From: Escherichia phage vB_EcoP_PAS59
Sequence record: OQ921332.1
Direction: 5' to 3' (one strand)
DNA: 64,000 bases
Shown here: positions 1-64,000 of the stretch, in pieces
Position numbering within the stretch: the first letter of the stretch is position 1
Layout: every line of letters begins with the position of its first letter
Position numbers and translations under genes: made by a program
The notes under the pieces: model-generated
What the model was told of the DNA's origin: nothing
Database searches by the model: none
What the model saw: only the letters and a program-made list of their open reading frames with translations

Positions 1-21
1 GAAGAGAATGTTCTCGAAAAC

Positions 22-996
22 ATGATGCCTATGTCCGAAATCAAGTACATCTGGAACTCTGGTACACACCTTCCCGCTTATGGTGTAAAACGTTATGGCG
101 ATAAAGAGCCTATTACCACTCAGTATTTCCGCGAAGGGTTGGAGAATGGAGACCCTCGTCCTCCGTCTCATGTAGAAACATGGGCAGAAGAAAACAACCG
201 TCCTGATATTACTGATCGCGCTGTAATGGAAACCTTTGAAGCATTCATGGATAAAGACCTCGATTCATGTCTGGTGTGGCATGAAGCAGGATTCATGGGT
301 GTTTGTACTGATGGTTGTCCTGCTGATCGCGCTCTGTTCTATCTGATGCTGAATCGCACATTCTATACAGATGATGAAAAATCTGCTGTGTATGAAATGT
401 TGAACAAGATGTATAAGAAGGGCTGGTCTCCTTTAGCCTCTCTTGCATTCAGCCGACTGATCAACTCTTCAGTGGATGTGTTCGGTAACGAACGTGTTGC
501 TTTAACAGGGAATGATTACGATTCCTGTATCTTCCAAGCATCTCTGTATACAGTGGGTGTTGGCAGTACAATGGTTGAACCTCGCCAGACCAAGTGGCGA
601 CAGTGTGAATACACCGAAGGTGAAGGGCATCTTCGTGATGAAGACTTCCCCAGTCTGCTCTACCGTAGTGAAGGTGTGCGAGACTGTCGAGTGAATAACT
701 CAATGTTCTTACCAATCCTTCTTCCTCAGTATTGCAATCTGCCGAATGGTGAACGTCCGGTCATCACAGAGAAGTCACTCTTGGTTGAATTTATCCGAGA
801 AGTAGCTGAATCTGAAACATCTTTTGATAAAATTGTGTTCGGTTATAACTGGAACAATGAAACAGCTTCAGCTCGAAGCTACAACACGTATAACATTATC
901 AGTAGTATGTCCAATGGACTGACAGGTAGTAATTATACAGTACGTCCCTCAGAAGAGTGGGAAAACATTTTGGAAAAATTATTCTTCAATAAATAG
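22..996 (+). CDS. hypothetical protein; frame is open to position 1, so the 5' end may lie outside the window
   Basis: Long ORF, no recognisable motif; no in-frame stop upstream of the first ATG. Confidence 0.45.
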   Translation: MMPMSEIKYIWNSGTHLPAYGVKRYGDKEPITTQYFREGLENGDPRPPSHVETWAEENNRPDITDRAVMETFEAFMDKDLDSCLVWHEAGFMGVCTDGCPADRALFYLMLNRTFYTDDEKSAVYEMLNKMYKKGWSPLASLAFSRLINSSVDVFGNERVALTGNDYDSCIFQASLYTVGVGSTMVEPRQTKWRQCEYTEGEGHLRDEDFPSLLYRSEGVRDCRVNNSMFLPILLPQYCNLPNGERPVITEKSLLVEFIREVAESETSFDKIVFGYNWNNETASARSYNTYNIISSMSNGLTGSNYTVRPSEEWENILEKLFFNK

Positions 997-1004
997 AGGC
1001 GAAT

Positions 1005-1955
1005 ATGTCAATCTCCGCATCGATTGCTCCGGTAACACCGGCAGAGGATTTCGGTGAGTCAGTGTTTAAAGGAAGGGCTTGCTTTGGTACTTTTAACTGT
1101 ATGCACATGTACTCTGTTACAGACATTAATGGCGACAGTCTTAGACAAACAAACCTTCGTGATAGAACTTCAGAAATTGAAGTTATTAACTTCTGGCCTC
1201 ACAATTTTTATGGCGTACCGTCTAAAGATATCGAAAGAGCTTTAGTTGAAGCAACAGACATTTTTAACTCAATGTCTTGCTATAAAGATATGTTCTCTGT
1301 CACTTCGGTGAACTCTATTGCCGTGAACCTTCGAAACCATCCAGCAGACAAGGTGTTTACTGGACTAATGACCATCCGTAGCTATTTGGATGGTGATTTT
1401 AATGGAATGGAGTTCCTTCAGGAAGGCGTACAAGACAAGGAAGAGTTGCTTAAGCGACAACGAATCGGTTTAGCTCTACGCCTAGCTGGTTTAAGTCGTA
1501 ACTTCTTTGGTCGCTGGTGTTATAGTAATGACGTAGACTCAACTGATGAGTCAGCAGCGACTTATTTTGATGGTGACATGAGTGCAATTGCATTTCTGCC
1601 ACTAATTTGCACCACTGATGAATTTTCTGAAAACGTATGGGTTCAGAATGTGTTCGGTGTTGATGATAACCGAGATGGTTATGTACGAAACCATAATGAT
1701 GGAGTTCTCCGTCGTATGGCACGTCGTCGTGACCAAGACCCTGACCATTATGAGAGTATGAGTGAGTGGTTGCGTCTCTGGTCAACTTGTGCAGGTCACA
1801 AGCGAGAAGTATTAGATCAGCGTATGGACAGAATTACTGTTCGCAGTTTTATTGAACGTCTGATGCAAGCAGTACCTTCCTCAATGACACCAGAAGAAGC
1901 TGGTGCCCGTGTTGTTTCCCTTTTTGATGAACTCGTGGAGTATTACAATGACTAA
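1005..1955 (+). CDS. hypothetical protein
   Basis: Long ORF packed between neighbours; no recognisable motif. Confidence 0.45.
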   Translation: MSISASIAPVTPAEDFGESVFKGRACFGTFNCMHMYSVTDINGDSLRQTNLRDRTSEIEVINFWPHNFYGVPSKDIERALVEATDIFNSMSCYKDMFSVTSVNSIAVNLRNHPADKVFTGLMTIRSYLDGDFNGMEFLQEGVQDKEELLKRQRIGLALRLAGLSRNFFGRWCYSNDVDSTDESAATYFDGDMSAIAFLPLICTTDEFSENVWVQNVFGVDDNRDGYVRNHNDGVLRRMARRRDQDPDHYESMSEWLRLWSTCAGHKREVLDQRMDRITVRSFIERLMQAVPSSMTPEEAGARVVSLFDELVEYYND

Positions 1956-2754
1956 GCGCGCTTTCCTTATTGGCTCTGACCCTGAAATGTTTGTTCGTAC
2001 TGCTTCCGGTATTATCACCTCTGTGGCTGGTAAGCTGGGCTGTTCTAAAGATAATAAAATTGATCTGGCTCCTGATGTTCGTCTTCAAGAAGACAACGTT
2101 CTGGCTGAATTCGATATTAACCCACAGAAAGGGTTTGAAGCGTTTGATGATAATATTCAGCGTGGTATTGATCTGACTAACAAAGTTCTCAATGAACGTG
2201 GCATGGAGGCAGCACTTGGGATTAGCTCTCATGTGTTCACTTCAGAAGAACTTGAATCATTCCACCCGTCAGCTTTTGTATTTGGCTGTACTCCTGATTT
2301 CAATGCCTTCACTGGACAAAAGAACCCTTCACCAGTCGCAACCGATAAGGGTTTGCGTACTGCTGGGGGTCATGTGCACCTTGGTGTCTCCGGGACTTTA
2401 GAGATTACTCGACAAACTCAAATGATGTTGGGTGTGTTATGTGATTACTTCCTGTCCTTGCCAGCTGTGATCATGGATAAAGACACTCGTCGTAAAGAGT
2501 TGTACGGAAAGGCTTCTGCCATTCGCTACAAAGATTACGGTATTGAATATCGTTCTCTTTCTAACTTCTGGATTGGTGATAAGTCCACTCGCAAGTTTGT
2601 TTACGAGCAAGTGGATAAGGTTGTTCAGGGTTGTGATATGGAAGTGTTGATGTCACTTCACTCTCGCCTTCCAATTGAAAAGCTTCATAACATCATCAAC
2701 AGCAACGATGTTAAAGAAGCGGATAAATTCTCCTCTAAACTCCAGATTGTATAA
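1948..2754 (+). CDS. GCS2/YbdK-like carboxylate-amine ligase (amidoligase)
   Basis: Start ATG at 1948 overlaps upstream stop (ATGACTAA); 'FLIGSDPEMFV' and 'GGHVHLGV' resemble the G-x-E-x-E strand and GxHVHvG motif of YbdK-type ligases. Confidence 0.5.
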   Translation: MTKRAFLIGSDPEMFVRTASGIITSVAGKLGCSKDNKIDLAPDVRLQEDNVLAEFDINPQKGFEAFDDNIQRGIDLTNKVLNERGMEAALGISSHVFTSEELESFHPSAFVFGCTPDFNAFTGQKNPSPVATDKGLRTAGGHVHLGVSGTLEITRQTQMMLGVLCDYFLSLPAVIMDKDTRRKELYGKASAIRYKDYGIEYRSLSNFWIGDKSTRKFVYEQVDKVVQGCDMEVLMSLHSRLPIEKLHNIINSNDVKEADKFSSKLQIV

Positions 2755-2763
2755 GGTGATATT

Positions 2764-3390
2764 GTGAGCTTGTTAAGAGATTTTCAACACTATTATTGTG
2801 GAACATGGATTGCTCAGCGATCACCTGATGGTAAAAACCTCCCTCTATATGTGCTTGATGTTCGTCAGCAAGGTAACTTTGATATCGACGACTACTCACA
2901 CGACGCTGAAAGGTCTTTAGTGTTTGAGGCGGAACGCTGGACTAAAAACTCTGAAGGTCAGTTTGAACGTCAGATTGTTAGTAATATCCCAGTGTTTGAT
3001 CACAGCCTCATTCTAGAGTCTCCAGATGTAGGATACCTTCAGCATGGTAATAACATGGTGAGCTGGACCCATATCAACCCTGTTCGTCAGCGAGCTAAAG
3101 GCTTGATGGGGAATAAACTTCGTGGTGCTGCACCTTCTCTCGGACGTTCGATTCCGGGTGATTTGGTGTACAACTTGTTTAATCCAGAGTTTGAAGGGTT
3201 GGTTACTCGTTTCATCTATATCAACCCTGTCGATGGAAAAGTGTATTACAAAGGGGCTTACGTTGGAAACGTGCTTCTTGAAGCTGGCTATGGCGACAAC
3301 GGTCGCCAATCTTTAAACCTTCTGGAGAAGTTCAAGCACATTTCTTCAGACCTGTCATCATATAATGTAGAGTTGGTGGAATCACTATGA
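2764..3390 (+). CDS. hypothetical protein (GTG start)
   Basis: ORF embedded in the amidoligase island; no motif recognised. Confidence 0.4.
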   Translation: MSLLRDFQHYYCGTWIAQRSPDGKNLPLYVLDVRQQGNFDIDDYSHDAERSLVFEAERWTKNSEGQFERQIVSNIPVFDHSLILESPDVGYLQHGNNMVSWTHINPVRQRAKGLMGNKLRGAAPSLGRSIPGDLVYNLFNPEFEGLVTRFIYINPVDGKVYYKGAYVGNVLLEAGYGDNGRQSLNLLEKFKHISSDLSSYNVELVESL

Positions 3391-4487
3391 CAACCGTAGC
3401 ACAAGTTTTTGGATACCGTAACCCTCGCTTATCTGAACCGCATCCAAGCATTGCTTTTCAGTGTGGTGTTGGTATTGAGTTAGAAGTCGAAGGTACTACT
3501 GACATTGACGTTGATATGTGGGTTTGTACTGAAGACGGCTCTCTTCGTGATGGTTGTGAGTTAGTGTGTTCACGACCTTACAACGGTGAAGAATTACTTC
3601 GTGCTATTAACAATCTGAGTGAAGCAGTACAGGATTCTGGAGCCGAGGGGACTTGGCGCTGCTCCACTCACGTTCATATGGATATGCGGGACGCTGATAG
3701 TAATATCCTTAAGAAAGTTATTCTTGGGTGGACGTTCTATGAAAAGATGATGTTCAAATGTTCTGGATATCATCGTTACCGTAGTAACTTCTGCCCAGCT
3801 TTTGCTGTTGTTCAAGCTCAAGTTATGAATGCTTCATCAGCGTTCAACCGAGATGGGGAAGATTTCTTCCGTACTCTTGTTAATAGCTGGGACAAGTATA
3901 CCTCCCTTAACCTGTTGCCTCTATCTCAGTTTGGTTCTGTTGAGTTTCGTATTTCAGAGCCGAAGTGGAAAAAGAGTCAGCTGCTAAATCTGGTCAATCG
4001 CTTCTTGGTTCTCAAGAAACTGGCTGTTGAATATGCAGATTTAGATAATGAAGCTTATGTTGAGAAGTTGAATGAGCTGCGCTTCGCTCCTATGATTCAA
4101 CATCTACCTCTAGACTATACTCCAAGAGATAGCGATCTCACTGAAGGGTATCGTCTTGCCCGTGATATTCTGTTCTGTCGTGAGCAATCTGTAACTTTGG
4201 TTGGTCGTGTTCGTGTGCAACAGACTGGCCCTGATGGTGAAGTCCTTATCAACTTACGTGACATGAATGACTTCTATGGTTTCTTGGGATATGTGCGCGG
4301 TAATGCCAACACTGTCTATGAAGAGATCATGACCTACTACACCCCTCAGATTGAAAGCACTCGAATCGCAACGGTTCGTGAAATTCGTCACATGTTTGCA
4401 TTGATGCGTGAATCAGGTAGCAGTGATAATAACATCACTGATTACATTCCAGACCATCTGGAAATGCAATTAGAACGACTGCTGTAA
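3387..4487 (+). CDS. amidoligase-like protein (glutamine-synthetase-like fold)
   Basis: 'GVGIELEVEG', 'DGSLRDGCELV', 'STHVHMD' resemble the amidoligase/GCS2 superfamily. Confidence 0.5.
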   Translation: MTTVAQVFGYRNPRLSEPHPSIAFQCGVGIELEVEGTTDIDVDMWVCTEDGSLRDGCELVCSRPYNGEELLRAINNLSEAVQDSGAEGTWRCSTHVHMDMRDADSNILKKVILGWTFYEKMMFKCSGYHRYRSNFCPAFAVVQAQVMNASSAFNRDGEDFFRTLVNSWDKYTSLNLLPLSQFGSVEFRISEPKWKKSQLLNLVNRFLVLKKLAVEYADLDNEAYVEKLNELRFAPMIQHLPLDYTPRDSDLTEGYRLARDILFCREQSVTLVGRVRVQQTGPDGEVLINLRDMNDFYGFLGYVRGNANTVYEEIMTYYTPQIESTRIATVREIRHMFALMRESGSSDNNITDYIPDHLEMQLERLL

Positions 4488-4564
4488 CACAATGGGCGCT
4501 CTGATAAAGGGCGCATTTAAAGGTTAATTAGATGAAAGGGTTTACCCTTCAGGTGGATTAGAAA

Positions 4565-6598
4565 ATTTGTGGTATCGTATTAGCTGGCGGCAACATGACC
4601 TCAACAGATTTGGATATTTTCAACCAACTTCTGTATGCTGGTGTTTTCCGTGGACAGCACTCAACTGGTGTGTTTGGTCAGCGTAAAGGTGAAAAGCAAG
4701 TCTTCTCTTATAAAGAAGCTCTTCCTTCTTATGCTTTTATGCTCCAGACAGAATATACAAATATTACCAAAGGGCTTACGAACTACGTAGTTCCTCCTTC
4801 GTGGATTGTTGGTCACAGCCGACATGCCACTCGTGGGGCTGTCAATGCTCGAAATGCTCACCCATTTACTCACGGGGATATTACTCTGGTTCATAATGGA
4901 ACCCTGTTAGATCAAGATCTCCTTCCTGACAGTAAGCGTTTCGAAGTTGATAGTGAAAACATCTGCCACTCAATTAATACCATTGGAGCAGCAGAGACTA
5001 TCCAAAAACTGGATGGTGCATTCACTTTGATTTGGCATGATGCTAAAGACAACACGCTTCACATTATCCGTAATGATGAGCGTCCTTTCCACCTAGCCCG
5101 TTGTGGTTTAGATTGGTTTGGGGCTTCTGAAGAAGCTATGCTTATGTGGATTTTAGAGCGTTCTAAATCCCACAAGAACCGTATCAATGACCACTTCGAA
5201 TGTAAAGTGGGAACTGAGTATATCTTTGATGTGTCTAACAGTCGTATGACTCTGGTTCAAGAGGTGGAGCACAAGCTTCCGGTTTTTACGATAACGAGTC
5301 GCTGGGGCGGCTATTACTCGAACTCCTCTCTATATCAGAACCGACAGACAAACAAATCAAGCAGCAGCACAAGCGACATTTACGGAAACAAAGACGACAA
5401 GCCCGGCGTGACAAGCGGAGACATTCGTCGTCGTAAAGCGATTGAAGACCAGAACAAACTGGCTGCCGATCGTGGTCTTCCTTATCGTCGTGATGGTCGT
5501 GTGGATATTATTCCTCACGAGTTCCATGCTTATAACAACACAGATCGTGGTAAGATGGTTGGTTACATCTACGACGATAAAGCCCAAGAGTATGTCGAAG
5601 GGGATGTTCACAACGTAGCCAAAGATGAATATCTTAAGGCTCTTGAAAACCCAAAGGTAGTATATCGCGGGACGATTGCTTGTATCTCCGAAGTGGACAG
5701 TATGATTCGCCTCGTACTAACTTCAGGGCTGTTTGTTGATGCTACAGATAAGGAGCCTCAAAGCACTACTGCTGATTTTGATGATGATATCCCTTTTGAT
5801 GCAGAGGACTCCTTCATCACTAAAAATGGTGTAGAAGTCACTCGTAAGTTCTGGGAATCTCACTCTCATGGAGATTGTGGTGGCTGTGATAAGCACATTG
5901 ACTGGAAAGATGCTCGTAAGGCTGTGTTTGCTTACCAAGCGTACTGGCATCCAGAATGCTTCGAAGCGTTGTCTAAAACCTCTGAAGAGGAAGAAGACGT
6001 ACCTTTGGGTGTATGTGCTGTCTGTGGTGAAGTCAAGACTGATTTCGAGTTTGACAACGAAATGAGTAAACTTCGTGGTGAAGATATTTGTTATATCTGC
6101 TCCAAAGAAATCAAAGATAAAGTAAAAAATGTTACTCTGTCTGAAGGTTATATTTGGACTAAAGCAGTAGACACAACTAATCCGCGTCGTCCTGAAGTGG
6201 CTGTTCGTGTTGATGAACGTATGCTTAGCCGTATGATTGTAATGGTCAGCTCAGCAAAACGTTCAGGGGATATTACACTCGCAGATGTTCCTAACTCATA
6301 TTTGGAAAAACGTGGTGGCGATACTTATGCCATTTCCGTTTACGGTCCAAAGAATGCCCCAAAGGAGGTACCCGCTGAGAAAGCGGAGACATTTCCAGAA
6401 AAATCAACCTCTCTCCGAAAAACAGTTGTCAGTTATGACGGACAACGAACAGCTGAGTTCACAAAAGCCCTCTGGACTTCAATTGGGTTTTGTGCAGTCT
6501 GTTATAAACAAATTCCGTGGCGTGATGCAGAAACTTGCTCACTAAACAAAGAAAATAGAGTGATCTGTAATTCAGATTACTGTAAAGGTAAACACTAA
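4565..6598 (+). CDS. class-II (Ntn) glutamine amidotransferase domain protein with Cys-rich C-terminal region; predicted AUU start
   Basis: In-frame 'I-CGIVLAGG...RGQHSTGV...HPF...LVHNGTL' begins right after an in-frame TAG; AGGTGG 8 nt upstream of ATT at 4565; C-terminal CxxC clusters. Confidence 0.6.
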   Translation: MCGIVLAGGNMTSTDLDIFNQLLYAGVFRGQHSTGVFGQRKGEKQVFSYKEALPSYAFMLQTEYTNITKGLTNYVVPPSWIVGHSRHATRGAVNARNAHPFTHGDITLVHNGTLLDQDLLPDSKRFEVDSENICHSINTIGAAETIQKLDGAFTLIWHDAKDNTLHIIRNDERPFHLARCGLDWFGASEEAMLMWILERSKSHKNRINDHFECKVGTEYIFDVSNSRMTLVQEVEHKLPVFTITSRWGGYYSNSSLYQNRQTNKSSSSTSDIYGNKDDKPGVTSGDIRRRKAIEDQNKLAADRGLPYRRDGRVDIIPHEFHAYNNTDRGKMVGYIYDDKAQEYVEGDVHNVAKDEYLKALENPKVVYRGTIACISEVDSMIRLVLTSGLFVDATDKEPQSTTADFDDDIPFDAEDSFITKNGVEVTRKFWESHSHGDCGGCDKHIDWKDARKAVFAYQAYWHPECFEALSKTSEEEEDVPLGVCAVCGEVKTDFEFDNEMSKLRGEDICYICSKEIKDKVKNVTLSEGYIWTKAVDTTNPRRPEVAVRVDERMLSRMIVMVSSAKRSGDITLADVPNSYLEKRGGDTYAISVYGPKNAPKEVPAEKAETFPEKSTSLRKTVVSYDGQRTAEFTKALWTSIGFCAVCYKQIPWRDAETCSLNKENRVICNSDYCKGKH

Positions 6599-6609
6599 GA
6601 GGTATAGTT

Positions 6610-6843
6610 ATGGAAGTTCGTAAACTGATGTTGGATAACGTGGTAACTACCCGTCGTATTCCGATGACAAGCACAGGATGTGATAACCTCCGAGCAATTC
6701 AGAAGTGGATGCAAGAAGGTATTGGGAAGCTGGTTGACTCTCCAGTAGAAATCCCTTTTCCAACCGTTATCAATAACGTGTTGGCTGACTATGTTAAAAT
6801 GAAGGGGATTAAAGTTGAGCCTCATGTCAAGCAAGGGAGCTAA
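6610..6843 (+). CDS. hypothetical small protein
   Basis: ORF only. Confidence 0.3.
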   Translation: MEVRKLMLDNVVTTRRIPMTSTGCDNLRAIQKWMQEGIGKLVDSPVEIPFPTVINNVLADYVKMKGIKVEPHVKQGS

Positions 6844-7045
6844 GCCTCACCTGACAATGCTGGAGTATCAACAACTCCGACTTCAACAACTGGTAACGGA
6901 GCAGCGAAAGCTGTATCCGTTTGCTTTTAACTTAATCGACTCTCCAAGTGATGCCCAAGAAGACGAAATGTTCGCCGAGTATTGGGCAATCGAAGCTAAA
7001 ATTCAATCCTGTCGTAACGAAATTCTTAAACTAAAAGGTATCTAA
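6815..7045 (+). CDS. hypothetical small protein (start uncertain)
   Basis: ORF only; overlaps the previous ORF. Confidence 0.3.
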   Translation: MSLMSSKGAKPHLTMLEYQQLRLQQLVTEQRKLYPFAFNLIDSPSDAQEDEMFAEYWAIEAKIQSCRNEILKLKGI

Positions 7046-7047
7046 AA

Positions 7048-8295
7048 ATGACTACTCGTATCCGTGTTCTTCCGTATGGCCCGTCTGATTCTGTTAACGC
7101 TCTGGTATCTGCTATCAGTGATACTATCCGTGATGAACGTATCAACGCTAACATAATGGGTCTTCTTTCAGAGAACAGTCGCTGGCGTTCTCGTGAGGAT
7201 GATGTGGTTGTGAACTACGGGAACCGTCGCTATCCTGAATCCTTCTTTGGTTCTGCAACTGTCCTTAACCGTACCGCAGCCTTACATATGGCAGCGAACA
7301 AACGTCGTGCTTTCAGCGTGATGGACCAAGCAGGTGTTAAAACTGTTGAGTATACAGATGTTCAAGAGATTGCTCAGGAGTGGTCAAACTCTGGCAACAT
7401 TGTGTATGAACGTCATGAACTGACTGGTCACTCTGGTTCGGGTATCGTTGTTGTTGAGCCTCGTGATTCAATTGGTCAAGCTGAACTGTACACCAAAGGT
7501 ATTCAAGGTCCACGTCGTGAATGGCGTGTCCATGTGTTCAAAGGTGTTATCACCTATGTTCAGAAGAAGATTCGTCGTAACGGCTATCGTGAAGACCCTA
7601 ACTATCGTGAAGATGTTCGTAACCATCACACTGGTTGGGTTTACTCAAGTTCCTTCACAGACGCTCCAAATGATGCATCTCTGATCAACGCAGTGAAGGC
7701 CGTTGAATCGATGGGTCTGGATTTTGGTGCAGTTGATATCATTACCAAAGGCCGAGAAGCATGGGTACTGGAAGTTAACACAGCACCGGGCCTGACTGGT
7801 ACAACTCTGGATATCTACCGTCACAACATCCTTGAGTTTGTTAAAGCTCAAAATCCTCTCTATACTCCTCAGTATAAAGTGGGTTACCAGACTCCTGTTG
7901 AAGCTCCAATCGAAGACGGAGATGGAGAGTTGGTAGATGACAGCGAAAGCGCTAATGATGAAAACTTTGCACTGGAAGGTCAGGTAGCACAGCCGGTTGA
8001 GTTGGTAGATGTAGTTCCTGAAGAGATGCAACTGGAAGGTCAGATGAATACTCAAACTATTCGTAATGCACCTACTGGTTACACTTTATCTCGTGGTTAT
8101 TGGATTGCAGATATCCGTCATGTCCATAACAACCTGCAACCGAATGCAATGTCTTCCAATGTCATTTTGTTCTGTGATGGTCGTAACTTCTACCGTAGTG
8201 GCTGGAACGTTCCGGTCAATCCAGTCCAGATTCATAACCCTCGCAAGTTAGAATCTGTCAATGTTGAAGGTAGCGAAGTAGCAGTAACTCTGTAA
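7048..8295 (+). CDS. ATP-grasp family ligase
   Basis: 'EWRVHVFKG...LDFGAVDIITKGREAWVLEVNTAPGL' matches the ATP-grasp C-terminal signature. Confidence 0.65.
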   Translation: MTTRIRVLPYGPSDSVNALVSAISDTIRDERINANIMGLLSENSRWRSREDDVVVNYGNRRYPESFFGSATVLNRTAALHMAANKRRAFSVMDQAGVKTVEYTDVQEIAQEWSNSGNIVYERHELTGHSGSGIVVVEPRDSIGQAELYTKGIQGPRREWRVHVFKGVITYVQKKIRRNGYREDPNYREDVRNHHTGWVYSSSFTDAPNDASLINAVKAVESMGLDFGAVDIITKGREAWVLEVNTAPGLTGTTLDIYRHNILEFVKAQNPLYTPQYKVGYQTPVEAPIEDGDGELVDDSESANDENFALEGQVAQPVELVDVVPEEMQLEGQMNTQTIRNAPTGYTLSRGYWIADIRHVHNNLQPNAMSSNVILFCDGRNFYRSGWNVPVNPVQIHNPRKLESVNVEGSEVAVTL

Positions 8296-8321
8296 TTAAA
8301 TTAAACAAAAAGGAATTTGTA

Positions 8322-8564
8322 ATGTTGTCTATCGAAGATTTGATCAGCCGTGGAATGACCGAAGAAAAAGAGCCTCTGATTGTAGGCTCTCGTAAAGCTA
8401 TCAACCAACTCTGTGAAGAGTTCGGTATCACAAATAAGAGAATGATTGGTAATCAGTTCTCTGCAATCATCACCTTCCTCAAACGAGGTGATAAATATTC
8501 AATGGAAAGTGCTGAGCGTATCATCGCAATTGCACAAGCAGATAAGGGAGTAACAAGTCTGTGA
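8322..8564 (+). CDS. hypothetical protein
   Basis: ORF only. Confidence 0.35.
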   Translation: MLSIEDLISRGMTEEKEPLIVGSRKAINQLCEEFGITNKRMIGNQFSAIITFLKRGDKYSMESAERIIAIAQADKGVTSL

Positions 8565-8746
8565 ATAAATATACAATCATGTTTCGTACAGTAACATCAG
8601 AAGGGAATATTCAATCTCTGGATATTCAAGCAGACCGCTTTGAATCACTTGGAACAAATGTCAATTTCTTCCGAGGCGCAGAGCTAGTAGGTACGTTCCA
8701 ATCTGATGTATTAACTGGTGTGATCAAACACTTCGAAGTAGAATAA
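8561..8746 (+). CDS. hypothetical protein
   Basis: ORF overlapping upstream stop. Confidence 0.3.
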   Translation: MNKYTIMFRTVTSEGNIQSLDIQADRFESLGTNVNFFRGAELVGTFQSDVLTGVIKHFEVE

Positions 8747-8812
8747 TTTGCTTTAGCCTCTTCGAAAGAGGAGGCTAGTTCGAATTTAACTGAAACACTA
8801 AAAGGTAATATA

Positions 8813-9244
8813 ATGTCTGATAAAGTACTAGTTGCAACTTACGGAAGCTTGAGAAAAGGTCAACACAACCACGCTATCAATGCTCGTGCAGGTGGTGTGT
8901 CTATTGGTGAAGGGTGGACAGTAAACAACTGTAACCTGTATCAGTATTGCACAGCATACTTCCCAAGTGTATCTTTGGAGCATGACAGCAATGGTAAGCC
9001 TGTTCGTGTAGAAGTCTTTGAAACAACCCAAGCTGGTCTGGAAGGTCCGTATGACGGTCTGGAAGGTCATCGTGGTAATGATAACCCATACACCTTTTAT
9101 AAGCGTACACTGATTCCAGTATTATTGGACAGCGGTGAAACTGTGGAAGCGTGGATTTATCACATCGACGAAGAACAAGATGTTCTGGTTGAATCGGGTG
9201 ACTGGACAGCATATCTGGCAGGTGAGAAGGATGACAGTAACTGA
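8813..9244 (+). CDS. gamma-glutamyl cyclotransferase / AIG2-like protein
   Basis: N-terminal 'VATYGSLRKG' (YGSL motif typical of the GGCT/AIG2 fold), about 140 aa. Confidence 0.5.
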   Translation: MSDKVLVATYGSLRKGQHNHAINARAGGVSIGEGWTVNNCNLYQYCTAYFPSVSLEHDSNGKPVRVEVFETTQAGLEGPYDGLEGHRGNDNPYTFYKRTLIPVLLDSGETVEAWIYHIDEEQDVLVESGDWTAYLAGEKDDSN

Positions 9245-9437
9245 CAGGCAGAAGTTAAGAAAGCTTGAATCTGACTACTTAAAGATGCGGTGGAAGATTA
9301 ATCGCTATGAAAAGTTTGTCAGTATGCTCACACCTGATAAGCACTCTGAAGAGTTTATTCACAGAACAAAGCAAACCTTGCAGGGTTTTCGAAACTTGCA
9401 AGATGACGTGTGGGAAGAAATACGATCGTTTTATTAA
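9230..9437 (+). CDS. hypothetical small protein
   Basis: ATG at 9230 preceded by GAGAAGG; overlaps the end of the upstream gene. Confidence 0.35.
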
Positions 9438-9472
9438 GAAGATTGCTCAAGGAATTCCAAGGAGGATAGAGC

Positions 9473-11263
9473 ATGTCAAAGATCATTTTGGGAGACACAG
9501 GCTGTAAAGAGTGCATCTCTCATGGTCGTGATAAGACCCATAATCACATGATTCTCTTCCGAAATGAAGAGTCCGGTGAGGAGTGGGGTTCATGTAACAG
9601 ATGTGGTGCGTATGAAATCTTCGAGAAAGGAACGACGCCCACTCCTAATGAAAAGAAAGAGCTGTCCCCTGAAGAACTTCGAGAAGTCTTAGACGATTGC
9701 TTAGAGCTTCCTCAGGGAGAGTTGACTCGTCGCTTAATCCCTAAAGCTGTGTCTGAACGCTATGGATGCCGTATTGGTTTAAGTCAAACAGACGGTCAAA
9801 CTCCTGACAGCTACTTCTTCCCTCGTGAACGTGATGGGAATATTGTTGGATATGAAGTAAAACTTCTAGACAGCAAGAAATTCTATTATGTAGGTAATGT
9901 GAAAGAAGCCGACTTATTTGGTATGGCTCAAGCACAACGTGGTGACGTATACAACAAGAAACTCTTCATCTTTGAAGATCCTCTCTCTTGTATGTCTGGG
10001 TTCCACGTACTTACCGCGTTTACAAACGCAACTAACATCAAACCTGCTTGCGTCTCTCTTCCGTTCGGTGCAGGTTCAATCTCTTCTGTCTTATCAAGAA
10101 ACCGTGATTTTATTAATGGTTTCGAGGAGATTGTACTCTGCATGGACAATGATGATGCAGGTGAGATTGCTTTAACTAAGGGTCGTTCTCTGTACCCGCA
10201 TGTTAAGTTTTCAAGGATTCCAAAAGGTACGTTCACTTATAACGGACAAGAAAAGGAAATCAAAGATGCAAACGACATGTTACTGGCAGGGAGAGGTCAA
10301 GAGCTTTTCAATAATCTTAAGTATTCAGCTAAGCGGGAATCTCCTGCTGGAGCTGTTACAGTTTTTGATTGCCTCGAAGATGCTCTGAAGAAAGCGGAAT
10401 GGGGTATTCCTTATCCGTGGAAAACTCTTAACGACATGACCTTTGGTATTCGTTGGGGAGAGATGGTTGCAATCGGCGGTGGTGTTGGTTCAGGTAAAAC
10501 CTTAATCGCACACGAACTGGTAGCATGGCTTTGCCTTGAGCATGGTTTTAATGGTGGTGGCTTCTTCTTGGAAGAGAAGGTAGGCATGTCTGTTAAGAAC
10601 ATTGCTGGTAAGTCTGCATCTGTTCCATTTCACCGACCAGATGTTGAGTATGAAGAAAGCCAGCTACGAGATGAAGCACTTCGATACGCTGATAAGTTTT
10701 TCTTATACGACAACTTTGGACAGAATGAGTGGGAAGACATTAAGCAGTGTATTCGCTTTTGGGTAGTTGAGAATCAATGTAAGTTTATCATCCTTGATAA
10801 CATCACTGCATTGGTATCTCACTTAACTCCATCCGAAGTGAATACAGAAATCAGTAAGATTGCTTCAGAGCTTGCTGGTATGTGTAAGGAATTAGACTTC
10901 ACTGCTTTTGTGTTATCTCACTTGAATGCTCCGGCGGGCGGTGCCCCTCACGAAGAAGGTGGTCAGGTTAAAGAAGTACAGTTTACTGGCTCACGTTCAT
11001 TAATGCGCTGGTGTCAATGTATTATCGGTTTCGAACGTAATAAACAAGCGGATGGGTTAGGTAAAAACTTGTCAATCATACGTCTGCTCAAAGAGCGTAA
11101 CTATGGACAGACGGGGGTTTGCTATACCAAATATATTAACGAAACAGGTCGTCTTGTAGAACGAGAAGATCATGAAGTTGATGAAGATAATCCGTTTACA
11201 GTCACCAACGGAGAAGATGCAGCTTCCTTACTCTCACAAGAAGGGGAGGCGCGTCCGTGGTAA
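9473..11263 (+). CDS. DNA primase/helicase (T7 gp4-like)
   Basis: N-terminal Cys4 zinc ribbon (CKEC...CNRCG), DnaB-type Walker A 'GGGVGSGKT'; AGGAGG before ATG. Confidence 0.85.
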
Positions 11264-11805
11264 AGAAACTGTATGCGTTTGATATTGAAGGTGATAACCT
11301 CTATGACGGTATTCAGAATGTCTGGTGTATATGGATATTTGATGTACTGTCTGGAGAACGGTGGGGGTATCGCCCTCACCAAATTGAAGAAGCACTACAC
11401 AAACTGAAAGAAGCTGATGTAGTAATAGGTCACAATATTATTGATTTTGACCTTCCTGCTTTGTTTAAATTCTATTCTCATGTGATACCTTTTCGTTTTA
11501 ATGTCTTTGATACTCTGTGCCTGAGTCGATACCTCAAGCCTGACCGTATTGGTGACAGTCCAGAATACCCCAAAGGCGACCCTAGACATGGCCCTCGCGG
11601 TCATGGCCTCAAGCAATGGGGTGAATTTCTGGGAGAGCTGAAGGGTGATTATGGTGAACAGGAAGAAGCATGGGACGCATTCACTGAAGACATGTTCACA
11701 TATTGTGAGCAAGACGTTAACTTGACAGTTAAGGTTTACATGTGTCTTTGCCAAATGGCAGGATTTGATTATAAGAATCCCCCATCTCTCAACTGGAAAA
11801 TGTAG
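11257..11805 (+). CDS. DNA polymerase 3'-5' exonuclease domain as a separate gene
   Basis: Exo I 'FDIEGDN', Exo II '[12 protein letters not shown]', Exo III 'YCEQDV'; 182 aa. Confidence 0.75.
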
Positions 11806-11807
11806 AA

Positions 11808-13280
11808 ATGATTAAGATTCCATTATCTGAATTGAACCTTCAAGAAGGAGAAGCCCTCAGTGTAGGGCTTGACCTGATTCGTAATTTGATCAGAGATAAC
11901 GTAGTCCCTGATGGCATCTATCCTGTTATTGCAGGTGGTGCTATCCGTGATACGTTCTTTCAAAATAGAACTCCGAATGATGTTGATATCTTCCTAGTTC
12001 AAGGAGGATTACGTTGGAACGCTCGTCAGGAAAATAGCCCTGCTAACGTAGGTAATGCTGCACTTTTCCTTGACAACTTCTTATCTTGGACAGAAAGTAA
12101 AGGGCTTCAGGTTACATCTCGACTAATTCAGCCTGTTAACGGGACAACCTATGCTGAAGCGCTTTTCACTTTCCAAGAGATTCTGGAAATCGAGATTGAT
12201 CAAGTTAAAATCCAGATGATGATTAATCTACCTTTGGATATGGATACTTTAAGCCGTCGCTTCCCTATGATCTGTCAAGGGTTTATGACTCTTGGTAATC
12301 TGTATGTGTCAAACGAAGGTTTGTTTGCAATGTCATACACTCGTGACATTCCTGTGGTGTCCAGTCGTGAAATGAAGTATGTTCACAAGAAGTGGCCTGA
12401 AGCAACTGTTGCAGTTTATAGCAGTTCTACCGAATATATGCACCTTGCAATGGGAGCTTTCGGTGAGCCAGAAGTTCACCTGATTAGTGATTTAGTTGGA
12501 CCTATGGCTGGTGTAAATTTATATCAGAATCAGCGTCGTCATTATACCCTGAAGATGATGGAAACTACATTAAACATTCCTCAGGAAAGGGGTCGTAGTT
12601 ATCTGGACGAGGAAGTTAACCTACAGACAGAATGGTCTAGTGGATTAACCACTATAGGTGCTGAAGCAATTACACGACCTTGGACTCCGGGAACTAACAG
12701 ACGAGATCTTCAAGCTTTTAATGAAGAAACTTCTCGAACTGTTCGAGGAGGTGTTGTAGGGTATAACGTACAACCTCATGAAAGACCTCGTGATACTTTC
12801 ACTGGTAGTTTTGGTAGTGCACACTCTTCTGGAATGGATACTCGTACATGGCATGTCCAAGGAGGAACTGCTCGTCCTATTCCCTCTCCGTCAATGGATG
12901 ATTTGCAGCGTTCTCGTCGTTCATGGGAAACAGTAAGCTCTGTTGTTCAGGGTCTACGTGCTAGTGATATTGAACGTGTAGAAGTTGGTGATTTGCCAAC
13001 CTCTACAGAAGATCGAGTATCAGCTATAGCGGCTCGTGAAGCTGCTCATATTGGTTTTGCATCATTAGCTAATGACGCTAACGAAGCTCCTCGACCTGTT
13101 GGTCGTCGTAATGGTCTAGCTCACTCTGACACTGCACTTGGTGCAGAACTACGAGCAGCAGCTCGTGAGCTATCTGGTGAGCTTCACAACAACCTGGCAG
13201 GTGTTACACTATCTCGTGAAACAGCTCGTAATATGATTAATAATTTGGCATCATCTGTACAAGGAAACAGAAACTCATGA
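11808..13280 (+). CDS. nucleotidyltransferase-like protein (Pol-beta superfamily head motif) with low-complexity C-terminal half
   Basis: 'IAGGAIRDTFFQNRTPNDVDIF' matches the GGxVRD...DxD motif of CCA-adding/poly(A) polymerase heads. Confidence 0.4.
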   Translation: MIKIPLSELNLQEGEALSVGLDLIRNLIRDNVVPDGIYPVIAGGAIRDTFFQNRTPNDVDIFLVQGGLRWNARQENSPANVGNAALFLDNFLSWTESKGLQVTSRLIQPVNGTTYAEALFTFQEILEIEIDQVKIQMMINLPLDMDTLSRRFPMICQGFMTLGNLYVSNEGLFAMSYTRDIPVVSSREMKYVHKKWPEATVAVYSSSTEYMHLAMGAFGEPEVHLISDLVGPMAGVNLYQNQRRHYTLKMMETTLNIPQERGRSYLDEEVNLQTEWSSGLTTIGAEAITRPWTPGTNRRDLQAFNEETSRTVRGGVVGYNVQPHERPRDTFTGSFGSAHSSGMDTRTWHVQGGTARPIPSPSMDDLQRSRRSWETVSSVVQGLRASDIERVEVGDLPTSTEDRVSAIAAREAAHIGFASLANDANEAPRPVGRRNGLAHSDTALGAELRAAARELSGELHNNLAGVTLSRETARNMINNLASSVQGNRNS

Positions 13281-13810
13281 GTCTTTTAGGTTCTCAAGAA
13301 TTACACAGCGTTATTGATAATGGCTTTTTAGATGCGGAGCATAAATATGTTAACGCTGCTAGTGTGGATATCCGTATTGGTGATACTATCCTTGTTGAAG
13401 AGCAGGCTGATGGTATTGTTGACATTGATGCTAAAGAAAACCTCAAGTGGAAAGAAGTAAAAATCCCTGAAGATGGTATCGTTATCACTCCGGGACAGTT
13501 CTTCTTAGCTCACTCAATGGAAGAGTTTAACCTTCCAGACAATATTTCAAGTCTGTTTGTACTCCGCTCCTCAATGGCTCGTTGTGGTTTAAACCATCTC
13601 CATGCTGGTTGGGCTGATGCAGGGTTTAATAACAGTAAGCTGACCTTTGAGTTCCATAACGTTACTCACAATCACAGCTTACGAGTTCGTGCTGGGATGC
13701 GTGTCGGTCAAATGGTTATGTTTGAACACTCTCACGCTGGTGATGATTCCTATGCAGTGAAGGGTCGTTATAACAACTCCGATGGGGTTGTTGCTTCTAA
13801 AGGTGTATAA
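13277..13810 (+). CDS. dcd: dCTP deaminase (dUTPase superfamily)
   Basis: 'ASVDIRIGD', 'ITPGQFFLAHSMEEFNLP', 'LRSSMARCGL', 'WADAGFNNSKLTFEFHN' track the Dcd signature. Confidence 0.7.
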   Translation: MSLLGSQELHSVIDNGFLDAEHKYVNAASVDIRIGDTILVEEQADGIVDIDAKENLKWKEVKIPEDGIVITPGQFFLAHSMEEFNLPDNISSLFVLRSSMARCGLNHLHAGWADAGFNNSKLTFEFHNVTHNHSLRVRAGMRVGQMVMFEHSHAGDDSYAVKGRYNNSDGVVASKGV

Positions 13811-13813
13811 CTG

Positions 13814-14026
13814 ATGGAGTTTGGAACAATGAAAAGACGTTGGGTTGTTCGTGTTCACTGGAGCAGTGGTACAGAATCAATGGGTATCAGAAACACTCGT
13901 CAAGAAGCTCGCGCTCATAAGAAGTTCCTATTAAGCTGCGAAAGTACTATTGACAAGATCACTATCCACAAAGCTCAGGACTTTAAATCAGGTCGTTTCT
14001 ATATCAGCGGAAAGGTACATTACTAA
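13814..14026 (+). CDS. small protein, tandem paralog A
   Basis: 'WVVRVHWSSG...TRQEARAHKKF...KVHY' parallels the next ORF. Confidence 0.45.
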   Translation: MEFGTMKRRWVVRVHWSSGTESMGIRNTRQEARAHKKFLLSCESTIDKITIHKAQDFKSGRFYISGKVHY

Positions 14027-14232
14027 TGGCTAAATTATGGGCAGTTCGTGTTAAATGGGCTAACAAAGATCTCGGTGGTGACTGTCTTAAATTATTCGAC
14101 ACACGACAAGAAGCTCGTCTTGCTAAGAAAGCTACAAAAGCTTTAGGACTCGCTGAAAAAGTGGATATTCATCGCTGGTTTCAAAATGATAATAACAGTG
14201 CTGGGTCCTTGACTAGCAAGGTCCACTACTAG
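14026..14232 (+). CDS. small protein, tandem paralog B
   Basis: 'WAVRVKWANK...TRQEARLAKKA...KVHY'. Confidence 0.45.
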   Translation: MAKLWAVRVKWANKDLGGDCLKLFDTRQEARLAKKATKALGLAEKVDIHRWFQNDNNSAGSLTSKVHY

Positions 14233-14256
14233 TTGGTAGTAGATATGATAACTCTC

Positions 14257-14265
14257 AAATGTATA
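14257..14265 (+). promoter_or_regulatory. promoter-like element AAATGTATA (8/9 to TAATGTATA)
   Basis: Intergenic, about 40 bp before ATG 14303. Confidence 0.3.
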
Positions 14266-14302
14266 TACAGTATAAGAATATTGTATGAAACAGGAGAGAG
14301 TT

Positions 14303-14632
14303 ATGTTAGATTTGAGTAAAGTGGCCCCGCCATCTGAAGAGATTAGCAAAGCTAAAGTTATGCAGCAGTTCTATCATCGTGACATGCTTGGTCGTTATAT
14401 CAAGAATCGTGATGTTGTTGCATGGTCTATTGGAAACCAAGGCTATCTTCTCAAAGTGTTGCAAGTTACTGGCTCAACAGCCAAGCGAGTCAAAGTCTAT
14501 GACCCTGAGATGGGGCGTTCTAAATCGGTAGACCCACAGAATTGCATTGTTATTACACAGCAGGTCATGGATAACATTGCTCGTAATGTAGCTAATTCAA
14601 CTAACTTAGAAGGGGATGCACCTAATGCATAA
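14303..14632 (+). CDS. hypothetical protein
   Basis: CAGGAGAGAG before ATG at 14303. Confidence 0.4.
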   Translation: MLDLSKVAPPSEEISKAKVMQQFYHRDMLGRYIKNRDVVAWSIGNQGYLLKVLQVTGSTAKRVKVYDPEMGRSKSVDPQNCIVITQQVMDNIARNVANSTNLEGDAPNA

Positions 14633-15191
14633 TAATGTCTTCGACTTACCAGAACTAACAAGAGTGGGTTCTAGTAATCCATTCTCTACTACTGATTCTT
14701 CTATCTCTCGTCTTGAGGGAATGAATAAACTGATTAGCAGTAACAGCCTAGAGCACATTCTTTGTGGTGTGCAGGCTAACCTTGAACTTCTACACATCAA
14801 AGCAAAGAACTACCACTGGAACGTCTCTGGAGCTGGTTTCCAAGGTGTTCATGGGATGTTCGATGAGTTAGAAGATTATGCTCGTGAGGCAGGCGACCGA
14901 ATAGCAGAGCGTATGCGCTTCCATTGTGTTAAGGTGGATGCCACTGCTAGTAACTATTTAGGTCACGCTTGGTTCCGAGAAGGTAACGCTGATCTCGACA
15001 TGGACGGTATGCTTTCCGACATGTGCATGACTCTTATGTGTATCATTGAGAAGATGGACGAGTTTGATTCAGACTTGTGCACCTATCCAGTTGATCAGAG
15101 TATGCTTCAAGAAATTAATGAAGGTCTTGGCAAGTTCTGTTACTTTGTCAAGAGCAACATGTCCCACTCTGGTGGTGATGTGTCTTACTAA
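14625..15191 (+). CDS. Dps-like ferritin-family protein
   Basis: 'KAKNYHWNVSGAGFQGVHGMFDELEDYAREAGDRIAER' closely matches the Dps ferroxidase-region signature. Confidence 0.65.
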   Translation: MHNNVFDLPELTRVGSSNPFSTTDSSISRLEGMNKLISSNSLEHILCGVQANLELLHIKAKNYHWNVSGAGFQGVHGMFDELEDYAREAGDRIAERMRFHCVKVDATASNYLGHAWFREGNADLDMDGMLSDMCMTLMCIIEKMDEFDSDLCTYPVDQSMLQEINEGLGKFCYFVKSNMSHSGGDVSY

Positions 15192-15254
15192 TCAAACCTC
15201 CGCCCTGTCTCGTTTGTTCAAGAGGTGGGGCGAACTTTTTATAAGGATGTGAAT

Positions 15255-15434
15255 ATGTTTTCAGCAATCGTATGGTCTGTGTGGGCAATTCTTGTTGGCG
15301 GTATCGTTTATCTGGCTCAGAAGCAGATGCTTAAAGAGAATCCGAATGATGCCAAACCTATTAAACATGGTAGCATTGCTCTGGTAGTTTTCTCTGTTGT
15401 CATTCCTTTCCTTCTCCACCTGTTGACTGCATAA
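15255..15434 (+). CDS. small two-TM membrane protein, tandem paralog A
   Basis: Two hydrophobic segments flanking 'KENPNDAKPIKHGS'. Confidence 0.4.
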   Translation: MFSAIVWSVWAILVGGIVYLAQKQMLKENPNDAKPIKHGSIALVVFSVVIPFLLHLLTA

Positions 15435-15443
15435 GGGTTTGAT

Positions 15444-15629
15444 ATGATTTCACTGATTGTGTGGGCCGTGTGGTCGTTAATAGTTGGTACTGTTATATAT
15501 AAAGCTCGAAATTTAGCAATTAAAGAAAACCCAGCAGAAGAGGATGTTAAAGCTATCAAGCTAGGTAGTGTTGTTCTGGTACATTTTGCTATAACACTAC
15601 CTCTTGTTATTATTCTTTGTATGCTATAA
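15444..15629 (+). CDS. small two-TM membrane protein, tandem paralog B
   Basis: Same architecture, 'KENPAEEDVKAIKLGS'. Confidence 0.4.
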   Translation: MISLIVWAVWSLIVGTVIYKARNLAIKENPAEEDVKAIKLGSVVLVHFAITLPLVIILCML

Positions 15630-15819
15630 GGAACCCAAAGAGTGAAACTAAACCTACCTGAAGAATTACAAGCACATGCCATTATCGTTAGTGGCTGTGT
15701 GATGGGTCTTGGTCAGACAAAGAAGATTGCTCATGACTTAGCAAAAGGTCAGTATAAATCTTTTATTGTTGTTCCTGCTACCCAGCGTCATATCAATCTG
15801 TTTATTAACAAGGAATAGA

Positions 15820-16095
15820 ATGAGTAAAGTAATTAAGTTTTATAGTGATCAGTGTGCTCCATGTAAAGCAATGGCTCCTACCTTTGAGAAGGTTGTTAAG
15901 GAGTTTGATGTAGAAGTGGAAGAGATTAACATCCTTGAAGGTGATGGTCGTGAACAAGCTGTTAAGTATGGTGTACGAAGTATCCCTGCTTTCGTTGTGC
16001 CTGACCGTAACAGTGGTGCACACTACAGCCTCTCCGGTATGCAGACTGAAGCAAACCTGAAAGCATTTTTGGATACAGCTCTAGGCAATAAATAA
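15820..16095 (+). CDS. thioredoxin-like protein
   Basis: 'KFYSDQCAPCKAMAP' CxxC active site in thioredoxin context; about 90 aa. Confidence 0.6.
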   Translation: MSKVIKFYSDQCAPCKAMAPTFEKVVKEFDVEVEEINILEGDGREQAVKYGVRSIPAFVVPDRNSGAHYSLSGMQTEANLKAFLDTALGNK

Positions 16096-16110
16096 TAAGG
16101 GTATTCACGG

Positions 16111-16602
16111 ATGAATAATATTGACCCGTCAATAAAAGAAGCTCTTGATTACGACCCTTTGACTGGAGATTTCCGATGGGTTAAAACTTATGGAAAAGGA
16201 CACAAAGGGTCTATAGCTGGTTCTGTAAATACCAATGGGTATTTGAGAATCGTTTATAAAGGTGCTAGATACTACGCTCATCGACTTGCTTACTGGTGGG
16301 ACACTGGATTGCTTCCTGAAGAAGTAGATCACATAGACCGCAACAGGATAAACAACAAAAGAGAGAATCTTAGGGGGACTACTAGATCAGGAAATGGCCT
16401 AAACAAAGTAGCTCAGAGTAATAATTTATCAACCGGAGTGATTGGAGTGACTGTCCATAGAAGGAAAAGTGGCTCTATTGCTTACCGGGCGGTATTTAAA
16501 TCTAAGCACATAGGACTCTTCTCAACCATAGAAGAAGCCTCTAGGGAATATAATAAAGTCAAGGAGACTTACATAAATGACAATCAAAGCTTCATTAATT
16601 GA
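16111..16602 (+). CDS. HNH homing endonuclease with AP2-like DNA-binding domain
   Basis: 'LDYDPLTGDFRW...AHRLAYWW...DHIDRNRINNKRENLR' plus 'GVIGVTVHRRKSGSIAYRA'. Confidence 0.7.
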   Translation: MNNIDPSIKEALDYDPLTGDFRWVKTYGKGHKGSIAGSVNTNGYLRIVYKGARYYAHRLAYWWDTGLLPEEVDHIDRNRINNKRENLRGTTRSGNGLNKVAQSNNLSTGVIGVTVHRRKSGSIAYRAVFKSKHIGLFSTIEEASREYNKVKETYINDNQSFIN

Positions 16603-17224
16603 TAACTTCGGTTCAGATCTTACAGTAGTCAATGCTGCTCGTGTAACTATGGGGGTAGAAAGGGAAGAATTAAAAGAAAGTGACACTCGTCTAATAAATT
16701 TTCTAGCTCGGGAACGGCACGTAAGTCCTTTTCGTCACCCACAAGCGAGCTTCAGATGCGAAGCTCCTATAGCAATTGCACGACAGTTACAGAAGCATCA
16801 AGTTGGTTTTTCTTGGAACGAGATGAGTCGTAGATATAAAGATGGAGCAGTGGATATTTTCATACCTAAAGAAATCTTCTCCCGTCCAGATGATCTACAT
16901 TCTGGTTCTGGAATACTTCTTGAAGGGGAGGAAGAGGCAAAAGCTTTAGCTTTGTTTAACTCTGCGTACGAGGCATCTCTTGCTAGTTATGACGAATTGA
17001 TTAAGTTCGTAGCTCCTGAACAAGCTAGATTTGTTTTACCTCAAGGTATGGTAACTACTTGGTACTGGACTGGTAGCTTGTATGGCTGGTTTGAATTGTG
17101 TCGTCAACGACTATCATCCCATGCTCAATATGAAGTTCGACTATTTGCTCAGTCATTAGATGAAGAGATGGCTAAACTCTATCCAATCTCATGGGCAGCT
17201 TTGAAGAAAACTTTGGAGAGTTAA
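16577..17224 (+). CDS. thyX: ThyX-family (flavin-dependent thymidylate synthase-like) protein with variant signature
   Basis: 'HVSPFRH...ARQLQKHQVGFSWNEMSRRY' parallels ThyX 'SPFEH...RHR-x7-S..RY', but RHR is replaced by KHQ. Confidence 0.55.
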   Translation: MTIKASLIDNFGSDLTVVNAARVTMGVEREELKESDTRLINFLARERHVSPFRHPQASFRCEAPIAIARQLQKHQVGFSWNEMSRRYKDGAVDIFIPKEIFSRPDDLHSGSGILLEGEEEAKALALFNSAYEASLASYDELIKFVAPEQARFVLPQGMVTTWYWTGSLYGWFELCRQRLSSHAQYEVRLFAQSLDEEMAKLYPISWAALKKTLES

Positions 17225-17369
17225 TTTTGGAAGAAAACGATGATGATGTTTTCTGTACACGGTGCGGTATGACAGTTGATGATGCTTACGACCCTACAGT
17301 AGAGATTTGTCCTTGCTGCGGAGTTTGTGAGTATTGTTGTAGTCACAATTCAGATGAATAGGTAAAACT

Positions 17370-17555
17370 GTGGACTTATACAAAACATGTAGCTTCTGTC
17401 AAAAGCAGAAGCTTCTTATCAACTTCAAGCTGAACGAGGAAACAGGTTTGGGTCATGCTTTTTGTCATGATTGCAGACACTACCTTGAACAGAAACAATA
17501 TATAAACTGGTTGCATTATTTCAACCCCAGCATCTACGAGCACAAGGTTATCTAA
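17370..17555 (+). CDS. small Cys-rich (zinc-ribbon-like) protein
   Basis: CSFC...CHDC pattern. Confidence 0.4.
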   Translation: MDLYKTCSFCQKQKLLINFKLNEETGLGHAFCHDCRHYLEQKQYINWLHYFNPSIYEHKVI

Positions 17556-17876
17556 ATGATCAACGATAGTACATTTAGGACTGGTAACGGAAATGAAATC
17601 AGTCCTGCTGAAGTGATTAAACGACACAGAACACAGATGCTTATCCACTCCTATTTGTATTATTGGTTGGATGACCCAATCTGGTCTGACGATAAGTGGC
17701 AACAAGTGGCTGATGACTTAACCACCTTGCAAGAGATGTATCCTGAGCCTATTGGATTCTTCGATTCAGAGTTCAATGGATGGAATGGCTCCACTGGTAT
17801 GCATCTTCCTCATGACGAGCGTATAGCTTGTATGGCTACTGAAGTATACCGTTTACATAAGGACAAATCAATCTGA
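17556..17876 (+). CDS. hypothetical protein
   Basis: ORF abutting upstream stop. Confidence 0.4.
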   Translation: MINDSTFRTGNGNEISPAEVIKRHRTQMLIHSYLYYWLDDPIWSDDKWQQVADDLTTLQEMYPEPIGFFDSEFNGWNGSTGMHLPHDERIACMATEVYRLHKDKSI

Positions 17877-18054
17877 AATGTTTTAAATGTGAATCAACTC
17901 TTCTCCATTTGGACTCGAAAGTAATACGGGAGCTTGCCAAAGGCTCCCCGACTAAAGGGAAGAATAAGAAGTTTGTCGAAATTAAGGTTATAGGTATCCA
18001 TTGCTCAGAGTGTAAATCCTGTAGCTTCTTATATGAAGAACACGGAGGTAGGAA

Positions 18055-18792
18055 ATGAGTCGTAGAGAATCTCGGAAAGCATCACGGAGAGAATTACGTC
18101 GTGAAGCTCTCGTCACCAAGAAAGGAAAGCGGGAATTTGAAGAAGTAGTTCTTGCTAAGCCGGTAGTACCTCAGAACCAATTCCAGAGTGAGCTGCTTGA
18201 TGCAATTAAAACCAAACAGGTTGTATTCACAGATGCTCCTGCTGGCTGTGGTAAGACATTCGTAATCACTTCTACAGTGATCGATGCTCTGAAGAGTGGG
18301 AAGATTGAGAAGATTATCCTAAGCCGACCTGCTGTTGGTATGGGTAACAGTCTAGGATTACTTCCCGGTGGGCTTCGTGAGAAATTTGAACCATACCTGA
18401 TGCCAATTGTTGATGTTATCACTCAGCGTTATGGTAAAGGCTTCTATGAGTGTCAAATTGGTAATGGTAACATTGAGTTTGTACCTCTGGAATACCTCCG
18501 TGGCCGTTCATTCAACGATGCTATTGTGATTGTTGATGAGTTCCAGAATACCACTCCTGATGAAGCATATTCAATTATGACTCGTCTTGGTGAAACCTCT
18601 CAGATGTTCTGTATGGGGGACACCAATCAGCACGATATGCGTGGTGAGAGTGGTCTAGATTGGGCTACTGATTTCATATACCGTCACAAATTGTTTGAAT
18701 TTGCCGCTCTAGTAGATGGTGAATCGGATGATATTGTTCGTTCAGGTTTCTGTAAAGCTATTGTCAAAGCAATGGAATCTGAAAAATCATAA
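18055..18792 (+). CDS. phoH: PhoH-like ATPase
   Basis: Walker A 'DAPAGCGKTF', Walker B 'IVIVDEFQN', size typical of PhoH. Confidence 0.75.
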   Translation: MSRRESRKASRRELRREALVTKKGKREFEEVVLAKPVVPQNQFQSELLDAIKTKQVVFTDAPAGCGKTFVITSTVIDALKSGKIEKIILSRPAVGMGNSLGLLPGGLREKFEPYLMPIVDVITQRYGKGFYECQIGNGNIEFVPLEYLRGRSFNDAIVIVDEFQNTTPDEAYSIMTRLGETSQMFCMGDTNQHDMRGESGLDWATDFIYRHKLFEFAALVDGESDDIVRSGFCKAIVKAMESEKS

Positions 18793-18795
18793 ACA

Positions 18796-18804
18796 TAATG
18801 TATA
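18796..18804 (+). promoter_or_regulatory. TAATGTATA promoter-like element
   Basis: Exact 9-mer, 33 bp upstream of ATG 18837. Confidence 0.4.
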
Positions 18805-18836
18805 CTCCTTAGTGTACACTGATATATTAAGGAGTT

Positions 18837-19154
18837 ATGATGACCGATAAGGCGAAAAGAGATTATGCACAAGAACGAAGAACTGCAATCAAACGTGGGG
18901 AGACAGGTGTTGGTAGCAAGAGCGGAGATGCTCAGCGCCACCGTGCACGTCGCATCGTTGAAAAACGCGATGGAAAAGCTGCTGTCCGAGGTAAAGATGT
19001 TGGACACAAACGATCAATCAAGTCGGGAGGTTCTAATGCGTCAAGTAACTTACGTGTTGAATCAGTCTCTCGAAATCGCTCGAACGGCGGCAAAAGTGGA
19101 GATCGTGCTGGAAAATCAGCAGGCGGTCGCAAAGGAGCTTTAAGCTCAAGCTAA
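18837..19154 (+). CDS. basic Gly/Arg/Lys/Ser-rich small protein (frame uncertain; an alternative ORF 18865-19143 overlaps)
   Basis: AAGGAG before ATG at 18837; TAATGTATA element at 18796; terminator follows at 19160. Confidence 0.35.
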   Translation: MMTDKAKRDYAQERRTAIKRGETGVGSKSGDAQRHRARRIVEKRDGKAAVRGKDVGHKRSIKSGGSNASSNLRVESVSRNRSNGGKSGDRAGKSAGGRKGALSSS

Positions 19155-19159
19155 TATAA

Positions 19160-19190
19160 GGCTACCCATTTCGGGTGGCCTTTTCTTTTA
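19160..19190 (+). terminator. intrinsic terminator (8-bp stem with G-U, AUUUC loop, U-run)
   Basis: GGCUACCC-AUUUC-GGGUGGCC then UUUUCUUUU. Confidence 0.6.
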
Positions 19191-19210
19191 TGTAACCTAA
19201 GGTAATAAAT

Positions 19211-19462
19211 ATGTCTAAAGTAACTTATATCACTGTAACTGATTTCCTTCCTTCTCTGAACACAACTGAGAGTTATACTTTTCCTGTAGAAAATGTTACA
19301 AGCTCTGTTGAGATGATTCAGTTTAACAAAACAACAGCTCGTACTAATGTAACCCTTCGTGGCCCTGATGGCAAGTTCATCTCCTTCCGTGATAAGGGTG
19401 TTCCTAAGCGTATTGCTAAATCTATTGAAAATCTGAAACCTTTCCCCAACTTTGGTGCATAA
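19211..19462 (+). CDS. small protein, tandem paralog A
   Basis: 'KTTARTNVTLRGPDGKFISFRD...NLKPFP'. Confidence 0.45.
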   Translation: MSKVTYITVTDFLPSLNTTESYTFPVENVTSSVEMIQFNKTTARTNVTLRGPDGKFISFRDKGVPKRIAKSIENLKPFPNFGA

Positions 19463-19721
19463 TATGAAGATTAGCTTAATCCAAATTCGTGATCATCTCT
19501 TTAATGGTGACGCTCAGACTCATGACTACAAGGTTAATCAAGGACAACACCCTACCAATCACCTGATTGGAGGGATTTCTTTATTGCCTAATAAAACAGC
19601 ACGGACTAATGTAATGATTCGTGGTAAGGATGGTAAATTCCTCTCTTATCGTGACCCTGAAATCTGTGCTATTGTTCGTACAGCCATGAACAACCTAAAA
19701 CCATTCCCGACAGTGGAGTAA
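19452..19721 (+). CDS. small protein, tandem paralog B
   Basis: 'KTARTNVMIRGKDGKFLSYRD...NLKPFP'. Confidence 0.45.
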   Translation: MVHNMKISLIQIRDHLFNGDAQTHDYKVNQGQHPTNHLIGGISLLPNKTARTNVMIRGKDGKFLSYRDPEICAIVRTAMNNLKPFPTVE

Positions 19722-19724
19722 GTT

Positions 19725-20075
19725 ATGCCAGTACCTCAACGCCTAGAACGTCACTGCGTTCTCAAATGGGACAATATTCATGACAACCTCTCTAGTCAAG
19801 AGTTTCGTCAGTTTATTGAATTGACAGCGAAGATTAACCGAAACCGACCAGCTCGAAATTATGTGGTGGTTAGTGACAAGTATCCAGAGCTGTATGAGCA
19901 GGTGTGGGGTATGAAACTTGCACAAGTTCAGAGGAACAGTAACGAACGGAGAGAAGCTCGTAGACAGAGAGCAGAAGATATTCCAGCAGTCTTTTATGTG
20001 GATGAAGCGGAATCCTACGAACAGTTAGATATTGTTGAGGATAACCAAGCGTTCACTGATTTAATATACCGATAA
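19725..20075 (+). CDS. hypothetical protein
   Basis: ORF only. Confidence 0.4.
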   Translation: MPVPQRLERHCVLKWDNIHDNLSSQEFRQFIELTAKINRNRPARNYVVVSDKYPELYEQVWGMKLAQVQRNSNERREARRQRAEDIPAVFYVDEAESYEQLDIVEDNQAFTDLIYR

Positions 20076-20088
20076 CTATAAGGAGTGG

Positions 20089-21783
20089 GTGATGGATAAC
20101 CCTGATAAGTTACCTTTCATAACGGAGATGACAGTCGCTGATATAATCTCAAAACAGGCGAAGCATGGAGTCAACTTCAACAGAAGAAACGCTCGGTGGT
20201 TTGTTCATCTTCTCAAAGAGATTATTGTCAATATTGATAAAGAACTGATTCCTCTCCTCCCCAAAATGCGGGTGGATGGTTCAACTTATTCTAAACCTTT
20301 TAAGAAATCAGGTGCTTTACAGAAGTGGCCTCAGCTCTATTGCGATAGGGTTGGTCTTAAAAGAGAAGATATCGGTGGGGCGTTTACTTGCGTTGAGTAT
20401 GTAGATTTTGACCCATCAAAAGATGCACGTATTAAAGAAGCCTTGATGGATGAAGGTTTTATACCTCCAGAGTGGAATTATTCTAAGAAACCTTGGAATA
20501 CTTTTGAAATTCGTAAAGCTATGAAGAAGTATGGTACATACTCTGCATGGTATTCTGCTTGGATTCGAGGTAACGCTAAAGAGAAACAGACAGCAGAGAT
20601 GATAGATGCTGATATCCGAAGGTTTTTGGATAAGCACTTCCGTTATCACACTGTCAATTATATGAAAGCCTATGTCAGCGGTTTAGGTCTTAACCCTAAC
20701 AGGAAGAAGCCTGTAACCTTTGATGAAATCAAAAAAGCTTTGGCTACATCAAACAAGTGGCCTACAGCCCCTACAAACCTTGAGGAGACTCTTGAAGAGG
20801 GGCTTGGGGGTGAACTAGGGGGTGTAGGAAGTTTGCTTAAGAGACGCGTTGTAGCGGCTCACAGGCTAGGTTTGATTAGCGGGCTTATCGACAAGGAACG
20901 TAAAGATGGTAAACTGTCCGCCGAAGCTAATAGCTGCGCTACTCCGACATTTCGTTTTAAACATCGCATTGTTGTTAATATTCCTTCTCGCGGTTTGTTT
21001 GGTCACGAGTGCCGCAGTCTTTTTCAATCTGACTATTCCTCAGACGATAGTCATAACCATCCTTTCATCATTACCAACCATATCCCTGATGGGTGTTACG
21101 TACGAAAGGGTACTAACATTATCTACGAAATGGGAAAACCGGGCAAGAAAGACAAACCAATAGGTGCTTATAAATTTTATGTACCTGCTGGTCGTGAAGT
21201 CTTCTTAGGTTATGATGGCTCTGGTCTTGAGCTGAGGATGCTTGCTCATTACCTTATCAAAGAGTGTCGTGAGATGCTCGCTGAAGCAGAGCGGGAAAAC
21301 AACCCAGCTAAGAAACGGGAAGCTGAACGCGGTCTAGCTTCTGCTGTTATGTACAGAGATATTCTTTTAGAAGGGGATATTCACTCACATAACCAAAAAC
21401 TTGCTGGCCTTCCTACTCGTGATAATGCTAAAACGTTTATCTACGCATTCAACTACGGAGCTGGTGACGCTAAGTTAGGAAGCATCGTAGGTGGTGGCTC
21501 TGATGAAGGGGCTGTCATGAGGGCAAGATTCTTAGCAGAGAATCCTTGTATTGCAATTCTTATTGAACGTATGACAGAGAAAGCACAAAGTGGATACATC
21601 TACGGTGTGGATGGACGTCGTATTACAATGAGGAGGGATGCAACTGGAAAGGTTATGGTTCATAAAGCCTTAAACACCCTCTTACAGAGCGCTGGGGCGA
21701 TTGTTATGAAGTATGCAATGCTATTCCTTAATAAATGGATTGAGCGTGATGGTGTTCGTTGTGCGAAGGTTATTGACATGCAT
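20089..21783 (+). CDS. DNA polymerase (family A, T7-like), polymerase domain exon 1
   Basis: Motif A 'YDGSGLELRMLAHY', motif B 'RDNAKTFIYAFNYGAGDAKLG', 'ALNTLLQSAGA' as in T7 gp5; frame runs into intron (stop at 21811). Confidence 0.8.
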
Positions 21784-22390
21784 AAACTTCATTGTGCATG
21801 TAAAAGTTGGTGAACTCGGTGAAACCCGACCATTAAGTTGAGGGCAATACCGAGCTAAGCTATTAGGAGGTGATATGGCTAAGAAAGATCTAGTGTTAGA
21901 AACTACTGACACAGGATGTATCATCCCTATCTCACACAAACTTAATAAAGATGGTTACTTCAGAAAGGTAATAGATGGCAAATGGGTCATGTATCACCGA
22001 TACGTCATGGAAGAAAAGTTTGGAAAGATTCCTGATGGGTTTGAAGTAAACCATAAATGCAAGAACAGAGCTTGCTGTAACACAGACCACCTAGAGATTC
22101 TATGGGGGAGTGCTCATGCAATAGAATCCAATACAGGTAGAAACAGAGAAAGACAGGAAGCTGCTAAAGAATTCTGGCTTAATAATGAATGTACCGGTGT
22201 TGCTCTTGCGGAAAGATTTGGTGTGAGCTTTGGAATCGCTTGTAGATGGATTCGAAAGTGGAAAGTGTAGAGACTATCCTTTGGGAGTAGGGGGTTAACA
22301 GGGAAACCCTCGAAGCGCCAACAACAGCAAATTAGCTATGCTGTTATGATATAGTCCGATACCCGAAGTAATTTGGGAATAACATAAATG
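21784..22390 (+). mobile_element. group I intron (IA-like) carrying an HNH endonuclease ORF
   Basis: 5' exon ends in U; P1 pairing of AUGCAU (21778-83) with GUGCAU (21794-99); R-like 'AGAGACUAUC' (about 22266-75) and S-like 'AUGAUAUAGUCC' (about 22346-58); terminal G at 22390. Confidence 0.6.
21875..22270 (+). CDS. intron-encoded HNH homing endonuclease
   Basis: 'EVNHKCKNRACCNTDHLEILWGS'; AGGAGG before ATG. Confidence 0.7.
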   Translation: MAKKDLVLETTDTGCIIPISHKLNKDGYFRKVIDGKWVMYHRYVMEEKFGKIPDGFEVNHKCKNRACCNTDHLEILWGSAHAIESNTGRNRERQEAAKEFWLNNECTGVALAERFGVSFGIACRWIRKWKV

Positions 22391-22543
22391 GATGAAGGTC
22401 AGTTCACTGTACATCGTGATGATGTTAACAAACTTCGTACCCTCACTGAAGAGTGTGTTCGTAAAGCAGGAGAGTACCTCAAGATGGAATGTCCTCTGGC
22501 ATCTGATTGCAAAATTGGATTAAACTGGAATCACACCCACTAA
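22391..22543 (+). CDS. DNA polymerase exon 2 (motif C and C-terminus)
   Basis: Splicing gives '...VIDMH|DEGQF...' restoring HDE; ends 'KIGLNWNHTH' like family-A polymerase C-termini. Confidence 0.6.
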   Translation, partial: DEGQFTVHRDDVNKLRTLTEECVRKAGEYLKMECPLASDCKIGLNWNHTH

Positions 22544-22560
22544 TTTGTAGTGGAGGAATA

Positions 22561-22752
22561 ATGACTAGACATGTACATGAAACATGGGCCATTACGGGAG
22601 CAAAAGATGCAATTGTTTGCTGTAATGGACATTTCTGCATCTATAACACAGAAAGAAAAGCTATTCAAGAAGCGGCTGAGTTAATGGAAGAGTTTCCTGA
22701 TAAAGATTTCTCCATTAAGAATTTAACCATCAATCTCCCGTGGAAGAGCTGA
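22561..22752 (+). CDS. hypothetical small protein
   Basis: GGAGGAATA before ATG at 22561. Confidence 0.4.
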   Translation: MTRHVHETWAITGAKDAIVCCNGHFCIYNTERKAIQEAAELMEEFPDKDFSIKNLTINLPWKS

Positions 22753-23107
22753 ATCGTATTACGAAATGAACTAGTCTTATTGATTAGTTCTTTTTAAGGA
22801 GACAAGGAAGTGGAAGAAGTAAAAAGTTCTGAATGGTGCTTGAAGCAACAAAAACTCGCACAGGAAGAAGGACGTTTTGATGATGCCAAAGTGTATGGGG
22901 AGCTTTTCCGTACATGGGTTGAACGAGAGGAGAAAGATCAATGATGGATTTGATTCGTAAACCTGCTCCAAAATGGAATGTATATTTCCAAGATGCTACA
23001 GGAAAATTTCACAACCAACTGGTTTATTCTGACGAAGAACGCGATGAAGTCGCTGCTCAGATTAAAGCAGGCGGTGGTACAGTTCTCAAAATTTATGAAA
23101 GGGAGTA

Positions 23108-23353
23108 ATGATGACTTTAACATCTAAAGAATTAAAAGAGACTTTGGAAACAACTGAAGGTAAGCAATTCTTTGTTGCACAGATTCATTCTATGGGCAAA
23201 GATTCACTACGTCAGGCTTTGTATGAACTAACTACTGCGGTTCTTCAAACAGAAGCTGACGCTGAAGAAGCTCTAATTAAGCTAGAAGCCGCTCAGGCTG
23301 AAATTAATGGTTTGAAAGTTCGTATCAGTGAACTGGAAACACAGAATAAATAA
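23108..23353 (+). CDS. hypothetical coiled-coil protein
   Basis: ORF followed by terminator. Confidence 0.4.
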   Translation: MMTLTSKELKETLETTEGKQFFVAQIHSMGKDSLRQALYELTTAVLQTEADAEEALIKLEAAQAEINGLKVRISELETQNK

Positions 23354-23378
23354 GCTACCTTCGGGTGGCTTTTCTTGT
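23353..23378 (+). terminator. intrinsic terminator AGCUACC-UUCG-GGUGGCU plus U-run
   Basis: Read directly; after ORF 23108-23353. Confidence 0.6.
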
Positions 23379-23391
23379 CTAAGAGGCTAGT

Positions 23392-23784
23392 ATGAATATT
23401 GGTTTAGATTATGATGATACTTTTACAGTGGACAAGGAGATGTGGACCCACATTGTAGGTCTTATGAAATCTCGTGGACATGATGTTCGTATCGTCACTT
23501 ATCGTTTTGCTCAGCCCAATGGGTATTCAAATGAAGAGCTTCTAGCAGATGCAGCAAGTCTAGATATTCCTGTTATCTTTTGCAACGGTGTTCAGAAGGA
23601 TTCTGTCACTCAGAGCTTGGGTTTCTTTGTGGATGTTTGGATTGATGACTTCCCTGTCGGTATCCCTAAAATGGACCACCTAGATGGAATGCTAAAGGGT
23701 GTAAGACTTAATGACCTTAAAGCAGCACCTCCGGTAGAAATAGCCTCTCCTGTGTACTCTGAAGAGCCTCTGGTGATACGATGA
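23392..23784 (+). CDS. hypothetical protein
   Basis: ORF only. Confidence 0.4.
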   Translation: MNIGLDYDDTFTVDKEMWTHIVGLMKSRGHDVRIVTYRFAQPNGYSNEELLADAASLDIPVIFCNGVQKDSVTQSLGFFVDVWIDDFPVGIPKMDHLDGMLKGVRLNDLKAAPPVEIASPVYSEEPLVIR

Positions 23785-23956
23785 AGAAGTTTCTAATCTG
23801 GTCTATTGTAATTGCTCTGTTTCTTTGGGTGATGGATGCTCTTGGAGATTATAGCAAAGAAGACTGTGAGACTCGAATCTCTCAAGAGTTTAAATCAGAG
23901 ACCAAGTGGGTTGATGGTCGCTGTTACATCAAGGATTGGGGAAGGGTCTTATCAAG

Positions 23957-24136
23957 ATGAAGAAATACAGCGTGTGGTTCAATGAGGTAGAAGAGGGTTT
24001 TGATGAAGTTGGTGGTTGGGTTAATATCCTAAACACAGACGACATAGAAGAGGCCGAGAAATGCGCCCTAAACTACAACTCTGGATATTATGAAAGAAAT
24101 TGGGAGCACGATGAAATACTACAAAGTAGTTTATAA
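23957..24136 (+). CDS. small acidic protein, dispersed paralog A
   Basis: 'KYSVWFNEVEEGFDEVGGWVNILNTDDIEEAEK...YYE'. Confidence 0.4.
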   Translation: MKKYSVWFNEVEEGFDEVGGWVNILNTDDIEEAEKCALNYNSGYYERNWEHDEILQSSL

Positions 24137-24685
24137 GTTAAATTTATACCTTCGTGGAACAGGCAGTCTTGAAGTGTCAGGGTGTAAAGTTGTAGAAGAA
24201 GAAAACCCTATTAAAGCTGTTGAGAAGGTTAAAGAGACTATTAAGCTTGAAGAAATAGGAAGTTTTGAATTAGTTGATATTGAGGAAGTTAAATGATTTG
24301 GGTTCATACTTATAAGATTGGAAAGAAAATAGTTGACCGAATTCACTATGATGAAGCAGAAGCTCAGGCTTCTCTGGCAGTTCTTGGTGGTAAGGTGAGG
24401 AATTATGTAGAGGCTGGTAAGCCAGTTAACAATCCACCTGTTCTAGAGTATCTCGGAACAAACAATCCAATCACAGCAATGTCAATCATCAACAATAAAC
24501 AAAGGGAGTTGTTATAATGACTAATGAATATATTATTAAAAATGATGCGACAGGTTTGTTTCAATTCATCACAGATGCGACAGACTATGGACAACTTATC
24601 AATTTCGTAGAACTTGCAAAGCTCAAGGAAGAAATTGATGCTCTATATGCCGACGAGCAATCTAAACTCCTACAAGAGTCTCTAA

Positions 24686-24871
24686 GTGGAGATTACATCT
24701 GTGATGGTTGCACAATCTAAACGATATAAAGTCTGGCTAGATGAAGGAGCTGAGTATCCTGAAGGTTTTGGCTGGAAAGTTATTCTGGAAACAGATGATA
24801 TGGAGGAGGCTGAAACGAAAGCTGAATCTTTCAACTACTCATATTATGAGGACACATACGAGAATGGCTGA
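24686..24871 (+). CDS. small acidic protein, dispersed paralog B
   Basis: 'RYKVWLDEGAEYPEGFGWKVILETDDMEEAET...YYE'. Confidence 0.4.
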   Translation: MEITSVMVAQSKRYKVWLDEGAEYPEGFGWKVILETDDMEEAETKAESFNYSYYEDTYENG

Positions 24872-25370
24872 AGTTTATTTTGCAGGTGATGGTCACCTAG
24901 GCCATCGTAATATTTGTAACTTTAGAAAGAAGTTTAGTAGTATTGAAGAGCATGACAAAGCTATCTTAGCAGCGTTTGATCATGTTACTAAACGTGATAA
25001 AACTTTCTTTACAGGTGACTGGGTGTTTGAGAAGTATGCACTTGATATTATCGCTGAAGTAAAAGGAGAGAAGCATCTTGTCTTAGGGAACCATGACAGA
25101 TTAGAACTTCTCCCTGATATGATGAAAGTCTTTAGACACATCAGTGGTGATTATAAGTACAAAGAGTTTTGGGTAACTCATATTCCTATTCACTCTGATG
25201 AAATGAGAGGAAAGTATAATATCTATGCTCATACTCATAATCATGTGATTGATGATTGGAGATACTTCTGTACTTCGATGGAACAAATCAACTTTAAAGC
25301 TGTATCTCTGCAAGAGATTAGGAAGACCTTTGATGAAAGAAGAAAAGAACAAAGTATCATCACTATTTAA
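24864..25370 (+). CDS. calcineurin-like metallophosphoesterase
   Basis: 'GDGHLGH...GDW...LVLGNHD' metal-binding motifs; start ATG 24864. Confidence 0.6.
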   Translation: MAEVYFAGDGHLGHRNICNFRKKFSSIEEHDKAILAAFDHVTKRDKTFFTGDWVFEKYALDIIAEVKGEKHLVLGNHDRLELLPDMMKVFRHISGDYKYKEFWVTHIPIHSDEMRGKYNIYAHTHNHVIDDWRYFCTSMEQINFKAVSLQEIRKTFDERRKEQSIITI

Positions 25371-25605
25371 ACCACCTGTTGTTTATAAAGATAGTCTCAG
25401 AGATCAATACAGTAAGATGTTAAAAGATCAAGCTGAATCTAACTTACTTTATCAGCGAATAGTAGAAGAATCTAGATTAAAAGGAATGATGGAGTGGTAA
25501 CTTATGTTCTTTACTTCTTAGCTTTCTTAGGAATAATCTTTTTATCTATTATTATTGAATTTGGTTTAAGTAAGTTAGTTAACTATTTAGGTAGTAAGTA
25601 ATTAA

Positions 25606-25671
25606 TATTCTTTTAAATAGAGAATCAAAGTCCCTAGGAGTCCCCACAACCTAAATCAAGGATTCCTTAAT
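25606..25671. repeat. perfect 11-bp inverted repeat AAATAGAGAAT/ATTCTCTATTT with 44-bp spacer
   Basis: Read directly; lies in a 415-bp non-coding AT-rich region. Confidence 0.6.
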
Positions 25672-25775
25672 TCTCTATTTTTATCTCGCAGGTGTCTCCT
25701 GCCCTTCGGTACTTGCAAGGGTTACAATGATTGCCCAATATACAAGCCTGCAATAGCTTTACTAGCTATACCATA

Positions 25776-25784
25776 TATACATTA
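25776..25784 (-). promoter_or_regulatory. TAATGTATA element in leftward orientation (no obvious target gene)
   Basis: Plus-strand TATACATTA. Confidence 0.25.
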
Positions 25785-25846
25785 CTACTTGTCATTATCT
25801 ACTACCAAAAAGGTTATAGTATAATAGAACCTTATCTGTATAGGTG

Positions 25847-25855
25847 TAATGTATA
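25847..25855 (+). promoter_or_regulatory. TAATGTATA promoter-like element upstream of SSB-like gene
   Basis: Exact 9-mer about 60 bp before ATG 25915; a perfect TATAAT also at 25820-25825. Confidence 0.4.
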
Positions 25856-25914
25856 TAGTATACAAACCGCTCAAAGAGAGCAACAATCTTAAATCTATAT
25901 AAGGAAATATTAAT

Positions 25915-26655
25915 ATGTCTATGATCCCTGAACTGTCTGTATCCCGTAAATCCAACTACGATGTAATCCCTGATGGTGAGTACGAAGCACGTATTGTTCG
26001 TGTTGTAGGTTTGGGTGTTCACAATCGTGACCCTTGGATTGACCCTAAGACCAAAGCAGTTACCCCTAAGAACCCAGCTTTCCGTATGGACTTAGCTTTT
26101 GAGCTGATTGGCGTAGATGCAACAGGGACTGATAATGAAGGCAAACCTCTGGACCCTCGTCCTGCTTGCCAGTTTAAATCTTTCGATGTAAACCCACGAG
26201 CTAAGAACTCTGGTATTCTAAATCTGATTAAAATGATCGACCCAAGTGTTCAAGCACTGAAAGGTGATTTGGGTTGGTTTAAAGATATGCTGTTAGGTCA
26301 GCCTGTTAACATTCTGGTTAACTCTTACACCAATAAAGCTGGTGAGAAGAAAAACTCCATTAAAAGCATCACTCCAATCCCGACTAAATATCGTGACGCG
26401 GTAGGTGCTCCTCGTAGTGAGTTGATCTTCTTCGAACCGTATGCTGAGACTGACGCTAACTTAGCTGCTTATCAAGCAATCTTCCCATTCCAACGTAACC
26501 TCTTGACTCAAGCTAACGATGCTAAGAATATCCCTCTGGCTGGTCGTGAAGTTACTAAAGCTTCTGATACTGAACAGAAAGATGCTACTCCAAGCATCCC
26601 TACCATTAATGAAGAGCCGCAATCAACCTTTGAAGAGGATGATTCGCCTTTCTAA
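25915..26655 (+). CDS. single-stranded DNA-binding protein (putative)
   Basis: Acidic C-terminal tail ending '...EEDDSPF' (as in SSB DDDIPF); sits after a large regulatory region and before a terminator. Confidence 0.5.
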   Translation: MSMIPELSVSRKSNYDVIPDGEYEARIVRVVGLGVHNRDPWIDPKTKAVTPKNPAFRMDLAFELIGVDATGTDNEGKPLDPRPACQFKSFDVNPRAKNSGILNLIKMIDPSVQALKGDLGWFKDMLLGQPVNILVNSYTNKAGEKKNSIKSITPIPTKYRDAVGAPRSELIFFEPYAETDANLAAYQAIFPFQRNLLTQANDAKNIPLAGREVTKASDTEQKDATPSIPTINEEPQSTFEEDDSPF

Positions 26656-26677
26656 GAATCTCTCCTTGTAACAGCTT

Positions 26678-26702
26678 AGCCACCTTCGGGTGGCTTTTTT
26701 CG
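26678..26702 (+). terminator. intrinsic terminator AGCCACC-UUCG-GGUGGCU plus UUUUUU
   Basis: Read directly; after the SSB-like gene. Confidence 0.65.
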
Positions 26703-26713
26703 TTGGAGTTAAA

Positions 26714-27055
26714 ATGGAAAAGCTTCAAAACAATATAGGTTTTTTAATCTTCACAGCTCTGGTTTTCTTTGGTGGTGTCAAGTTTGAGCAATACAGAAGT
26801 GATAGTAATGCTCTTGACCATGAGAAGAAACAGCAAGAGATTGAGGTTGAGAGAGCTAAGGCTGCTGATGAAGTGGCTCAGAAAGTTCTGACTGGTTTAT
26901 CTAACTGGAAGAAGAACACGGAAACTATTTACAAAGAGATGCATTATGAAAAGACTAAGCCAGTTTTTTACAATGTGTGTGCTAGTGATGAGTATGTAGG
27001 ACTTTTCAATGAACGACAGCAACAAGCAGCGGAGGCACTGAAATTAAAGAATTAG
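26714..27055 (+). CDS. i-spanin-like protein (N-terminal TM plus periplasmic coiled coil)
   Basis: 'IGFLIFTALVFFGGV' TM, charged helical remainder; C-terminal 'GLFNERQQQAAEAL' duplicated downstream. Confidence 0.4.
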   Translation: MEKLQNNIGFLIFTALVFFGGVKFEQYRSDSNALDHEKKQQEIEVERAKAADEVAQKVLTGLSNWKKNTETIYKEMHYEKTKPVFYNVCASDEYVGLFNERQQQAAEALKLKN

Positions 27056-27537
27056 TTAAATATCTATCTTACAATGAGGTTTCTGGTCTTCTCTGCTGGA
27101 AACAGTCTGAGGATAAGAGCGCTCAGTGGAATTCAAGATTCGCTGGAAAGGTGGCAGGTTGTAAAGCCACAGATGGCTATACAGTGATTACCTATCAATA
27201 TAAACAGTACAAAGCTCATAGAATTGCTTGGTATATCAAAACTGGAGAGATTCCTGATTTTCAAATAGACCATAAAGATTTAGACAAATCTAATAATTCT
27301 TGGAGCAATCTAAGAAGAGCAACACCTGTCCTTAATAATGCCAACAAAATAGTTCAAAAGAACTCTTTAACTGGAATAAAAGGTGTAGGGTACAGGTCGG
27401 ATATTAACAAATGGAGTGCTCGCATCGGATATCAAAACAAAGTAATTTGGCTTGGTTATCACAGCACTCAAGATGGTGCAGAAAATGCTTACAAAGAAAA
27501 AGCAAAAGAGTTGTTTGGTGATTTTTCTCGCTTCTAG
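27043..27537 (+). CDS. HNH-AP2 homing endonuclease; predicted AUU start
   Basis: Frame open from 27013 with no ATG/GTG/TTG until 27151, yet encodes conserved N-terminus 'IKELVKYLSYNEVSGLLCWK...AHRIAW'; GGAGG 7 nt upstream of ATT 27043. Confidence 0.55.
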   Translation: MKELVKYLSYNEVSGLLCWKQSEDKSAQWNSRFAGKVAGCKATDGYTVITYQYKQYKAHRIAWYIKTGEIPDFQIDHKDLDKSNNSWSNLRRATPVLNNANKIVQKNSLTGIKGVGYRSDINKWSARIGYQNKVIWLGYHSTQDGAENAYKEKAKELFGDFSRF

Positions 27538-27751
27538 TTTGATGGCTTGTTCAACGAGCGACAACAGCAGGCAGCTAATGCCCTTACCAACAAACCTAAA
27601 AGCTGAATGTGATGTAGACCTCCCTTTACTTCAGAGTGGACAGGGAGTAGCACTTGCAACAACACTCGAGTGGTATCAGGACAATTATACAACCTGTGCC
27701 GCTAACCACAACGGTTTGCTTAAAGCTCTCAAGGAGAGAGGAATACAATGA
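27485..27751 (+). CDS. o-spanin-like lipoprotein (putative; start uncertain)
   Basis: 'MLTKKKQKSCLVIFLASSLMAC|STSD' signal/lipobox-like, Pro-containing mature part with further Cys; overlaps HNH 3' end in another frame. Confidence 0.3.
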   Translation: MLTKKKQKSCLVIFLASSLMACSTSDNSRQLMPLPTNLKAECDVDLPLLQSGQGVALATTLEWYQDNYTTCAANHNGLLKALKERGIQ

Positions 27752-27972
27752 TCAGAGCGGAACTTACAATACCAGAAGGTGTTACTCAGTTTCATGCAGT
27801 ATGGGAACACAATAACCAAATCTTTGGTTGTACCTTCAAGTTCTTTATTAATGAAAATGGGTCTTATTGGGCTTATTATGTCCCTGAAGATGATATATGG
27901 TCTCGGATTGGGCATCCAAGTCAACACATTCCTTGCCCTGAAACAGCAATGTATTTATTCTGCGTAGTTTAA
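27748..27972 (+). CDS. hypothetical protein
   Basis: ORF only. Confidence 0.35.
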   Translation: MIRAELTIPEGVTQFHAVWEHNNQIFGCTFKFFINENGSYWAYYVPEDDIWSRIGHPSQHIPCPETAMYLFCVV

Positions 27973-27996
27973 TATAAAGTAAGTTAAGGATGACTT

Positions 27997-28647
27997 ATGA
28001 AGAAAAAGACAACACCCACACGCTATCGTATTCATGGCATACCTATTAAATACTACCCAACCTTCGATGAATTCTATCGAGAGAATTGGAAAGTTGTGCA
28101 TAAGTATTTTATGTACGACATTAAAGATTATCACGAAGCAGAGGATGTTGCTCAGGAAGTGTTACTGAACTCTTGGCGTTTTGTATTTGCAAAGCAAGAA
28201 GAACTGCTGCTTACCGATGAAAAAGATATTGAACACATGACTTATCGTGTGAAGAATATCATCTGGTCGATTCGTTCTAATCGACAGACAGTTGGAGACA
28301 GACGTATCTATTCTATTCCAGAGGCTGATATGTTTAGACCTCCCGAGATGAATTCATGGGAAAGTCCTTTAGAGATTGCTATGGATAAGCATGATTCTAC
28401 TGGAGACCCATTCTTGGAATCTAGAATCTTTTTCTTCTTCCAAGACCTAAGTGATATTATGGAAAACCGCAAGATGGCAAGTATGTTCTCAATGCTCTTC
28501 CTCGGTATTCCTCATGATCACATCCAACAAGAGCTGGGAATTTCACACGGAACCTTCTATCGCCGTTATTCGGAGAATCGTGATCTGTATGAAGCGGTAG
28601 TAGAGAAGCACTTTGATAAAGAAGATCTTCAAGGGATGATTCAATAA
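27997..28647 (+). CDS. phage-encoded sigma-70 family (ECF-like) sigma factor
   Basis: Region-2-like '[17 protein letters not shown]' and C-terminal HTH-like '[22 protein letters not shown]'. Confidence 0.5.
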
Positions 28648-29243
28648 TGAGTAAACCTTTAGTAGTAATCCTAAATGGACCTCCGGGTTGTGGTAAAGAT
28701 ACAATCGCTAATGCTTGGTTAGAGAAGACAGCTGGTAACACTGAGTTTAGACCGCATGTAAAGGCTTTTAAGGAGCCTATGTATCGGGTGGCTGCTGCTG
28801 CATTAGGTCTCCCTCTTTATGAGTTCATGGAGCTGTACAACGACCGTGAGTGGAAAGAACTTGTCCGTCCTGAATGGGGAGGTAAGTCAGTTCGAGATTT
28901 GATGATTGCAACTAGCGAGAATTATCTGAAGCCTATGTTTGGTGAGACCTGCATGGGTAAACTTGCTGTTAGCAGTATCCAACAACATATCCCATCACAG
29001 AATGATGTTATCGTCTTCTCTGATGGTGGTTTTAGAGCAGAAGTTGAAGAACTAGAGAGACACTTCCATGTTCGAGTAGTTCAGGTTCTCCGCGATGGCT
29101 GCTCCTTTGAAGGAGACTCCCGTTCTTATATTGAAGGAACAAACCTACCAACCTACCTCCTCTTTAATGACCGTTCTGTAGAAGAGGCAGTTGAGGATTT
29201 AGAGTGGATTATTGAAGGGACACGGAGAGATCTCTATGTCTGA
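28647..29243 (+). CDS. P-loop nucleotide kinase-like protein
   Basis: Walker A 'LNGPPGCGKDT' near N-terminus, about 200 aa. Confidence 0.5.
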   Translation: MSKPLVVILNGPPGCGKDTIANAWLEKTAGNTEFRPHVKAFKEPMYRVAAAALGLPLYEFMELYNDREWKELVRPEWGGKSVRDLMIATSENYLKPMFGETCMGKLAVSSIQQHIPSQNDVIVFSDGGFRAEVEELERHFHVRVVQVLRDGCSFEGDSRSYIEGTNLPTYLLFNDRSVEEAVEDLEWIIEGTRRDLYV

Positions 29244-30054
29244 TGTAATCTATCCTGAAGTGGCAATTGTGGATGCAGATGTTCTACGATATGAAGTCGG
29301 TGCTCTTACACAAGAGCATCCTTTTCTAGACACAGGTCGTGTTCCAGTTGATTATGGATTCTTGATTGAACGACTTCAACATAAAATAGATGTAATCATT
29401 GCAAGGTCTGGTTGCGAGAAAACAATCTTTTACTTCAGCGAAGGTGGTAATTTTCGGTTTGATATTGCTAAGCAGCAAGGCTATAAAGCTAATCGACCAC
29501 CGGGAGAAAGACCTCACCACTGGCAAAATGTCAGTGATTACATTAAAGAGAATTACGAATACGTAGAAGTTTTTGGGAGAGAGGCGGATGATGCCCTAGC
29601 TGAAAGACAGAGACGTGATAAGAACACTATCATTTGCACCCGTGATAAAGATTTGTTAATCACTCCCGGATGGCATTACCGTTGGGCTTGCGGGGAGAGA
29701 CAGAAAGAAGTACCTCCTCACTATGTATCAGAGGAAGTAGCATGGCAGAACTTCTTCTACCAGATGCTGATCGGGGATAGCACAGATAACATTCCCGGAT
29801 GCGGTGAGAAGGTTGAAATGATGTGGGGTGGCAATCTAGTAATGCGTCGTAAAGGCATTGGTAGTAAGGCTGCAATCAAACTTATTGAGAAGGTATTCGA
29901 TAAGTGGACTCTTTATCATATTATACGAATGGAATACTATAAAAGGTTCGAGGAAGAAGCAGAAGCTAAGATGTTAGAAAATGCTCGATTGCTCTTCGTT
30001 GGACAAGCTGAAGGTGACCTCTTTGATTGGTCATGGTTAAACAAGGAATGGTGA
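29236..30054 (+). CDS. 5'-3' exonuclease / flap endonuclease
   Basis: 'LIGDSTDNIPGCGEKV...GIGSKAAIKLI' H3TH-type motif, acidic clusters. Confidence 0.65.
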   Translation: MSDVIYPEVAIVDADVLRYEVGALTQEHPFLDTGRVPVDYGFLIERLQHKIDVIIARSGCEKTIFYFSEGGNFRFDIAKQQGYKANRPPGERPHHWQNVSDYIKENYEYVEVFGREADDALAERQRRDKNTIICTRDKDLLITPGWHYRWACGERQKEVPPHYVSEEVAWQNFFYQMLIGDSTDNIPGCGEKVEMMWGGNLVMRRKGIGSKAAIKLIEKVFDKWTLYHIIRMEYYKRFEEEAEAKMLENARLLFVGQAEGDLFDWSWLNKEW

Positions 30055-30542
30055 TCTTGGATAGAGAAGAGTTAAAAAGGCTTCTCAAGTATGATCCAAA
30101 TAGTGGTCAGTTTACTTGGAAAGTTAAGAAAGGTAGGAAGAATGTTGGAGATGCGGCTGGATGCTTTTATGGAAAACATAGATACCGCTGCATCAAGTTA
30201 AATCAAATATTGTATCAATCTCATAGACTTGCATACCTTTACATGGAAGGTTACATTCCTGATTGTGTAGACCACATAGACGGAGACCCTTCTAATAACA
30301 AGTGGTGCAATCTAAGAGAAGCAACTTTAAGTCAGAATCAGTGGAACAGAAAGATCTCTATAAACTGCACTTCCGGAATCAAGGGAGTCTCTTTCCATAA
30401 AAGAGCTAATAAGTGGAGAGCTATTATTGGAGTGTCTGGGAAATCTATCCATCTAGGGTATTATGCAACTAAAGAAGAGGCTGAAGAAGCCCTGAGACTG
30501 AAAAGAGAAGACCTACACTTAGGCTTTCATCGTCACAAATAA
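30027..30542 (+). CDS. HNH-AP2 homing endonuclease (start uncertain)
   Basis: 'LKYDPNSGQFTWK...SHRLAYLY...DHIDGDPSNNKWCNLR' plus 'GIKGVSFHKRANKWRA'. Confidence 0.65.
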   Translation: MVMVKQGMVILDREELKRLLKYDPNSGQFTWKVKKGRKNVGDAAGCFYGKHRYRCIKLNQILYQSHRLAYLYMEGYIPDCVDHIDGDPSNNKWCNLREATLSQNQWNRKISINCTSGIKGVSFHKRANKWRAIIGVSGKSIHLGYYATKEEAEEALRLKREDLHLGFHRHK

Positions 30543-30565
30543 AACTTGGGAATAAGGATATTATA

Positions 30566-30757
30566 ATGGGTAAATTTGACTATCGTTCGTATGATGAAAA
30601 CTTCTCTACTCGCGAATCTCGTAAAGATCAAAAGATTAAGCACCAAGCATTTGATCGTCGCACAGGTCGTATCCCTCGTGCTGATAAAGAATCACACCGA
30701 GTCAATAAACGCATTTGGGAAGACGCTGATATGGATGTAGGTTATGGCGAAAGCTGA
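30566..30757 (+). CDS. hypothetical small basic protein
   Basis: ORF only. Confidence 0.35.
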   Translation: MGKFDYRSYDENFSTRESRKDQKIKHQAFDRRTGRIPRADKESHRVNKRIWEDADMDVGYGES

Positions 30758-31148
30758 GAAGACAAGATGCTCTGGTCAGTGGACTGAAGCACGTTATAAC
30801 TCCTTCATTAAGTCAGGGATTCGTTCTCTGACTAGGAAATGGAAACCTATGTTTGATTCTCTCAAAGAGGCTCAGACAGAACGTAAAATCAACCCTAAAA
30901 CTGGCAAACTGGCAATGCACTATAAGTGTGCTATGTGTGGTAATGATTCTCCTCTTAAAGACGTAGCAGTAGACCATATAGAGCCTATTGTTCCAGTGGA
31001 CCATGAAGCTACTTGGGATGAAATCATCGAGAGGGCTTTAGTTGAGAAAGATGGTTTTCAAGTCTTATGCAAAGAGCCTTGCCATAAGATAAAAACTAAG
31101 GAAGAGAATGATGCAAGACGTGAATTTAAAAAATCTAGAGACTCCTGA
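30744..31148 (+). CDS. HNH endonuclease
   Basis: 'CAMCGN...VAVDHIEPIVP...CKEPCH'. Confidence 0.55.
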   Translation: MAKAEKTRCSGQWTEARYNSFIKSGIRSLTRKWKPMFDSLKEAQTERKINPKTGKLAMHYKCAMCGNDSPLKDVAVDHIEPIVPVDHEATWDEIIERALVEKDGFQVLCKEPCHKIKTKEENDARREFKKSRDS

Positions 31149-31410
31149 AGAAAAGGAAGTCTTTGAATCCATGAACAAGGAAAGCACAAATGATCAAGTA
31201 TCTACGAAACAAGTTCTTCGCTTTAGCTATCGTAATTGGAGAGGCGAGATTGCAGACCGCTCCGTTATTCCTATACGAACCTCAGTTGCTTCTTCCCGTT
31301 ATCATAATGGGGGCAAACCTTGTTGGATAATGACCGCTTGGGACAATGACAAGAATGACATTCGAGAGTTTAAGCTCTCTGATATTATTAAGTATTATGA
31401 TTTAATCTAG
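31108..31410 (+). CDS. hypothetical protein (start uncertain)
   Basis: ORF only. Confidence 0.3.
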   Translation: MMQDVNLKNLETPEEKEVFESMNKESTNDQVSTKQVLRFSYRNWRGEIADRSVIPIRTSVASSRYHNGGKPCWIMTAWDNDKNDIREFKLSDIIKYYDLI

Positions 31411-31418
31411 GAGGTCTT

Positions 31419-31922
31419 ATGAATGAAGAGAAGTGGACCCATTTTCTATACTCCTCTGAATCTCCTTCTGGATTTCTCTGGAGGAGTAAACCAGCCCCTT
31501 TTGTAAAAATAGGAAGCGTGGTAGGTACGAAAAACAAGAAAGGTTATTGGGAAATCAACACCAAAAACTCTGGAAGAATTAAAGCTCATCGGTTGGTTTG
31601 GGAGTACCATAATGGACCTATCCCAGAAGGGTTTTTGGTAGACCACATAGATAATAACCTAGACAACAATACAATAGAAAATCTTAGACTTTGTAATGCG
31701 AAGGAAAGTGCTAGGAATACTAGAGGTTGGAGCAGTAAAAGAGATTCTTTACCTAAAGGTATTCATGACAACTCTCATGGAGGAAAGAATCCGGGATACT
31801 ACCAAGCTCGAATTTACATATCAGGTAAATCTTACACGAAATCTTCATACGATATCTTATATTTACACAGATGGCTTAAGAGTAAAAGAGAGGAACATCA
31901 TGGAGAGTTTAAAAAAGATTGA
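31419..31922 (+). CDS. HNH-AP2 homing endonuclease
   Basis: 'SPSGFLWRSK...AHRLVWEY...DHIDNNLDNNTIENLR'. Confidence 0.65.
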   Translation: MNEEKWTHFLYSSESPSGFLWRSKPAPFVKIGSVVGTKNKKGYWEINTKNSGRIKAHRLVWEYHNGPIPEGFLVDHIDNNLDNNTIENLRLCNAKESARNTRGWSSKRDSLPKGIHDNSHGGKNPGYYQARIYISGKSYTKSSYDILYLHRWLKSKREEHHGEFKKD

Positions 31923-31956
31923 TGAATTCGATGGATTCTAACATCTAGAAATAAAG

Positions 31957-31994
31957 AAGCCCCCTTCCTTTTCAGGTTGGGGGCTTTTCTCGTT
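31957..31994. terminator. putative bidirectional terminator between the convergent blocks
   Basis: GAAGCCCC / GGGGCUUU stem with T-run on + strand and A-run upstream. Confidence 0.45.
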
Positions 31995-34900
31995 TTACTC
32001 CTTAGCTCGAACTCTAACACGGAGTTTAGCTTGACGCTTACTTCTCTCCAACTTGTCAGACAGAGAACCACGTTTGACTTTCAACTCTCCCTCGTCATTA
32101 TACTTCTCCAAGAACTGTAAATACTCTTGTCGAGTAGTTGTCTTGTAAGAAGGAATCTTAGCATTAGGATTCGCTTCAATCACACGTCTAATCTTAGCTA
32201 CATCATCCCTCCCTAAAAGTTTCCCTTTAGCTTGTTCTGCTGTAGAACCAAAGATCTTCTCAAGTGCTCGAGATTTGTTACCACCTGCCGAAGCAGCACC
32301 AAGTTTCGCAATAGCAGAATAATCATCAGCACTAAACCAAGCCACTGGATTATCTCCATAACGTTTCTTGTTCTCAGCAGCAGTCTGTAGAGCACGCACA
32401 AATCGACGGTTGTTACCAGCCTTATCTGCACCATGAACCCTATCTAGAACCTCTGCAACACTCGCCAACTCCTGCAAGTCTTTCCCTTCAATAAAAGCTT
32501 TCTCTGCTTTGTTAGCAAAGTCGTCTTCCTGCTTCTTAATACTTTCAAGAATATCAGAGTTAGCCTGAGATCTTTCATCCTCAGGTAGAGCCGAACGAAT
32601 CTTCTCCATTTCTTTCTCTTCATCTAAAAGTTTCTTAAAGTCAGAATCAACTTTACGAGCATCTTCGATAGCTTTTGATGTTTCTGCATCAAGGTCAGAA
32701 GTTTTCCCATCTGCATCACCAGTTGCCTTAGCAATCTCTCTTTCGATTGGAGTAGCTGTTTCATACTTCTTAACAAACTTCTCTACGTCAGATTCGATAC
32801 GAGCACGAGCATTCTGATGTTCCACTGGAGTCATAGGTTTCTCTAACAAAGCATACCGATTGTCCATATAAGAACCAGCATACGCTTCAGCATCCTCCCT
32901 AGAAACCCCCTTCTCTTCCAAAGTGTTGACTAAACGCTTATGAATGTCGTCACGTTGACGTTGAACTGCCATTAGGTCATTCTCTCGTTCCTGAGCTTCT
33001 TTCAGAGCCTTATCTCTCTTCACTCTAGAATCAATATCAAACCTACGGTTCATTTCCTCAGCCTGTTCATACATCCTATTCCACTTAGCCTCACGAGCAT
33101 CTTCCTCTGCTTCGGTCAAACGACGTTTGCGATCGAGGTAATCACTCTCAGCGTTGTGAATACGTTCAATAATACTACGGAAACGCTCTGGTGGTACTGG
33201 AGAGTTTTTATCATGGTGAGCAGCAAGCTGCTTCAAAGTACGACCTTCCTGAGCTTCTCTGACACTTTCAGGCAATTCTTTGAACATCTTCTCCATCTCG
33301 GACTTCTGAGCCGCTATAGCTTCCAAGGACTGCTTTTCAGCTTCCATAGCTGCCTTGGCATCATTACGAGCCTTAGCTCTGTTACGGAGCGTCTCAAGAC
33401 GTTCTTGACGTGCTTGCAAGTGTTTAGCCGCTGCTTCGTATTGAGAGTTCTTGTTAGCCTTGTTGAACATGTTAACTTCTCGGTTATATGTATTGATAAA
33501 CCCATCCCACACATCCTTCATTTGACCAACTTCCAAAGCCTCAACCCTTCCAGCTTTCTCTGAAGATTTAAACTTACTCTCCACGAAGTCTTCCATAATC
33601 CTACGCATAGCATCTTTCTGAGCAGGACGTAACGGTTCTGCATCAAGCAGTGTACCAATTTCATCCTGAAGCTCTTTCTTCTGATCTACCAGTTTAGGAG
33701 CATCTTTCTTGTCAAAAGCTTTATTCTCTTCCAGAGCCTCTCGATAGAGACGGTCAAATTCATCATCTCTCTGTTTCTGATATAAACGCTCAGCTCTTCG
33801 TTTCAGTGAGTCTAGACTTGTGACGTTTCCACCCAAACCCTTCTCTTCAGCACGTAAAGCCTTAGTAGCAATATCAGAAGGCAACCCACGCTCTTTTACC
33901 CAATCAGCAAAAGAAGAACGAACATGTTGAGACTTAGCAGAAGCAATACCTTGCTGTGAAGCTAGCTGGTTTCTAGCCATCTCTTCATGACGCTGTGTGT
34001 TGTTTGCTTGGTCTTCCTGACGGATACGACGCATAAGCTCTTTAGGGTCTCCTTTATAAGAAAGGAAGTTTTCCGCAGTAGCTTTGGCTTTAGCAGCAGC
34101 CGAATACAAAGAACGAGCAAATCGGTCAGCACGATCTTTTGTTGCCTGACGGGCAGCAGTTGACATAGAAGCCAGACGCTCTACACCGAGTGATGGTTTA
34201 ACAGGCTCAGGAGCCTTCTCAGGAGCTTTGGGCGCACGAGCAGGTAATGGCTCAGGTTTCTCTTGAGGTTCCTCTACGGTCTTCTCAGGAGCTTCTTTAG
34301 CACGTTCTGCTTCCTCTGCTTCTTGACGTTTCTTCGCTTCTGCTACAGCTCTGCGCTGAGCTACTAGTTCTCTTGCTGTCAGTGCTTCTTGCTGTGGTTC
34401 AGGTTCTGGAGTAGTGCTTTCTTGAGCCTGAGCAGCTTCCGCTTCTTGACGTCTAAGTTCTGCTTGTTGTAGAGCACGTCTTTGAGCAACTAAATCTCTT
34501 GCCGTAAGAGGTGTTTCAGTAGGAGCTGGAGAGGAAGGAATTTCTTCCGTCACAGTAGTAGCAGAAGGCTCCTCACGAACCGGTTCGGAAGGGGCATCAT
34601 TTTGGGTACGGAATTTGATGTCTTCTGTGGTTGGTTCTTCTTCCATTTTTGCTCTTGCTTCTTCGGCTTGAGTTCTAGCTCGTTGTACTTCTAAATCCGC
34701 TCTAGCCAAAGAACGAATAGCTTCACTATTAGCTGACTGTTGTTTCTCTCGTTGAGCACGAGCACGATCAGAAGTGAAACGATTAAGTACATACTTAGCC
34801 GCACCAAGAGGATTCTTAACCAAGACAGGAGCTGGAGCTTCACGGAAACCATCATCAGTCAGAGAGGTCCAACCGCGATCTTGGTTGCTCATGAACTTAG

Positions 34901-36440
34901 CCGTGTTATTTAAAGTGAAAGCATCTTGAATAGGATTAAACCCTTCAGGCATACCTTTCAGTTTCTTCAACCCACCAATAGCCTTCTTCATCTCTGGAGA
35001 AACATTATCAGAGAGCTTCTGCAACTGAGTAGCTTTCTCAATGAAGTTATTTAGATCTTCGCCATCACGAGCTTTGAAACGATTTGCTTCGCTGTAGAAG
35101 GTCTTGTAGGCATCAATAAAGTCACGGTCAGCTTGTGTACGGTTCTTAATGTCAATAGCACTACCAGTAAAGTCACCACTCGCTCGGAGAGCTACTAACT
35201 CTCGGTCTAGGTTGTCTAGAACATCAGTAAGAGCCTTGGTGTTGTCTTTAGTGTAGTCAGCCATCGCATCTTTCATTGCTACAGCTTGTTTCTGGTTATA
35301 CTCATTGTCAGCAAAAGCTTTACCTTGAGTCTTCTTAGGAGAAGCTAAAGGATTGAGACCGGGAACGTTAGAACTGTCTTTCTGAACAGTAGCAGCCTTC
35401 TCTGCACGACTTTGGTCTGTATTTAAGATGCGCTGAACAGCAGGAGAATCCATAGCAACTGCATCAGTGATACGGAAACCATTTTCATCTAGAAGATTTA
35501 AAGCAGAAGCAGCATTAGCATTCTCAGCTTTAGAGTAGGCTTCACGAAGTTCATCAGCATTAGCAGCTTTACGAATAGCTTCATCTTCAGCAGCAATATC
35601 AGTTTTAACATGCTCAGGAGTACGGTCAAATACTTGAGGGCTAGAACGACTTATCAATCCATGAACCCCACCAATTGCCCCACCATAAGCAGCACCAAGT
35701 GCACCCTCTTCAATAGCCCCTTCTAAGACATTAGCGAGAGTAGTATCATCCCCATATTTGTTCTGAGCTTCAGCAGCACCTACAATAGCACCACCCTTAG
35801 CACCCGCAACTGCGTTGGAAGCTACGCTCTGTCCTACACGACCAAGAGTCGTAGAAGCTGTACCAGTCATACCCGGAAGGATTTTCTGAGCAGCGTAGTT
35901 AGCACCACCAACAAGAGCAGCATCCAGAACTGACTTGTCTTCGTCTTCTTTTGGAGTTTGGTCAGCATATGCACGACCTGTTTCACGAGCCGCAATAACA
36001 GCAGCAGCAACAGCAGGGTTTGCAACTGTCAAACCAATATCAGCAGCAACTCCAGCATACTGACCAGCTGTTTTACCAAAACCATCTTCTATTTTAGATA
36101 AGCGCTCTTCTAACAATTGCTTGGAGTTCTCTTGAATACGCTTACCGTAGCTTGTTTCTGAACCAGTTAAGTTTTCACCAATCTCTACCAGCCCACCTAT
36201 ACCCCTAGCAGCACTAGCTGCAATGTTAGCACCACCAGATTGAAGAGCGTTAGACACACCTTGAGCAAACTCCCCAATAGCACCTCGTTCTTCTTGTTGT
36301 GGTTGCTCTTGTGGTTGAGTCTCAGGAATAGTGCCCCCTGCTGCCTTGTATTGTTCTCTCATTTGAGCCTGTTGCTCTGGAGAGGCATTCAGATACGCAG
36401 GAGCTTTGGAAGCTTCTTCCCACGATTTTAAATTAGCCAT
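31995..36440 (-). CDS. large internal virion / ejection protein (putative)
   Basis: 1481 aa, Gly/Ala-rich N-terminus, long coiled-coil and acidic/basic repeats; last gene of the late operon. Confidence 0.4.
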   Translation of the reverse strand: MANLKSWEEASKAPAYLNASPEQQAQMREQYKAAGGTIPETQPQEQPQQEERGAIGEFAQGVSNALQSGGANIAASAARGIGGLVEIGENLTGSETSYGKRIQENSKQLLEERLSKIEDGFGKTAGQYAGVAADIGLTVANPAVAAAVIAARETGRAYADQTPKEDEDKSVLDAALVGGANYAAQKILPGMTGTASTTLGRVGQSVASNAVAGAKGGAIVGAAEAQNKYGDDTTLANVLEGAIEEGALGAAYGGAIGGVHGLISRSSPQVFDRTPEHVKTDIAAEDEAIRKAANADELREAYSKAENANAASALNLLDENGFRITDAVAMDSPAVQRILNTDQSRAEKAATVQKDSSNVPGLNPLASPKKTQGKAFADNEYNQKQAVAMKDAMADYTKDNTKALTDVLDNLDRELVALRASGDFTGSAIDIKNRTQADRDFIDAYKTFYSEANRFKARDGEDLNNFIEKATQLQKLSDNVSPEMKKAIGGLKKLKGMPEGFNPIQDAFTLNNTAKFMSNQDRGWTSLTDDGFREAPAPVLVKNPLGAAKYVLNRFTSDRARAQREKQQSANSEAIRSLARADLEVQRARTQAEEARAKMEEEPTTEDIKFRTQNDAPSEPVREEPSATTVTEEIPSSPAPTETPLTARDLVAQRRALQQAELRRQEAEAAQAQESTTPEPEPQQEALTARELVAQRRAVAEAKKRQEAEEAERAKEAPEKTVEEPQEKPEPLPARAPKAPEKAPEPVKPSLGVERLASMSTAARQATKDRADRFARSLYSAAAKAKATAENFLSYKGDPKELMRRIRQEDQANNTQRHEEMARNQLASQQGIASAKSQHVRSSFADWVKERGLPSDIATKALRAEEKGLGGNVTSLDSLKRRAERLYQKQRDDEFDRLYREALEENKAFDKKDAPKLVDQKKELQDEIGTLLDAEPLRPAQKDAMRRIMEDFVESKFKSSEKAGRVEALEVGQMKDVWDGFINTYNREVNMFNKANKNSQYEAAAKHLQARQERLETLRNRAKARNDAKAAMEAEKQSLEAIAAQKSEMEKMFKELPESVREAQEGRTLKQLAAHHDKNSPVPPERFRSIIERIHNAESDYLDRKRRLTEAEEDAREAKWNRMYEQAEEMNRRFDIDSRVKRDKALKEAQERENDLMAVQRQRDDIHKRLVNTLEEKGVSREDAEAYAGSYMDNRYALLEKPMTPVEHQNARARIESDVEKFVKKYETATPIEREIAKATGDADGKTSDLDAETSKAIEDARKVDSDFKKLLDEEKEMEKIRSALPEDERSQANSDILESIKKQEDDFANKAEKAFIEGKDLQELASVAEVLDRVHGADKAGNNRRFVRALQTAAENKKRYGDNPVAWFSADDYSAIAKLGAASAGGNKSRALEKIFGSTAEQAKGKLLGRDDVAKIRRVIEANPNAKIPSYKTTTRQEYLQFLEKYNDEGELKVKRGSLSDKLERSKRQAKLRVRVRAKE

Positions 36441-36476
36441 AACGTCTCCTTATAAATAAAAATGTCCTACCTCCTA

Positions 36477-36485
36477 TATACATTA
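36477..36485 (-). promoter_or_regulatory. TAATGTATA promoter-like element upstream of the 1481-aa gene
   Basis: Plus-strand TATACATTA in the 70-bp gap between 36511 and 36440. Confidence 0.4.
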
Positions 36486-36510
36486 TAAGAGATAGGACTT
36501 AGGTCTTAGA

Positions 36511-38178
36511 TTACTGTAACATCCAACTTGTGTCCGCTGGAGCAGAAGAAAGAGCACCTGTTAATCGAGGATTTGTAGCATCCCCACCAACAGCTGCTTC
36601 AGCTTCACTCTCAAACGTACCGAATGGGTCATAGAAACCAGCAGAAGGAATAGCACGGTTGACAAGAGCTGTCGCTCGTTTCTTATCCATACCAGAGCCA
36701 ATATACGCTTCGATCGTTGCTTTCTTAGCATCCTTAACACCCTTCTCAGCGGAAGTAGCACCAACAGTTGCCTGCTTACGAGCATATGACAGAGCAGCAT
36801 CAGAGGGACGATAACCTGCTTTAAGTGACCATGTATTACCCAACTTAACAAAGATGGACGGGTCTTCTGCAAAGTGGGCTAAGTCATCAGCTTGGAGAGA
36901 ACGGTTAGCACCGATTTCTGCCCTTGCGGAGTTCATAATAGCCTGCATGTAAGCAGAACGAGCAGTTTGGTAATCCTTATCCTTAACAGCTTTGTCTGCC
37001 AAATCCAAGTCCTTATGAGACTGGTTGAACAGACCTGCTTTCTCTGCCCACTGCTTAGCAACTGTACCTTCTGCTGTGTTCTGAGCCAGACGAACTTCTT
37101 TCGGATTGAAAGTAAAGCTCTGAGCAGCTTTCTCTGCACGATCTGCTTTAACTTGATCACGATATCCAATAAGTTCTTTCTGTTTCTCAAACTGAGCATT
37201 AGCACGTTCTTCAGCAGCACGGCGAGTTTCAGCAGCACGCTCCCGCATAGAGTTCTCTTGAATCTGCTGACGTCTATCCCATTCACGGTTAGCACGTTCT
37301 TCATCTTGAGCAGCAAGAGCCATTTTCTCCTGAGGACTAATTTGACGCATTTTAAGAAGAGAAGGATCTCCTGAAGCAATTGCAGCAGCAACCGAGTCTT
37401 GAGAGTAGCCTTGCTCTAACAGAGCGTCACGATTAGCTTCTAACTGTTGTTTAGTTTCATCCTGAGCAGCCAAACCAGAGCCAATCTGGAAAGCTTCAAT
37501 AGGGGACTTACCAGACATAATAGAAAGACCAACACCCATCAACCCTGTATAGAAACTAGACTTCTGATAGAAAGGTTGTTTTTGAAGTTCATTCCAAGCT
37601 TGAGCTGGGTCTTTGGCTTTAGCAACTTCCATAATATCATTATTGATACGCTCTTGATCTTTAGCACGGGTAGCACCAGCCATACCTTCAGGAGCAGGAT
37701 TACTATTAGCTAGAGTATTAATAACGTTCTGAGCCTGTTCCACCTGAACTGGAGAAAACTCTTTATCTGTTTCTTCCAGAGGTTTACGAGGGGGGGTAAC
37801 AGGAAGAGGATCACTAGGCATTAATCCAGCAGCCTGTAAACCTTCATCAGAGGAAAGATCTGGATTAGCCACAGCAGGAGCTGGTTCACCGATATCAATA
37901 CCCTGAAGGCTCGTAGGGGTTCCTTGATTCTCTGATTCCAGAAGTCTCTGTCTGAATCCTGGGTTTAACATAGCCTCTTGATCTTCCTGAGCAGTAGCAA
38001 CAAGAGAAGATAAACCTACAGGAGAGGCAGGAGGTCTCTGACTATACATTGAAACATCAGCAGCTGGGTAAGCAGGTCTTGCCATGTATGGAGAGGCCGA
38101 AGCGGCCCCTTGTTTAACACCATAAATCTGATTTCTTGGGTCTTGACTGCGAAGATACGCATAAGAAGTTTGTTGCAT
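36511..38178 (-). CDS. internal virion protein (putative)
   Basis: 555-aa ORF in the structural block; no motif. Confidence 0.35.
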   Translation of the reverse strand: MQQTSYAYLRSQDPRNQIYGVKQGAASASPYMARPAYPAADVSMYSQRPPASPVGLSSLVATAQEDQEAMLNPGFRQRLLESENQGTPTSLQGIDIGEPAPAVANPDLSSDEGLQAAGLMPSDPLPVTPPRKPLEETDKEFSPVQVEQAQNVINTLANSNPAPEGMAGATRAKDQERINNDIMEVAKAKDPAQAWNELQKQPFYQKSSFYTGLMGVGLSIMSGKSPIEAFQIGSGLAAQDETKQQLEANRDALLEQGYSQDSVAAAIASGDPSLLKMRQISPQEKMALAAQDEERANREWDRRQQIQENSMRERAAETRRAAEERANAQFEKQKELIGYRDQVKADRAEKAAQSFTFNPKEVRLAQNTAEGTVAKQWAEKAGLFNQSHKDLDLADKAVKDKDYQTARSAYMQAIMNSARAEIGANRSLQADDLAHFAEDPSIFVKLGNTWSLKAGYRPSDAALSYARKQATVGATSAEKGVKDAKKATIEAYIGSGMDKKRATALVNRAIPSAGFYDPFGTFESEAEAAVGGDATNPRLTGALSSAPADTSWMLQ

Positions 38179-38192
38179 AATTATTCTCCTAA

Positions 38193-39164
38193 TTAAGAGC
38201 TAGCTAAGCCACCGATAACACCGCCAGCTAAAGCACCCCAAGGGCCAAAAGCTGAACCAGCAGCAGCACCACTCGCAGCACCGCCTAGGAAGCCTCCACT
38301 ACCACCAGATGTTTTAGTAGTTGTGGTTGTTCCCAAAGCCCCGTTAAGAACCCCGGCAGCACCTAGTTGATTGTTAATATCCTGCCAACCCCAATTAGCA
38401 GCATTCTGAGCATTCTCATAAGCATTGTTCAAATCAGACTGCTGTTGTTGCTGCTGTTGCAGTCCTGCATTCCACTGATTCATCATTTGCTGTTGTGATA
38501 GCTGACCAGCTTGGTTTCCTAGATTAGCAAGGTTGGAGCCAATGTTAGATAAACCACCTAAAGCAGATGCTTGTGTTTGTCTATTACCAGAAAGAATGTT
38601 CTGTGCTTGAGTTAGAGCAGAGTCATAGGCACTATTAGTAATATTAGTTGCTGTGTTCTGCATCTGGTTCAGAGCATCACCCTGAGCAAAAGATTTAGCC
38701 ATACGTGCACCAGAACCTTGCTGACCAGCAAACTGCTGAGAGATTTGAGGAAGTGCATTCCTAGCCAAACTCTGTTGGGTTTGTTCATTATTCGCTGCAA
38801 TAGCTGCTTGCACAGCCTCGTCGTCATAGAGCTGGCCTGCAAGAGCCCCAATCTGTTCTCCAGTGATTTGACCAGAGTTTGCAAGGTTGTTATATCCAGA
38901 GTATGTGTTATCTAGATACCCTAAACCAGATTGAGCAGCATCCATGTATTGAGAAGAAAGTGCACCTAATGCACCAGATTGTGATAGGTTGTTCAGAGCC
39001 TCTTGCTGGTTTTGATTAAGTCCAACATTTTCTCGATACACATAATCGCCTGAACTAGTGTTATTAACCTGATTGACCAGCTGATCAATATAGGATTGAA
39101 TGTAGTCAGGTCTTGTCATTTTAGAAGTAGTCTTGCTACTCCCACCACCAAATAAACCTGCCAT
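38193..39164 (-). CDS. Gln/Asn/Gly-rich virion protein, tandem paralog 1
   Basis: 'M-x-x-FG...KTT', 'EALNNLSQS', 'NAGLQQQQQ...NWGWQ', Gly-rich hydrophobic C-terminus. Confidence 0.4.
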   Translation of the reverse strand: MAGLFGGGSSKTTSKMTRPDYIQSYIDQLVNQVNNTSSGDYVYRENVGLNQNQQEALNNLSQSGALGALSSQYMDAAQSGLGYLDNTYSGYNNLANSGQITGEQIGALAGQLYDDEAVQAAIAANNEQTQQSLARNALPQISQQFAGQQGSGARMAKSFAQGDALNQMQNTATNITNSAYDSALTQAQNILSGNRQTQASALGGLSNIGSNLANLGNQAGQLSQQQMMNQWNAGLQQQQQQQSDLNNAYENAQNAANWGWQDINNQLGAAGVLNGALGTTTTTKTSGGSGGFLGGAASGAAAGSAFGPWGALAGGVIGGLASS

Positions 39165-39613
39165 TATTTACCTCCTCGCAGATATTTAATTGCATTTTCT
39201 AGGTTTTCTGGTGAATCTTTAAAAAGACCTAAACCAGTGTTACAACTAGAACACAGCAAACCTCTAATGTGAAGACCTTCATGACAATGATCGACAGCAA
39301 GTCTCTTAACAACCCCTTTCAGGGTTGCTGTCTCTGGTTGACCACAGATTGCACAAAGTCCTTCTTGCTTTTCAAACAGTGCATCATATTCTGCAAGAGT
39401 TATTCCATAAAGTCTTCTCAGGTTTCGGTCTGTTATATTCTCAACAGGTTCACCATAGAGTTTTTTATAGTATGACGGACTGGTTGTTTCTAAACCAGAG
39501 CTTTTGAGTTTTCTTTTTTCTTTCTCTCTCTGGCGGCTAGCCAGATATTTAGATACATCCCTATAACCTTTCTTACGAGCAGCAGCTATAGTGGATTCTG
39601 AGTATTCTTCCAT
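39164..39613 (-). CDS. endonuclease VII-like (His-Me finger) nuclease, putative junction resolvase
   Basis: 'CAICGQ...LAVDHCHEGLHIRGLLCSSCNTGLG' matches the endo VII signature. Confidence 0.55.
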   Translation of the reverse strand: MEEYSESTIAAARKKGYRDVSKYLASRQREKEKRKLKSSGLETTSPSYYKKLYGEPVENITDRNLRRLYGITLAEYDALFEKQEGLCAICGQPETATLKGVVKRLAVDHCHEGLHIRGLLCSSCNTGLGLFKDSPENLENAIKYLRGGK

Positions 39614-39622
39614 AGCTCCTCC

Positions 39623-40675
39623 TTAATTTGCTCCAAAGGCTCCTAGAACACCACCTAAGATATTACTCCCTGCGGTAGATAGCCAGTTGCTCTGACCGTT
39701 CTGTTGAGACAGGTTTGAGCCACCAATCATAGGACCAGCCATCCCAGCTTGACCTCCAGAAGCATTGTACGAATTCCAAGCATTAGTAGTTTGCTGGTTA
39801 GGGGTAAAAGCACCTAGACGACCAGCAATACCAAGACCAGTAATCCCAGCACCAAGGATTTGTTGTGAAGCATTAGGGGCAGCACCTCTATTAGTAATAG
39901 TGTACCCAGCCATTGGACTTACTGAGTTTAATACATTAAGCTGATTGTTAAGCTGATTCCAACCATACTGCTGACTACCAATAGCATTCTCCCAATTGTT
40001 GTTAGCTTGGAGTTGATCTTGCTGCTGTTGAAGGTTTCCAGCAATGAGCTGATTCTGTATTGCCTGTTGACCAGCTTGTACTCCAGCAGCACCTAGATTC
40101 AAGTTCTGACCTGCTAAACCAGATTGAGCATTTAGCAAACCTTGCTGATAAGAGTTGTTATTCAGAAGATTACTAACACCCATATTTTTACCCTGAATAG
40201 AGCGAGAGAGGTTAGTATTCGCTGAAGAAAGAGCAGCACCTTGGGCAGCAGCACGTCTCAGAGAACCTGAGTCAGATCCATTGCCAAGGGATACATTAGC
40301 AGCAGCTTTACCTGTAGACTTAGCTAGTGCAGAATTATTCAATCCAGAACTAAAGTTATTAACATCCTGAGCAGAGATACCACCTTTATTAACTAGGTTT
40401 TGGTATTTCTGAGCCAACTCATTCATCTGGTCTAGCCCTTGTTGAGTTCGAGGAGTATACATCTGACTAAGTTGGTTAAGTGTATTAGAGTTTGCTAAAT
40501 TAGAAAGAGCTGCCGTTTGGCCTTCATTAAAGCCCGCTATATTACGACTGATGAACCCTTGGTCATTTTGATTCATAGCTTGGGCATTGGCTACAATCTG
40601 TTTCAGAAGAGCATCAACCTGAGAAGACGGAGCTACCGTAGTCTTAGATTTAGGAGCAGAACCGAAAAGAGACAT
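39623..40675 (-). CDS. Gln/Asn/Gly-rich virion protein, tandem paralog 2
   Basis: 'MSLFG...KSKTT', 'TAALSNLANSN', 'LQQQQDQLQANNNWEN', Gly-rich C-terminus. Confidence 0.4.
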   Translation of the reverse strand: MSLFGSAPKSKTTVAPSSQVDALLKQIVANAQAMNQNDQGFISRNIAGFNEGQTAALSNLANSNTLNQLSQMYTPRTQQGLDQMNELAQKYQNLVNKGGISAQDVNNFSSGLNNSALAKSTGKAAANVSLGNGSDSGSLRRAAAQGAALSSANTNLSRSIQGKNMGVSNLLNNNSYQQGLLNAQSGLAGQNLNLGAAGVQAGQQAIQNQLIAGNLQQQQDQLQANNNWENAIGSQQYGWNQLNNQLNVLNSVSPMAGYTITNRGAAPNASQQILGAGITGLGIAGRLGAFTPNQQTTNAWNSYNASGGQAGMAGPMIGGSNLSQQNGQSNWLSTAGSNILGGVLGAFGAN

Positions 40676-40684
40676 ATGTCCTCC

Positions 40685-41482
40685 TTATCTGTAAATGTCA
40701 GTGCCTATGCTAGACAGACGTCTAAGCACGGCTTGTGTTTGTGGACTATATCGAGAACCTGCCTGAGTGGGAGCATGTGCTCTTTGCACAGTTTGAGAGT
40801 TAGGTTGCTTTCCTGCAAGCATAGAGGCAGCTGCCAATACAGCATTACCAAAATTCTGTTGAGGTTTTTGATCCTCTCCGGAAGATTGTTCGTCAGAGTA
40901 AAACTCTACAGGACTACCACCTAAAGCTCCAGCCTTACTTGCAGCTATCTCTGCCTGAGTTGGAGCATTAGCAGCTCCTTCTTTAGTAAGTGTGTTAGAG
41001 CCGAATTGGTCTACAGGTTGTGCTGCTTTCAAAGCACCGACAGGGTTAGCCACTTGAGATGCTGCTGTATTCTTATCAAAGAATGGTAGGAACAGTTTGT
41101 TATTCATCGAATCCAAAGCCTGAGGCGTAAACCCCTTCTTACCAGAGAACATCTGTTTAGCACCGCCAGTCCCTTCTGAATATCCCACCAAAGCCTTCCT
41201 CACATCGCCATCAAAAGCTTTTAGATTATCTCTTAAATATCTAGCACCCATGTCAATATTCTTTGCAGGGTCTAGCCTATCTTCAAGTTTGTACCCATAA
41301 TCTTTAGCCAACCCCTTACTAATTTGCATTAAACCTACTGGCCCTGTACCTGATGCAACAGAGGGTCTACCACTAGACTCCCTCTGGATAACTGCATGGA
41401 TAAGAGCAGCAGGAATGCCGTACTTCTTAGAAGCTTGCTGGACCATAGGATCTAGCTCAGACACTCCCATTCTTATTGTCAT
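40685..41482 (-). CDS. virion protein with lytic transglycosylase (SLT) domain
   Basis: 'QRESSGRPSVASGTGPVGLMQI' SLT catalytic motif. Confidence 0.6.
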   Translation of the reverse strand: MTIRMGVSELDPMVQQASKKYGIPAALIHAVIQRESSGRPSVASGTGPVGLMQISKGLAKDYGYKLEDRLDPAKNIDMGARYLRDNLKAFDGDVRKALVGYSEGTGGAKQMFSGKKGFTPQALDSMNNKLFLPFFDKNTAASQVANPVGALKAAQPVDQFGSNTLTKEGAANAPTQAEIAASKAGALGGSPVEFYSDEQSSGEDQKPQQNFGNAVLAAASMLAGKQPNSQTVQRAHAPTQAGSRYSPQTQAVLRRLSSIGTDIYR

Positions 41483-41494
41483 ACGTCCTCCTTG

Positions 41495-42529
41495 TTATAT
41501 ACTTGCAAAAACTTTAGTTGCATCTAATACAGGAACGGAGATCCCTATAGTTGAGTTAGAGCCTAGGTCGTAGGAGTTATCCCACTGGAACATATACCTC
41601 CCATACCCTGTACCAAAAGAAGAACCATTCATAGTGTGTGACCTAGCATGTTGGAAATACCAACCACTACCACTACCTCGGATAGCACCTACACCAGAAG
41701 ATAAAGGTATCATTGGGTATGAGATTCCTGTATTCCCACCACTATAAGGCATGAAATTGTGAATCATCATTGGTGTTCTGTAAGTAGAGAATACACACTG
41801 AGAGCCGTTAGGAGAATAAATGTTTAGTCCTCCATTGTGAGTAGGGACACTACCACCATCACAGAATACTGCAACCCTAACTGTTCCAATGTTACCACCT
41901 GCGTTGTTGTTTCCGTTATTGTAAGATCTGTTCTGATACACACGGATAGTTCTATCACCAGCTGTGTAGAGAAGACCTGCACCACTATTTGACCAGTTAG
42001 CAAATACCATGTATCTATTTGAGTCAAACCCGCTAATTGCTGGTATTTGCATAGAGCCGTTGATTGTTCCCTCCCAAGCATAGATACACTGACCAACTGT
42101 ACCACTATCAGAGATGGAGAAATAGTCAGCTGTGTTTGAAAAAGTAATACCGTAATTTCTATTAGCTCTAGGCCAAATCTGATATACGTTAAACCCACAA
42201 TCAAACAAAGGGTTGCTTCCGGGGTTTTGATTGATACTGACCCTAAAGGTAGAATTGTTAACCACAGATATTCCGGTGACACAATAAACATCAGGAACCA
42301 AGTTAGGAGGGACTTCCCATTGCCAACACAAACTACCAATCGGAGCAATAACAATCTGACCTGAACCATCCCAGCCAGATATAGGAAAATCTCTACTCCC
42401 ACCATTGAAGTTGTAATTACCACTTACTCTGTTCTTAAACTGAGGGAATGTTGAATCGCTATCAATATATAAGTCAGCTGGAGAAGCTGGTCCCGGACCT
42501 ACCGGAGTTGTCCAAATCCCATATGCCAT
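41495..42529 (-). CDS. structural protein (tail/receptor-binding candidate)
   Basis: Gly/Asn/Ser-rich composition typical of tail proteins. Confidence 0.35.
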   Translation of the reverse strand: MAYGIWTTPVGPGPASPADLYIDSDSTFPQFKNRVSGNYNFNGGSRDFPISGWDGSGQIVIAPIGSLCWQWEVPPNLVPDVYCVTGISVVNNSTFRVSINQNPGSNPLFDCGFNVYQIWPRANRNYGITFSNTADYFSISDSGTVGQCIYAWEGTINGSMQIPAISGFDSNRYMVFANWSNSGAGLLYTAGDRTIRVYQNRSYNNGNNNAGGNIGTVRVAVFCDGGSVPTHNGGLNIYSPNGSQCVFSTYRTPMMIHNFMPYSGGNTGISYPMIPLSSGVGAIRGSGSGWYFQHARSHTMNGSSFGTGYGRYMFQWDNSYDLGSNSTIGISVPVLDATKVFASI

Positions 42530-42530
42530 A

Positions 42531-43544
42531 TTACCATGTCCCTATTCTGATTCTCAAAACACCATTACCGTCATAGAAATCTATACGGCTTCCATTCATC
42601 CACAGCCTGTTACCACCAGAGCTTGGACCTAGTTGGAAATCTCCACCAACTGTAAGTCTCCAGTTAGTTCCGCTCATTGCACCAGCAGTGATTTTATTAG
42701 CTGCCAAGTTTTGAATCTGAGCATTACTAACAGACACATTATCAATTTGTGCCCATTGGATTCTAGCATTTGCTATCATTGCTGTCGTTATATTGACATT
42801 CTTGATGTCCGCAAATTCCATCCTAGCTCGACCGTTCTCAAAAACAAAAGGAGTGTTACCTGTTGTTCCGTTACCAACTATAAACTTGTTAGCAGTAACT
42901 TGAAATTGGCTATTAGTTCCGTTGTTGGTCAGCTTAACACCAGCATACTGACCGTTGACAGAAGAGTTGACACCCCAAGTAGCCTCATATGAAGAAAGTT
43001 TCATATATTGAGATAAAGAGTTCTGAACTGTAGTAACTTTACCATCTACCGTTGCTATCTGTTGACCTTGAGCGGTAAGCTCTGTTTGAACTAAAGCAAT
43101 CTCTTGACCTTGGTCATTTACAATACCTTCTACCGTTTGAATCTTAAGATTAGCCCCTTCAATAGAGGTCTTGAAGCCTGCTACCGTCCCATCTAGTTTG
43201 GTAGGAGGAACAGTTGAGTTATCCCAAATATCTTCAGTGGACAGATTACCCATTTGTGTCTGGATATCAGCAATAGCTGTTTCAATCTCTGTAGTAATTC
43301 TATTCTCAAGTTCGTCAAATTGAAGATTCATTGCATTAAGAGCTTTGATTCGAACATCAATCTCATCATGTATCTCATCAATTGCTTGGAACATTTGGTT
43401 TGTAGCGGTGCTGACTTTCTGGAGTTCATCATAAACCGCAACGTTGTATTTATCCGTATCCTCTACATTGTTGAGAAAGCCAACGTTGTAGGGAAGCGTG
43501 GTGTTGTTTCTTCCAGTATTCTTACGAAAACCTCCAGCACCCAT
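42531..43544 (-). CDS. structural protein (tail fiber/needle-like, coiled coil)
   Basis: ORF in structural block. Confidence 0.35.
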   Translation of the reverse strand: MGAGGFRKNTGRNNTTLPYNVGFLNNVEDTDKYNVAVYDELQKVSTATNQMFQAIDEIHDEIDVRIKALNAMNLQFDELENRITTEIETAIADIQTQMGNLSTEDIWDNSTVPPTKLDGTVAGFKTSIEGANLKIQTVEGIVNDQGQEIALVQTELTAQGQQIATVDGKVTTVQNSLSQYMKLSSYEATWGVNSSVNGQYAGVKLTNNGTNSQFQVTANKFIVGNGTTGNTPFVFENGRARMEFADIKNVNITTAMIANARIQWAQIDNVSVSNAQIQNLAANKITAGAMSGTNWRLTVGGDFQLGPSSGGNRLWMNGSRIDFYDGNGVLRIRIGTW

Positions 43545-43560
43545 AAGTACCTCCCATTAT

Positions 43561-43587
43561 AAACAATAAAAGGGGCCGAAGCCCCTT
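43561..43587 (-). terminator. hairpin GGGGC-UUCG-GCCCC followed by U-rich tract
   Basis: Immediately after stop of 43592-46591. Confidence 0.45.
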
Positions 43588-43591
43588 GTCG

Positions 43592-46591
43592 TTACCTTCG
43601 ACCGCCAACAGCAAACTCTATAGTGAGTCCATTCATAGAGGCATTACTATTAACATCATTATCTATAACATTATAGAATAGGTATGGATGGTTCAATCTG
43701 ACCGATACGTGACGATCTACACCAACCCTAAACTCTTTAGTTGAGTGATTATGTCCATACTCATTAGAGAATTGACTTCCACCTGCTTCGAACACATAAG
43801 TACCTGTTCCAGTTACTTGTGGTCTAAACTTGTTGATGTGTTTTTGATTCCATTCATTAGTGACATTATCAAAGTCAATACCAGTCCTCTCTAGCCTCAT
43901 TTCTAAAGGCCTTTCTATAACTGTATCATTTGATCTGTCATAAAAATAATCTAAAGCACCAACATCTACTTGATAGAACCCTCTCAAGAAAGAACCTACT
44001 ATTGTAACCCTCTGACGGAAGTTTGTTGCATCCTTTCTCCAGACAAGTTTGTCAATAGATGGATCATCCCAAGTGACTTCTTGAAAGTCTGCCCAAATAG
44101 GACCACGCTCAAGAACAGGAGGATCAACCAAACCAATACAGTAAGAGTATGGAATAGTACGGAAAGACCAAGTATCAAATTCGTAGTTCCAAACAGCAGC
44201 TTTGGTACAAGCGAAACTCTCTTTTGGCTCTCCCGGTCCTACATATAGAATCCAAACTTCTTTCTTATCTTGATGTAGATGGACTTTGGTAGCTATAGGA
44301 TTTACTAGGCATATTTCATTGATTAGCATATTCTTAACACGGTTAGAAGCAATAGACTTCTTAGATGCCCCATTATGAAGAATAACATCGTTCTGAGTAA
44401 CTACAAAATGACCACCCTCTACTTCCACAACACATTCGGGAGCAAGAATTCCTGAATCGTTAAACAACTTCTTAAACATCAGAGGTTGATATGTGTTATT
44501 AGTGGGTGACCCAATGTATGTCTCAAATTCAGTGTAAACAAACAAATAGTCCTTCAGAGGTAACACTTCTATAAGACTACCGTTCGAATCTGCAAGATCA
44601 ATATACCCTGCATACCCATTCTCAAGAGCTTCAGTCTGTCCGACAATATTAGCAGCAAGATCAGAGCTGACAGCCCTATCATATGCATAATCATCCCACA
44701 GCTCTGGAGCCTTGTTCTCTTCTGCAAAATTAGACCAACGAAGACGCAACGGGTAATGTGTTGTAACGCCAGAAGCATTAGATTCTCTCATATTCAGAGC
44801 AAACAATCTGTTGTTAAATGCACGAATGCGCTCACACTTCCAGTTATACTTCTTAACAGAAGGGTTCCCTGATGCATCTACTACTGTCTGTTCACCCCAT
44901 CCCGGCAAGTCAACAAAGTATTCAGAATCAAACTCTTTAACTTGAGGAGTTTCATAATGGGTGGTTGCAACTGCACAGTTAGAGATGATAGTATGATACC
45001 ACGGGTAATCTTCAAAAGCATCGTAGTCTTTTTGAACCATCTGACTTACAGTGCAGGTAACTTTCACTTCACCCTTACGGAGAGCTGTGAGCTTGAGAGT
45101 AGGACTACTGGTGTTGGTAGTAGACACATAACCACTCTTATCTACGGTCCATTTATAGGAATAGTTACCAGTCGGAGAAGCTGTTGCTGTCAATACAATC
45201 TCTTCACCAACATCCAGAGAGGCATCTATAATATCCAAAGTCACGCCACTTAAAGGAGGATCATTAGCTAGAAGAGCAGCTCTGCCAAAACCTTCAAGGT
45301 CCATTACGTTAGAGTAGTCATAGAAATTGTTACCTTCTGCCATACCTGTTGTATCAATTCCAGTGTTCTCTGATGCAAAATATACCACATCTTCTTTCTC
45401 AATCACAGGCTCTTCTACCGGAGCTTCAGGAGTAATAGAGTAAGACAAAGAACGAGCCATTCTAGAAGCCAAACCAACTTGAACTTCACAAGTAGCGGTA
45501 CGATTACCTTCTACAGTTGTTGCTGTAATTTGAGTATACCCCGCTACTAAACCAGTAATAGTTGCTTCTGTACTAGAACCACTAACAGTAGCAATGTTGG
45601 GGTTAGAACTTGTCCAAGTGATTGCTTTGTTAGGGGCATTGGCTGGATTAACCGTAGCTGTTAGTATGTACTGAGTCCCTCTATTCATTGTTACATTCTC
45701 TTGACTTAGAGAGATGCTATCAATCTGAGGAATTGCAGAAACTACACAAGATGCAGTTTTTGTCCCATTATCAGCTGTAATGGTTACGTTACCTTCTCCT
45801 GAAGCCCTCAATACTGCGGTTAAAGAGTTTGAGTTAGGTGTGACTGACACAATACTTGGGTTAGAGCTTGTCCAAGTGACGCTTGGTTTTCCTGTAATAG
45901 CAGTAAGTGTTGAAGTTCCTCCTTTTCTCACTGTCAATGTATCCTGACTTAAGAAGATTCCAGAATCTCCATCAATAATGTTAACAGCAATCTGAGTGGA
46001 CACAGATTCATCTGCTGTTCGAACTGTAACTACTAGATTTCCTTCAACAGCTTTAGAAGTAAGTGTTGCTTTTTTGGAATCTGTAGGGTCAACAACAATG
46101 CTACCATATGCTGAATTACTTACTGACCAAACTAGATTAGTATTCTGTGCATCTTCCGGGGTTATACTGACTTCTAAAACCTTTGTCTTGTTGAAAGTCA
46201 TTGAGACAGAAGACTCTTTAGGGGTAATAGAAGATACAACCGGATAGATCTTGAGTGTCGCTGTTGCTTTCTTAGTTGCCGTAGCAACCTTGCGGCTGAT
46301 ATCAGTAAGCCCTTCATCAGTTAATTTGTACAACTTCTTGTCTGTACCAACTACAAGGAAACTATTGCCAGCACTGTAATAATCAAAAGGCATAGAGATA
46401 AAAGAAAGAGGGGTTAGGTCTTTATCTTCATCAACGTAAGAAAGAGGGGCATTGCCCCCCGTCTTAAATACCCTCTGCTCTACAAAGCGAGCATTAATAG
46501 CGTTAGTGAAAGCATTTGGTGCTAAGTCAGTAGGTGCTTGGTCAGCGATAACCCCAACTGCCCCTAATGATTTTATTGGATATAAAGCCAT
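43592..46591 (-). CDS. large structural protein with tandem Ig-like (Big_2-type) domains
   Basis: At least three repeats such as 'VSITPEDAQNTNLVWSVSNSAYGSIVVDPT', 'SVTWTSSNPSIVSVTPNSN', 'AITWTSSNPNIATVSGSS'. Confidence 0.5.
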   Translation of the reverse strand: MALYPIKSLGAVGVIADQAPTDLAPNAFTNAINARFVEQRVFKTGGNAPLSYVDEDKDLTPLSFISMPFDYYSAGNSFLVVGTDKKLYKLTDEGLTDISRKVATATKKATATLKIYPVVSSITPKESSVSMTFNKTKVLEVSITPEDAQNTNLVWSVSNSAYGSIVVDPTDSKKATLTSKAVEGNLVVTVRTADESVSTQIAVNIIDGDSGIFLSQDTLTVRKGGTSTLTAITGKPSVTWTSSNPSIVSVTPNSNSLTAVLRASGEGNVTITADNGTKTASCVVSAIPQIDSISLSQENVTMNRGTQYILTATVNPANAPNKAITWTSSNPNIATVSGSSTEATITGLVAGYTQITATTVEGNRTATCEVQVGLASRMARSLSYSITPEAPVEEPVIEKEDVVYFASENTGIDTTGMAEGNNFYDYSNVMDLEGFGRAALLANDPPLSGVTLDIIDASLDVGEEIVLTATASPTGNYSYKWTVDKSGYVSTTNTSSPTLKLTALRKGEVKVTCTVSQMVQKDYDAFEDYPWYHTIISNCAVATTHYETPQVKEFDSEYFVDLPGWGEQTVVDASGNPSVKKYNWKCERIRAFNNRLFALNMRESNASGVTTHYPLRLRWSNFAEENKAPELWDDYAYDRAVSSDLAANIVGQTEALENGYAGYIDLADSNGSLIEVLPLKDYLFVYTEFETYIGSPTNNTYQPLMFKKLFNDSGILAPECVVEVEGGHFVVTQNDVILHNGASKKSIASNRVKNMLINEICLVNPIATKVHLHQDKKEVWILYVGPGEPKESFACTKAAVWNYEFDTWSFRTIPYSYCIGLVDPPVLERGPIWADFQEVTWDDPSIDKLVWRKDATNFRQRVTIVGSFLRGFYQVDVGALDYFYDRSNDTVIERPLEMRLERTGIDFDNVTNEWNQKHINKFRPQVTGTGTYVFEAGGSQFSNEYGHNHSTKEFRVGVDRHVSVRLNHPYLFYNVIDNDVNSNASMNGLTIEFAVGGRR

Positions 46592-46602
46592 TATAGCCCT
46601 CC

Positions 46603-47406
46603 TTAGCTAATACGTCTCCAAATGTGTGCTGCTCGGAACGGCGGCAATGTGTTAATAGGTTGGCGAGATGTATCATCACGACCAAAACTAACAGAACCTG
46701 TGATTGTGTGTGAGTGAGTATTAGTGTCAGTCACCTGAGTGTAACCACTACCCGGACTATACCAGTTAGGGCTGCTGTTATGACCACTTGCATCACCTCG
46801 TCCCATTCTGATATTGTGTGAGTGGGAATAAGAACTAACTTGGAAGCTAGAGCCATTGATTGTGGTTAGAGGTATGTTATCAGCACGAATCGTATTGAAT
46901 ACGCGACCACCTGTACCACCTGCTTGAAATTCTACACGTTGGGCGTTAGGAACAGACCCATCAGGGTTAACAACACCAGTACCCATAATAACACCTGTTA
47001 CTTTAGCCCAAGAGCCAAAACCAAGAGATGCAGAATCACCGGGGTTAATATCTTCTTCAGTGATGTAATAAGAACCAATACGGTACAACTTATTCTGCAT
47101 CCAGTTCAACATGAAAGCTTCCATCTGACCTTTTGTTACAGCATCCCTATCCCCGGTTCCCGGAGTAAGGTTCTTAATCATGAGATTACCAACATCCATA
47201 GCATCACCAGTAAAAGTGATCTTCTCTGATAGAGCTTTAAAAGATTCAGAAGAAAGGTTTACTGGTTCTGTAATATTTGGGAATGTGTTAATCAAAACCT
47301 GCTTAATAAGGCGGAGTTGAGCCGCCCCTTCATAAATGTAATCTCTGTCTCTAGGGTACAGAGGGTTTAAATCGGTAGTCACTACCGCAGTTGTTTCGAT
47401 AGCCAA
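46603..47406 (-). CDS. tail fiber-like protein
   Basis: 'TGDRDAVTKGQMEAF' resembles the D-A-V-x-x-Q-L motif in both large fibers. Confidence 0.4.
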   Translation of the reverse strand: MAIETTAVVTTDLNPLYPRDRDYIYEGAAQLRLIKQVLINTFPNITEPVNLSSESFKALSEKITFTGDAMDVGNLMIKNLTPGTGDRDAVTKGQMEAFMLNWMQNKLYRIGSYYITEEDINPGDSASLGFGSWAKVTGVIMGTGVVNPDGSVPNAQRVEFQAGGTGGRVFNTIRADNIPLTTINGSSFQVSSYSHSHNIRMGRGDASGHNSSPNWYSPGSGYTQVTDTNTHSHTITGSVSFGRDDTSRQPINTLPPFRAAHIWRRIS

Positions 47407-47418
47407 AAGGCACCTCCA

Positions 47419-47943
47419 TTAATATTTTCCTGTGGTGTATAGGTCTGCTTCTGCAACCCTACGATTGTGAAGTCCCGGACTCTGTTGTTTTACACCCTTA
47501 ACAGTTATCTTATCCCAACGCAAGAATTCTGAATAAACATCACCCTTTACGTCCCCGTTAATCACTTTCCTAAGTTTTGAGGTTGATAGAGCACCACCAC
47601 CAACATTAAAGTTGAACGAGGTGACAGCATCAAACTCATGAGCTAACATAGGAACTCTTATGTTTTTCTGAGTAGCACGAACAGAGTCTTGTGTGTCTCT
47701 ATCTAGCAGAGCTAGACAATCCTCTATAGAATACGTTAATCCTTGTCTTACTGGATACCCATTCATATCGCGCGTAGCCCCTACACATATTGTCCAGATT
47801 CCAGCGGAGTCTTTATAGGCTTTAGTTCTCATGCCTTCATGTTTCATGATAAACTCCATACCGTCCGGACTCAGGCTCATTTGTACAGGTGGCAATGCGA
47901 TAGCGTCCATCTTGACCTCCTTTTTGTTATTATGATAGGTCAA
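47419..47943 (-). CDS. lysozyme (GH24, T4 e-like) endolysin
   Basis: 'MKHEGMRTKAYKDSAGIWTICVGAT' catalytic motif; start may be the internal Met near 47910. Confidence 0.7.
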   Translation of the reverse strand: MTYHNNKKEVKMDAIALPPVQMSLSPDGMEFIMKHEGMRTKAYKDSAGIWTICVGATRDMNGYPVRQGLTYSIEDCLALLDRDTQDSVRATQKNIRVPMLAHEFDAVTSFNFNVGGGALSTSKLRKVINGDVKGDVYSEFLRWDKITVKGVKQQSPGLHNRRVAEADLYTTGKY

Positions 47944-48162
47944 TTAAGGAAGAATTTTTCTCAGAGCTGAAGATTGAGCATCTGGGCAAATAACAACCAA
48001 ATTATTTTGAATGGTCCTTTGTTTACATTGAGAACTAAGCTTCTCTACGGGAGCTTCTATAACAGAATGAGAGCTTACCGCATTTACAGGCACTGCCGTA
48101 GAAATCACAAAACCAGTCCCTAAGCAAGCAAGACCATAAGTTACTTGTTTCATCATTTTCAT
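47944..48162 (-). CDS. small hydrophobic-N-terminus protein (possible holin or signal-anchored protein)
   Basis: 'VTYGLACLGTGFVISTAVPVNA'; abuts lysozyme gene. Confidence 0.3.
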   Translation of the reverse strand: MKMMKQVTYGLACLGTGFVISTAVPVNAVSSHSVIEAPVEKLSSQCKQRTIQNNLVVICPDAQSSALRKILP

Positions 48163-48229
48163 TTTCTTCTCCTTTTCGTTTTCCTTTTGGATATAATAGT
48201 TTCATTACTTATTCATCAGTTTCACTCCT

Positions 48230-48249
48230 AAAAGCCCCCGAAGGGGCTG
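48230..48249 (-). terminator. hairpin AGCCCC-UUCG-GGGGCU (weak U-tract)
   Basis: After stop of 48254-50377. Confidence 0.3.
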
Positions 48250-48253
48250 TTAA

Positions 48254-50377
48254 TCATTTAGCAGCTTTCAGCGTAGCAACCTCCTTCTTCAACTCATCAA
48301 CCTGCTTCATCAACTCTAAAATAGCTTCATGATGAAGTGCCGCAGCAACACCATAAGTGTCTACAGACTTTGTATCTTTAACAATCGAACCATCTTGAAG
48401 CTCTGTATCCCCGGTAACTTTGACAGCATCAGGGAAGATTTTTTCCACATCTTGTGCAATAAACCCATAACCCACTTTATCACCGGATGTTTTAAGTTTC
48501 CAAGAAACACCTTTTATCTCTTTCATCTTGTCCAAAGGTTTTTCTATTCTAGAAATATCATCTTTTATTCTTTCATCAGAATCAGTGCTCCAACCACCCG
48601 GGCAAACAGCTCTTCCATCCTTGAGAAATTGAAAATGTTTTAGATTAGTTCCGGCTGTAGATGTTGATATGGTAACGTCACCATCACGCTCTGTGTAAAG
48701 TCTTCCATATATAGCAGTGTTAGCGCTGTTTTTAAATTCAATGAAAGATTGATTATTGTTGTTACCTACAAAAGTTGCTTTACCTTCACGAGAAATTAAC
48801 TGACCTTTAGCATCAACGTTCCCACTGCGAACAATTAAGTTAGTTGGAACGTTTAAGTTACCATCACTGCCAAAATCAAAGGCTTCATTAGCACCCGAAG
48901 TTTTATTGAAAACAGTAACACGGGCAGCATAGGTAGATCCAACAGTCCCTACCATCCTGAACGAAGCATACCCTTCAACATCAGTGCCAGTTTTATATTC
49001 AGATATAATAGAGCCGCCGTTAATAGAAGTTCCAGTGTTTGGAAGAACACTATCACTGTTAATGACGGACCAAGAGGTATTAGCTGCTACGAAACCACCT
49101 TTAGCTCGAATAACCCAAACACCTACGAAAGAGTTAGGGCGGATTTCTGATACGTTTTGTCGTCCGTAAACGGCGCTGGAGTTGGATGCTTTGAAGTTAA
49201 CAGCAAGACCCCTGTTGGAACCAGTTCCTGCTCCAGTACTTGCCTGCAAGAGTTGAAGGTCGAGACCTGTGTCGGTCACATAAAGAGAACCACTCGCAGA
49301 GTTTGCAACAAATAGCCTAGCAAAGTTACTACTCGACCCAGTAGATACAGCACCAGTAATCTCCGGGGCCGCAGACTCGTGTATCTTCTGGGTAAAATCC
49401 CCACTACCCCGACCGAACAATCCTTTTAGAGAACCGCTTTGAACACCATTCTTATCTGGAACACGGAAAGTAGTAGAACCGTCCCCTAAAGAGTATTGAG
49501 AGCGTTTAAGAGGGTCTGCCAGCCAATCAGCATCAGAGATAGGTGTTATCATTTGCGCATATGCCCAAAGCTCTGGATAATCTGTACGAGAAAGAAGTTG
49601 ACCATCTGACGGGATATCATTAGATGGGATATAAGCCCTACTGTCAATTAAACGGAAATCACCAATGTTGAAATTGGAGATACCATTCATGGTAGGGCCA
49701 CCAGAACCTCCACCACTGTTACGAAGCTGCCTTAGTGTGACTGCATCATAGTCACCTACAGCATCTGCTACAGTAACCGGTTGCTGAAAGGTAACTTTCT
49801 CGGTAAATTGTTTGATATCAGAGTTGATACCAGTTCGAGTTACACCAATGGTGCGTCCTTTGGAATCTTTTACATAGGAACCGATTGAAGCGAAAGGTAA
49901 ATCCTCAATCTCAGGACGATAACGTTTAGAGTAAATAGGATACTTGGTTTCTACACCACCATCATTCAAATCTACAACTTGAAGACGACCAGCAGTATGA
50001 ACTTCTACTCCCTGAACAGAAGAAGCATAGCTCCCAATCTTAATTGCGTTCTCTGGTGTAACTTTAATCATATCTACAGATTCTACACCATTAGCCCCTT
50101 CTGACCGGAAAGGTACATCATTAGCTACAAATGGATCAGCTTTGAATAAAGCACCTTCCATAACAGGGTCAATAGCATCCGTAACATATTGCTTGGTTGC
50201 ACCTTCTGCCTTGGTCATATAAGTTGCGCTCGCATCAGACTTCTGGAGGTACTTGTCAGTCAGATCAATAGCACCAGCAACACCATCTACAGTAGATACG
50301 CCCACCACAGCAGCATCACGAGTCACAACCACATGTGGCATCATAATGCCAGATTTGGGCATTAATTCTCTAGACAT
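48254..50377 (-). CDS. tail fiber with collar-like domain and C-terminal intramolecular chaperone (S74-like) domain
   Basis: 'DAVGDYDAVTLRQL', 'DGQLLSRTDYPELWAYAQ...GSTTFRVPDKNGVQ', C-terminal 'DERIKDDISRIEKP...GFIAQDVEKIFPDAV...'. Confidence 0.6.
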   Translation of the reverse strand: MSRELMPKSGIMMPHVVVTRDAAVVGVSTVDGVAGAIDLTDKYLQKSDASATYMTKAEGATKQYVTDAIDPVMEGALFKADPFVANDVPFRSEGANGVESVDMIKVTPENAIKIGSYASSVQGVEVHTAGRLQVVDLNDGGVETKYPIYSKRYRPEIEDLPFASIGSYVKDSKGRTIGVTRTGINSDIKQFTEKVTFQQPVTVADAVGDYDAVTLRQLRNSGGGSGGPTMNGISNFNIGDFRLIDSRAYIPSNDIPSDGQLLSRTDYPELWAYAQMITPISDADWLADPLKRSQYSLGDGSTTFRVPDKNGVQSGSLKGLFGRGSGDFTQKIHESAAPEITGAVSTGSSSNFARLFVANSASGSLYVTDTGLDLQLLQASTGAGTGSNRGLAVNFKASNSSAVYGRQNVSEIRPNSFVGVWVIRAKGGFVAANTSWSVINSDSVLPNTGTSINGGSIISEYKTGTDVEGYASFRMVGTVGSTYAARVTVFNKTSGANEAFDFGSDGNLNVPTNLIVRSGNVDAKGQLISREGKATFVGNNNNQSFIEFKNSANTAIYGRLYTERDGDVTISTSTAGTNLKHFQFLKDGRAVCPGGWSTDSDERIKDDISRIEKPLDKMKEIKGVSWKLKTSGDKVGYGFIAQDVEKIFPDAVKVTGDTELQDGSIVKDTKSVDTYGVAAALHHEAILELMKQVDELKKEVATLKAAK

Positions 50378-50390
50378 ATTTAATTCTCCT

Positions 50391-50410
50391 TAAAGCTCCC
50401 CGAAGGGAGC
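50391..50410 (-). terminator. hairpin GCUCCC-UUCG-GGGAGC between the two fiber genes
   Basis: Followed by UUUAAGGAG (SD of the next gene), so more likely a stabilising hairpin than a full terminator. Confidence 0.3.
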
Positions 50411-50419
50411 ATTGTTAGT

Positions 50420-53400
50420 TTATTTAGCAGCCAGCTTAGCTTCCAGCTCTTCTACTTTCTCAGACAAGCACTTAATTGCTGCAAGAGCATCTAATAAAAG
50501 CGGGTTAGTGTCGAGAGTCATAACTCCACTTTTTTCCGCACTGTGAACATACTGAGGGTCAACCTGTTCTGCCTGTTGTGCAATCACCCCTCGACGTGGA
50601 GATTTCTTCTCATCACTCTTATATGTAAAATTCTTAAACTCAAGAGCTTTAATGTTACTTAGAGCGACACTTAAATCTAAATCGTCTCCAATGTCCTTAA
50701 CACTCGCGTCAGAGGTTCCAGCATTCTGAAGAGTTGTCCACGGAAGGTTGGTTTTGAGTTCTTTTGGATTGTTGTTTATGGTGTTAGTTCTAACATAAGC
50801 CGAACCATTCAAGCTTATCCAAAACTGGCAGATTCTGTTTACGGCATAAGAAGTTTGGAAACCTCCCCCATTTGCAGCTGCCCACGGCGAATTACCATCC
50901 GAGTCTGTTATGAACTGGTTATAGTTAGAATCAGGTAACACTGTACCACCCTGAACACCAACACCATAATCATCCTTCACCAAAACACGACCCCTAGGAG
51001 TCTCTATATTCCCAGCTTCAGTGAAATCAAAAGTTGTACCTTTCGAAGAAGTTTTATTATAAACCCCAATTCTTGCAGAGTATGAACCACCAACAATGCC
51101 TTGCATTTTGAACTCAGCTGATCCTTCTGGCTCTGTGCCAACCCTATAATCGGATATCAAGTTGCCACCTGTAACGGTTGTACCGTCCGACGGTCTTATG
51201 TCATCGCTATTAATAACAGACCAAGAAGTGTTAGCTGCAATGAAAGCACCCTTAGCACGAATCACCCATACACCGACGAAAGATCTAGGCCTAACTTCGT
51301 CTGCCTGTCCATAAATAGGGTTATAAGAATTAGCATTAAAATACACATAAGTGTATCGGTTTGGTGTGCTGGTAGCCGCTGTCGTAACAAATCCGTTTGT
51401 GAGATCAGTCTCGCGAACACTAAAGGCATCTGTCCCGCTGGATATTACCGCCCTCCCGTTTGCATCAACAGCACCAATACGCCCTGATATGTTAGGCGCG
51501 GCACTTTCGTAAACGTTACCCGCTGTCAATAATCCACCCTGATCGCCCCGACCAAATAGCCCCGGAATTGACCCGCTTTGAACCCCGTTGCGGTCAGGAA
51601 CTCGGAAGGTCGTTGTTCCGTTCCCTGAAGAGTATTTACCCCTCTGTTGGGGGTCTGCCAACCAAGCTGAATCCGTTATGGGGGTGAGCATTTGAGCATA
51701 TGCCCATAACTCAGGGTAATCAGCACGGTTAAGAAGCTGTCCGTCTGATGTTACATCATTTGGGTGAATAAAAGCACGACTGTCTACTAGTCGGAAGTCT
51801 CCAATATTGAAGTTGGAGATACCATTCATTGTAGCCCCACCACCGCCACCACCTTGGTTCTTCAACTGACGATAAGTAACAGCGTCGTAATCACCTACAG
51901 CATCAGGAACAGTAACCGGTTGCTGGAAAGTAGCTTTCTGTGTAAACGTTTTAAGATCAGAGTTTACACCGTCAGTAGTTACAGCAGCAGCACCTATAGC
52001 AGCAGGTGTTGGCTTATTGTTCTCTGCATAGAACAAATAGTCCCCAGAGGGTGTTGACAGATAAGGTACACTGGAACTAGCAATAACTGTACGGGCTAAG
52101 TGATCACCAAACACAGATGAATCTGAACCACTTCTAGAAACCATGTTGACTTGACTGCTGTCATCTTTAATACGTCTTAAAGAGATTCCATTGTTCAGAA
52201 CCAAGTTACCATCCATGATACCACCAGCTTTGGCAATAGCTCCAATTGTTGCAGGGGTGAGATTTACATTACCAGTATTGTCATTAGGGGATAACCCATT
52301 AACTGTTACAATATAAGGCTTCTGAGCTTGCACTTGGCCTTTGTATTCAGTATCTGTAGCCGAGTTAGGAGATCGAATTGTTTCACCACCAGTCCAGTCT
52401 GGGAGTCGGATGTTAACATAGTTAGTAGAATCTGCATCAGTAATACCGTCAGCTTGCTTACCCCAAGAGAAGTATTGCTTAGCACCTGCTTGCCATTCTG
52501 TTTCACTGACAACAGGGAGCTGACCACTGAGTAAAGATGGACCCAAATCTGCTGCCGATTCTTTAGAAACAAGACGACCATCAGCAGGAAGAATCCCGGG
52601 ATATGAAATATTCTTAGCTGGGTCATAAGGGAACATTACCATTTCACCAAGATACAGAGAAGGGTTTCCTGTAGGAATGGTGATATCAATGTTACCAGTG
52701 GAGTCTGGGATTCTAGAGTTAACAGTAACAACGCGAGGTTCTGTTTTCAAAGGCTCTAAGATTTTATCAGAAGCCACGGTGTAGAATGAATACTTAGTAT
52801 CTTCCCAAACTAGAATTGTCTCACCAGCCTTTCGGTTAATCGCATCAGCATCAGCATCAGCTTTAGTATTATAGGCTTTGATGAACCTGTCAACTTTCTT
52901 GTCGGTTTCTTCTTTACTGTAAGAAGCTACGTTTTCTACTTTATCCAACCCTACCGTGCTTTTATCAATAGTCAAAGAGACGTTACCGCTTTCGGCAGGT
53001 CCACCATTAACACTGATATCTCTAACAGAAGGGATTAGGTTTGCAATGTTTTCCAAAGTGGTTTTATGGACTGTGTTATCAGTTTGGTCTACGTAAAAAC
53101 CTAAATCCCCAGCGACAGGAACACCAGTATCAACAGTATTTAAATCTTTAACCGATCCATCTTTACCCGGAAGACCCTCAGGAATACCAAGGCTGATCTT
53201 ACCAGTGGTGGGGTCAAAATCTCCAGTAGCAGGTTGTCCCGGACTTAAAGTTGTCACTTCTACAGTCATTCCTAACAAGATATCCAGCTGTTTGTCAACT
53301 TCTACTAACTTTTGATTGATTAATGCGATAGCATTATTGGCATTAGCAACGGCAGCGTTAGATTGAGCAACAAGTTGCATCAAACGAGCATCTTGATCTC

Positions 53401-53641
53401 TGAAGTCTTGTTTAAGAGCTTCAATATCTTCACGTAACAGAACACCTTGCTGGTAGAGCTTCTCAACTTCTGCAATCAGATCATCAACCGTACCAAATTT
53501 AGCCTCTGCCAACAGTGACCAATATTTAGCATCAGCAGCATATTCAGCTGCTTGCTTATAGGCTCCAATAGAGCCTTCTGTTGCACCAAACTGACCAACG
53601 TTGTTAGGATTAGTTGGCTCTTGGTTGTTATAAACGATCAT
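50420..53641 (-). CDS. large tail fiber/spike, paralog of 48254-50377 with about 530-aa N-terminal extension
   Basis: Shares about 300 aa of collinear blocks with the neighbour; C-terminal S74-like domain 'GVIAQQAEQVDPQYV...'. Confidence 0.6.
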   Translation of the reverse strand: MIVYNNQEPTNPNNVGQFGATEGSIGAYKQAAEYAADAKYWSLLAEAKFGTVDDLIAEVEKLYQQGVLLREDIEALKQDFRDQDARLMQLVAQSNAAVANANNAIALINQKLVEVDKQLDILLGMTVEVTTLSPGQPATGDFDPTTGKISLGIPEGLPGKDGSVKDLNTVDTGVPVAGDLGFYVDQTDNTVHKTTLENIANLIPSVRDISVNGGPAESGNVSLTIDKSTVGLDKVENVASYSKEETDKKVDRFIKAYNTKADADADAINRKAGETILVWEDTKYSFYTVASDKILEPLKTEPRVVTVNSRIPDSTGNIDITIPTGNPSLYLGEMVMFPYDPAKNISYPGILPADGRLVSKESAADLGPSLLSGQLPVVSETEWQAGAKQYFSWGKQADGITDADSTNYVNIRLPDWTGGETIRSPNSATDTEYKGQVQAQKPYIVTVNGLSPNDNTGNVNLTPATIGAIAKAGGIMDGNLVLNNGISLRRIKDDSSQVNMVSRSGSDSSVFGDHLARTVIASSSVPYLSTPSGDYLFYAENNKPTPAAIGAAAVTTDGVNSDLKTFTQKATFQQPVTVPDAVGDYDAVTYRQLKNQGGGGGGATMNGISNFNIGDFRLVDSRAFIHPNDVTSDGQLLNRADYPELWAYAQMLTPITDSAWLADPQQRGKYSSGNGTTTFRVPDRNGVQSGSIPGLFGRGDQGGLLTAGNVYESAAPNISGRIGAVDANGRAVISSGTDAFSVRETDLTNGFVTTAATSTPNRYTYVYFNANSYNPIYGQADEVRPRSFVGVWVIRAKGAFIAANTSWSVINSDDIRPSDGTTVTGGNLISDYRVGTEPEGSAEFKMQGIVGGSYSARIGVYNKTSSKGTTFDFTEAGNIETPRGRVLVKDDYGVGVQGGTVLPDSNYNQFITDSDGNSPWAAANGGGFQTSYAVNRICQFWISLNGSAYVRTNTINNNPKELKTNLPWTTLQNAGTSDASVKDIGDDLDLSVALSNIKALEFKNFTYKSDEKKSPRRGVIAQQAEQVDPQYVHSAEKSGVMTLDTNPLLLDALAAIKCLSEKVEELEAKLAAK

Positions 53642-53650
53642 AATCTCTCC

Positions 53651-54421
53651 TTAACTGTAATGTTTAATTCCGTATAATTCACGAGAGCTGTGAAGACGGT
53701 CGATAGTTCGAGGGATAACTAGAGGAGAACCTGAATACTCAGCTTTCTTGCTCTGTTCAACTACTTCATCTAAGATGGCTTTCCCTAAAGCCGACCACTT
53801 CTGAACCCCATTATCATCTTGAACAAACAAGCTTGCATGACGTAATGTGAAATATAGAAGAAGCTCTGGAGCTATTGTTAAAATTGCACTTGTATCAGAA
53901 TCCTCATGAAACTCCGGAGGGTCTGCATAATAGCTAAGAATTACCGAATTCTCCGCTGGAATAAGAGGGCTTCCATCATCAGGGTAGACCGGAGTATCGG
54001 CGTTGATGGCTGGGTAGAACAGGAACCGACTTCCCAACCTAGTAAAACTCACCTCTCCCTGATTCCATTTAGTTGGGTTTACTGAGTTATTTCTTTTCAG
54101 CCAATCTAACTCTTCTGGAGAAGTTACTCGGAACATATGTCCATTACTTGCTCTCATCATCCACTGAGCTTCTAAGTAGTCTGGTGGAATAAAAGCCACA
54201 CCATCTTTAATATCTAAATATACTTCTTTTTCCAGAGGAGGAATTCGTAAGTTACGATAGATTTCTTTCTCTGCAAAGTTAATAAAGTTTGGAATCTGAT
54301 TAACAAATTCATCATCATCCCTGTCAGCCCAGAGGGACACAGCTTTCTTGAGCCATCCGTAGGTATTGATGGGATATTGAACGTCAGGCAACATAGGATA
54401 CCTCCTTCCAGTTTGTGCCAT
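53651..54421 (-). CDS. tail/adaptor structural protein (putative)
   Basis: Position between capsid and fibers. Confidence 0.3.
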   Translation of the reverse strand: MAQTGRRYPMLPDVQYPINTYGWLKKAVSLWADRDDDEFVNQIPNFINFAEKEIYRNLRIPPLEKEVYLDIKDGVAFIPPDYLEAQWMMRASNGHMFRVTSPEELDWLKRNNSVNPTKWNQGEVSFTRLGSRFLFYPAINADTPVYPDDGSPLIPAENSVILSYYADPPEFHEDSDTSAILTIAPELLLYFTLRHASLFVQDDNGVQKWSALGKAILDEVVEQSKKAEYSGSPLVIPRTIDRLHSSRELYGIKHYS

Positions 54422-54896
54422 TGATTATTAGGCTTATTGTGCTTGAAGAGACTCCAAACTTCCTAGCTAAAGCTCTAGCTCCGAACTGTCTGTCCCTCGG
54501 TTTATAGTTCTCTAAACAGAAAAGAACTTGTTCTTTAGTAAGTTTGGAATTAGGATTATCCTCAAGATTCCTTGGTGTTGAGAGTTTTGTTTCATAAGCA
54601 TGTACACAGTTTTCTTGTTGAGTACACCACTCTAGATTCTCAATCCTGTTGTCATCTTTTATTCCATTCTTATGGTTGACATACTCCTTCCCTTCTACTT
54701 TAGGAAGAAAGAGTTCAGCTATGACTCTATGTTCTAGGTAAGATTTCTTCTTGAAGGTTAACACACGATATCCCTTACTATTAATACATCCAGCACGTTG
54801 ACCTTTCTGTTTATTGAATATGTTACTCATAGACCAGAAAAGATGCCCTGTATTCGGGTTATATGTAAAAGCTCCTCTGAAATCTGGCATTGCCAT
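54384..54896 (-). CDS. HNH homing endonuclease with C-terminal HTH
   Basis: 'YVNHKNGIKDDNRIENLEWCTQQEN'; C-terminal 'ALARKFGVSSSTISLIINGTNWKEV'. Confidence 0.65.
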   Translation of the reverse strand: MAMPDFRGAFTYNPNTGHLFWSMSNIFNKQKGQRAGCINSKGYRVLTFKKKSYLEHRVIAELFLPKVEGKEYVNHKNGIKDDNRIENLEWCTQQENCVHAYETKLSTPRNLEDNPNSKLTKEQVLFCLENYKPRDRQFGARALARKFGVSSSTISLIINGTNWKEVSYVA

Positions 54897-54929
54897 AGGT
54901 TGTCCTCCTTGTTATATGTAGACAAAGAA

Positions 54930-54938
54930 TATACATTA
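54930..54938 (-). promoter_or_regulatory. TAATGTATA promoter-like element after the capsid terminator
   Basis: Plus-strand TATACATTA between terminator 54961-54991 and HNH start 54896. Confidence 0.4.
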
Positions 54939-54960
54939 CACACTAGCTTGTATAGGTCTT

Positions 54961-54991
54961 AAAACGAAAAAACCCCGCCCGAAGGCAGGGT
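54961..54991 (-). terminator. strong intrinsic terminator CCCUGCC-UUCG-GGCGGGG plus UUUUUUCGUUUU
   Basis: Immediately after the capsid/Ig-extension stop. Confidence 0.65.
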
Positions 54992-54998
54992 CTAGTTT

Positions 54999-55511
54999 TT
55001 AAACAGGTGTTACACCAGTAAAAGTGCATGTTGCATTGATGGACGGGTCAGCTGTCAAACTTGCTTGAACAGTAACTTCGCCACTTGCAGCAGCATCTAA
55101 GGTTAACGCACCAGCGGCGCTTACTGTACCAGCTTCTGTAGGAGTTACAACAAACGTGTAATCCGCAGCAGCAGAATTAGTTACAGTAAACATGGTAGTG
55201 AAGTTAGTGGAAGAACCACCAGTTTTACCCGTAATTGGACCCTTAGCTACAATAGTAGGAGCAGGAGCAACAATTTCAGAAATGGTTGCTGTACCAGAAA
55301 CACCTTCTAAAGTTGCAGTAATGGATACATCAGTGGATTGAGACGCACTCGGAGCAGTATACAAACCCGACTGAGTGATAGAACCACCTCCTGTCACTGA
55401 CCAAGTAAAGCCAGTTGTTTCGGTAGAACCATCACTTTTCTCCGCGCTTGCAGTGAACTGCCGAGTAGCCCCTGTCTCTAGGCTTGCTAAAGACGCAGGG
55501 CTAACAGTCAC
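54999..55511 (-). CDS. Ig-like (Big_2-type) domain, probably made as a C-terminal capsid extension by -1 frameshifting
   Basis: In the -1 frame relative to the capsid ORF and open across its stop; 'SPASLASLETGATRQFTA...TWSVTGGGSITQSGLYTA'. Confidence 0.55.
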   Translation of the reverse strand: MTVSPASLASLETGATRQFTASAEKSDGSTETTGFTWSVTGGGSITQSGLYTAPSASQSTDVSITATLEGVSGTATISEIVAPAPTIVAKGPITGKTGGSSTNFTTMFTVTNSAAADYTFVVTPTEAGTVSAAGALTLDAAASGEVTVQASLTADPSINATCTFTGVTPV

Positions 55512-55522
55512 ACTGTCTACTG

Positions 55523-56578
55523 TTACGCCGCCACCTTTCCCGCAGCAGTGAACAGAACGCCGGAAGCATACGGGTTGCGGTGACGCAGACCAACTTCCAT
55601 TTCAATCATCCACTTCTCGTAAGAACCATCTTTAGCCAGTTCAGTACGTTTCGGAGCACGAAGAACCATCTGAGTCCAGTCAGAGCTGCGGAAGAAGTAA
55701 ACTGCATCAGCAGGCATCCAACGGTTAACGATGATTTTATAGCTCTGGCCCAGCGGGTCAGTGATGCTGTTAACTTCATAGATGAACTGTTTGGTGTTCT
55801 CAAAGATACGCTGACGAGAACCAACAGAGTTTTCCTGAAGCTTAGCAAAGATGCTAGCGTGAGCAGGGTTGATCATGATGATATCTGCTTCAGAACCAGC
55901 GGTATACAGTTGCAGAGTCATATCAAAGATATCAGCTTCATCAAAACCGATGTTCGTAGTCGGGTTAGAAGCATTCTGTGCAACTTTAACAGTTACTGCA
56001 CCAGTATCCGGGTCAGCAGGACCATTTTCTTTCTTAACAACACCGCCAGCAACACCATTGTGTGCACACAGGAACTGGAAAGCACCAGTCTTACGAGCAG
56101 CTGAAGTGTCGTTCTGGCCTACAACAGCAGGATCAGTTGCAGAGTTGGTCAGATACTGGTCTGCCAGAATATCGGTACGAGCCTGACCGGACAGCAAGAT
56201 TTTCTCGAGGTCACGTTTAATCTCTTTACCTTTCTTCTCCAGCTGATACATCAGTTCACGACCACGACCGTAGTTAGCGGTGGTGTTAGCAGTATCAGAA
56301 ACACGAACAACTTTACGCAGGATCTGAGTAACGTTGGACTTGATTACAGTCGGTTTCATTTCGCCGTCTTCAGCACGAGAGCCTTCGACGTGGGCGTTGT
56401 TAGCATCTACGCTCGCCAGAGCATCGGTCTGCCAGCTGAAAATAGTCTGATTGATAGACTCTTTACCAGTCATAGACACAAACGGAGTGTCTTGCGGAGA
56501 CAGGACAGAAATCCAGTTAGCAAAAGAAAGTTTTTTACCATTCTGGTCGTAAGATACAAATAAAGTTGGATTTGCCAT
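55523..56578 (-). CDS. major capsid protein
   Basis: 351 aa after scaffold, before strong terminator; frameshift extension. Confidence 0.6.
   Translation of the reverse strand: MANPTLFVSYDQNGKKLSFANWISVLSPQDTPFVSMTGKESINQTIFSWQTDALASVDANNAHVEGSRAEDGEMKPTVIKSNVTQILRKVVRVSDTANTTANYGRGRELMYQLEKKGKEIKRDLEKILLSGQARTDILADQYLTNSATDPAVVGQNDTSAARKTGAFQFLCAHNGVAGGVVKKENGPADPDTGAVTVKVAQNASNPTTNIGFDEADIFDMTLQLYTAGSEADIIMINPAHASIFAKLQENSVGSRQRIFENTKQFIYEVNSITDPLGQSYKIIVNRWMPADAVYFFRSSDWTQMVLRAPKRTELAKDGSYEKWMIEMEVGLRHRNPYASGVLFTAAGKVAA
55535..55541 (-). promoter_or_regulatory. candidate -1 slippery heptamer G_GGA_AAG, 4 codons before the capsid stop
   Basis: Plus-strand CTTTCCC at 55535-55541; possible hairpin AACAGU...ACUGUU about 10 nt downstream. 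Confidence 0.5.
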
Positions 56579-56618
56579 GTTATATTAGCTCCTATACTAT
56601 TAAAAATAAATTTGTCGA

Positions 56619-57701
56619 TTAATCTACGAGATACTTAAATGCGTCTTCGTGACGAATACGACCCTCTGAGAATGCCTTGGCAACCTTAGCGTTGTCTGGC
56701 GTATTGGAAGAACGAGACTTAGAAGCATCGGACTTCACAACCTTGCGTGGAGAGCCGGGACGTTTAATCTTAGCCATCACTTGCTGCTTACCTTTATCAA
56801 ATTGGTATGCTTTGTGCAGAGCTAGGAAAATTGACGGACGGTTCTCTTTCAGCACTTCTTCTTCTGTAGCACCTAAGTCGATTGCATACTGCATCAGGTT
56901 CTGATACAAGTTGTCATCCCAATTAGGAATCTCACGTTTAAGTACGCTTACACATTCGGTACACTTAGCTTGGAAGAGCTGTTGTTCTTTTGCTTGTGCT
57001 TCCTGCTTGATTTTAAGCTGAGCTTGTTCAAGCTGTTGGCGACGAGCTGTATATTTTTCTAAGAAACGTTTGTTTTCTACATAAGCTTGAGGATCTTCTT
57101 GTGCGAGTTTGTCCCAATCAAAACCGTTGTAATCTTCAATTACTCGGTCTGCTTCTAGGGCAGCTAGTTCTAATACATCACCCAAACCAGAAACACGTTC
57201 TTCAAAAGCTTCAACATGACGCTGCAAAGTAGTCTCACGTTCGGACATTTCTGCACCAGTCAAATAGCCATTAGACAACTCTTCAATAGTCATCTCACGA
57301 CCATCAGGAAGGGTGATAACAGTTTCGTAATCTACGTCAAAGACTTCGCCTTCTTCGCCATCTTCATCACTGTCAGCAGCTTCATCGTGATCTGCTTCAC
57401 TGGAATCATCATCTTCATCTTCTCCATCAGAGAACTCAGACTCTTCCTCTTCTTCTTCACCTTCCTCTTCACGATCTTCCCAACCATCTTCATCTTCGAA
57501 CGCTAACGTATCGTCATCACCGAGAAGGTCGGAAGCATCAAGATCAAAAGTCTCAGACTGTTCTGGGAATTCATCATCAATGTTCACTTCTGGTTCACGT
57601 TCTGATTCTAATTGACTAAGCTCTTCTTTGAAGGAGCCTTTTAAGTCGTCTAGTTGGAGGAAAGATTTAAAATCGTTCGGGTCAATATAATCATTTGCCA
57701 T
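56619..57701 (-). CDS. scaffolding protein
   Basis: Highly acidic with long D/E runs and helical C-terminus, between portal and capsid. Confidence 0.55.
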   Translation of the reverse strand: MANDYIDPNDFKSFLQLDDLKGSFKEELSQLESEREPEVNIDDEFPEQSETFDLDASDLLGDDDTLAFEDEDGWEDREEEGEEEEEESEFSDGEDEDDDSSEADHDEAADSDEDGEEGEVFDVDYETVITLPDGREMTIEELSNGYLTGAEMSERETTLQRHVEAFEERVSGLGDVLELAALEADRVIEDYNGFDWDKLAQEDPQAYVENKRFLEKYTARRQQLEQAQLKIKQEAQAKEQQLFQAKCTECVSVLKREIPNWDDNLYQNLMQYAIDLGATEEEVLKENRPSIFLALHKAYQFDKGKQQVMAKIKRPGSPRKVVKSDASKSRSSNTPDNAKVAKAFSEGRIRHEDAFKYLVD

Positions 57702-57937
57702 TAGGAATTATCTCCTGCATTATTGATAGCAGCTTTTATGACCTCTTTTAAGCTACCAACCATTTTATACTTTTGATAACACTCTTCGCGTTTCTTATTC
57801 TCATGAGCCTCGGTTAGTACGATATCTTTCATGAGGGTTTCTTTCAATGCCTCTAATGCTGCGTCAAGAATGCCGTTGTGATTGAGAGCCGCCAAAGCGG
57901 CGGCGTGCTCTTTATTGAATTGCTGTCTTGTATTCAT
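57701..57937 (-). CDS. hypothetical small protein
   Basis: ORF between portal and scaffold. Confidence 0.35.
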   Translation of the reverse strand: MNTRQQFNKEHAAALAALNHNGILDAALEALKETLMKDIVLTEAHENKKREECYQKYKMVGSLKEVIKAAINNAGDNS

Positions 57938-57946
57938 TCAGTATCC

Positions 57947-60190
57947 TTATTTTCTACTACCAAGACGACGGTTAGGAATCCGTGAATCTTTGATTGAACT
58001 TTGCTGTTCTTTCTTAGTTTCATTTGCTTCTTTCTTTTGGAGTTCCAAAGTCTTATCTTGAATTTTAGCCTGATTTGCAACTTTCTCAACATCGACCTGA
58101 TGATCAAGAGTCATCTGCAATTCTTTAAGTACAGATTCATACTGACGGACCTGTTGCTGGAGTAAAGCCAACTTATGCTTAGCTTGTTCAAGTGTAGCAC
58201 TGTTATCTTCTTTACGATTCTCCAGAGTCATCTGATCAGCAGCATTCTCTTGCTTAAATTGCAGTTCTTCTTGACGTAAGCTAAACTCGTCCGCAGCTTT
58301 CTGCTGTTCAAACGTAGTACGTTCACGCTGGTCGAATGCATCAGCAATCATCTTCTGAGAAGAAGCCTGTACGTTCTCAACCTGTGCTTTAGTCATCTCA
58401 AGCTGGAGGATTTCCATCGGAGTTGGCTCAGGAGGTTGATACTGTTCCAGAGGCATCAAGTATTTGTGAGTATCTTTAATTCCCATCAACTCAAAGATCT
58501 GTGCAGTCATATAACGATCCTGTTCTAGAGTAAACAGAGGTGCTAACTGAGCATCAGCAGCAATCAATTGCTTCAGGCTAATGAGTTTCTGTGCACGTTC
58601 TGATTTCTCACTAGGAGAGATAGCTACAACAACCTGTAAGTTATGACGAGCAGGTAATTGTTTAGGGTGAACCTGAACCATACCACGAGGAGTTTGTACC
58701 TGTAAAGGAACTTCACCATTTTCTCGAACTAAATTATAAATACCACGCATCAATTCAACCATACCGTTGTGAGCAATGTTACGACAGACCATACGGAGAC
58801 GGTTCTGAGCAGCATTCATCATCAACCCAACAGTTGCATACGCGTTATCATTCTTAAACACATCAGGGTTAATACCCATACCGAGTTTAGTAACACCAGT
58901 ACGAGTTTCTTTCAATTCATCAGACATTCCCAGCAAGCCATCAATACCTTGAGGTAGATTATGGTATGGGAAGAGATCAATCGCATCCTGACGCTCCATT
59001 TCTACTACACCACCCGGACGGTTGTCTAACAAAGAACGACGGTCATACGCGCCTACAAGCGCCTTATATCGACCATAGTTAGCGTTATTTACGTTATCAA
59101 TGTAACCACGGACCAAAGCGGTACGTAAATCCTGAATATCTTTAGTAATATCATAAACCGACTGTCCATAGAATGAACCCGGAATAGGATAAGGGCAGAA
59201 AGTTACAAAAGGAATGCTAGTTACTTCCTCACAAGAGAGAATATGCTCACCTGCTTGAATGACTTGGTAGAGTTTTGATTCTTTATTCTTATCAAGTACA
59301 CCAGTACGGATATAGTGTTCATAAACCCATACCATACTTGCAATATCATCAGTATCAACACCGATATCAGCATCAGTGTCCTGTCTCCAGTCAGTACGTG
59401 ACCATGCAACAGTAGACTGAGTGGTGTCCATTGTGTCAGTCCAGTCGTTAAAAGCTTCGATTTCATCTTTAGGGAAGCCCATAGCAACCAAATCTTCTTT
59501 AGATTTACGTGTGCGATGACAGAAATATTGAGCATCTGCAAAAGAGGTAGCGTGTTCATCAACAAAGATCTGCTCTGAAGGAACATATTCTACTTTAACA
59601 CGTTTTACTGTTTGTTTGTAAGTTACTTTAACGTCCACTGTACCATCTTCATTGTCAGTGGTAAAAATTTCTAAATCTTGAAGCCCACCAGCTTCTAAAC
59701 CTTGGACATATGCAGCCAAAGCTTCCGGAGGAACACCCTCTGCTTCTTCTGTTTGAGTAGAAGTCTGTTCATCCCAATAGTATTTAATAAAAGAGTTACG
59801 TGTAACCAGACACTCTTGTGCCGCTGAAGAGATAATATTGTATCCCGGATTATCACGTAACAAAATTTGATTGACAAGTTTAGTGGCTACATCAGCAGCA
59901 TCACTATCTTCTTGGTTATCGGCTACGAAAGTTACCGCTTCGTCACCAGAACAGAACACGTTAATGATATCTTGGAGCGTACCATTCACTGATTCCCATA
60001 CCGTACGGTCTACCCAACTAGAACTACCAGCAGTAACTGGAGCAGGAAGGTTCCCATAGAAGTATTCCCAAGCCTCACGAGCATAGCCTTTTACAGCTAA
60101 GTCTACATAGCCTTGAGCATAATTGAATCGACGTTGAAGGTCAACGCGTAATTCATCCAAAACATCTTCACTAAATTTCTTCTTAGCCAT
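57947..60190 (-). CDS. portal protein (T7 gp8-like) with C-terminal coiled-coil extension
   Basis: 'FCPYPIPGSFYGQSVYD' resembles T7 gp8 'CPYIPIRMVRLDGESYGRSY'; size and position. Confidence 0.7.
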   Translation of the reverse strand: MAKKKFSEDVLDELRVDLQRRFNYAQGYVDLAVKGYAREAWEYFYGNLPAPVTAGSSSWVDRTVWESVNGTLQDIINVFCSGDEAVTFVADNQEDSDAADVATKLVNQILLRDNPGYNIISSAAQECLVTRNSFIKYYWDEQTSTQTEEAEGVPPEALAAYVQGLEAGGLQDLEIFTTDNEDGTVDVKVTYKQTVKRVKVEYVPSEQIFVDEHATSFADAQYFCHRTRKSKEDLVAMGFPKDEIEAFNDWTDTMDTTQSTVAWSRTDWRQDTDADIGVDTDDIASMVWVYEHYIRTGVLDKNKESKLYQVIQAGEHILSCEEVTSIPFVTFCPYPIPGSFYGQSVYDITKDIQDLRTALVRGYIDNVNNANYGRYKALVGAYDRRSLLDNRPGGVVEMERQDAIDLFPYHNLPQGIDGLLGMSDELKETRTGVTKLGMGINPDVFKNDNAYATVGLMMNAAQNRLRMVCRNIAHNGMVELMRGIYNLVRENGEVPLQVQTPRGMVQVHPKQLPARHNLQVVVAISPSEKSERAQKLISLKQLIAADAQLAPLFTLEQDRYMTAQIFELMGIKDTHKYLMPLEQYQPPEPTPMEILQLEMTKAQVENVQASSQKMIADAFDQRERTTFEQQKAADEFSLRQEELQFKQENAADQMTLENRKEDNSATLEQAKHKLALLQQQVRQYESVLKELQMTLDHQVDVEKVANQAKIQDKTLELQKKEANETKKEQQSSIKDSRIPNRRLGSRK

Positions 60191-60231
60191 CTAATCTCTC
60201 CCTCGGTGATAGCTTGGAAGGAACTACTAAA

Positions 60232-60259
60232 GGGAGGACAAAGCCTCCCCTATTTTTAG
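60232..60259. terminator. hairpin GGGAGG...CCTCCC between terminase and portal (orientation ambiguous)
   Basis: T-run follows on the + strand, not the - strand. Confidence 0.25.
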
Positions 60260-61809
60260 TAGGTCTGATTCCATCTGTTAATATTGTCTTGATAAAGCGA
60301 TGAACTACCATAACTAGCATCATGCTTACTACGTCCACGATGTGTTACAGAACAAGCTGAATATCGCATAGCATCCATCAAGTCATCATGTTCCTTAACA
60401 ATCTTGCCAACCTTACGGTGATAGCGAGCTTTCTCTTCAAAGAGTTTAGCACACGAAGCAATGTTAAAGATTTTGAAACGACCTGACATCATACGTTCAC
60501 GAATATCAGTAATTCCTGGCTCTACAAAGAAGTTCTTCTTACCATCCATTCCAATCTTGTTGTAGAAGGTCTCACTCTGTACATTAACTCCTGCATTCTT
60601 ATAGAATTGAGCAACAGATGAACCACTTCCCTTCTCAGTGTTATCGGCATCATGAGGAAGAATCACTGGAATCCACTGACCACGACCATTAATAGCTGGT
60701 GCATGATACACTGGAGTAAACCCACCTTCTTTATAGCAGTCATAAACATAAATCGTATCAGTGTTAGCATCATATGCTGTCCAAACAGCGGCTGTCGGGT
60801 GATCAATACCAATATCAATAGCACAAACACGTTTCCACGTATCTGGTATTTCGAAAGGATCGCACTTAACCATGTCATCTGATACATCATAAATTAAACC
60901 AGAACCAAGCAACGGCATACCTTTTGAACGCATCTCTAACTGCCATGCTGGAATACCTTCAGTCATATCTTTAATATCTTGGTCAGTGATGTGTCCACCT
61001 AAATCTACGTGAGCATCCCACCAAGAAGCGTTCTGGAAATATAGAGAACCTGTGTTCTCGTCCCCTTCACCTTTCATAAATTTATCCACCAGTTCTGTTA
61101 AACCGTTCTCTGGTGTAGCTGTAATAGTAACTAAACCTTTAGTTGTAAGTGTACGTGTTACACACTGAGAGAAGATTGCCATAGATTCATATGGATCTTC
61201 TTCGTCCAGCCAAATGTAATCAACCGTAGCACCCATCAATGTATGTTCACCCTGTTGGGTAGAACGGAACTCCAGTGTACTCAGACCGTCAAACTCGCCT
61301 CTCGCGTTTTGATGCTTAATCTGTACAATCTGTAATTTGTTCCCATCTCGTTCTATTGTGTCAATGACAATAGCATCACGAGGAATAACACCTGTTCCTA
61401 TTAGATTCATATCCTTTCCGATAGGTGTTCCAAACAATTCCTTTTGCAATACCTTTCTTGTAGAGTCCCCTGTAATCCCTACTGCCCAAGCCAATATGGG
61501 TCGATTAAATCTATAACCTGTCCACCAAGTTGGATAGCGACCTGTGACATGACAAGCAAACTCGTATGCCTCGCTGTAAGATTTACCAACACGGTTAGCT
61601 GCACACAGGAATCGGAAGCGATGCTTCAACCCTGCTGCATAGAATTTCTTCTGAAAGTCATAAGCTTTAAAAGCTAACATCTTGTTATATTTTCTCCACT
61701 GGTCCCTTTCTTTTAACATATTGAGCAAAGCTTTCTTTTCCTCTATACTCAACTTGTCTCCAGTTAGAGCTTCATAAATTTCTTTATCTAACGACATATA
61801 TTCCTCCAA
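60256..61809 (-). CDS. terminase large subunit
   Basis: Walker A-like 'LCAANRVGKS', 517 aa, directly upstream of portal. Confidence 0.7.
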   Translation of the reverse strand: MEEYMSLDKEIYEALTGDKLSIEEKKALLNMLKERDQWRKYNKMLAFKAYDFQKKFYAAGLKHRFRFLCAANRVGKSYSEAYEFACHVTGRYPTWWTGYRFNRPILAWAVGITGDSTRKVLQKELFGTPIGKDMNLIGTGVIPRDAIVIDTIERDGNKLQIVQIKHQNARGEFDGLSTLEFRSTQQGEHTLMGATVDYIWLDEEDPYESMAIFSQCVTRTLTTKGLVTITATPENGLTELVDKFMKGEGDENTGSLYFQNASWWDAHVDLGGHITDQDIKDMTEGIPAWQLEMRSKGMPLLGSGLIYDVSDDMVKCDPFEIPDTWKRVCAIDIGIDHPTAAVWTAYDANTDTIYVYDCYKEGGFTPVYHAPAINGRGQWIPVILPHDADNTEKGSGSSVAQFYKNAGVNVQSETFYNKIGMDGKKNFFVEPGITDIRERMMSGRFKIFNIASCAKLFEEKARYHRKVGKIVKEHDDLMDAMRYSACSVTHRGRSKHDASYGSSSLYQDNINRWNQTY

Positions 61810-61863
61810 TAAAATAAAAAAGGGAGAGATCCCTCGCGAAAAGAACCCTCCCCTCTATTCCTA

Positions 61864-62331
61864 TTAACTCTCGTCCGCTTCCTCCTCCTTTTCAGCGTCC
61901 TCAGAGTCCTCTGGAGGTAGCACATCCACTTTCAGTGCACCAGTCAAGAAGTCTCGAATCTGTGCGTTCAGTGATTCTTCATTGATTACATTCTCTTCCT
62001 CAATCTTAACCTCAACAGAAGCTGCCTTAGGATATACCAGATCAGCGACTTTACTTGCAGCCTTGAATCTAAGATCAGGTGGAATATTTGGATCTTCATA
62101 AATCTGAATCAACACTTCATCAGGAGACAGATGACTAGCAGCAACACGATCGAGCATGAGCTGTGTCAATTTACCTCTACTACCTTTGGGACGTCCAAAT
62201 TTATTACCTTTAGTGAACTTCCCTGTGTTTGGCTCCATACCCTTGGATTCAAGTTCTTCCGTTACTCCGGGTAATCTTCCTGTAATCTCAGCTACCTGTG
62301 CAGGCGTGAGTTCTCCTTTTTCTCCAAACAT
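61864..62331 (-). CDS. terminase small subunit (putative)
   Basis: 'GNKFGRPKGSRGK' DNA-binding-like motif, acidic C-terminus. Confidence 0.45.
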   Translation of the reverse strand: MFGEKGELTPAQVAEITGRLPGVTEELESKGMEPNTGKFTKGNKFGRPKGSRGKLTQLMLDRVAASHLSPDEVLIQIYEDPNIPPDLRFKAASKVADLVYPKAASVEVKIEEENVINEESLNAQIRDFLTGALKVDVLPPEDSEDAEKEEEADES

Positions 62332-62396
62332 CTTATACTCCTTCTACATTATCGTTATAACAAAAAGCCTCCCACGAGAGGAGGCAACACCTTTTA

Positions 62397-62897
62397 TTAG
62401 TCTACATCACCTACGTGTAGGTTGAACAAAGTCTGGAGAGCTACAGTTTCACCTTCCCAGCCAACTGGAATAGATTTGTCATTCTCTACCTCAAAAGAAG
62501 AGGACGCCAAAATTTTTTTGTATTCTTCAAGCTCGGGGTCCAGAGCTTGTTCACTAACATGCACCCACGTAACTACTTCATTACCTTCTTCATCAATTAC
62601 TACATTACGAGACCATTGCTCTTTTGAATTTAAATAATTATTCAGAGCCTCATACTCGGCTTCTTCAATCATCTCAATCATCTCACGGGCATAATCCGGT
62701 AGGTGTGCATGTTTGTCAGCTACATACGGAACAACTTCTAAATTGGATGGACACTTACGTTTAACTTCTGTGCAAAGAATGTCCTCTGATAAAGGACGAA
62801 GGTGGTCGAGAGCTGCATACTTAATATCGCCTTTACATCCCATGTTCTCATAGATTGCATTCAGTGTAGTAGTTCCTGTCATATTGTTATTCATCAT
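62397..62897 (-). CDS. hypothetical protein
   Basis: ORF only. Confidence 0.4.
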   Translation of the reverse strand: MMNNNMTGTTTLNAIYENMGCKGDIKYAALDHLRPLSEDILCTEVKRKCPSNLEVVPYVADKHAHLPDYAREMIEMIEEAEYEALNNYLNSKEQWSRNVVIDEEGNEVVTWVHVSEQALDPELEEYKKILASSSFEVENDKSIPVGWEGETVALQTLFNLHVGDVD

Positions 62898-63204
62898 TCT
62901 CTCCTTCAGTATTTACGTTATCACTATAACGATAATCTTTAAACGTCTCAGCCTTGTAACTCACAAAGCATCTCATGTATAACCAGCCCAATGAACTAAT
63001 GTCCATCGTAGCATCAAAATCTTCATCATCGTCTAGGTCTACTAATCTACCCAAACAAGTTATTACTTCAGTGTCTCCAACTTCTTCAACTTTAAATGCA
63101 CATTTCTCAGTGCGGAAGTAAGGAAGCAGCTCTGATAAAAAGTCTAGAATCATTTTATATCTCCTCTGATAAAGGGAGTGATCAACCCATAAAGGCGTAC
63201 TCAT
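62887..63204 (-). CDS. hypothetical acidic protein
   Basis: ORF only. Confidence 0.35.
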   Translation of the reverse strand: MSTPLWVDHSLYQRRYKMILDFLSELLPYFRTEKCAFKVEEVGDTEVITCLGRLVDLDDDEDFDATMDISSLGWLYMRCFVSYKAETFKDYRYSDNVNTEGENDE

Positions 63205-63735
63205 CTAAAGGCCTACCCATGTATGAACCCATGTACGCTGATGTAAAGGGGACTCCATAAAGGCCATGTCATGTTAAGGCTTACCCATTAAGGCTTATCC
63301 ACCCATTTACTATTCCTCACCTTACCACAGTCTGCACATCTCCATGTACTCTTGTAATAAGCGTGTAATCGTTCATCACCTCTTGATATCCGGATTGGAT
63401 AGTACTCGTGATTACATTTAATCTGTCGAATAATCATCTTCAATTTCCACATAAAGTTGTTCCTCACTCTTAAATCCACAACTAACGTTGGGGCATATAG
63501 TTATATATAAGGGTTTAAAATTCTGATTTGACCGGATGGACCTAGCCTCTCCGAGCGCGTTTCCTAAAAAGGGGGAGTCCTCATTTAAAAAAGGGTTATT
63601 ACCGATGCAATTGCCTTTAGGAAAACAACCAGCCTTTAAGCCCTAAGCCCTAGCTCCCTTGCTACCAGTGGTATGCCTACCCATTAATACCCTACCCATT
63701 GATATTAGACATTGATTATCTACCCATGTATATCT
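63184..63735. repeat. dispersed CTACCCAT(G/T)-type short repeats (at least 5 copies)
   Basis: Copies near 63214, 63282, 63677, 63692, 63721. Confidence 0.45.
63288..63479 (-). CDS. small Cys-containing (zinc-ribbon-like) protein
   Basis: 'CNHEY...CADCGK'. Confidence 0.35.
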   Translation of the reverse strand: MDLRVRNNFMWKLKMIIRQIKCNHEYYPIRISRGDERLHAYYKSTWRCADCGKVRNSKWVDKP

Positions 63736-63845
63736 AACCAGTGAATACATACCCGTATTTCTCTTACTCATGTTGAGAAGGGATGAAAGGCTAGACTCTG
63801 ATGTACTGTACAGGCATACTGATAGTGACTATAATAACTGACATA

Positions 63846-63926
63846 ATAACCTATGATAACTAATGATAACCTATGTAAACTATATCAATCCTCACACTAC
63901 CCCAAGTTTAATAGTGATAACCTATG
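63846..63926 (+). repeat. direct repeats GATAACCTATG (2 exact, 1 lacking the first G, 1 degenerate)
   Basis: 63846-55, 63865-75, 63916-26. Confidence 0.5.
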
Positions 63927-64000
63927 TTAATGTTTCATGAGTGGATTATTGATGTATGTATCATTAGACTGGTATTAGTTTCTTTTATCATTCTTTTAGG

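Follow-up and report, generated by a model that had tools for sequence, protein, structure and literature searches.

Probable −1 ribosomal frameshifting would extend an SU10-type major capsid protein with Ig-like domains in Escherichia phage vB_EcoP_PAS59

How is an Ig-like reading frame translated when it lies directly behind, and out of frame with, a phage major capsid gene? This question is raised by a locus in Escherichia phage vB_EcoP_PAS59 (sequence record OQ921332.1), of which we analyzed a stretch of 64,000 nucleotides (henceforth the window). As an earlier note made from the sequence alone had reported, the list of ORFs places the end of the capsid ORF at 55523 and an Ig-like ORF at 54999-55511, in the −1 frame relative to it. 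The note proposed that some ribosomes slip into the −1 frame shortly before the capsid stop codon and thereby fuse the two products. At the DNA level, the 1.8-kb region around the site shares 99.1% identity with Escherichia phage MLP3 and 98.7% with phages 4E8, SU7, and IME267. Of the 122 phage records that it matches, nearly all are from prolate E. coli podophages. According to its record annotation, SU7 belongs to the Gordonclarkvirinae, genus Suseptimavirus, next to Kuravirus, the genus of SU10; phiEco32 has likewise been named as a Kuravirus (PMC7881722).

The gene order on the minus strand begins with the portal gene (60190..57947), followed by a small ORF, a gene for an acidic scaffolding protein (57701..56619), and the major capsid gene (55523..56578), whose 0 frame encodes 351 residues (38.6 kDa) and ends with a TAA at 55525..55523. 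The capsid ORF matches Pfam SU10_MCP (PF17236, E = 3e-79), the sole Pfam family returned, as well as PHROG 1328, major head protein (8e-120), and its product shares 99.7% identity with the IME267 and UKE3 major head proteins. It belongs to the SU10_MCP family, as do the long-isoform capsid proteins of the Kuravirus-like phages phiEco32, SU10, and YF01. By contrast, homology to T7 gp10 was found neither in the Pfam scan nor among the listed tblastn relatives of the capsid protein, which comprise prolate podophages together with LUZ24-like and other Pseudomonas phages but no T7-like phage. On the other side of the Ig-like ORF, a terminator scan revealed an intrinsic terminator-like hairpin on the minus strand (54970..54993; 10-pair stem with six G-C pairs and a T-rich tail) that begins 6 nt past the stop codon closing the Ig-like frame, and the minus-strand genes past it encode an HNH endonuclease, a virion structural protein, and a tail fiber. 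The SU10 record has a terminator annotated at the equivalent place, after the Ig ORF. Since the terminator is placed after the Ig ORF and not after the capsid stop, the capsid and Ig ORFs should share one transcript.

Toward its 3' end, the capsid frame reads ...ACU GCU GCG GGA AAG GUG GCG GCG UAA on the minus strand. It contains the slippery heptamer G_GGA_AAG (minus strand, 55541..55535; plus-strand CTTTCCC), a canonical X_XXY_YYZ sequence in the correct frame, the AAG of which is the fourth codon ahead of the stop, just where the earlier note had put it. After a slip of one base backward, the message would be read GGG AAA GGU GGC GGC GUA ACA GUA GAC AGU GUG..., giving ...AAGKGGGVTVDSVTVSPASL, and our reading of the minus strand yields the very fusion junction that had been predicted (...AAGK-GGGVTVDSVTVSPASL...). 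The −1 frame is indeed open across the capsid stop, beginning 25 codons before it and continuing for 175 codons past it. In all, 178 codons (55535..55002) would be read after the slip up to a TAA at 55001..54999, so that the extension with its stop spans 54999..55535. The slip product would thus comprise 526 residues (55.6 kDa) as opposed to the 351 residues (38.6 kDa) of the capsid protein; the net gain of 175 residues and 17.0 kDa is close to the initial estimate of about 170 residues and 18 kDa.

This arrangement is not a chance coincidence. G_GGA_AAG is the single in-frame X_XXY_YYZ heptamer of the capsid gene, and among the 47 in-frame heptamers in ORFs of at least 150 aa across the window, just three are followed by at least 50 open −1 codons. 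The heptamers at 42195 and 42030 are artefacts, since they lie inside a 199-aa ORF nested in a longer ORF (41495..42529), which leaves the capsid site as the sole genuine pair of heptamer and long −1 ORF in the window. Stop-codon readthrough was rejected because it would continue in the 0 frame, whereas the Ig ORF occupies the −1 frame. Stuttering of RNA polymerase (transcriptional slippage) would give the same protein as ribosomal slippage, and the two cannot formally be separated by sequence alone. However, productive transcriptional slippage needs runs of ~6-9 A or T, while no homopolymer at the site exceeds 3 nt (GGG and AAA), and the conserved unit is an X_XXY_YYZ heptamer in the 0 frame, a feature relevant to tRNA re-pairing only. 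We therefore reject a transcriptional origin of the fusion, for which no homopolymer run is available, and regard it as extremely unlikely.

The −1 frame behind the heptamer has the properties expected of a protein-coding sequence with an Ig-like fold. The extension matches PHROG 13745, 'Ig domain containing protein' (1.5e-80), and Pfam Big_2 with 24.7 bits against a gathering cut-off of 22.8, the match covering residues ~9-86 of the 181-aa translation of 55544..55002. An AlphaFold2 model of the extension is all-beta with a mean pLDDT of 83.6: the first domain (residues 1-90) is modeled with a pLDDT above 90, and a second domain of ~85 residues (~91-178), which has no significant match in the Pfam scan, is likewise all-beta and moderately confident (pLDDT 58-83). 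On the strength of this model, the extension is predicted to consist of a Big_2 Ig-like domain and a second beta-sandwich domain. Foldseek matched the model to the tandem Big domains of Leptospira LigA (6e-8) and to Big domains of LigB, as well as to the Ig-like domains of the phi29 capsid protein gp8 and of the T5 tail tube protein pb6; a sequence search of the extension against PDB chains returned just marginal matches (E of at least 0.09). The dN/dS ratio of the whole extension is 0.20-0.25 and 9-16 stops interrupt the remaining two frames of this DNA, which points to purifying selection along the whole extension and to a −1 ORF that is coding.

A coding Ig-like ORF could also be a gene in its own right. 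The ORF list contains an ORF that starts with a GTG (54999..55511), and translation from GTG 55511 would yield a separate 170-aa protein that might decorate the capsid non-covalently. In many, if not most, GenBank records of relatives, the ORF is entered as an 'Ig domain containing protein' of its own, and the SU10 cryo-EM paper considers that gp10 may be a minor capsid protein that was lost during purification (PMC9509320). Yet no Shine-Dalgarno sequence lies 5-13 nt from the GTG, the sole SD-like run (AAGGUGG) sitting 19 nt upstream, and the SU7 record marks ribosome-binding sites for both flanking genes but none for the Ig ORF. Nor is the start codon conserved: it is replaced by ATA or GTA in loci L012, L013, L014, L022, L024, and L026, the earliest possible start in loci lacking the GTG falls at extension codons 34-47, within the Big_2 domain, and Privateer has no start codon ahead of extension codon 61. 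Meanwhile, the reading frame runs on from the heptamer in all relatives, and the first 33 extension codons have a dN/dS of 0.10-0.21, indicating that the protein is conserved upstream of any start. The first eight residues of the fusion peptide GGGVTVDSVTVSPASLASLETGATR are encoded upstream of GTG 55511. Translation from this GTG, which had been named in advance as the observation that would speak against frameshifting, is thus disfavored by the lack of a Shine-Dalgarno sequence, by an unconserved start, and by coding selection upstream of it, and we consider a separate, non-covalent Ig protein improbable.

Fusion by frameshifting, on the other hand, would leave its mark in the conservation of the heptamer. 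We compared 14 Gordonclarkvirinae loci, which include members of Kuravirus, Suseptimavirus, and Nieuwekanaalvirus along with five IMG/VR contigs. GGGAAAG is invariant in all 14, while the codons flanking it vary (GUGGCGGCG, GCAGUGGCGGCG, GCGGGAGCG...), and it is also kept in both Privateervirus loci, those of Privateer and vB_CsaP_009 (58% capsid identity), which belong to another prolate podophage family. The heptamer is therefore conserved beyond what its amino acids demand, as the C-terminal residues around it differ among the loci. In 13 of the 14 Gordonclarkvirinae loci, it leads into an open −1 frame of 178-270 codons; the exception is deposited SU10, in which a 1-nt indel that is absent from the phage studied here closes the −1 frame after 11 codons; the closed SU10 frame has been noted independently in the YF01 paper (PMC9965538).

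The covalent product can be followed further across the family. When the 526-aa fusion was used as query, it matched the annotated 892-aa slippage product of YF01 (P0001) with 83% identity over 99% coverage, and the alignment with this slippage product is unbroken across the junction (...FTAAGKG-GGVTVD..., 68% identity). In Privateer and vB_CsaP_009, GGGAAAG abuts the stop codon and is followed by a non-homologous I-set and Big_2 extension of 169 codons, and the Privateer record carries a joined CDS described as 'frameshift from major capsid protein; verified via mass spectrometry'. In PJNS034 (42% identity), the site is C_CCA_AAA and the Ig ORF behind it has 132 codons. The search with the 526-aa fusion also yielded single-ORF fusions of SU10_MCP and Big_2, among them P0062, which aligns over the same junction as YF01. 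From the comparisons with Privateer, PJNS034, YF01, and P0062, a covalent capsid-Ig protein emerges as the conserved product, and the lineages differ only in how it is made. The frameshift proposed in the earlier note is accordingly supported by the site itself, the coding −1 ORF, the lack of a conserved start or Shine-Dalgarno sequence, the conservation, and the YF01 alignment.

A −1 frameshift site may be helped by a hairpin or pseudoknot placed 5-9 nt downstream, or by an SD-like element upstream, and the note had pointed to a possible AACAGU...ACUGUU hairpin about 10 nt downstream. The repeat is present: in the candidate stem-loop (minus strand, 55495..55534) obtained by RNA folding, UAACAGU (55525..55519), in which the capsid stop codon is embedded, pairs with ACUGUUA (55508..55502) around a 10-nt loop. 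This core begins 9 nt after the heptamer and is enclosed by an imperfect outer stem whose 5' end is the base next to the heptamer. The 40 nt downstream of the heptamer fold with −13.8 kcal/mol (z = −1.33 against shuffled sequences), and the corresponding z values are −2.0 for a 65-nt downstream stretch and −0.8 for a 61-nt stretch that includes the heptamer. Across the 14 loci the core is invariant, the loop varies, and the spacing from the heptamer is either 9 nt, as here, or 12 nt; no compensatory pair change was seen in the core in these loci, and coding requirements, namely the capsid stop codon and the V-T-V...T-V-S residues of the Big_2 domain, act on both of its arms as well. As a frameshift stimulator the hairpin is possible but unproven, its fold being weak and no better than that of shuffled sequence. 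The stem-loop put forward in the SU10 paper, CUGCUGC/GGUGGCGG, has the heptamer in its loop (PMC4281155); it is also predicted here and competes with the downstream hairpin for bases. It was rejected as a downstream roadblock because its 5' arm precedes the heptamer. Reading of the sequence also showed no SD-like element 10-14 nt upstream of the heptamer. Overall, the analysis revealed no convincing stimulatory element.

Could heptamer and open frame then be an evolutionary leftover, with an extension that is not meaningfully expressed? Deposited SU10 fits this description, combining a premature −1 stop with a uniform virion capsid, and RNA folding revealed no strong stimulatory structure at the site studied here. 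SU10 virions show no larger band on SDS-PAGE and a uniform capsid (PMC9509320, PMC9965538), and no density for an Ig protein was seen by cryo-EM (PMC9509320). Domains that are flexibly linked and present in sub-stoichiometric amounts would be lost by averaging in a symmetrised reconstruction, but the closed −1 frame is a simpler reason for the uniform SU10 capsid than symmetry averaging. A leftover is hard to reconcile, however, with a frame that has stayed open at such length in every other subfamily locus, with purifying selection over the entire extension, and with the fact that different lineages gained different Ig domains behind different slippery sites; moreover, lambda G-T uses the same heptamer productively, as cited in PMC9965538. 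We judge a silent extension to be very unlikely in this phage.

The long capsid isoform of vB_EcoP_PAS59 is, to judge from its sequence and that of its relatives, very probably made by −1 programmed ribosomal frameshifting. In the mechanism that we propose, most ribosomes on the late capsid mRNA would stop at the UAA (55525..55523) and release the 351-aa SU10-type capsid protein. A minority would slip back by one base when the Gly and Lys tRNAs on GGA_AAG re-pair with GGG_AAA, and would go on to read the 178 further codons in the −1 frame. The resulting 526-aa product would carry at its C-terminus a short Gly linker, the Big_2 Ig-like domain, and the second beta-sandwich domain. These minority 55.6-kDa subunits would co-assemble into the prolate head, with the two Ig-like domains presumably facing outward, where they may help the virion to adhere weakly to carbohydrate on cell surfaces or in the environment, the role commonly suggested for Ig-like domains of phages. 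Rates at comparable sites in other systems are cited in PMC9965538 as ~3.5% for lambda G-T and ~10% for T3/T7. The slippery signal, its conservation, and an open, start-less −1 ORF that bears the signature of selection and appears to be on the same transcript can all be read directly from the locus and its relatives, while the production and assembly of two protein species in this phage we infer from these features or from published work on relatives.

That literature is already substantial, and the capsid frameshift is known from SU10 (as in phiEco32), Privateer, YF01, and the wider Kuravirus-like group. For SU10, a 'potential ribosomal slippage (GGGAAAG)... as in phage phiEco32' was described with forms of 38.5 and 55.4 kDa, and two capsid forms were detected by mass spectrometry (PMC4281155). 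Privateer has the same signal and two capsid bands, the minor form having been analyzed by mass spectrometry, and the Privateer paper states that both capsid products were observed in phiEco32 and SU10 (PMC7881722). For YF01 'and other group phages', two capsid forms arising via GGGAAAG have been reported (PMC9965538). The phiEco32-like or Kuravirus-like phages (phiEco32, SU10, YF01, and Paul) share with the phage studied here the SU10_MCP capsid, GGGAAAG at homologous codons, and a homologous Big_2-type extension. Yet the extension varies in size: that of YF01 is ~540 codons long, with a second domain repeated several times, and that of EP335 has at least 270 codons, compared with the 178 codons and two domains found here. 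Privateer (Grimontviridae) differs in that the heptamer abuts the stop (GGA AAG UAA) and in that its I-set and Big_2 extension is not homologous.

Beyond this group, the comparison with T7 10A/10B that the earlier note had drawn stands for the mechanism and fails for homology, since the capsid protein matches only Pfam SU10_MCP. In T7 10A/10B and T3 gene 10 alike, a −1 frameshift near the end of the capsid gene leads to a minor, C-terminally extended protein that co-assembles, although the T7 slippery sequence differs from G_GGA_AAG. The extension of T3 gene 10 is Ig-like and that of T7 is not (PMC5009743). The phi29 capsid protein gp8 is similar in architecture, with a Big_2 Ig-like domain attached covalently at the C-terminus of an HK97-fold capsid protein, and Foldseek superimposed the predicted extension on this Ig domain with 27-28% identity over ~100 residues; in phi29, every subunit bears the domain because the fusion is in frame. 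The heptamer of lambda G/G-T is identical to G_GGA_AAG. In lambda, too, a low-rate −1 slip (the ~3.5% mentioned above) sets a fixed protein ratio, but its products are unrelated and form a tail assembly chaperone, not a capsid.

The SU10-type capsid family displays a variety of arrangements at this position. Its slippery sites comprise GGGAAAG, C_CCA_AAA, and A_AAA_AAG. Five further loci (L016-L018, L007, and L019) have an apparently non-canonical G_GUA_AAG with a GC-rich hairpin 6 nt downstream; if these loci frameshift, they would represent natural A-site-driven (A_AAG) slippage with a poorly re-pairing P-site codon. The 7-11-like phages, GAP52, and BUCT695 have a second capsid gene with an in-frame extension, and the outright single-ORF capsid-Ig fusion of P0062 is a further solution.

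No general principle is at stake in these findings, as the addition of Ig-like domains to phage structural proteins by frameshifting has been recognized since 2006: such domains occur on phage structural proteins generally (Fraser et al., 2006, as summarized in PMC5009743), some of them added by frameshifting, including that of T3 gene 10 (PMC5009743). What may be particular to the SU10-type capsid family, as a tentative reading that we hold with less than even confidence, is that it has repeatedly and interchangeably solved the problem of putting Ig domains on a fraction of its subunits. For annotation, the capsid and Ig ORFs would be merged into a single gene that gives two products by ribosomal slippage, whereas most GenBank records of these phages list the Ig ORF on its own as an 'Ig domain containing protein', a 'hemagglutinin', or a 'hypothetical protein'. 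Because the Ig domains would be covalently present on a minority of subunits only, symmetrised cryo-EM maps may miss them. Finally, MLP3, SU7, IME267, and SU10 are under study for therapy, and surface Ig-like domains may affect the adherence of such phages to mucus or cell surfaces.

The sequence around the slippery heptamer of the capsid gene (G_GGA_AAG) can also fold in another way. RNA folding of window 55535..55560 (minus strand) indicated that CUGCUGC-GGGAAAG-GUGGCGG is able to form a 7-bp stem with the heptamer as its loop, the structure put forward in the SU10 paper (PMC4281155). The GUGGCGG bases are contested between this stem and the hairpin downstream, and the heptamer-loop stem has no obvious role in the standard frameshift model. 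Elsewhere in the window, a 199-aa ORF (41824..42423, minus strand) carries two in-frame GGGTTTR heptamers (42195 and 42030), both followed by long apparent -1 extensions. This ORF is enclosed by a longer one (41495..42529), and we rejected both heptamers as artefacts of a spurious overlapping ORF nested within it.

The deposited sequence of SU10 itself (KM044272, 2680..2720) differs from all other members of the subfamily by a 1-nt indel just 3' of the capsid stop, which changes cagtgtgactgtt to cactgtctactgtt. With this indel, the -1 frame is open for only 11 codons and the Ig ORF falls in the capsid 0 frame, behind two stops; the hairpin as altered by the indel is a perfect 11-bp stem (-26.5 kcal/mol). 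Such an arrangement is at odds with the SU10 proteomics table (PMC4281155), which lists a 55.4-kDa "9+10" form; the indel could have arisen by mutation in the laboratory or through an error in sequencing.

Five related loci whose capsids are 59-66% identical (L016-L018, about 3412..3924, and L007/L019, about 3412..3687) have no X_XXY_YYZ heptamer at all. Here the capsid gene ends in ...CUG AAG GUA AAG GCG/CCC UAA, and behind it lies a -1 ORF of 89-170 codons that has no start codon. Its product contains either an I-set domain or two Big_2 domains (E = 8e-35). The sole shifty element is G_GUA_AAG, offering an A_AAG A-site slip, and in L016 a GC-rich hairpin begins 6 nt downstream of it (fold z = -3.6). 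G_GUA_AAG is possibly a non-canonical frameshift site.

Downstream of the capsid/Ig terminator and before the next virion structural gene lies a gene for a 170-aa HNH_3 endonuclease (window 54384..54896, minus strand; Pfam 5e-14), with a 38-nt overlap into the start of that structural gene (54421). The HNH_3 gene occupies this site in just 11 of 92 related phage records; in the others, for example SU10 and ShigP1, the terminator leads directly to the structural gene. The HNH_3 gene looks like a sporadic homing-endonuclease insertion.

The relatives BUCT695 (L005), SeKF_80 (L006), the GAP52-like L009/L020 and L021 lack a frameshift signal. These loci instead carry two or three SU10-type capsid genes in tandem, one encoding a short capsid (312-323 aa) and one a longer capsid (363-589 aa) that is extended in frame at its C-terminus. 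In such tandem genes, duplication looks to take the place of frameshifting as a way to obtain a mix of short and long capsid proteins.

Follow-up and report, generated by a model that had tools for sequence, protein, structure and literature searches.

One-strand NCCC(A/G)T arrays and CTAG sites around the terminal repeat at the probable concatemer junction of a phiEco32-like podophage

In phage lambda, the R sites of cosB are bound by the small terminase gpNu1, which positions the nuclease at the nearby cut site. The T7 terminase is recruited via T7's own RNA polymerase, and T7 carries arrays of short repeats (SRL and SRR) at its terminal repeats; to our knowledge, the function of these arrays has never been established. 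In our T7 control, the motif CCTAAAG was found on one strand only: the 160-bp repeat has three copies, the DNA immediately inside the left end has 8-11, and the DNA to the left of the right repeat has 3-5. T7 and the phiEco32-like phages alike are podophages with short direct terminal repeats (DTRs) that are packaged from concatemers, and the terminal repeat itself is already known for the phiEco32-like group. The 193-bp repeat of phiEco32 was defined by restriction profiling, primer walking and subcloning, that of YF01 by full-length nanopore reads, and that of Paul by PhageTerm (PMC9965538); the SU10 repeat was placed via homology to phiEco32, and a sharp drop-off of reads indicated blunt ends (PMC4281155). 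The SU10 authors termed the packaging mechanism of these phages unknown, and the phiEco32-like phages are without an RNA polymerase of their own (PMC4281155); thus, the polymerase-dependent recruitment of terminase in T7 cannot apply to them. How concatemers are cut and packaged without a phage RNA polymerase is a specialist question, for which the motif arrays and CTAG sites described below offer concrete targets for mutagenesis.

The window (the whole stretch of 64,000 nucleotides that was analysed) belongs to this group. Its last 2 kb match 95 Kuravirus-like phage records, all of them phiEco32-like podophages of E. coli or Shigella (Gordonclarkvirinae: Kuravirus and Suseptimavirus), with 91-94% identity in the best matches (Bas86-88, TH34, TH43, SU7, NC-B, and EK010), and neighbouring genes include terminase, SU10_portal and SU10_MCP matches. 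The late genes are on the minus strand (large terminase, 60256-61809; portal, 57947-60190), so that the left end of the genome is the minus-strand DNA preceding them; the orientation of the window is the reverse of that usual for phiEco32-like genomes. The order at the left end, all on the minus strand, is leader, gene 1, repeat array, small genes, putative small terminase and large terminase. At the opposite extreme, 63793-64000 closes the unique sequence on the right, upstream of the plus-strand early genes.

Two small left-end genes on the minus strand are relevant to the repeats. The first (62887-63153) bounds the left repeat array and encodes an 88-aa protein of a family without assigned function (phrog_12698, E = 1e-40); it starts with ATG at 63153, is preceded by the ribosome-binding site GAGGAGA at 63160-63166, and is annotated likewise as a 267-nt CDS in Bas87 and Bas88. 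The second (63288-63479) is an open reading frame for a 63-aa gene 1 homologue with a CxH...CxxC pattern (phrog_7696, E = 2e-11), annotated in Bas86, Bas87, and Bas88. Pfam and PHROGs searches with the neighbouring small proteins returned only families of unassigned function; the "ABC transporter" label of phrog_12176 has no Pfam support. Between gene 1 and the terminal repeat, and abutting the latter on its left, is a leader on the minus strand (63501-63543, beginning TTATATATAAGnGTTTAAAATTCTGATTTGACCG) that is strongly conserved, even in phiEco32 and 4E8, and may contain a promoter for genes 1-5; the homologous spot in 4E8 is annotated as a "promoter" by prediction only, and a sigma-70 scan reported no site in the leader. 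No site with at most one mismatch to the gp36-dependent promoter consensus tAATGTAtA was identified in 63184-64000, and sites of this type occur elsewhere, e.g. at 62343-62351, ahead of the gene for the putative small terminase. Rfam gave no structured RNA other than a chance match to mir-198 (20.6 bits vs. a gathering score of 70), and no terminators were found in the region considered here.

Alignment with the record ends and mapped DTRs of relatives predicts that 63544-63792 is one collapsed copy of a DTR of 249 bp (unstranded). At the outer boundary, the first position of the NC-B, SU7, UKE3, HC-25922, 4E8, and phiEco32 records aligns at 63792, where the window reads ...GATGAAAGGCT|AG...; at the inner boundary, record position 193 of YF01, SU10, Paul, WFI101126, and ES17 aligns at 63544. 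The ends of the records themselves contain terminal duplications of 250 bp (NC-B, identical at both ends), 206 bp (4E8) and 193 bp (phiEco32), and of only 53 bp in SU7, for which the authors reported the 53-bp repeat with caution (PMC8399022); among the close relatives, the full 250-bp duplication is present in NC-B only. Six further genomes derived from metagenomes have the same boundary sequences, and their repeat homologues measure 249 or 281 bp. No DTR length could be read from the E20-1 record, which begins within the repeat, and a scan of IMG/VR with a conserved DTR pattern recovered only phiEco32 itself and one other contig. Eight contigs that encode an identical small terminase candidate were used as additional relatives; 63000-64000 is identical in none of the eight (77-86% identity). 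Based on this homology, 63544-63792 is almost certainly the DTR, with the genome termini at the aligned positions. Because the window ends at 64000 and contains one copy of the DTR, we infer its duplication in the present phage.

The alignments thus mark the predicted physical ends of the genome: the left end of the virion DNA is placed at 63792|63793, two positions that would be unjoined in the virion, and the window is read as a permuted assembly with a collapsed repeat of about 249 bp; records of Bas86-88, TH34, and others are likewise permuted or "circular". A preliminary description of this DNA had flagged 63184-63935 as a single region of iteron-like repeats, non-coding from 63480 and upstream of the late operon, and had offered a regulator, an origin, or packaging and terminal-repeat sequences as explanations. 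Of these, the terminal repeat is borne out by homology, both boundary alignments (63792 and 63544) falling inside the flagged region. The location upstream of the late operon, with its minus-strand genes, also stands. Within the flagged region, 63288-63479 codes for the 63-aa protein, and a virion end at 63792|63793 means that the flagged region is not one continuous non-coding leader. Nor do the repeats constitute one region, since they fall into three segments (an intergenic array on the left, the DTR, and unique DNA of the right end), and the core motif continues in another cluster past the end of the window.

The predicted DTR is homologous to the known Kuravirus-like DTRs of 192-193 bp (PMC9965538; PMC4281155), with both boundaries aligned, a conserved inner core, and the same location, with the small left-end genes on one side and the early-gene promoters on the other. 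The inner core (63544-63617, 74 bp, unstranded), conserved across the Kuravirus-like phages, is the most conserved part of the DTR (93% mean identity, 57 of 74 columns invariant) and the only part that matches the roughly 70 records whose DTR is 193 bp long; its published counterpart is the conserved stretch at approximately nucleotides 130-170 of the DTR (PMC9965538). It contains two CCCTTTTT(T)A repeats on the minus strand (63565-63573 and 63586-63595), i.e. the CCCTTTTTTA-10 nt-CCCTTTTT(T)A pair near the inner DTR end that corresponds to the CCCTTTTTTA repeats of SU10 (PMC4281155) and is shared with the known DTRs. Unlike the 193-bp repeats, those of the lineage of SU7, NC-B, EK010, and Bas86-88 are about 249 bp long, and some are 281 bp; the additional sequence falls within the outer half, which bears the TACCCAT units. 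The small open reading frames that have been annotated within the repeat of some relatives are probably not genuine.

The motif CTACCCAT occurs in five exact copies in the 64 kb, compared with 1.3 expected from shuffled sequences. The preliminary description had counted at least five recurrences near the right end; four of these are exact (63213, 63677, 63692, and 63720), and the site near 63282 is TTACCCAT, one mismatch from CTACCCAT. With expected counts for the plus strand of 63150-63800 taken from the rest of the window, TACCC[AG]T has six copies, all on the plus strand, vs. 0.10 expected (Poisson P ~1e-9), and ACCC[AG]T has nine plus-strand copies vs. 0.30 expected (P ~4e-11); both P values are generous since the patterns were picked after viewing the sequence. 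Neither ACCC[AG]T nor the more general NCCCRT is present on the minus strand of 63150-63800. The clustering is clearly not compositional, and repeat frequency explained by composition, which the preliminary description had named as grounds for setting the repeats aside, does not apply. Four plus-strand copies are inside the DTR and span 63678-63756: TACCCAT at 63678, 63693, and 63721, each within a copy of CTACCCAT, and TACCCGT at 63750. Their ACCCRT cores are 114, 99, 71, and 42 bp from the left terminus. Across the outer repeat in 11 genomes, 27 of 28 motif columns are invariant vs. 55 of 83 spacer columns (Fisher P = 0.001).

The remaining copies belong to a left-hand array on the plus strand (63185-63302), defined by repeat families and Tandem Repeats Finder (periods 16 and 14), that is composed of 14-16-bp units of the form T(A/T)AAGGC-N-(T)ACCCA(T) and mostly occupies the intergenic spacer between the 88-aa gene and gene 1 (63154-63287). 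It comprises CCATAAAGGC/TACCCAT units, with ACCC[AG]T at 63185, 63215, 63227, 63283, and 63301, all on the plus strand. The CCATAAAGGC-type repeats that had been reported beside the main motif are confirmed: T[AT]AAGGC occurs five times on the plus strand at 63190-63288, compared with 0.05 expected. Among 10 relatives, 26 of the 118 columns of the array are invariant, and its indels of 14-31 bp are not multiples of three, from which it follows that the array does not code for protein and that its copy number varies.

The pattern [ACT]CCC[AG]T was mapped in 13 genomes and six metagenome genomes, with the ends of linear records joined and junction-spanning records added; the genomes compared are kin, and the cross-genome counts, including those of spacings, are therefore not independent. 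Every genome that reaches past the junction has three motif clusters on one strand: one to the left, spanning about -460 to -740 bp from the junction, one in the DTR, and one to the right, spanning about +285 to +460 bp and so falling just outside the window. In the DTR cluster, every genome, phiEco32 and 4E8 included, has a core at -42 and another no more than 1 bp from -71, with further copies between about -85 and -145. Sites of NCCC(A/G)T on the opposite strand within +/-800 bp number 0-1 per genome across these 19 related genomes. Gaps between motifs concentrate at about 15 and 28-30 bp, and in TH42 a 31-bp unit that bears one extra TACCCAT has been gained. The flavour of the motif varies: close relatives favour (C/T)TACCCAT, and phiEco32 and 4E8 favour CCCCGT in all three clusters.

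Each boundary of the predicted DTR is at a CTAG. The inner site (63542-63545) reads GGCT|AG on the minus strand and is half of an inverted repeat; the outer site (63791-63794), at the predicted concatemer junction and virion left end, reads GGCT|AG on the plus strand. Both sites therefore read GGCT|AG from inside the repeat, as an inverted pair. The pair recurs in the metagenome genomes and in NC-B and phiEco32, the latter two having CT|AG at both boundaries; 4E8 deviates from GGCT|AG at the outer boundary. Cuts would probably be made at the CTAG of each boundary, on opposite strands. A single nicking specificity acting on opposite strands at the two sites could leave 5' overhangs comprising the whole repeat, and fill-in of these overhangs would give two blunt-ended copies of the repeat, consistent with the blunt ends of SU10. 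Duplication of the repeat by hairpin priming was considered and rejected, as neither DTR strand shows improved folding compared with shuffled sequence (z = 0.02 and +1.39). The three-cluster, one-strand layout of NCCCRT and the symmetric CTAG boundaries are unmentioned in the papers on phiEco32-like phages that were consulted (other than the primary phiEco32 reports); the conserved architecture and the symmetric boundaries are a modest new detail.

The NCCCRT layout resembles that of T7, in that a short motif is found on one strand inside the DTR and in both flanks (here in 19 genomes), at spacings of 12-30 bp. However, CCTAAAG and NCCCRT are not homologous motifs, and the T7 arrays abut the repeat, whereas the flanking NCCCRT clusters are 220-460 bp away. 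The position also fits that of lambda cosB, where repeated short sites are located between the cut site and the left-end terminase genes, as they would be here. This analogy is functional only, with no sequence similarity; the lambda R sites, each of 16 bp, vary in orientation, and lambda has 12-nt cohesive ends rather than a duplicated, blunt-ended repeat.

By homology, the right end of the window is very likely the concatemer junction of a phiEco32-like podophage, the point at which a collapsed assembly brings together the two ends of the virion DNA; this reading as a whole, with the NCCCRT arrays as candidate packaging sites, we consider fairly likely. That the arrays are specifically binding sites for a protein that marks the junction for maturation and packaging is the role that we favour, although we would stop short of calling it probable. 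More tentatively, the one-strand NCCC(A/G)T arrays and the GGCT|AG sites may together be an undescribed cis-acting system for the recognition and maturation of the concatemer junction in phiEco32-like phages. Early sigma-70 promoters are located at the right end and read inward (PMC8948821); thus, entry into the cell should begin, and packaging finish, with the right end, and packaging should start at the left end, beside copies of the motif. These left-end copies would be situated between the cut site and the terminase genes.

The first candidate for a protein that would bind the arrays is the putative small terminase, which is encoded 1.2 kb away. This 155-aa protein is encoded at 61864-62331, just upstream of the large terminase, and its profile has weak matches to solved small terminases (7JOQ, E = 0.022; PaP3 6W7T, E = 0.18); the same similarity at the HMM level has been reported (PMC9965538). 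A Foldseek search of the PDB with a low-confidence AlphaFold model of the candidate (pLDDT 67) gave no match, and the assignment, which derives from the profile matches, is a weak one. Phages preferring TACCCAT and phages preferring CCCCGT have versions of the candidate that are 92-98% identical, and no co-variation between protein and motif flavour was seen. Given this near-identity across motif flavours, only the common CCCRT core could be read by the protein.

Two other cis-acting roles were weighed against packaging, and we regard both as unlikely. The arrays might be iterons or other cis elements of a terminal replication origin at which a phage initiator or primase-helicase loads; the secondary origins phiOL and phiOR of T7 lie beside its terminal repeats. 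The motif copies are direct repeats in the same orientation with a regular spacing of about 15 and 28-30 bp. In relatives, the right cluster is also interleaved with GGTCTG repeats, follows a T-rich tract and is beside the early promoters, and the AT content climbs modestly to 68-74% at 63800-64000. However, no Rep- or initiator-like protein is encoded nearby, the single DnaA-box-like site represents the background rate with no enrichment, and the core of 6-8 bp is far shorter than classical iterons of 17-22 bp; in addition, one cluster is in an intergenic spacer of the late operon, which would be an odd location for an origin. It is similarly doubtful that the motifs are operators through which a phage or host transcription regulator controls the right-end early promoters and the leader of genes 1-5. 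Such operators would suit the position of the left array in the leader or spacer of an operon, and the four sigma-70 early promoters of phiEco32 are in the same non-coding stretch as the right-hand cluster (PMC8948821). There is also a sigma-70-like site (TGTACA-17-TATAAT, score 10/12) at 63807-63835 in the window, although relatives do not conserve its -10 element. Against operators, four of the most strongly conserved copies are in the outer DTR, 42-114 bp from a DNA end with no gene downstream; the motifs are unlike the gp36 promoter consensus, and searches with the small proteins encoded nearby revealed no DNA-binding domain. The location of the right-hand cluster among early promoters would suit a transcriptional or a replication role equally well.

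The third alternative, which we consider very unlikely for the NCCCRT arrays, is that the repeats have no sequence-specific function and are by-products of slippage during replication and of recombination in the loosely constrained non-coding DNA of the genome ends. Close relatives do differ in unit number and sequence in the left array and in the segment next to the junction, and the first two copies of GATAACCTATG, in the unique DNA beyond the junction, are missing from many relatives. Against this, the NCCCRT cores are conserved above their spacers, a single orientation has been kept in the 19 genomes, and the distances of -42 and about -71 have been kept in phiEco32 and 4E8 despite their diverged DTR sequence. 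It is for the GATAACCTATG tandem that this third alternative is most plausible.

The GATAACCTATG repeats are as first described, with two exact copies (63865 and 63916) and AATAACCTATG at 63845, in which the first G is replaced by A. The junction is abutted on the plus strand by a hypervariable mosaic segment (63793-63904; mean identity 64% vs. 87-93% in its flanks), which includes the sigma-70-like site and has at least five sequence variants among close relatives. Copies 1 and 2 of GATAACCTATG are part of a 10-bp tandem in this segment, ATGATAACCT x4 (63843-63882), and other lineages have different short tandem repeats at the same place; these GATAACCTATG repeats are lineage-specific short tandem repeats in variable DNA next to the right terminal repeat. 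The third copy (63916-63926) is in a conserved plus-strand block (63905-63972) with 53 of 68 columns invariant in 11 genomes, and this block is partly recognisable in 4E8 and phiEco32.

The tetranucleotide CTAG lies exactly on the two boundaries of the terminal repeat (63542-63545 and 63791-63794). When read outward from the repeat interior, either boundary has the sequence GGCT/AG (slash, boundary), which constitutes an inverted pair in the window, in the related phages NC-B and phiEco32, and in six metagenome genomes; the exception is the relative 4E8, at its outer boundary. The CTAG pair at the boundaries may represent sites of staggered nicking. The terminal 14 bp of the repeat (63779-63792) also show 86% complementarity with a stretch of the repeat interior (63631-63644) at a distance of 134 nt (sequence pair, AGCCTTTAAGCCCT / AGGGATGAAAGGCT), and single-strand folding of the repeat overall was not better than that of shuffled sequence.

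In some relatives (TH42 and genomes L024 and L028) the repeat homologue is 281 bp in length. A 31-bp insertion in TH42 carries one extra TACCCAT unit; thus, the copy number of the array varies within the terminal repeat. The repeat in the window also contains a 42-aa ORF (63643-63771, - strand), and two "hypothetical proteins" are annotated within the terminal repeat of phage BS3 (854-1243). The reading frames of these small ORFs of the window and BS3 are not conserved, and the ORFs probably represent artefacts of annotation.

On the right-end side of the junction, a segment of ~110 bp (63793-63904) has a mean identity of 64%, versus 87-93% in both flanks. Five or more variants unrelated to one another occur among relatives, and the short tandem repeats differ from variant to variant; this segment is a mosaic hotspot. 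In the related phages TH34, Bas88, and phiEco32, the right-hand cluster of the NCCC(A/G)T motif is located +285 to +460 bp from the junction, past window position 64000, where its sites alternate with GGTCTG repeats. The cluster follows a conserved T-rich tract, and a strong TTGACA-16-TATAGT promoter is located ~100-250 bp downstream; the cluster could serve as an origin, or form a portion of the early promoter region.

The promoter element of phiEco32 protein gp36 (TAATGTATA) has a match at 62343-62351 (- strand), in the upstream region of the gene for the putative small terminase. Other matches in the window are at 18796 and 25847 (+ strand) and at 25776, 36477, and 54930 (- strand), and several of the matches agree with published promoter positions. 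No gp36-type promoter precedes genes 1-5 in the window.

A further mosaic point is the gene at 62397-63050 (phrog_12176), the N-terminal part of which varies in length among genomes (166 aa in the window versus 217-272 aa elsewhere). In relatives this gene is called "ABC transporter", a label that Pfam did not support and that is probably wrong. Immediately beside the genome end, gene 1 (63288-63479, - strand) encodes a 63-aa product with a CxH...CxxC pattern that is retained in 4E8 and Bas88; this product may be a small zinc-binding protein.
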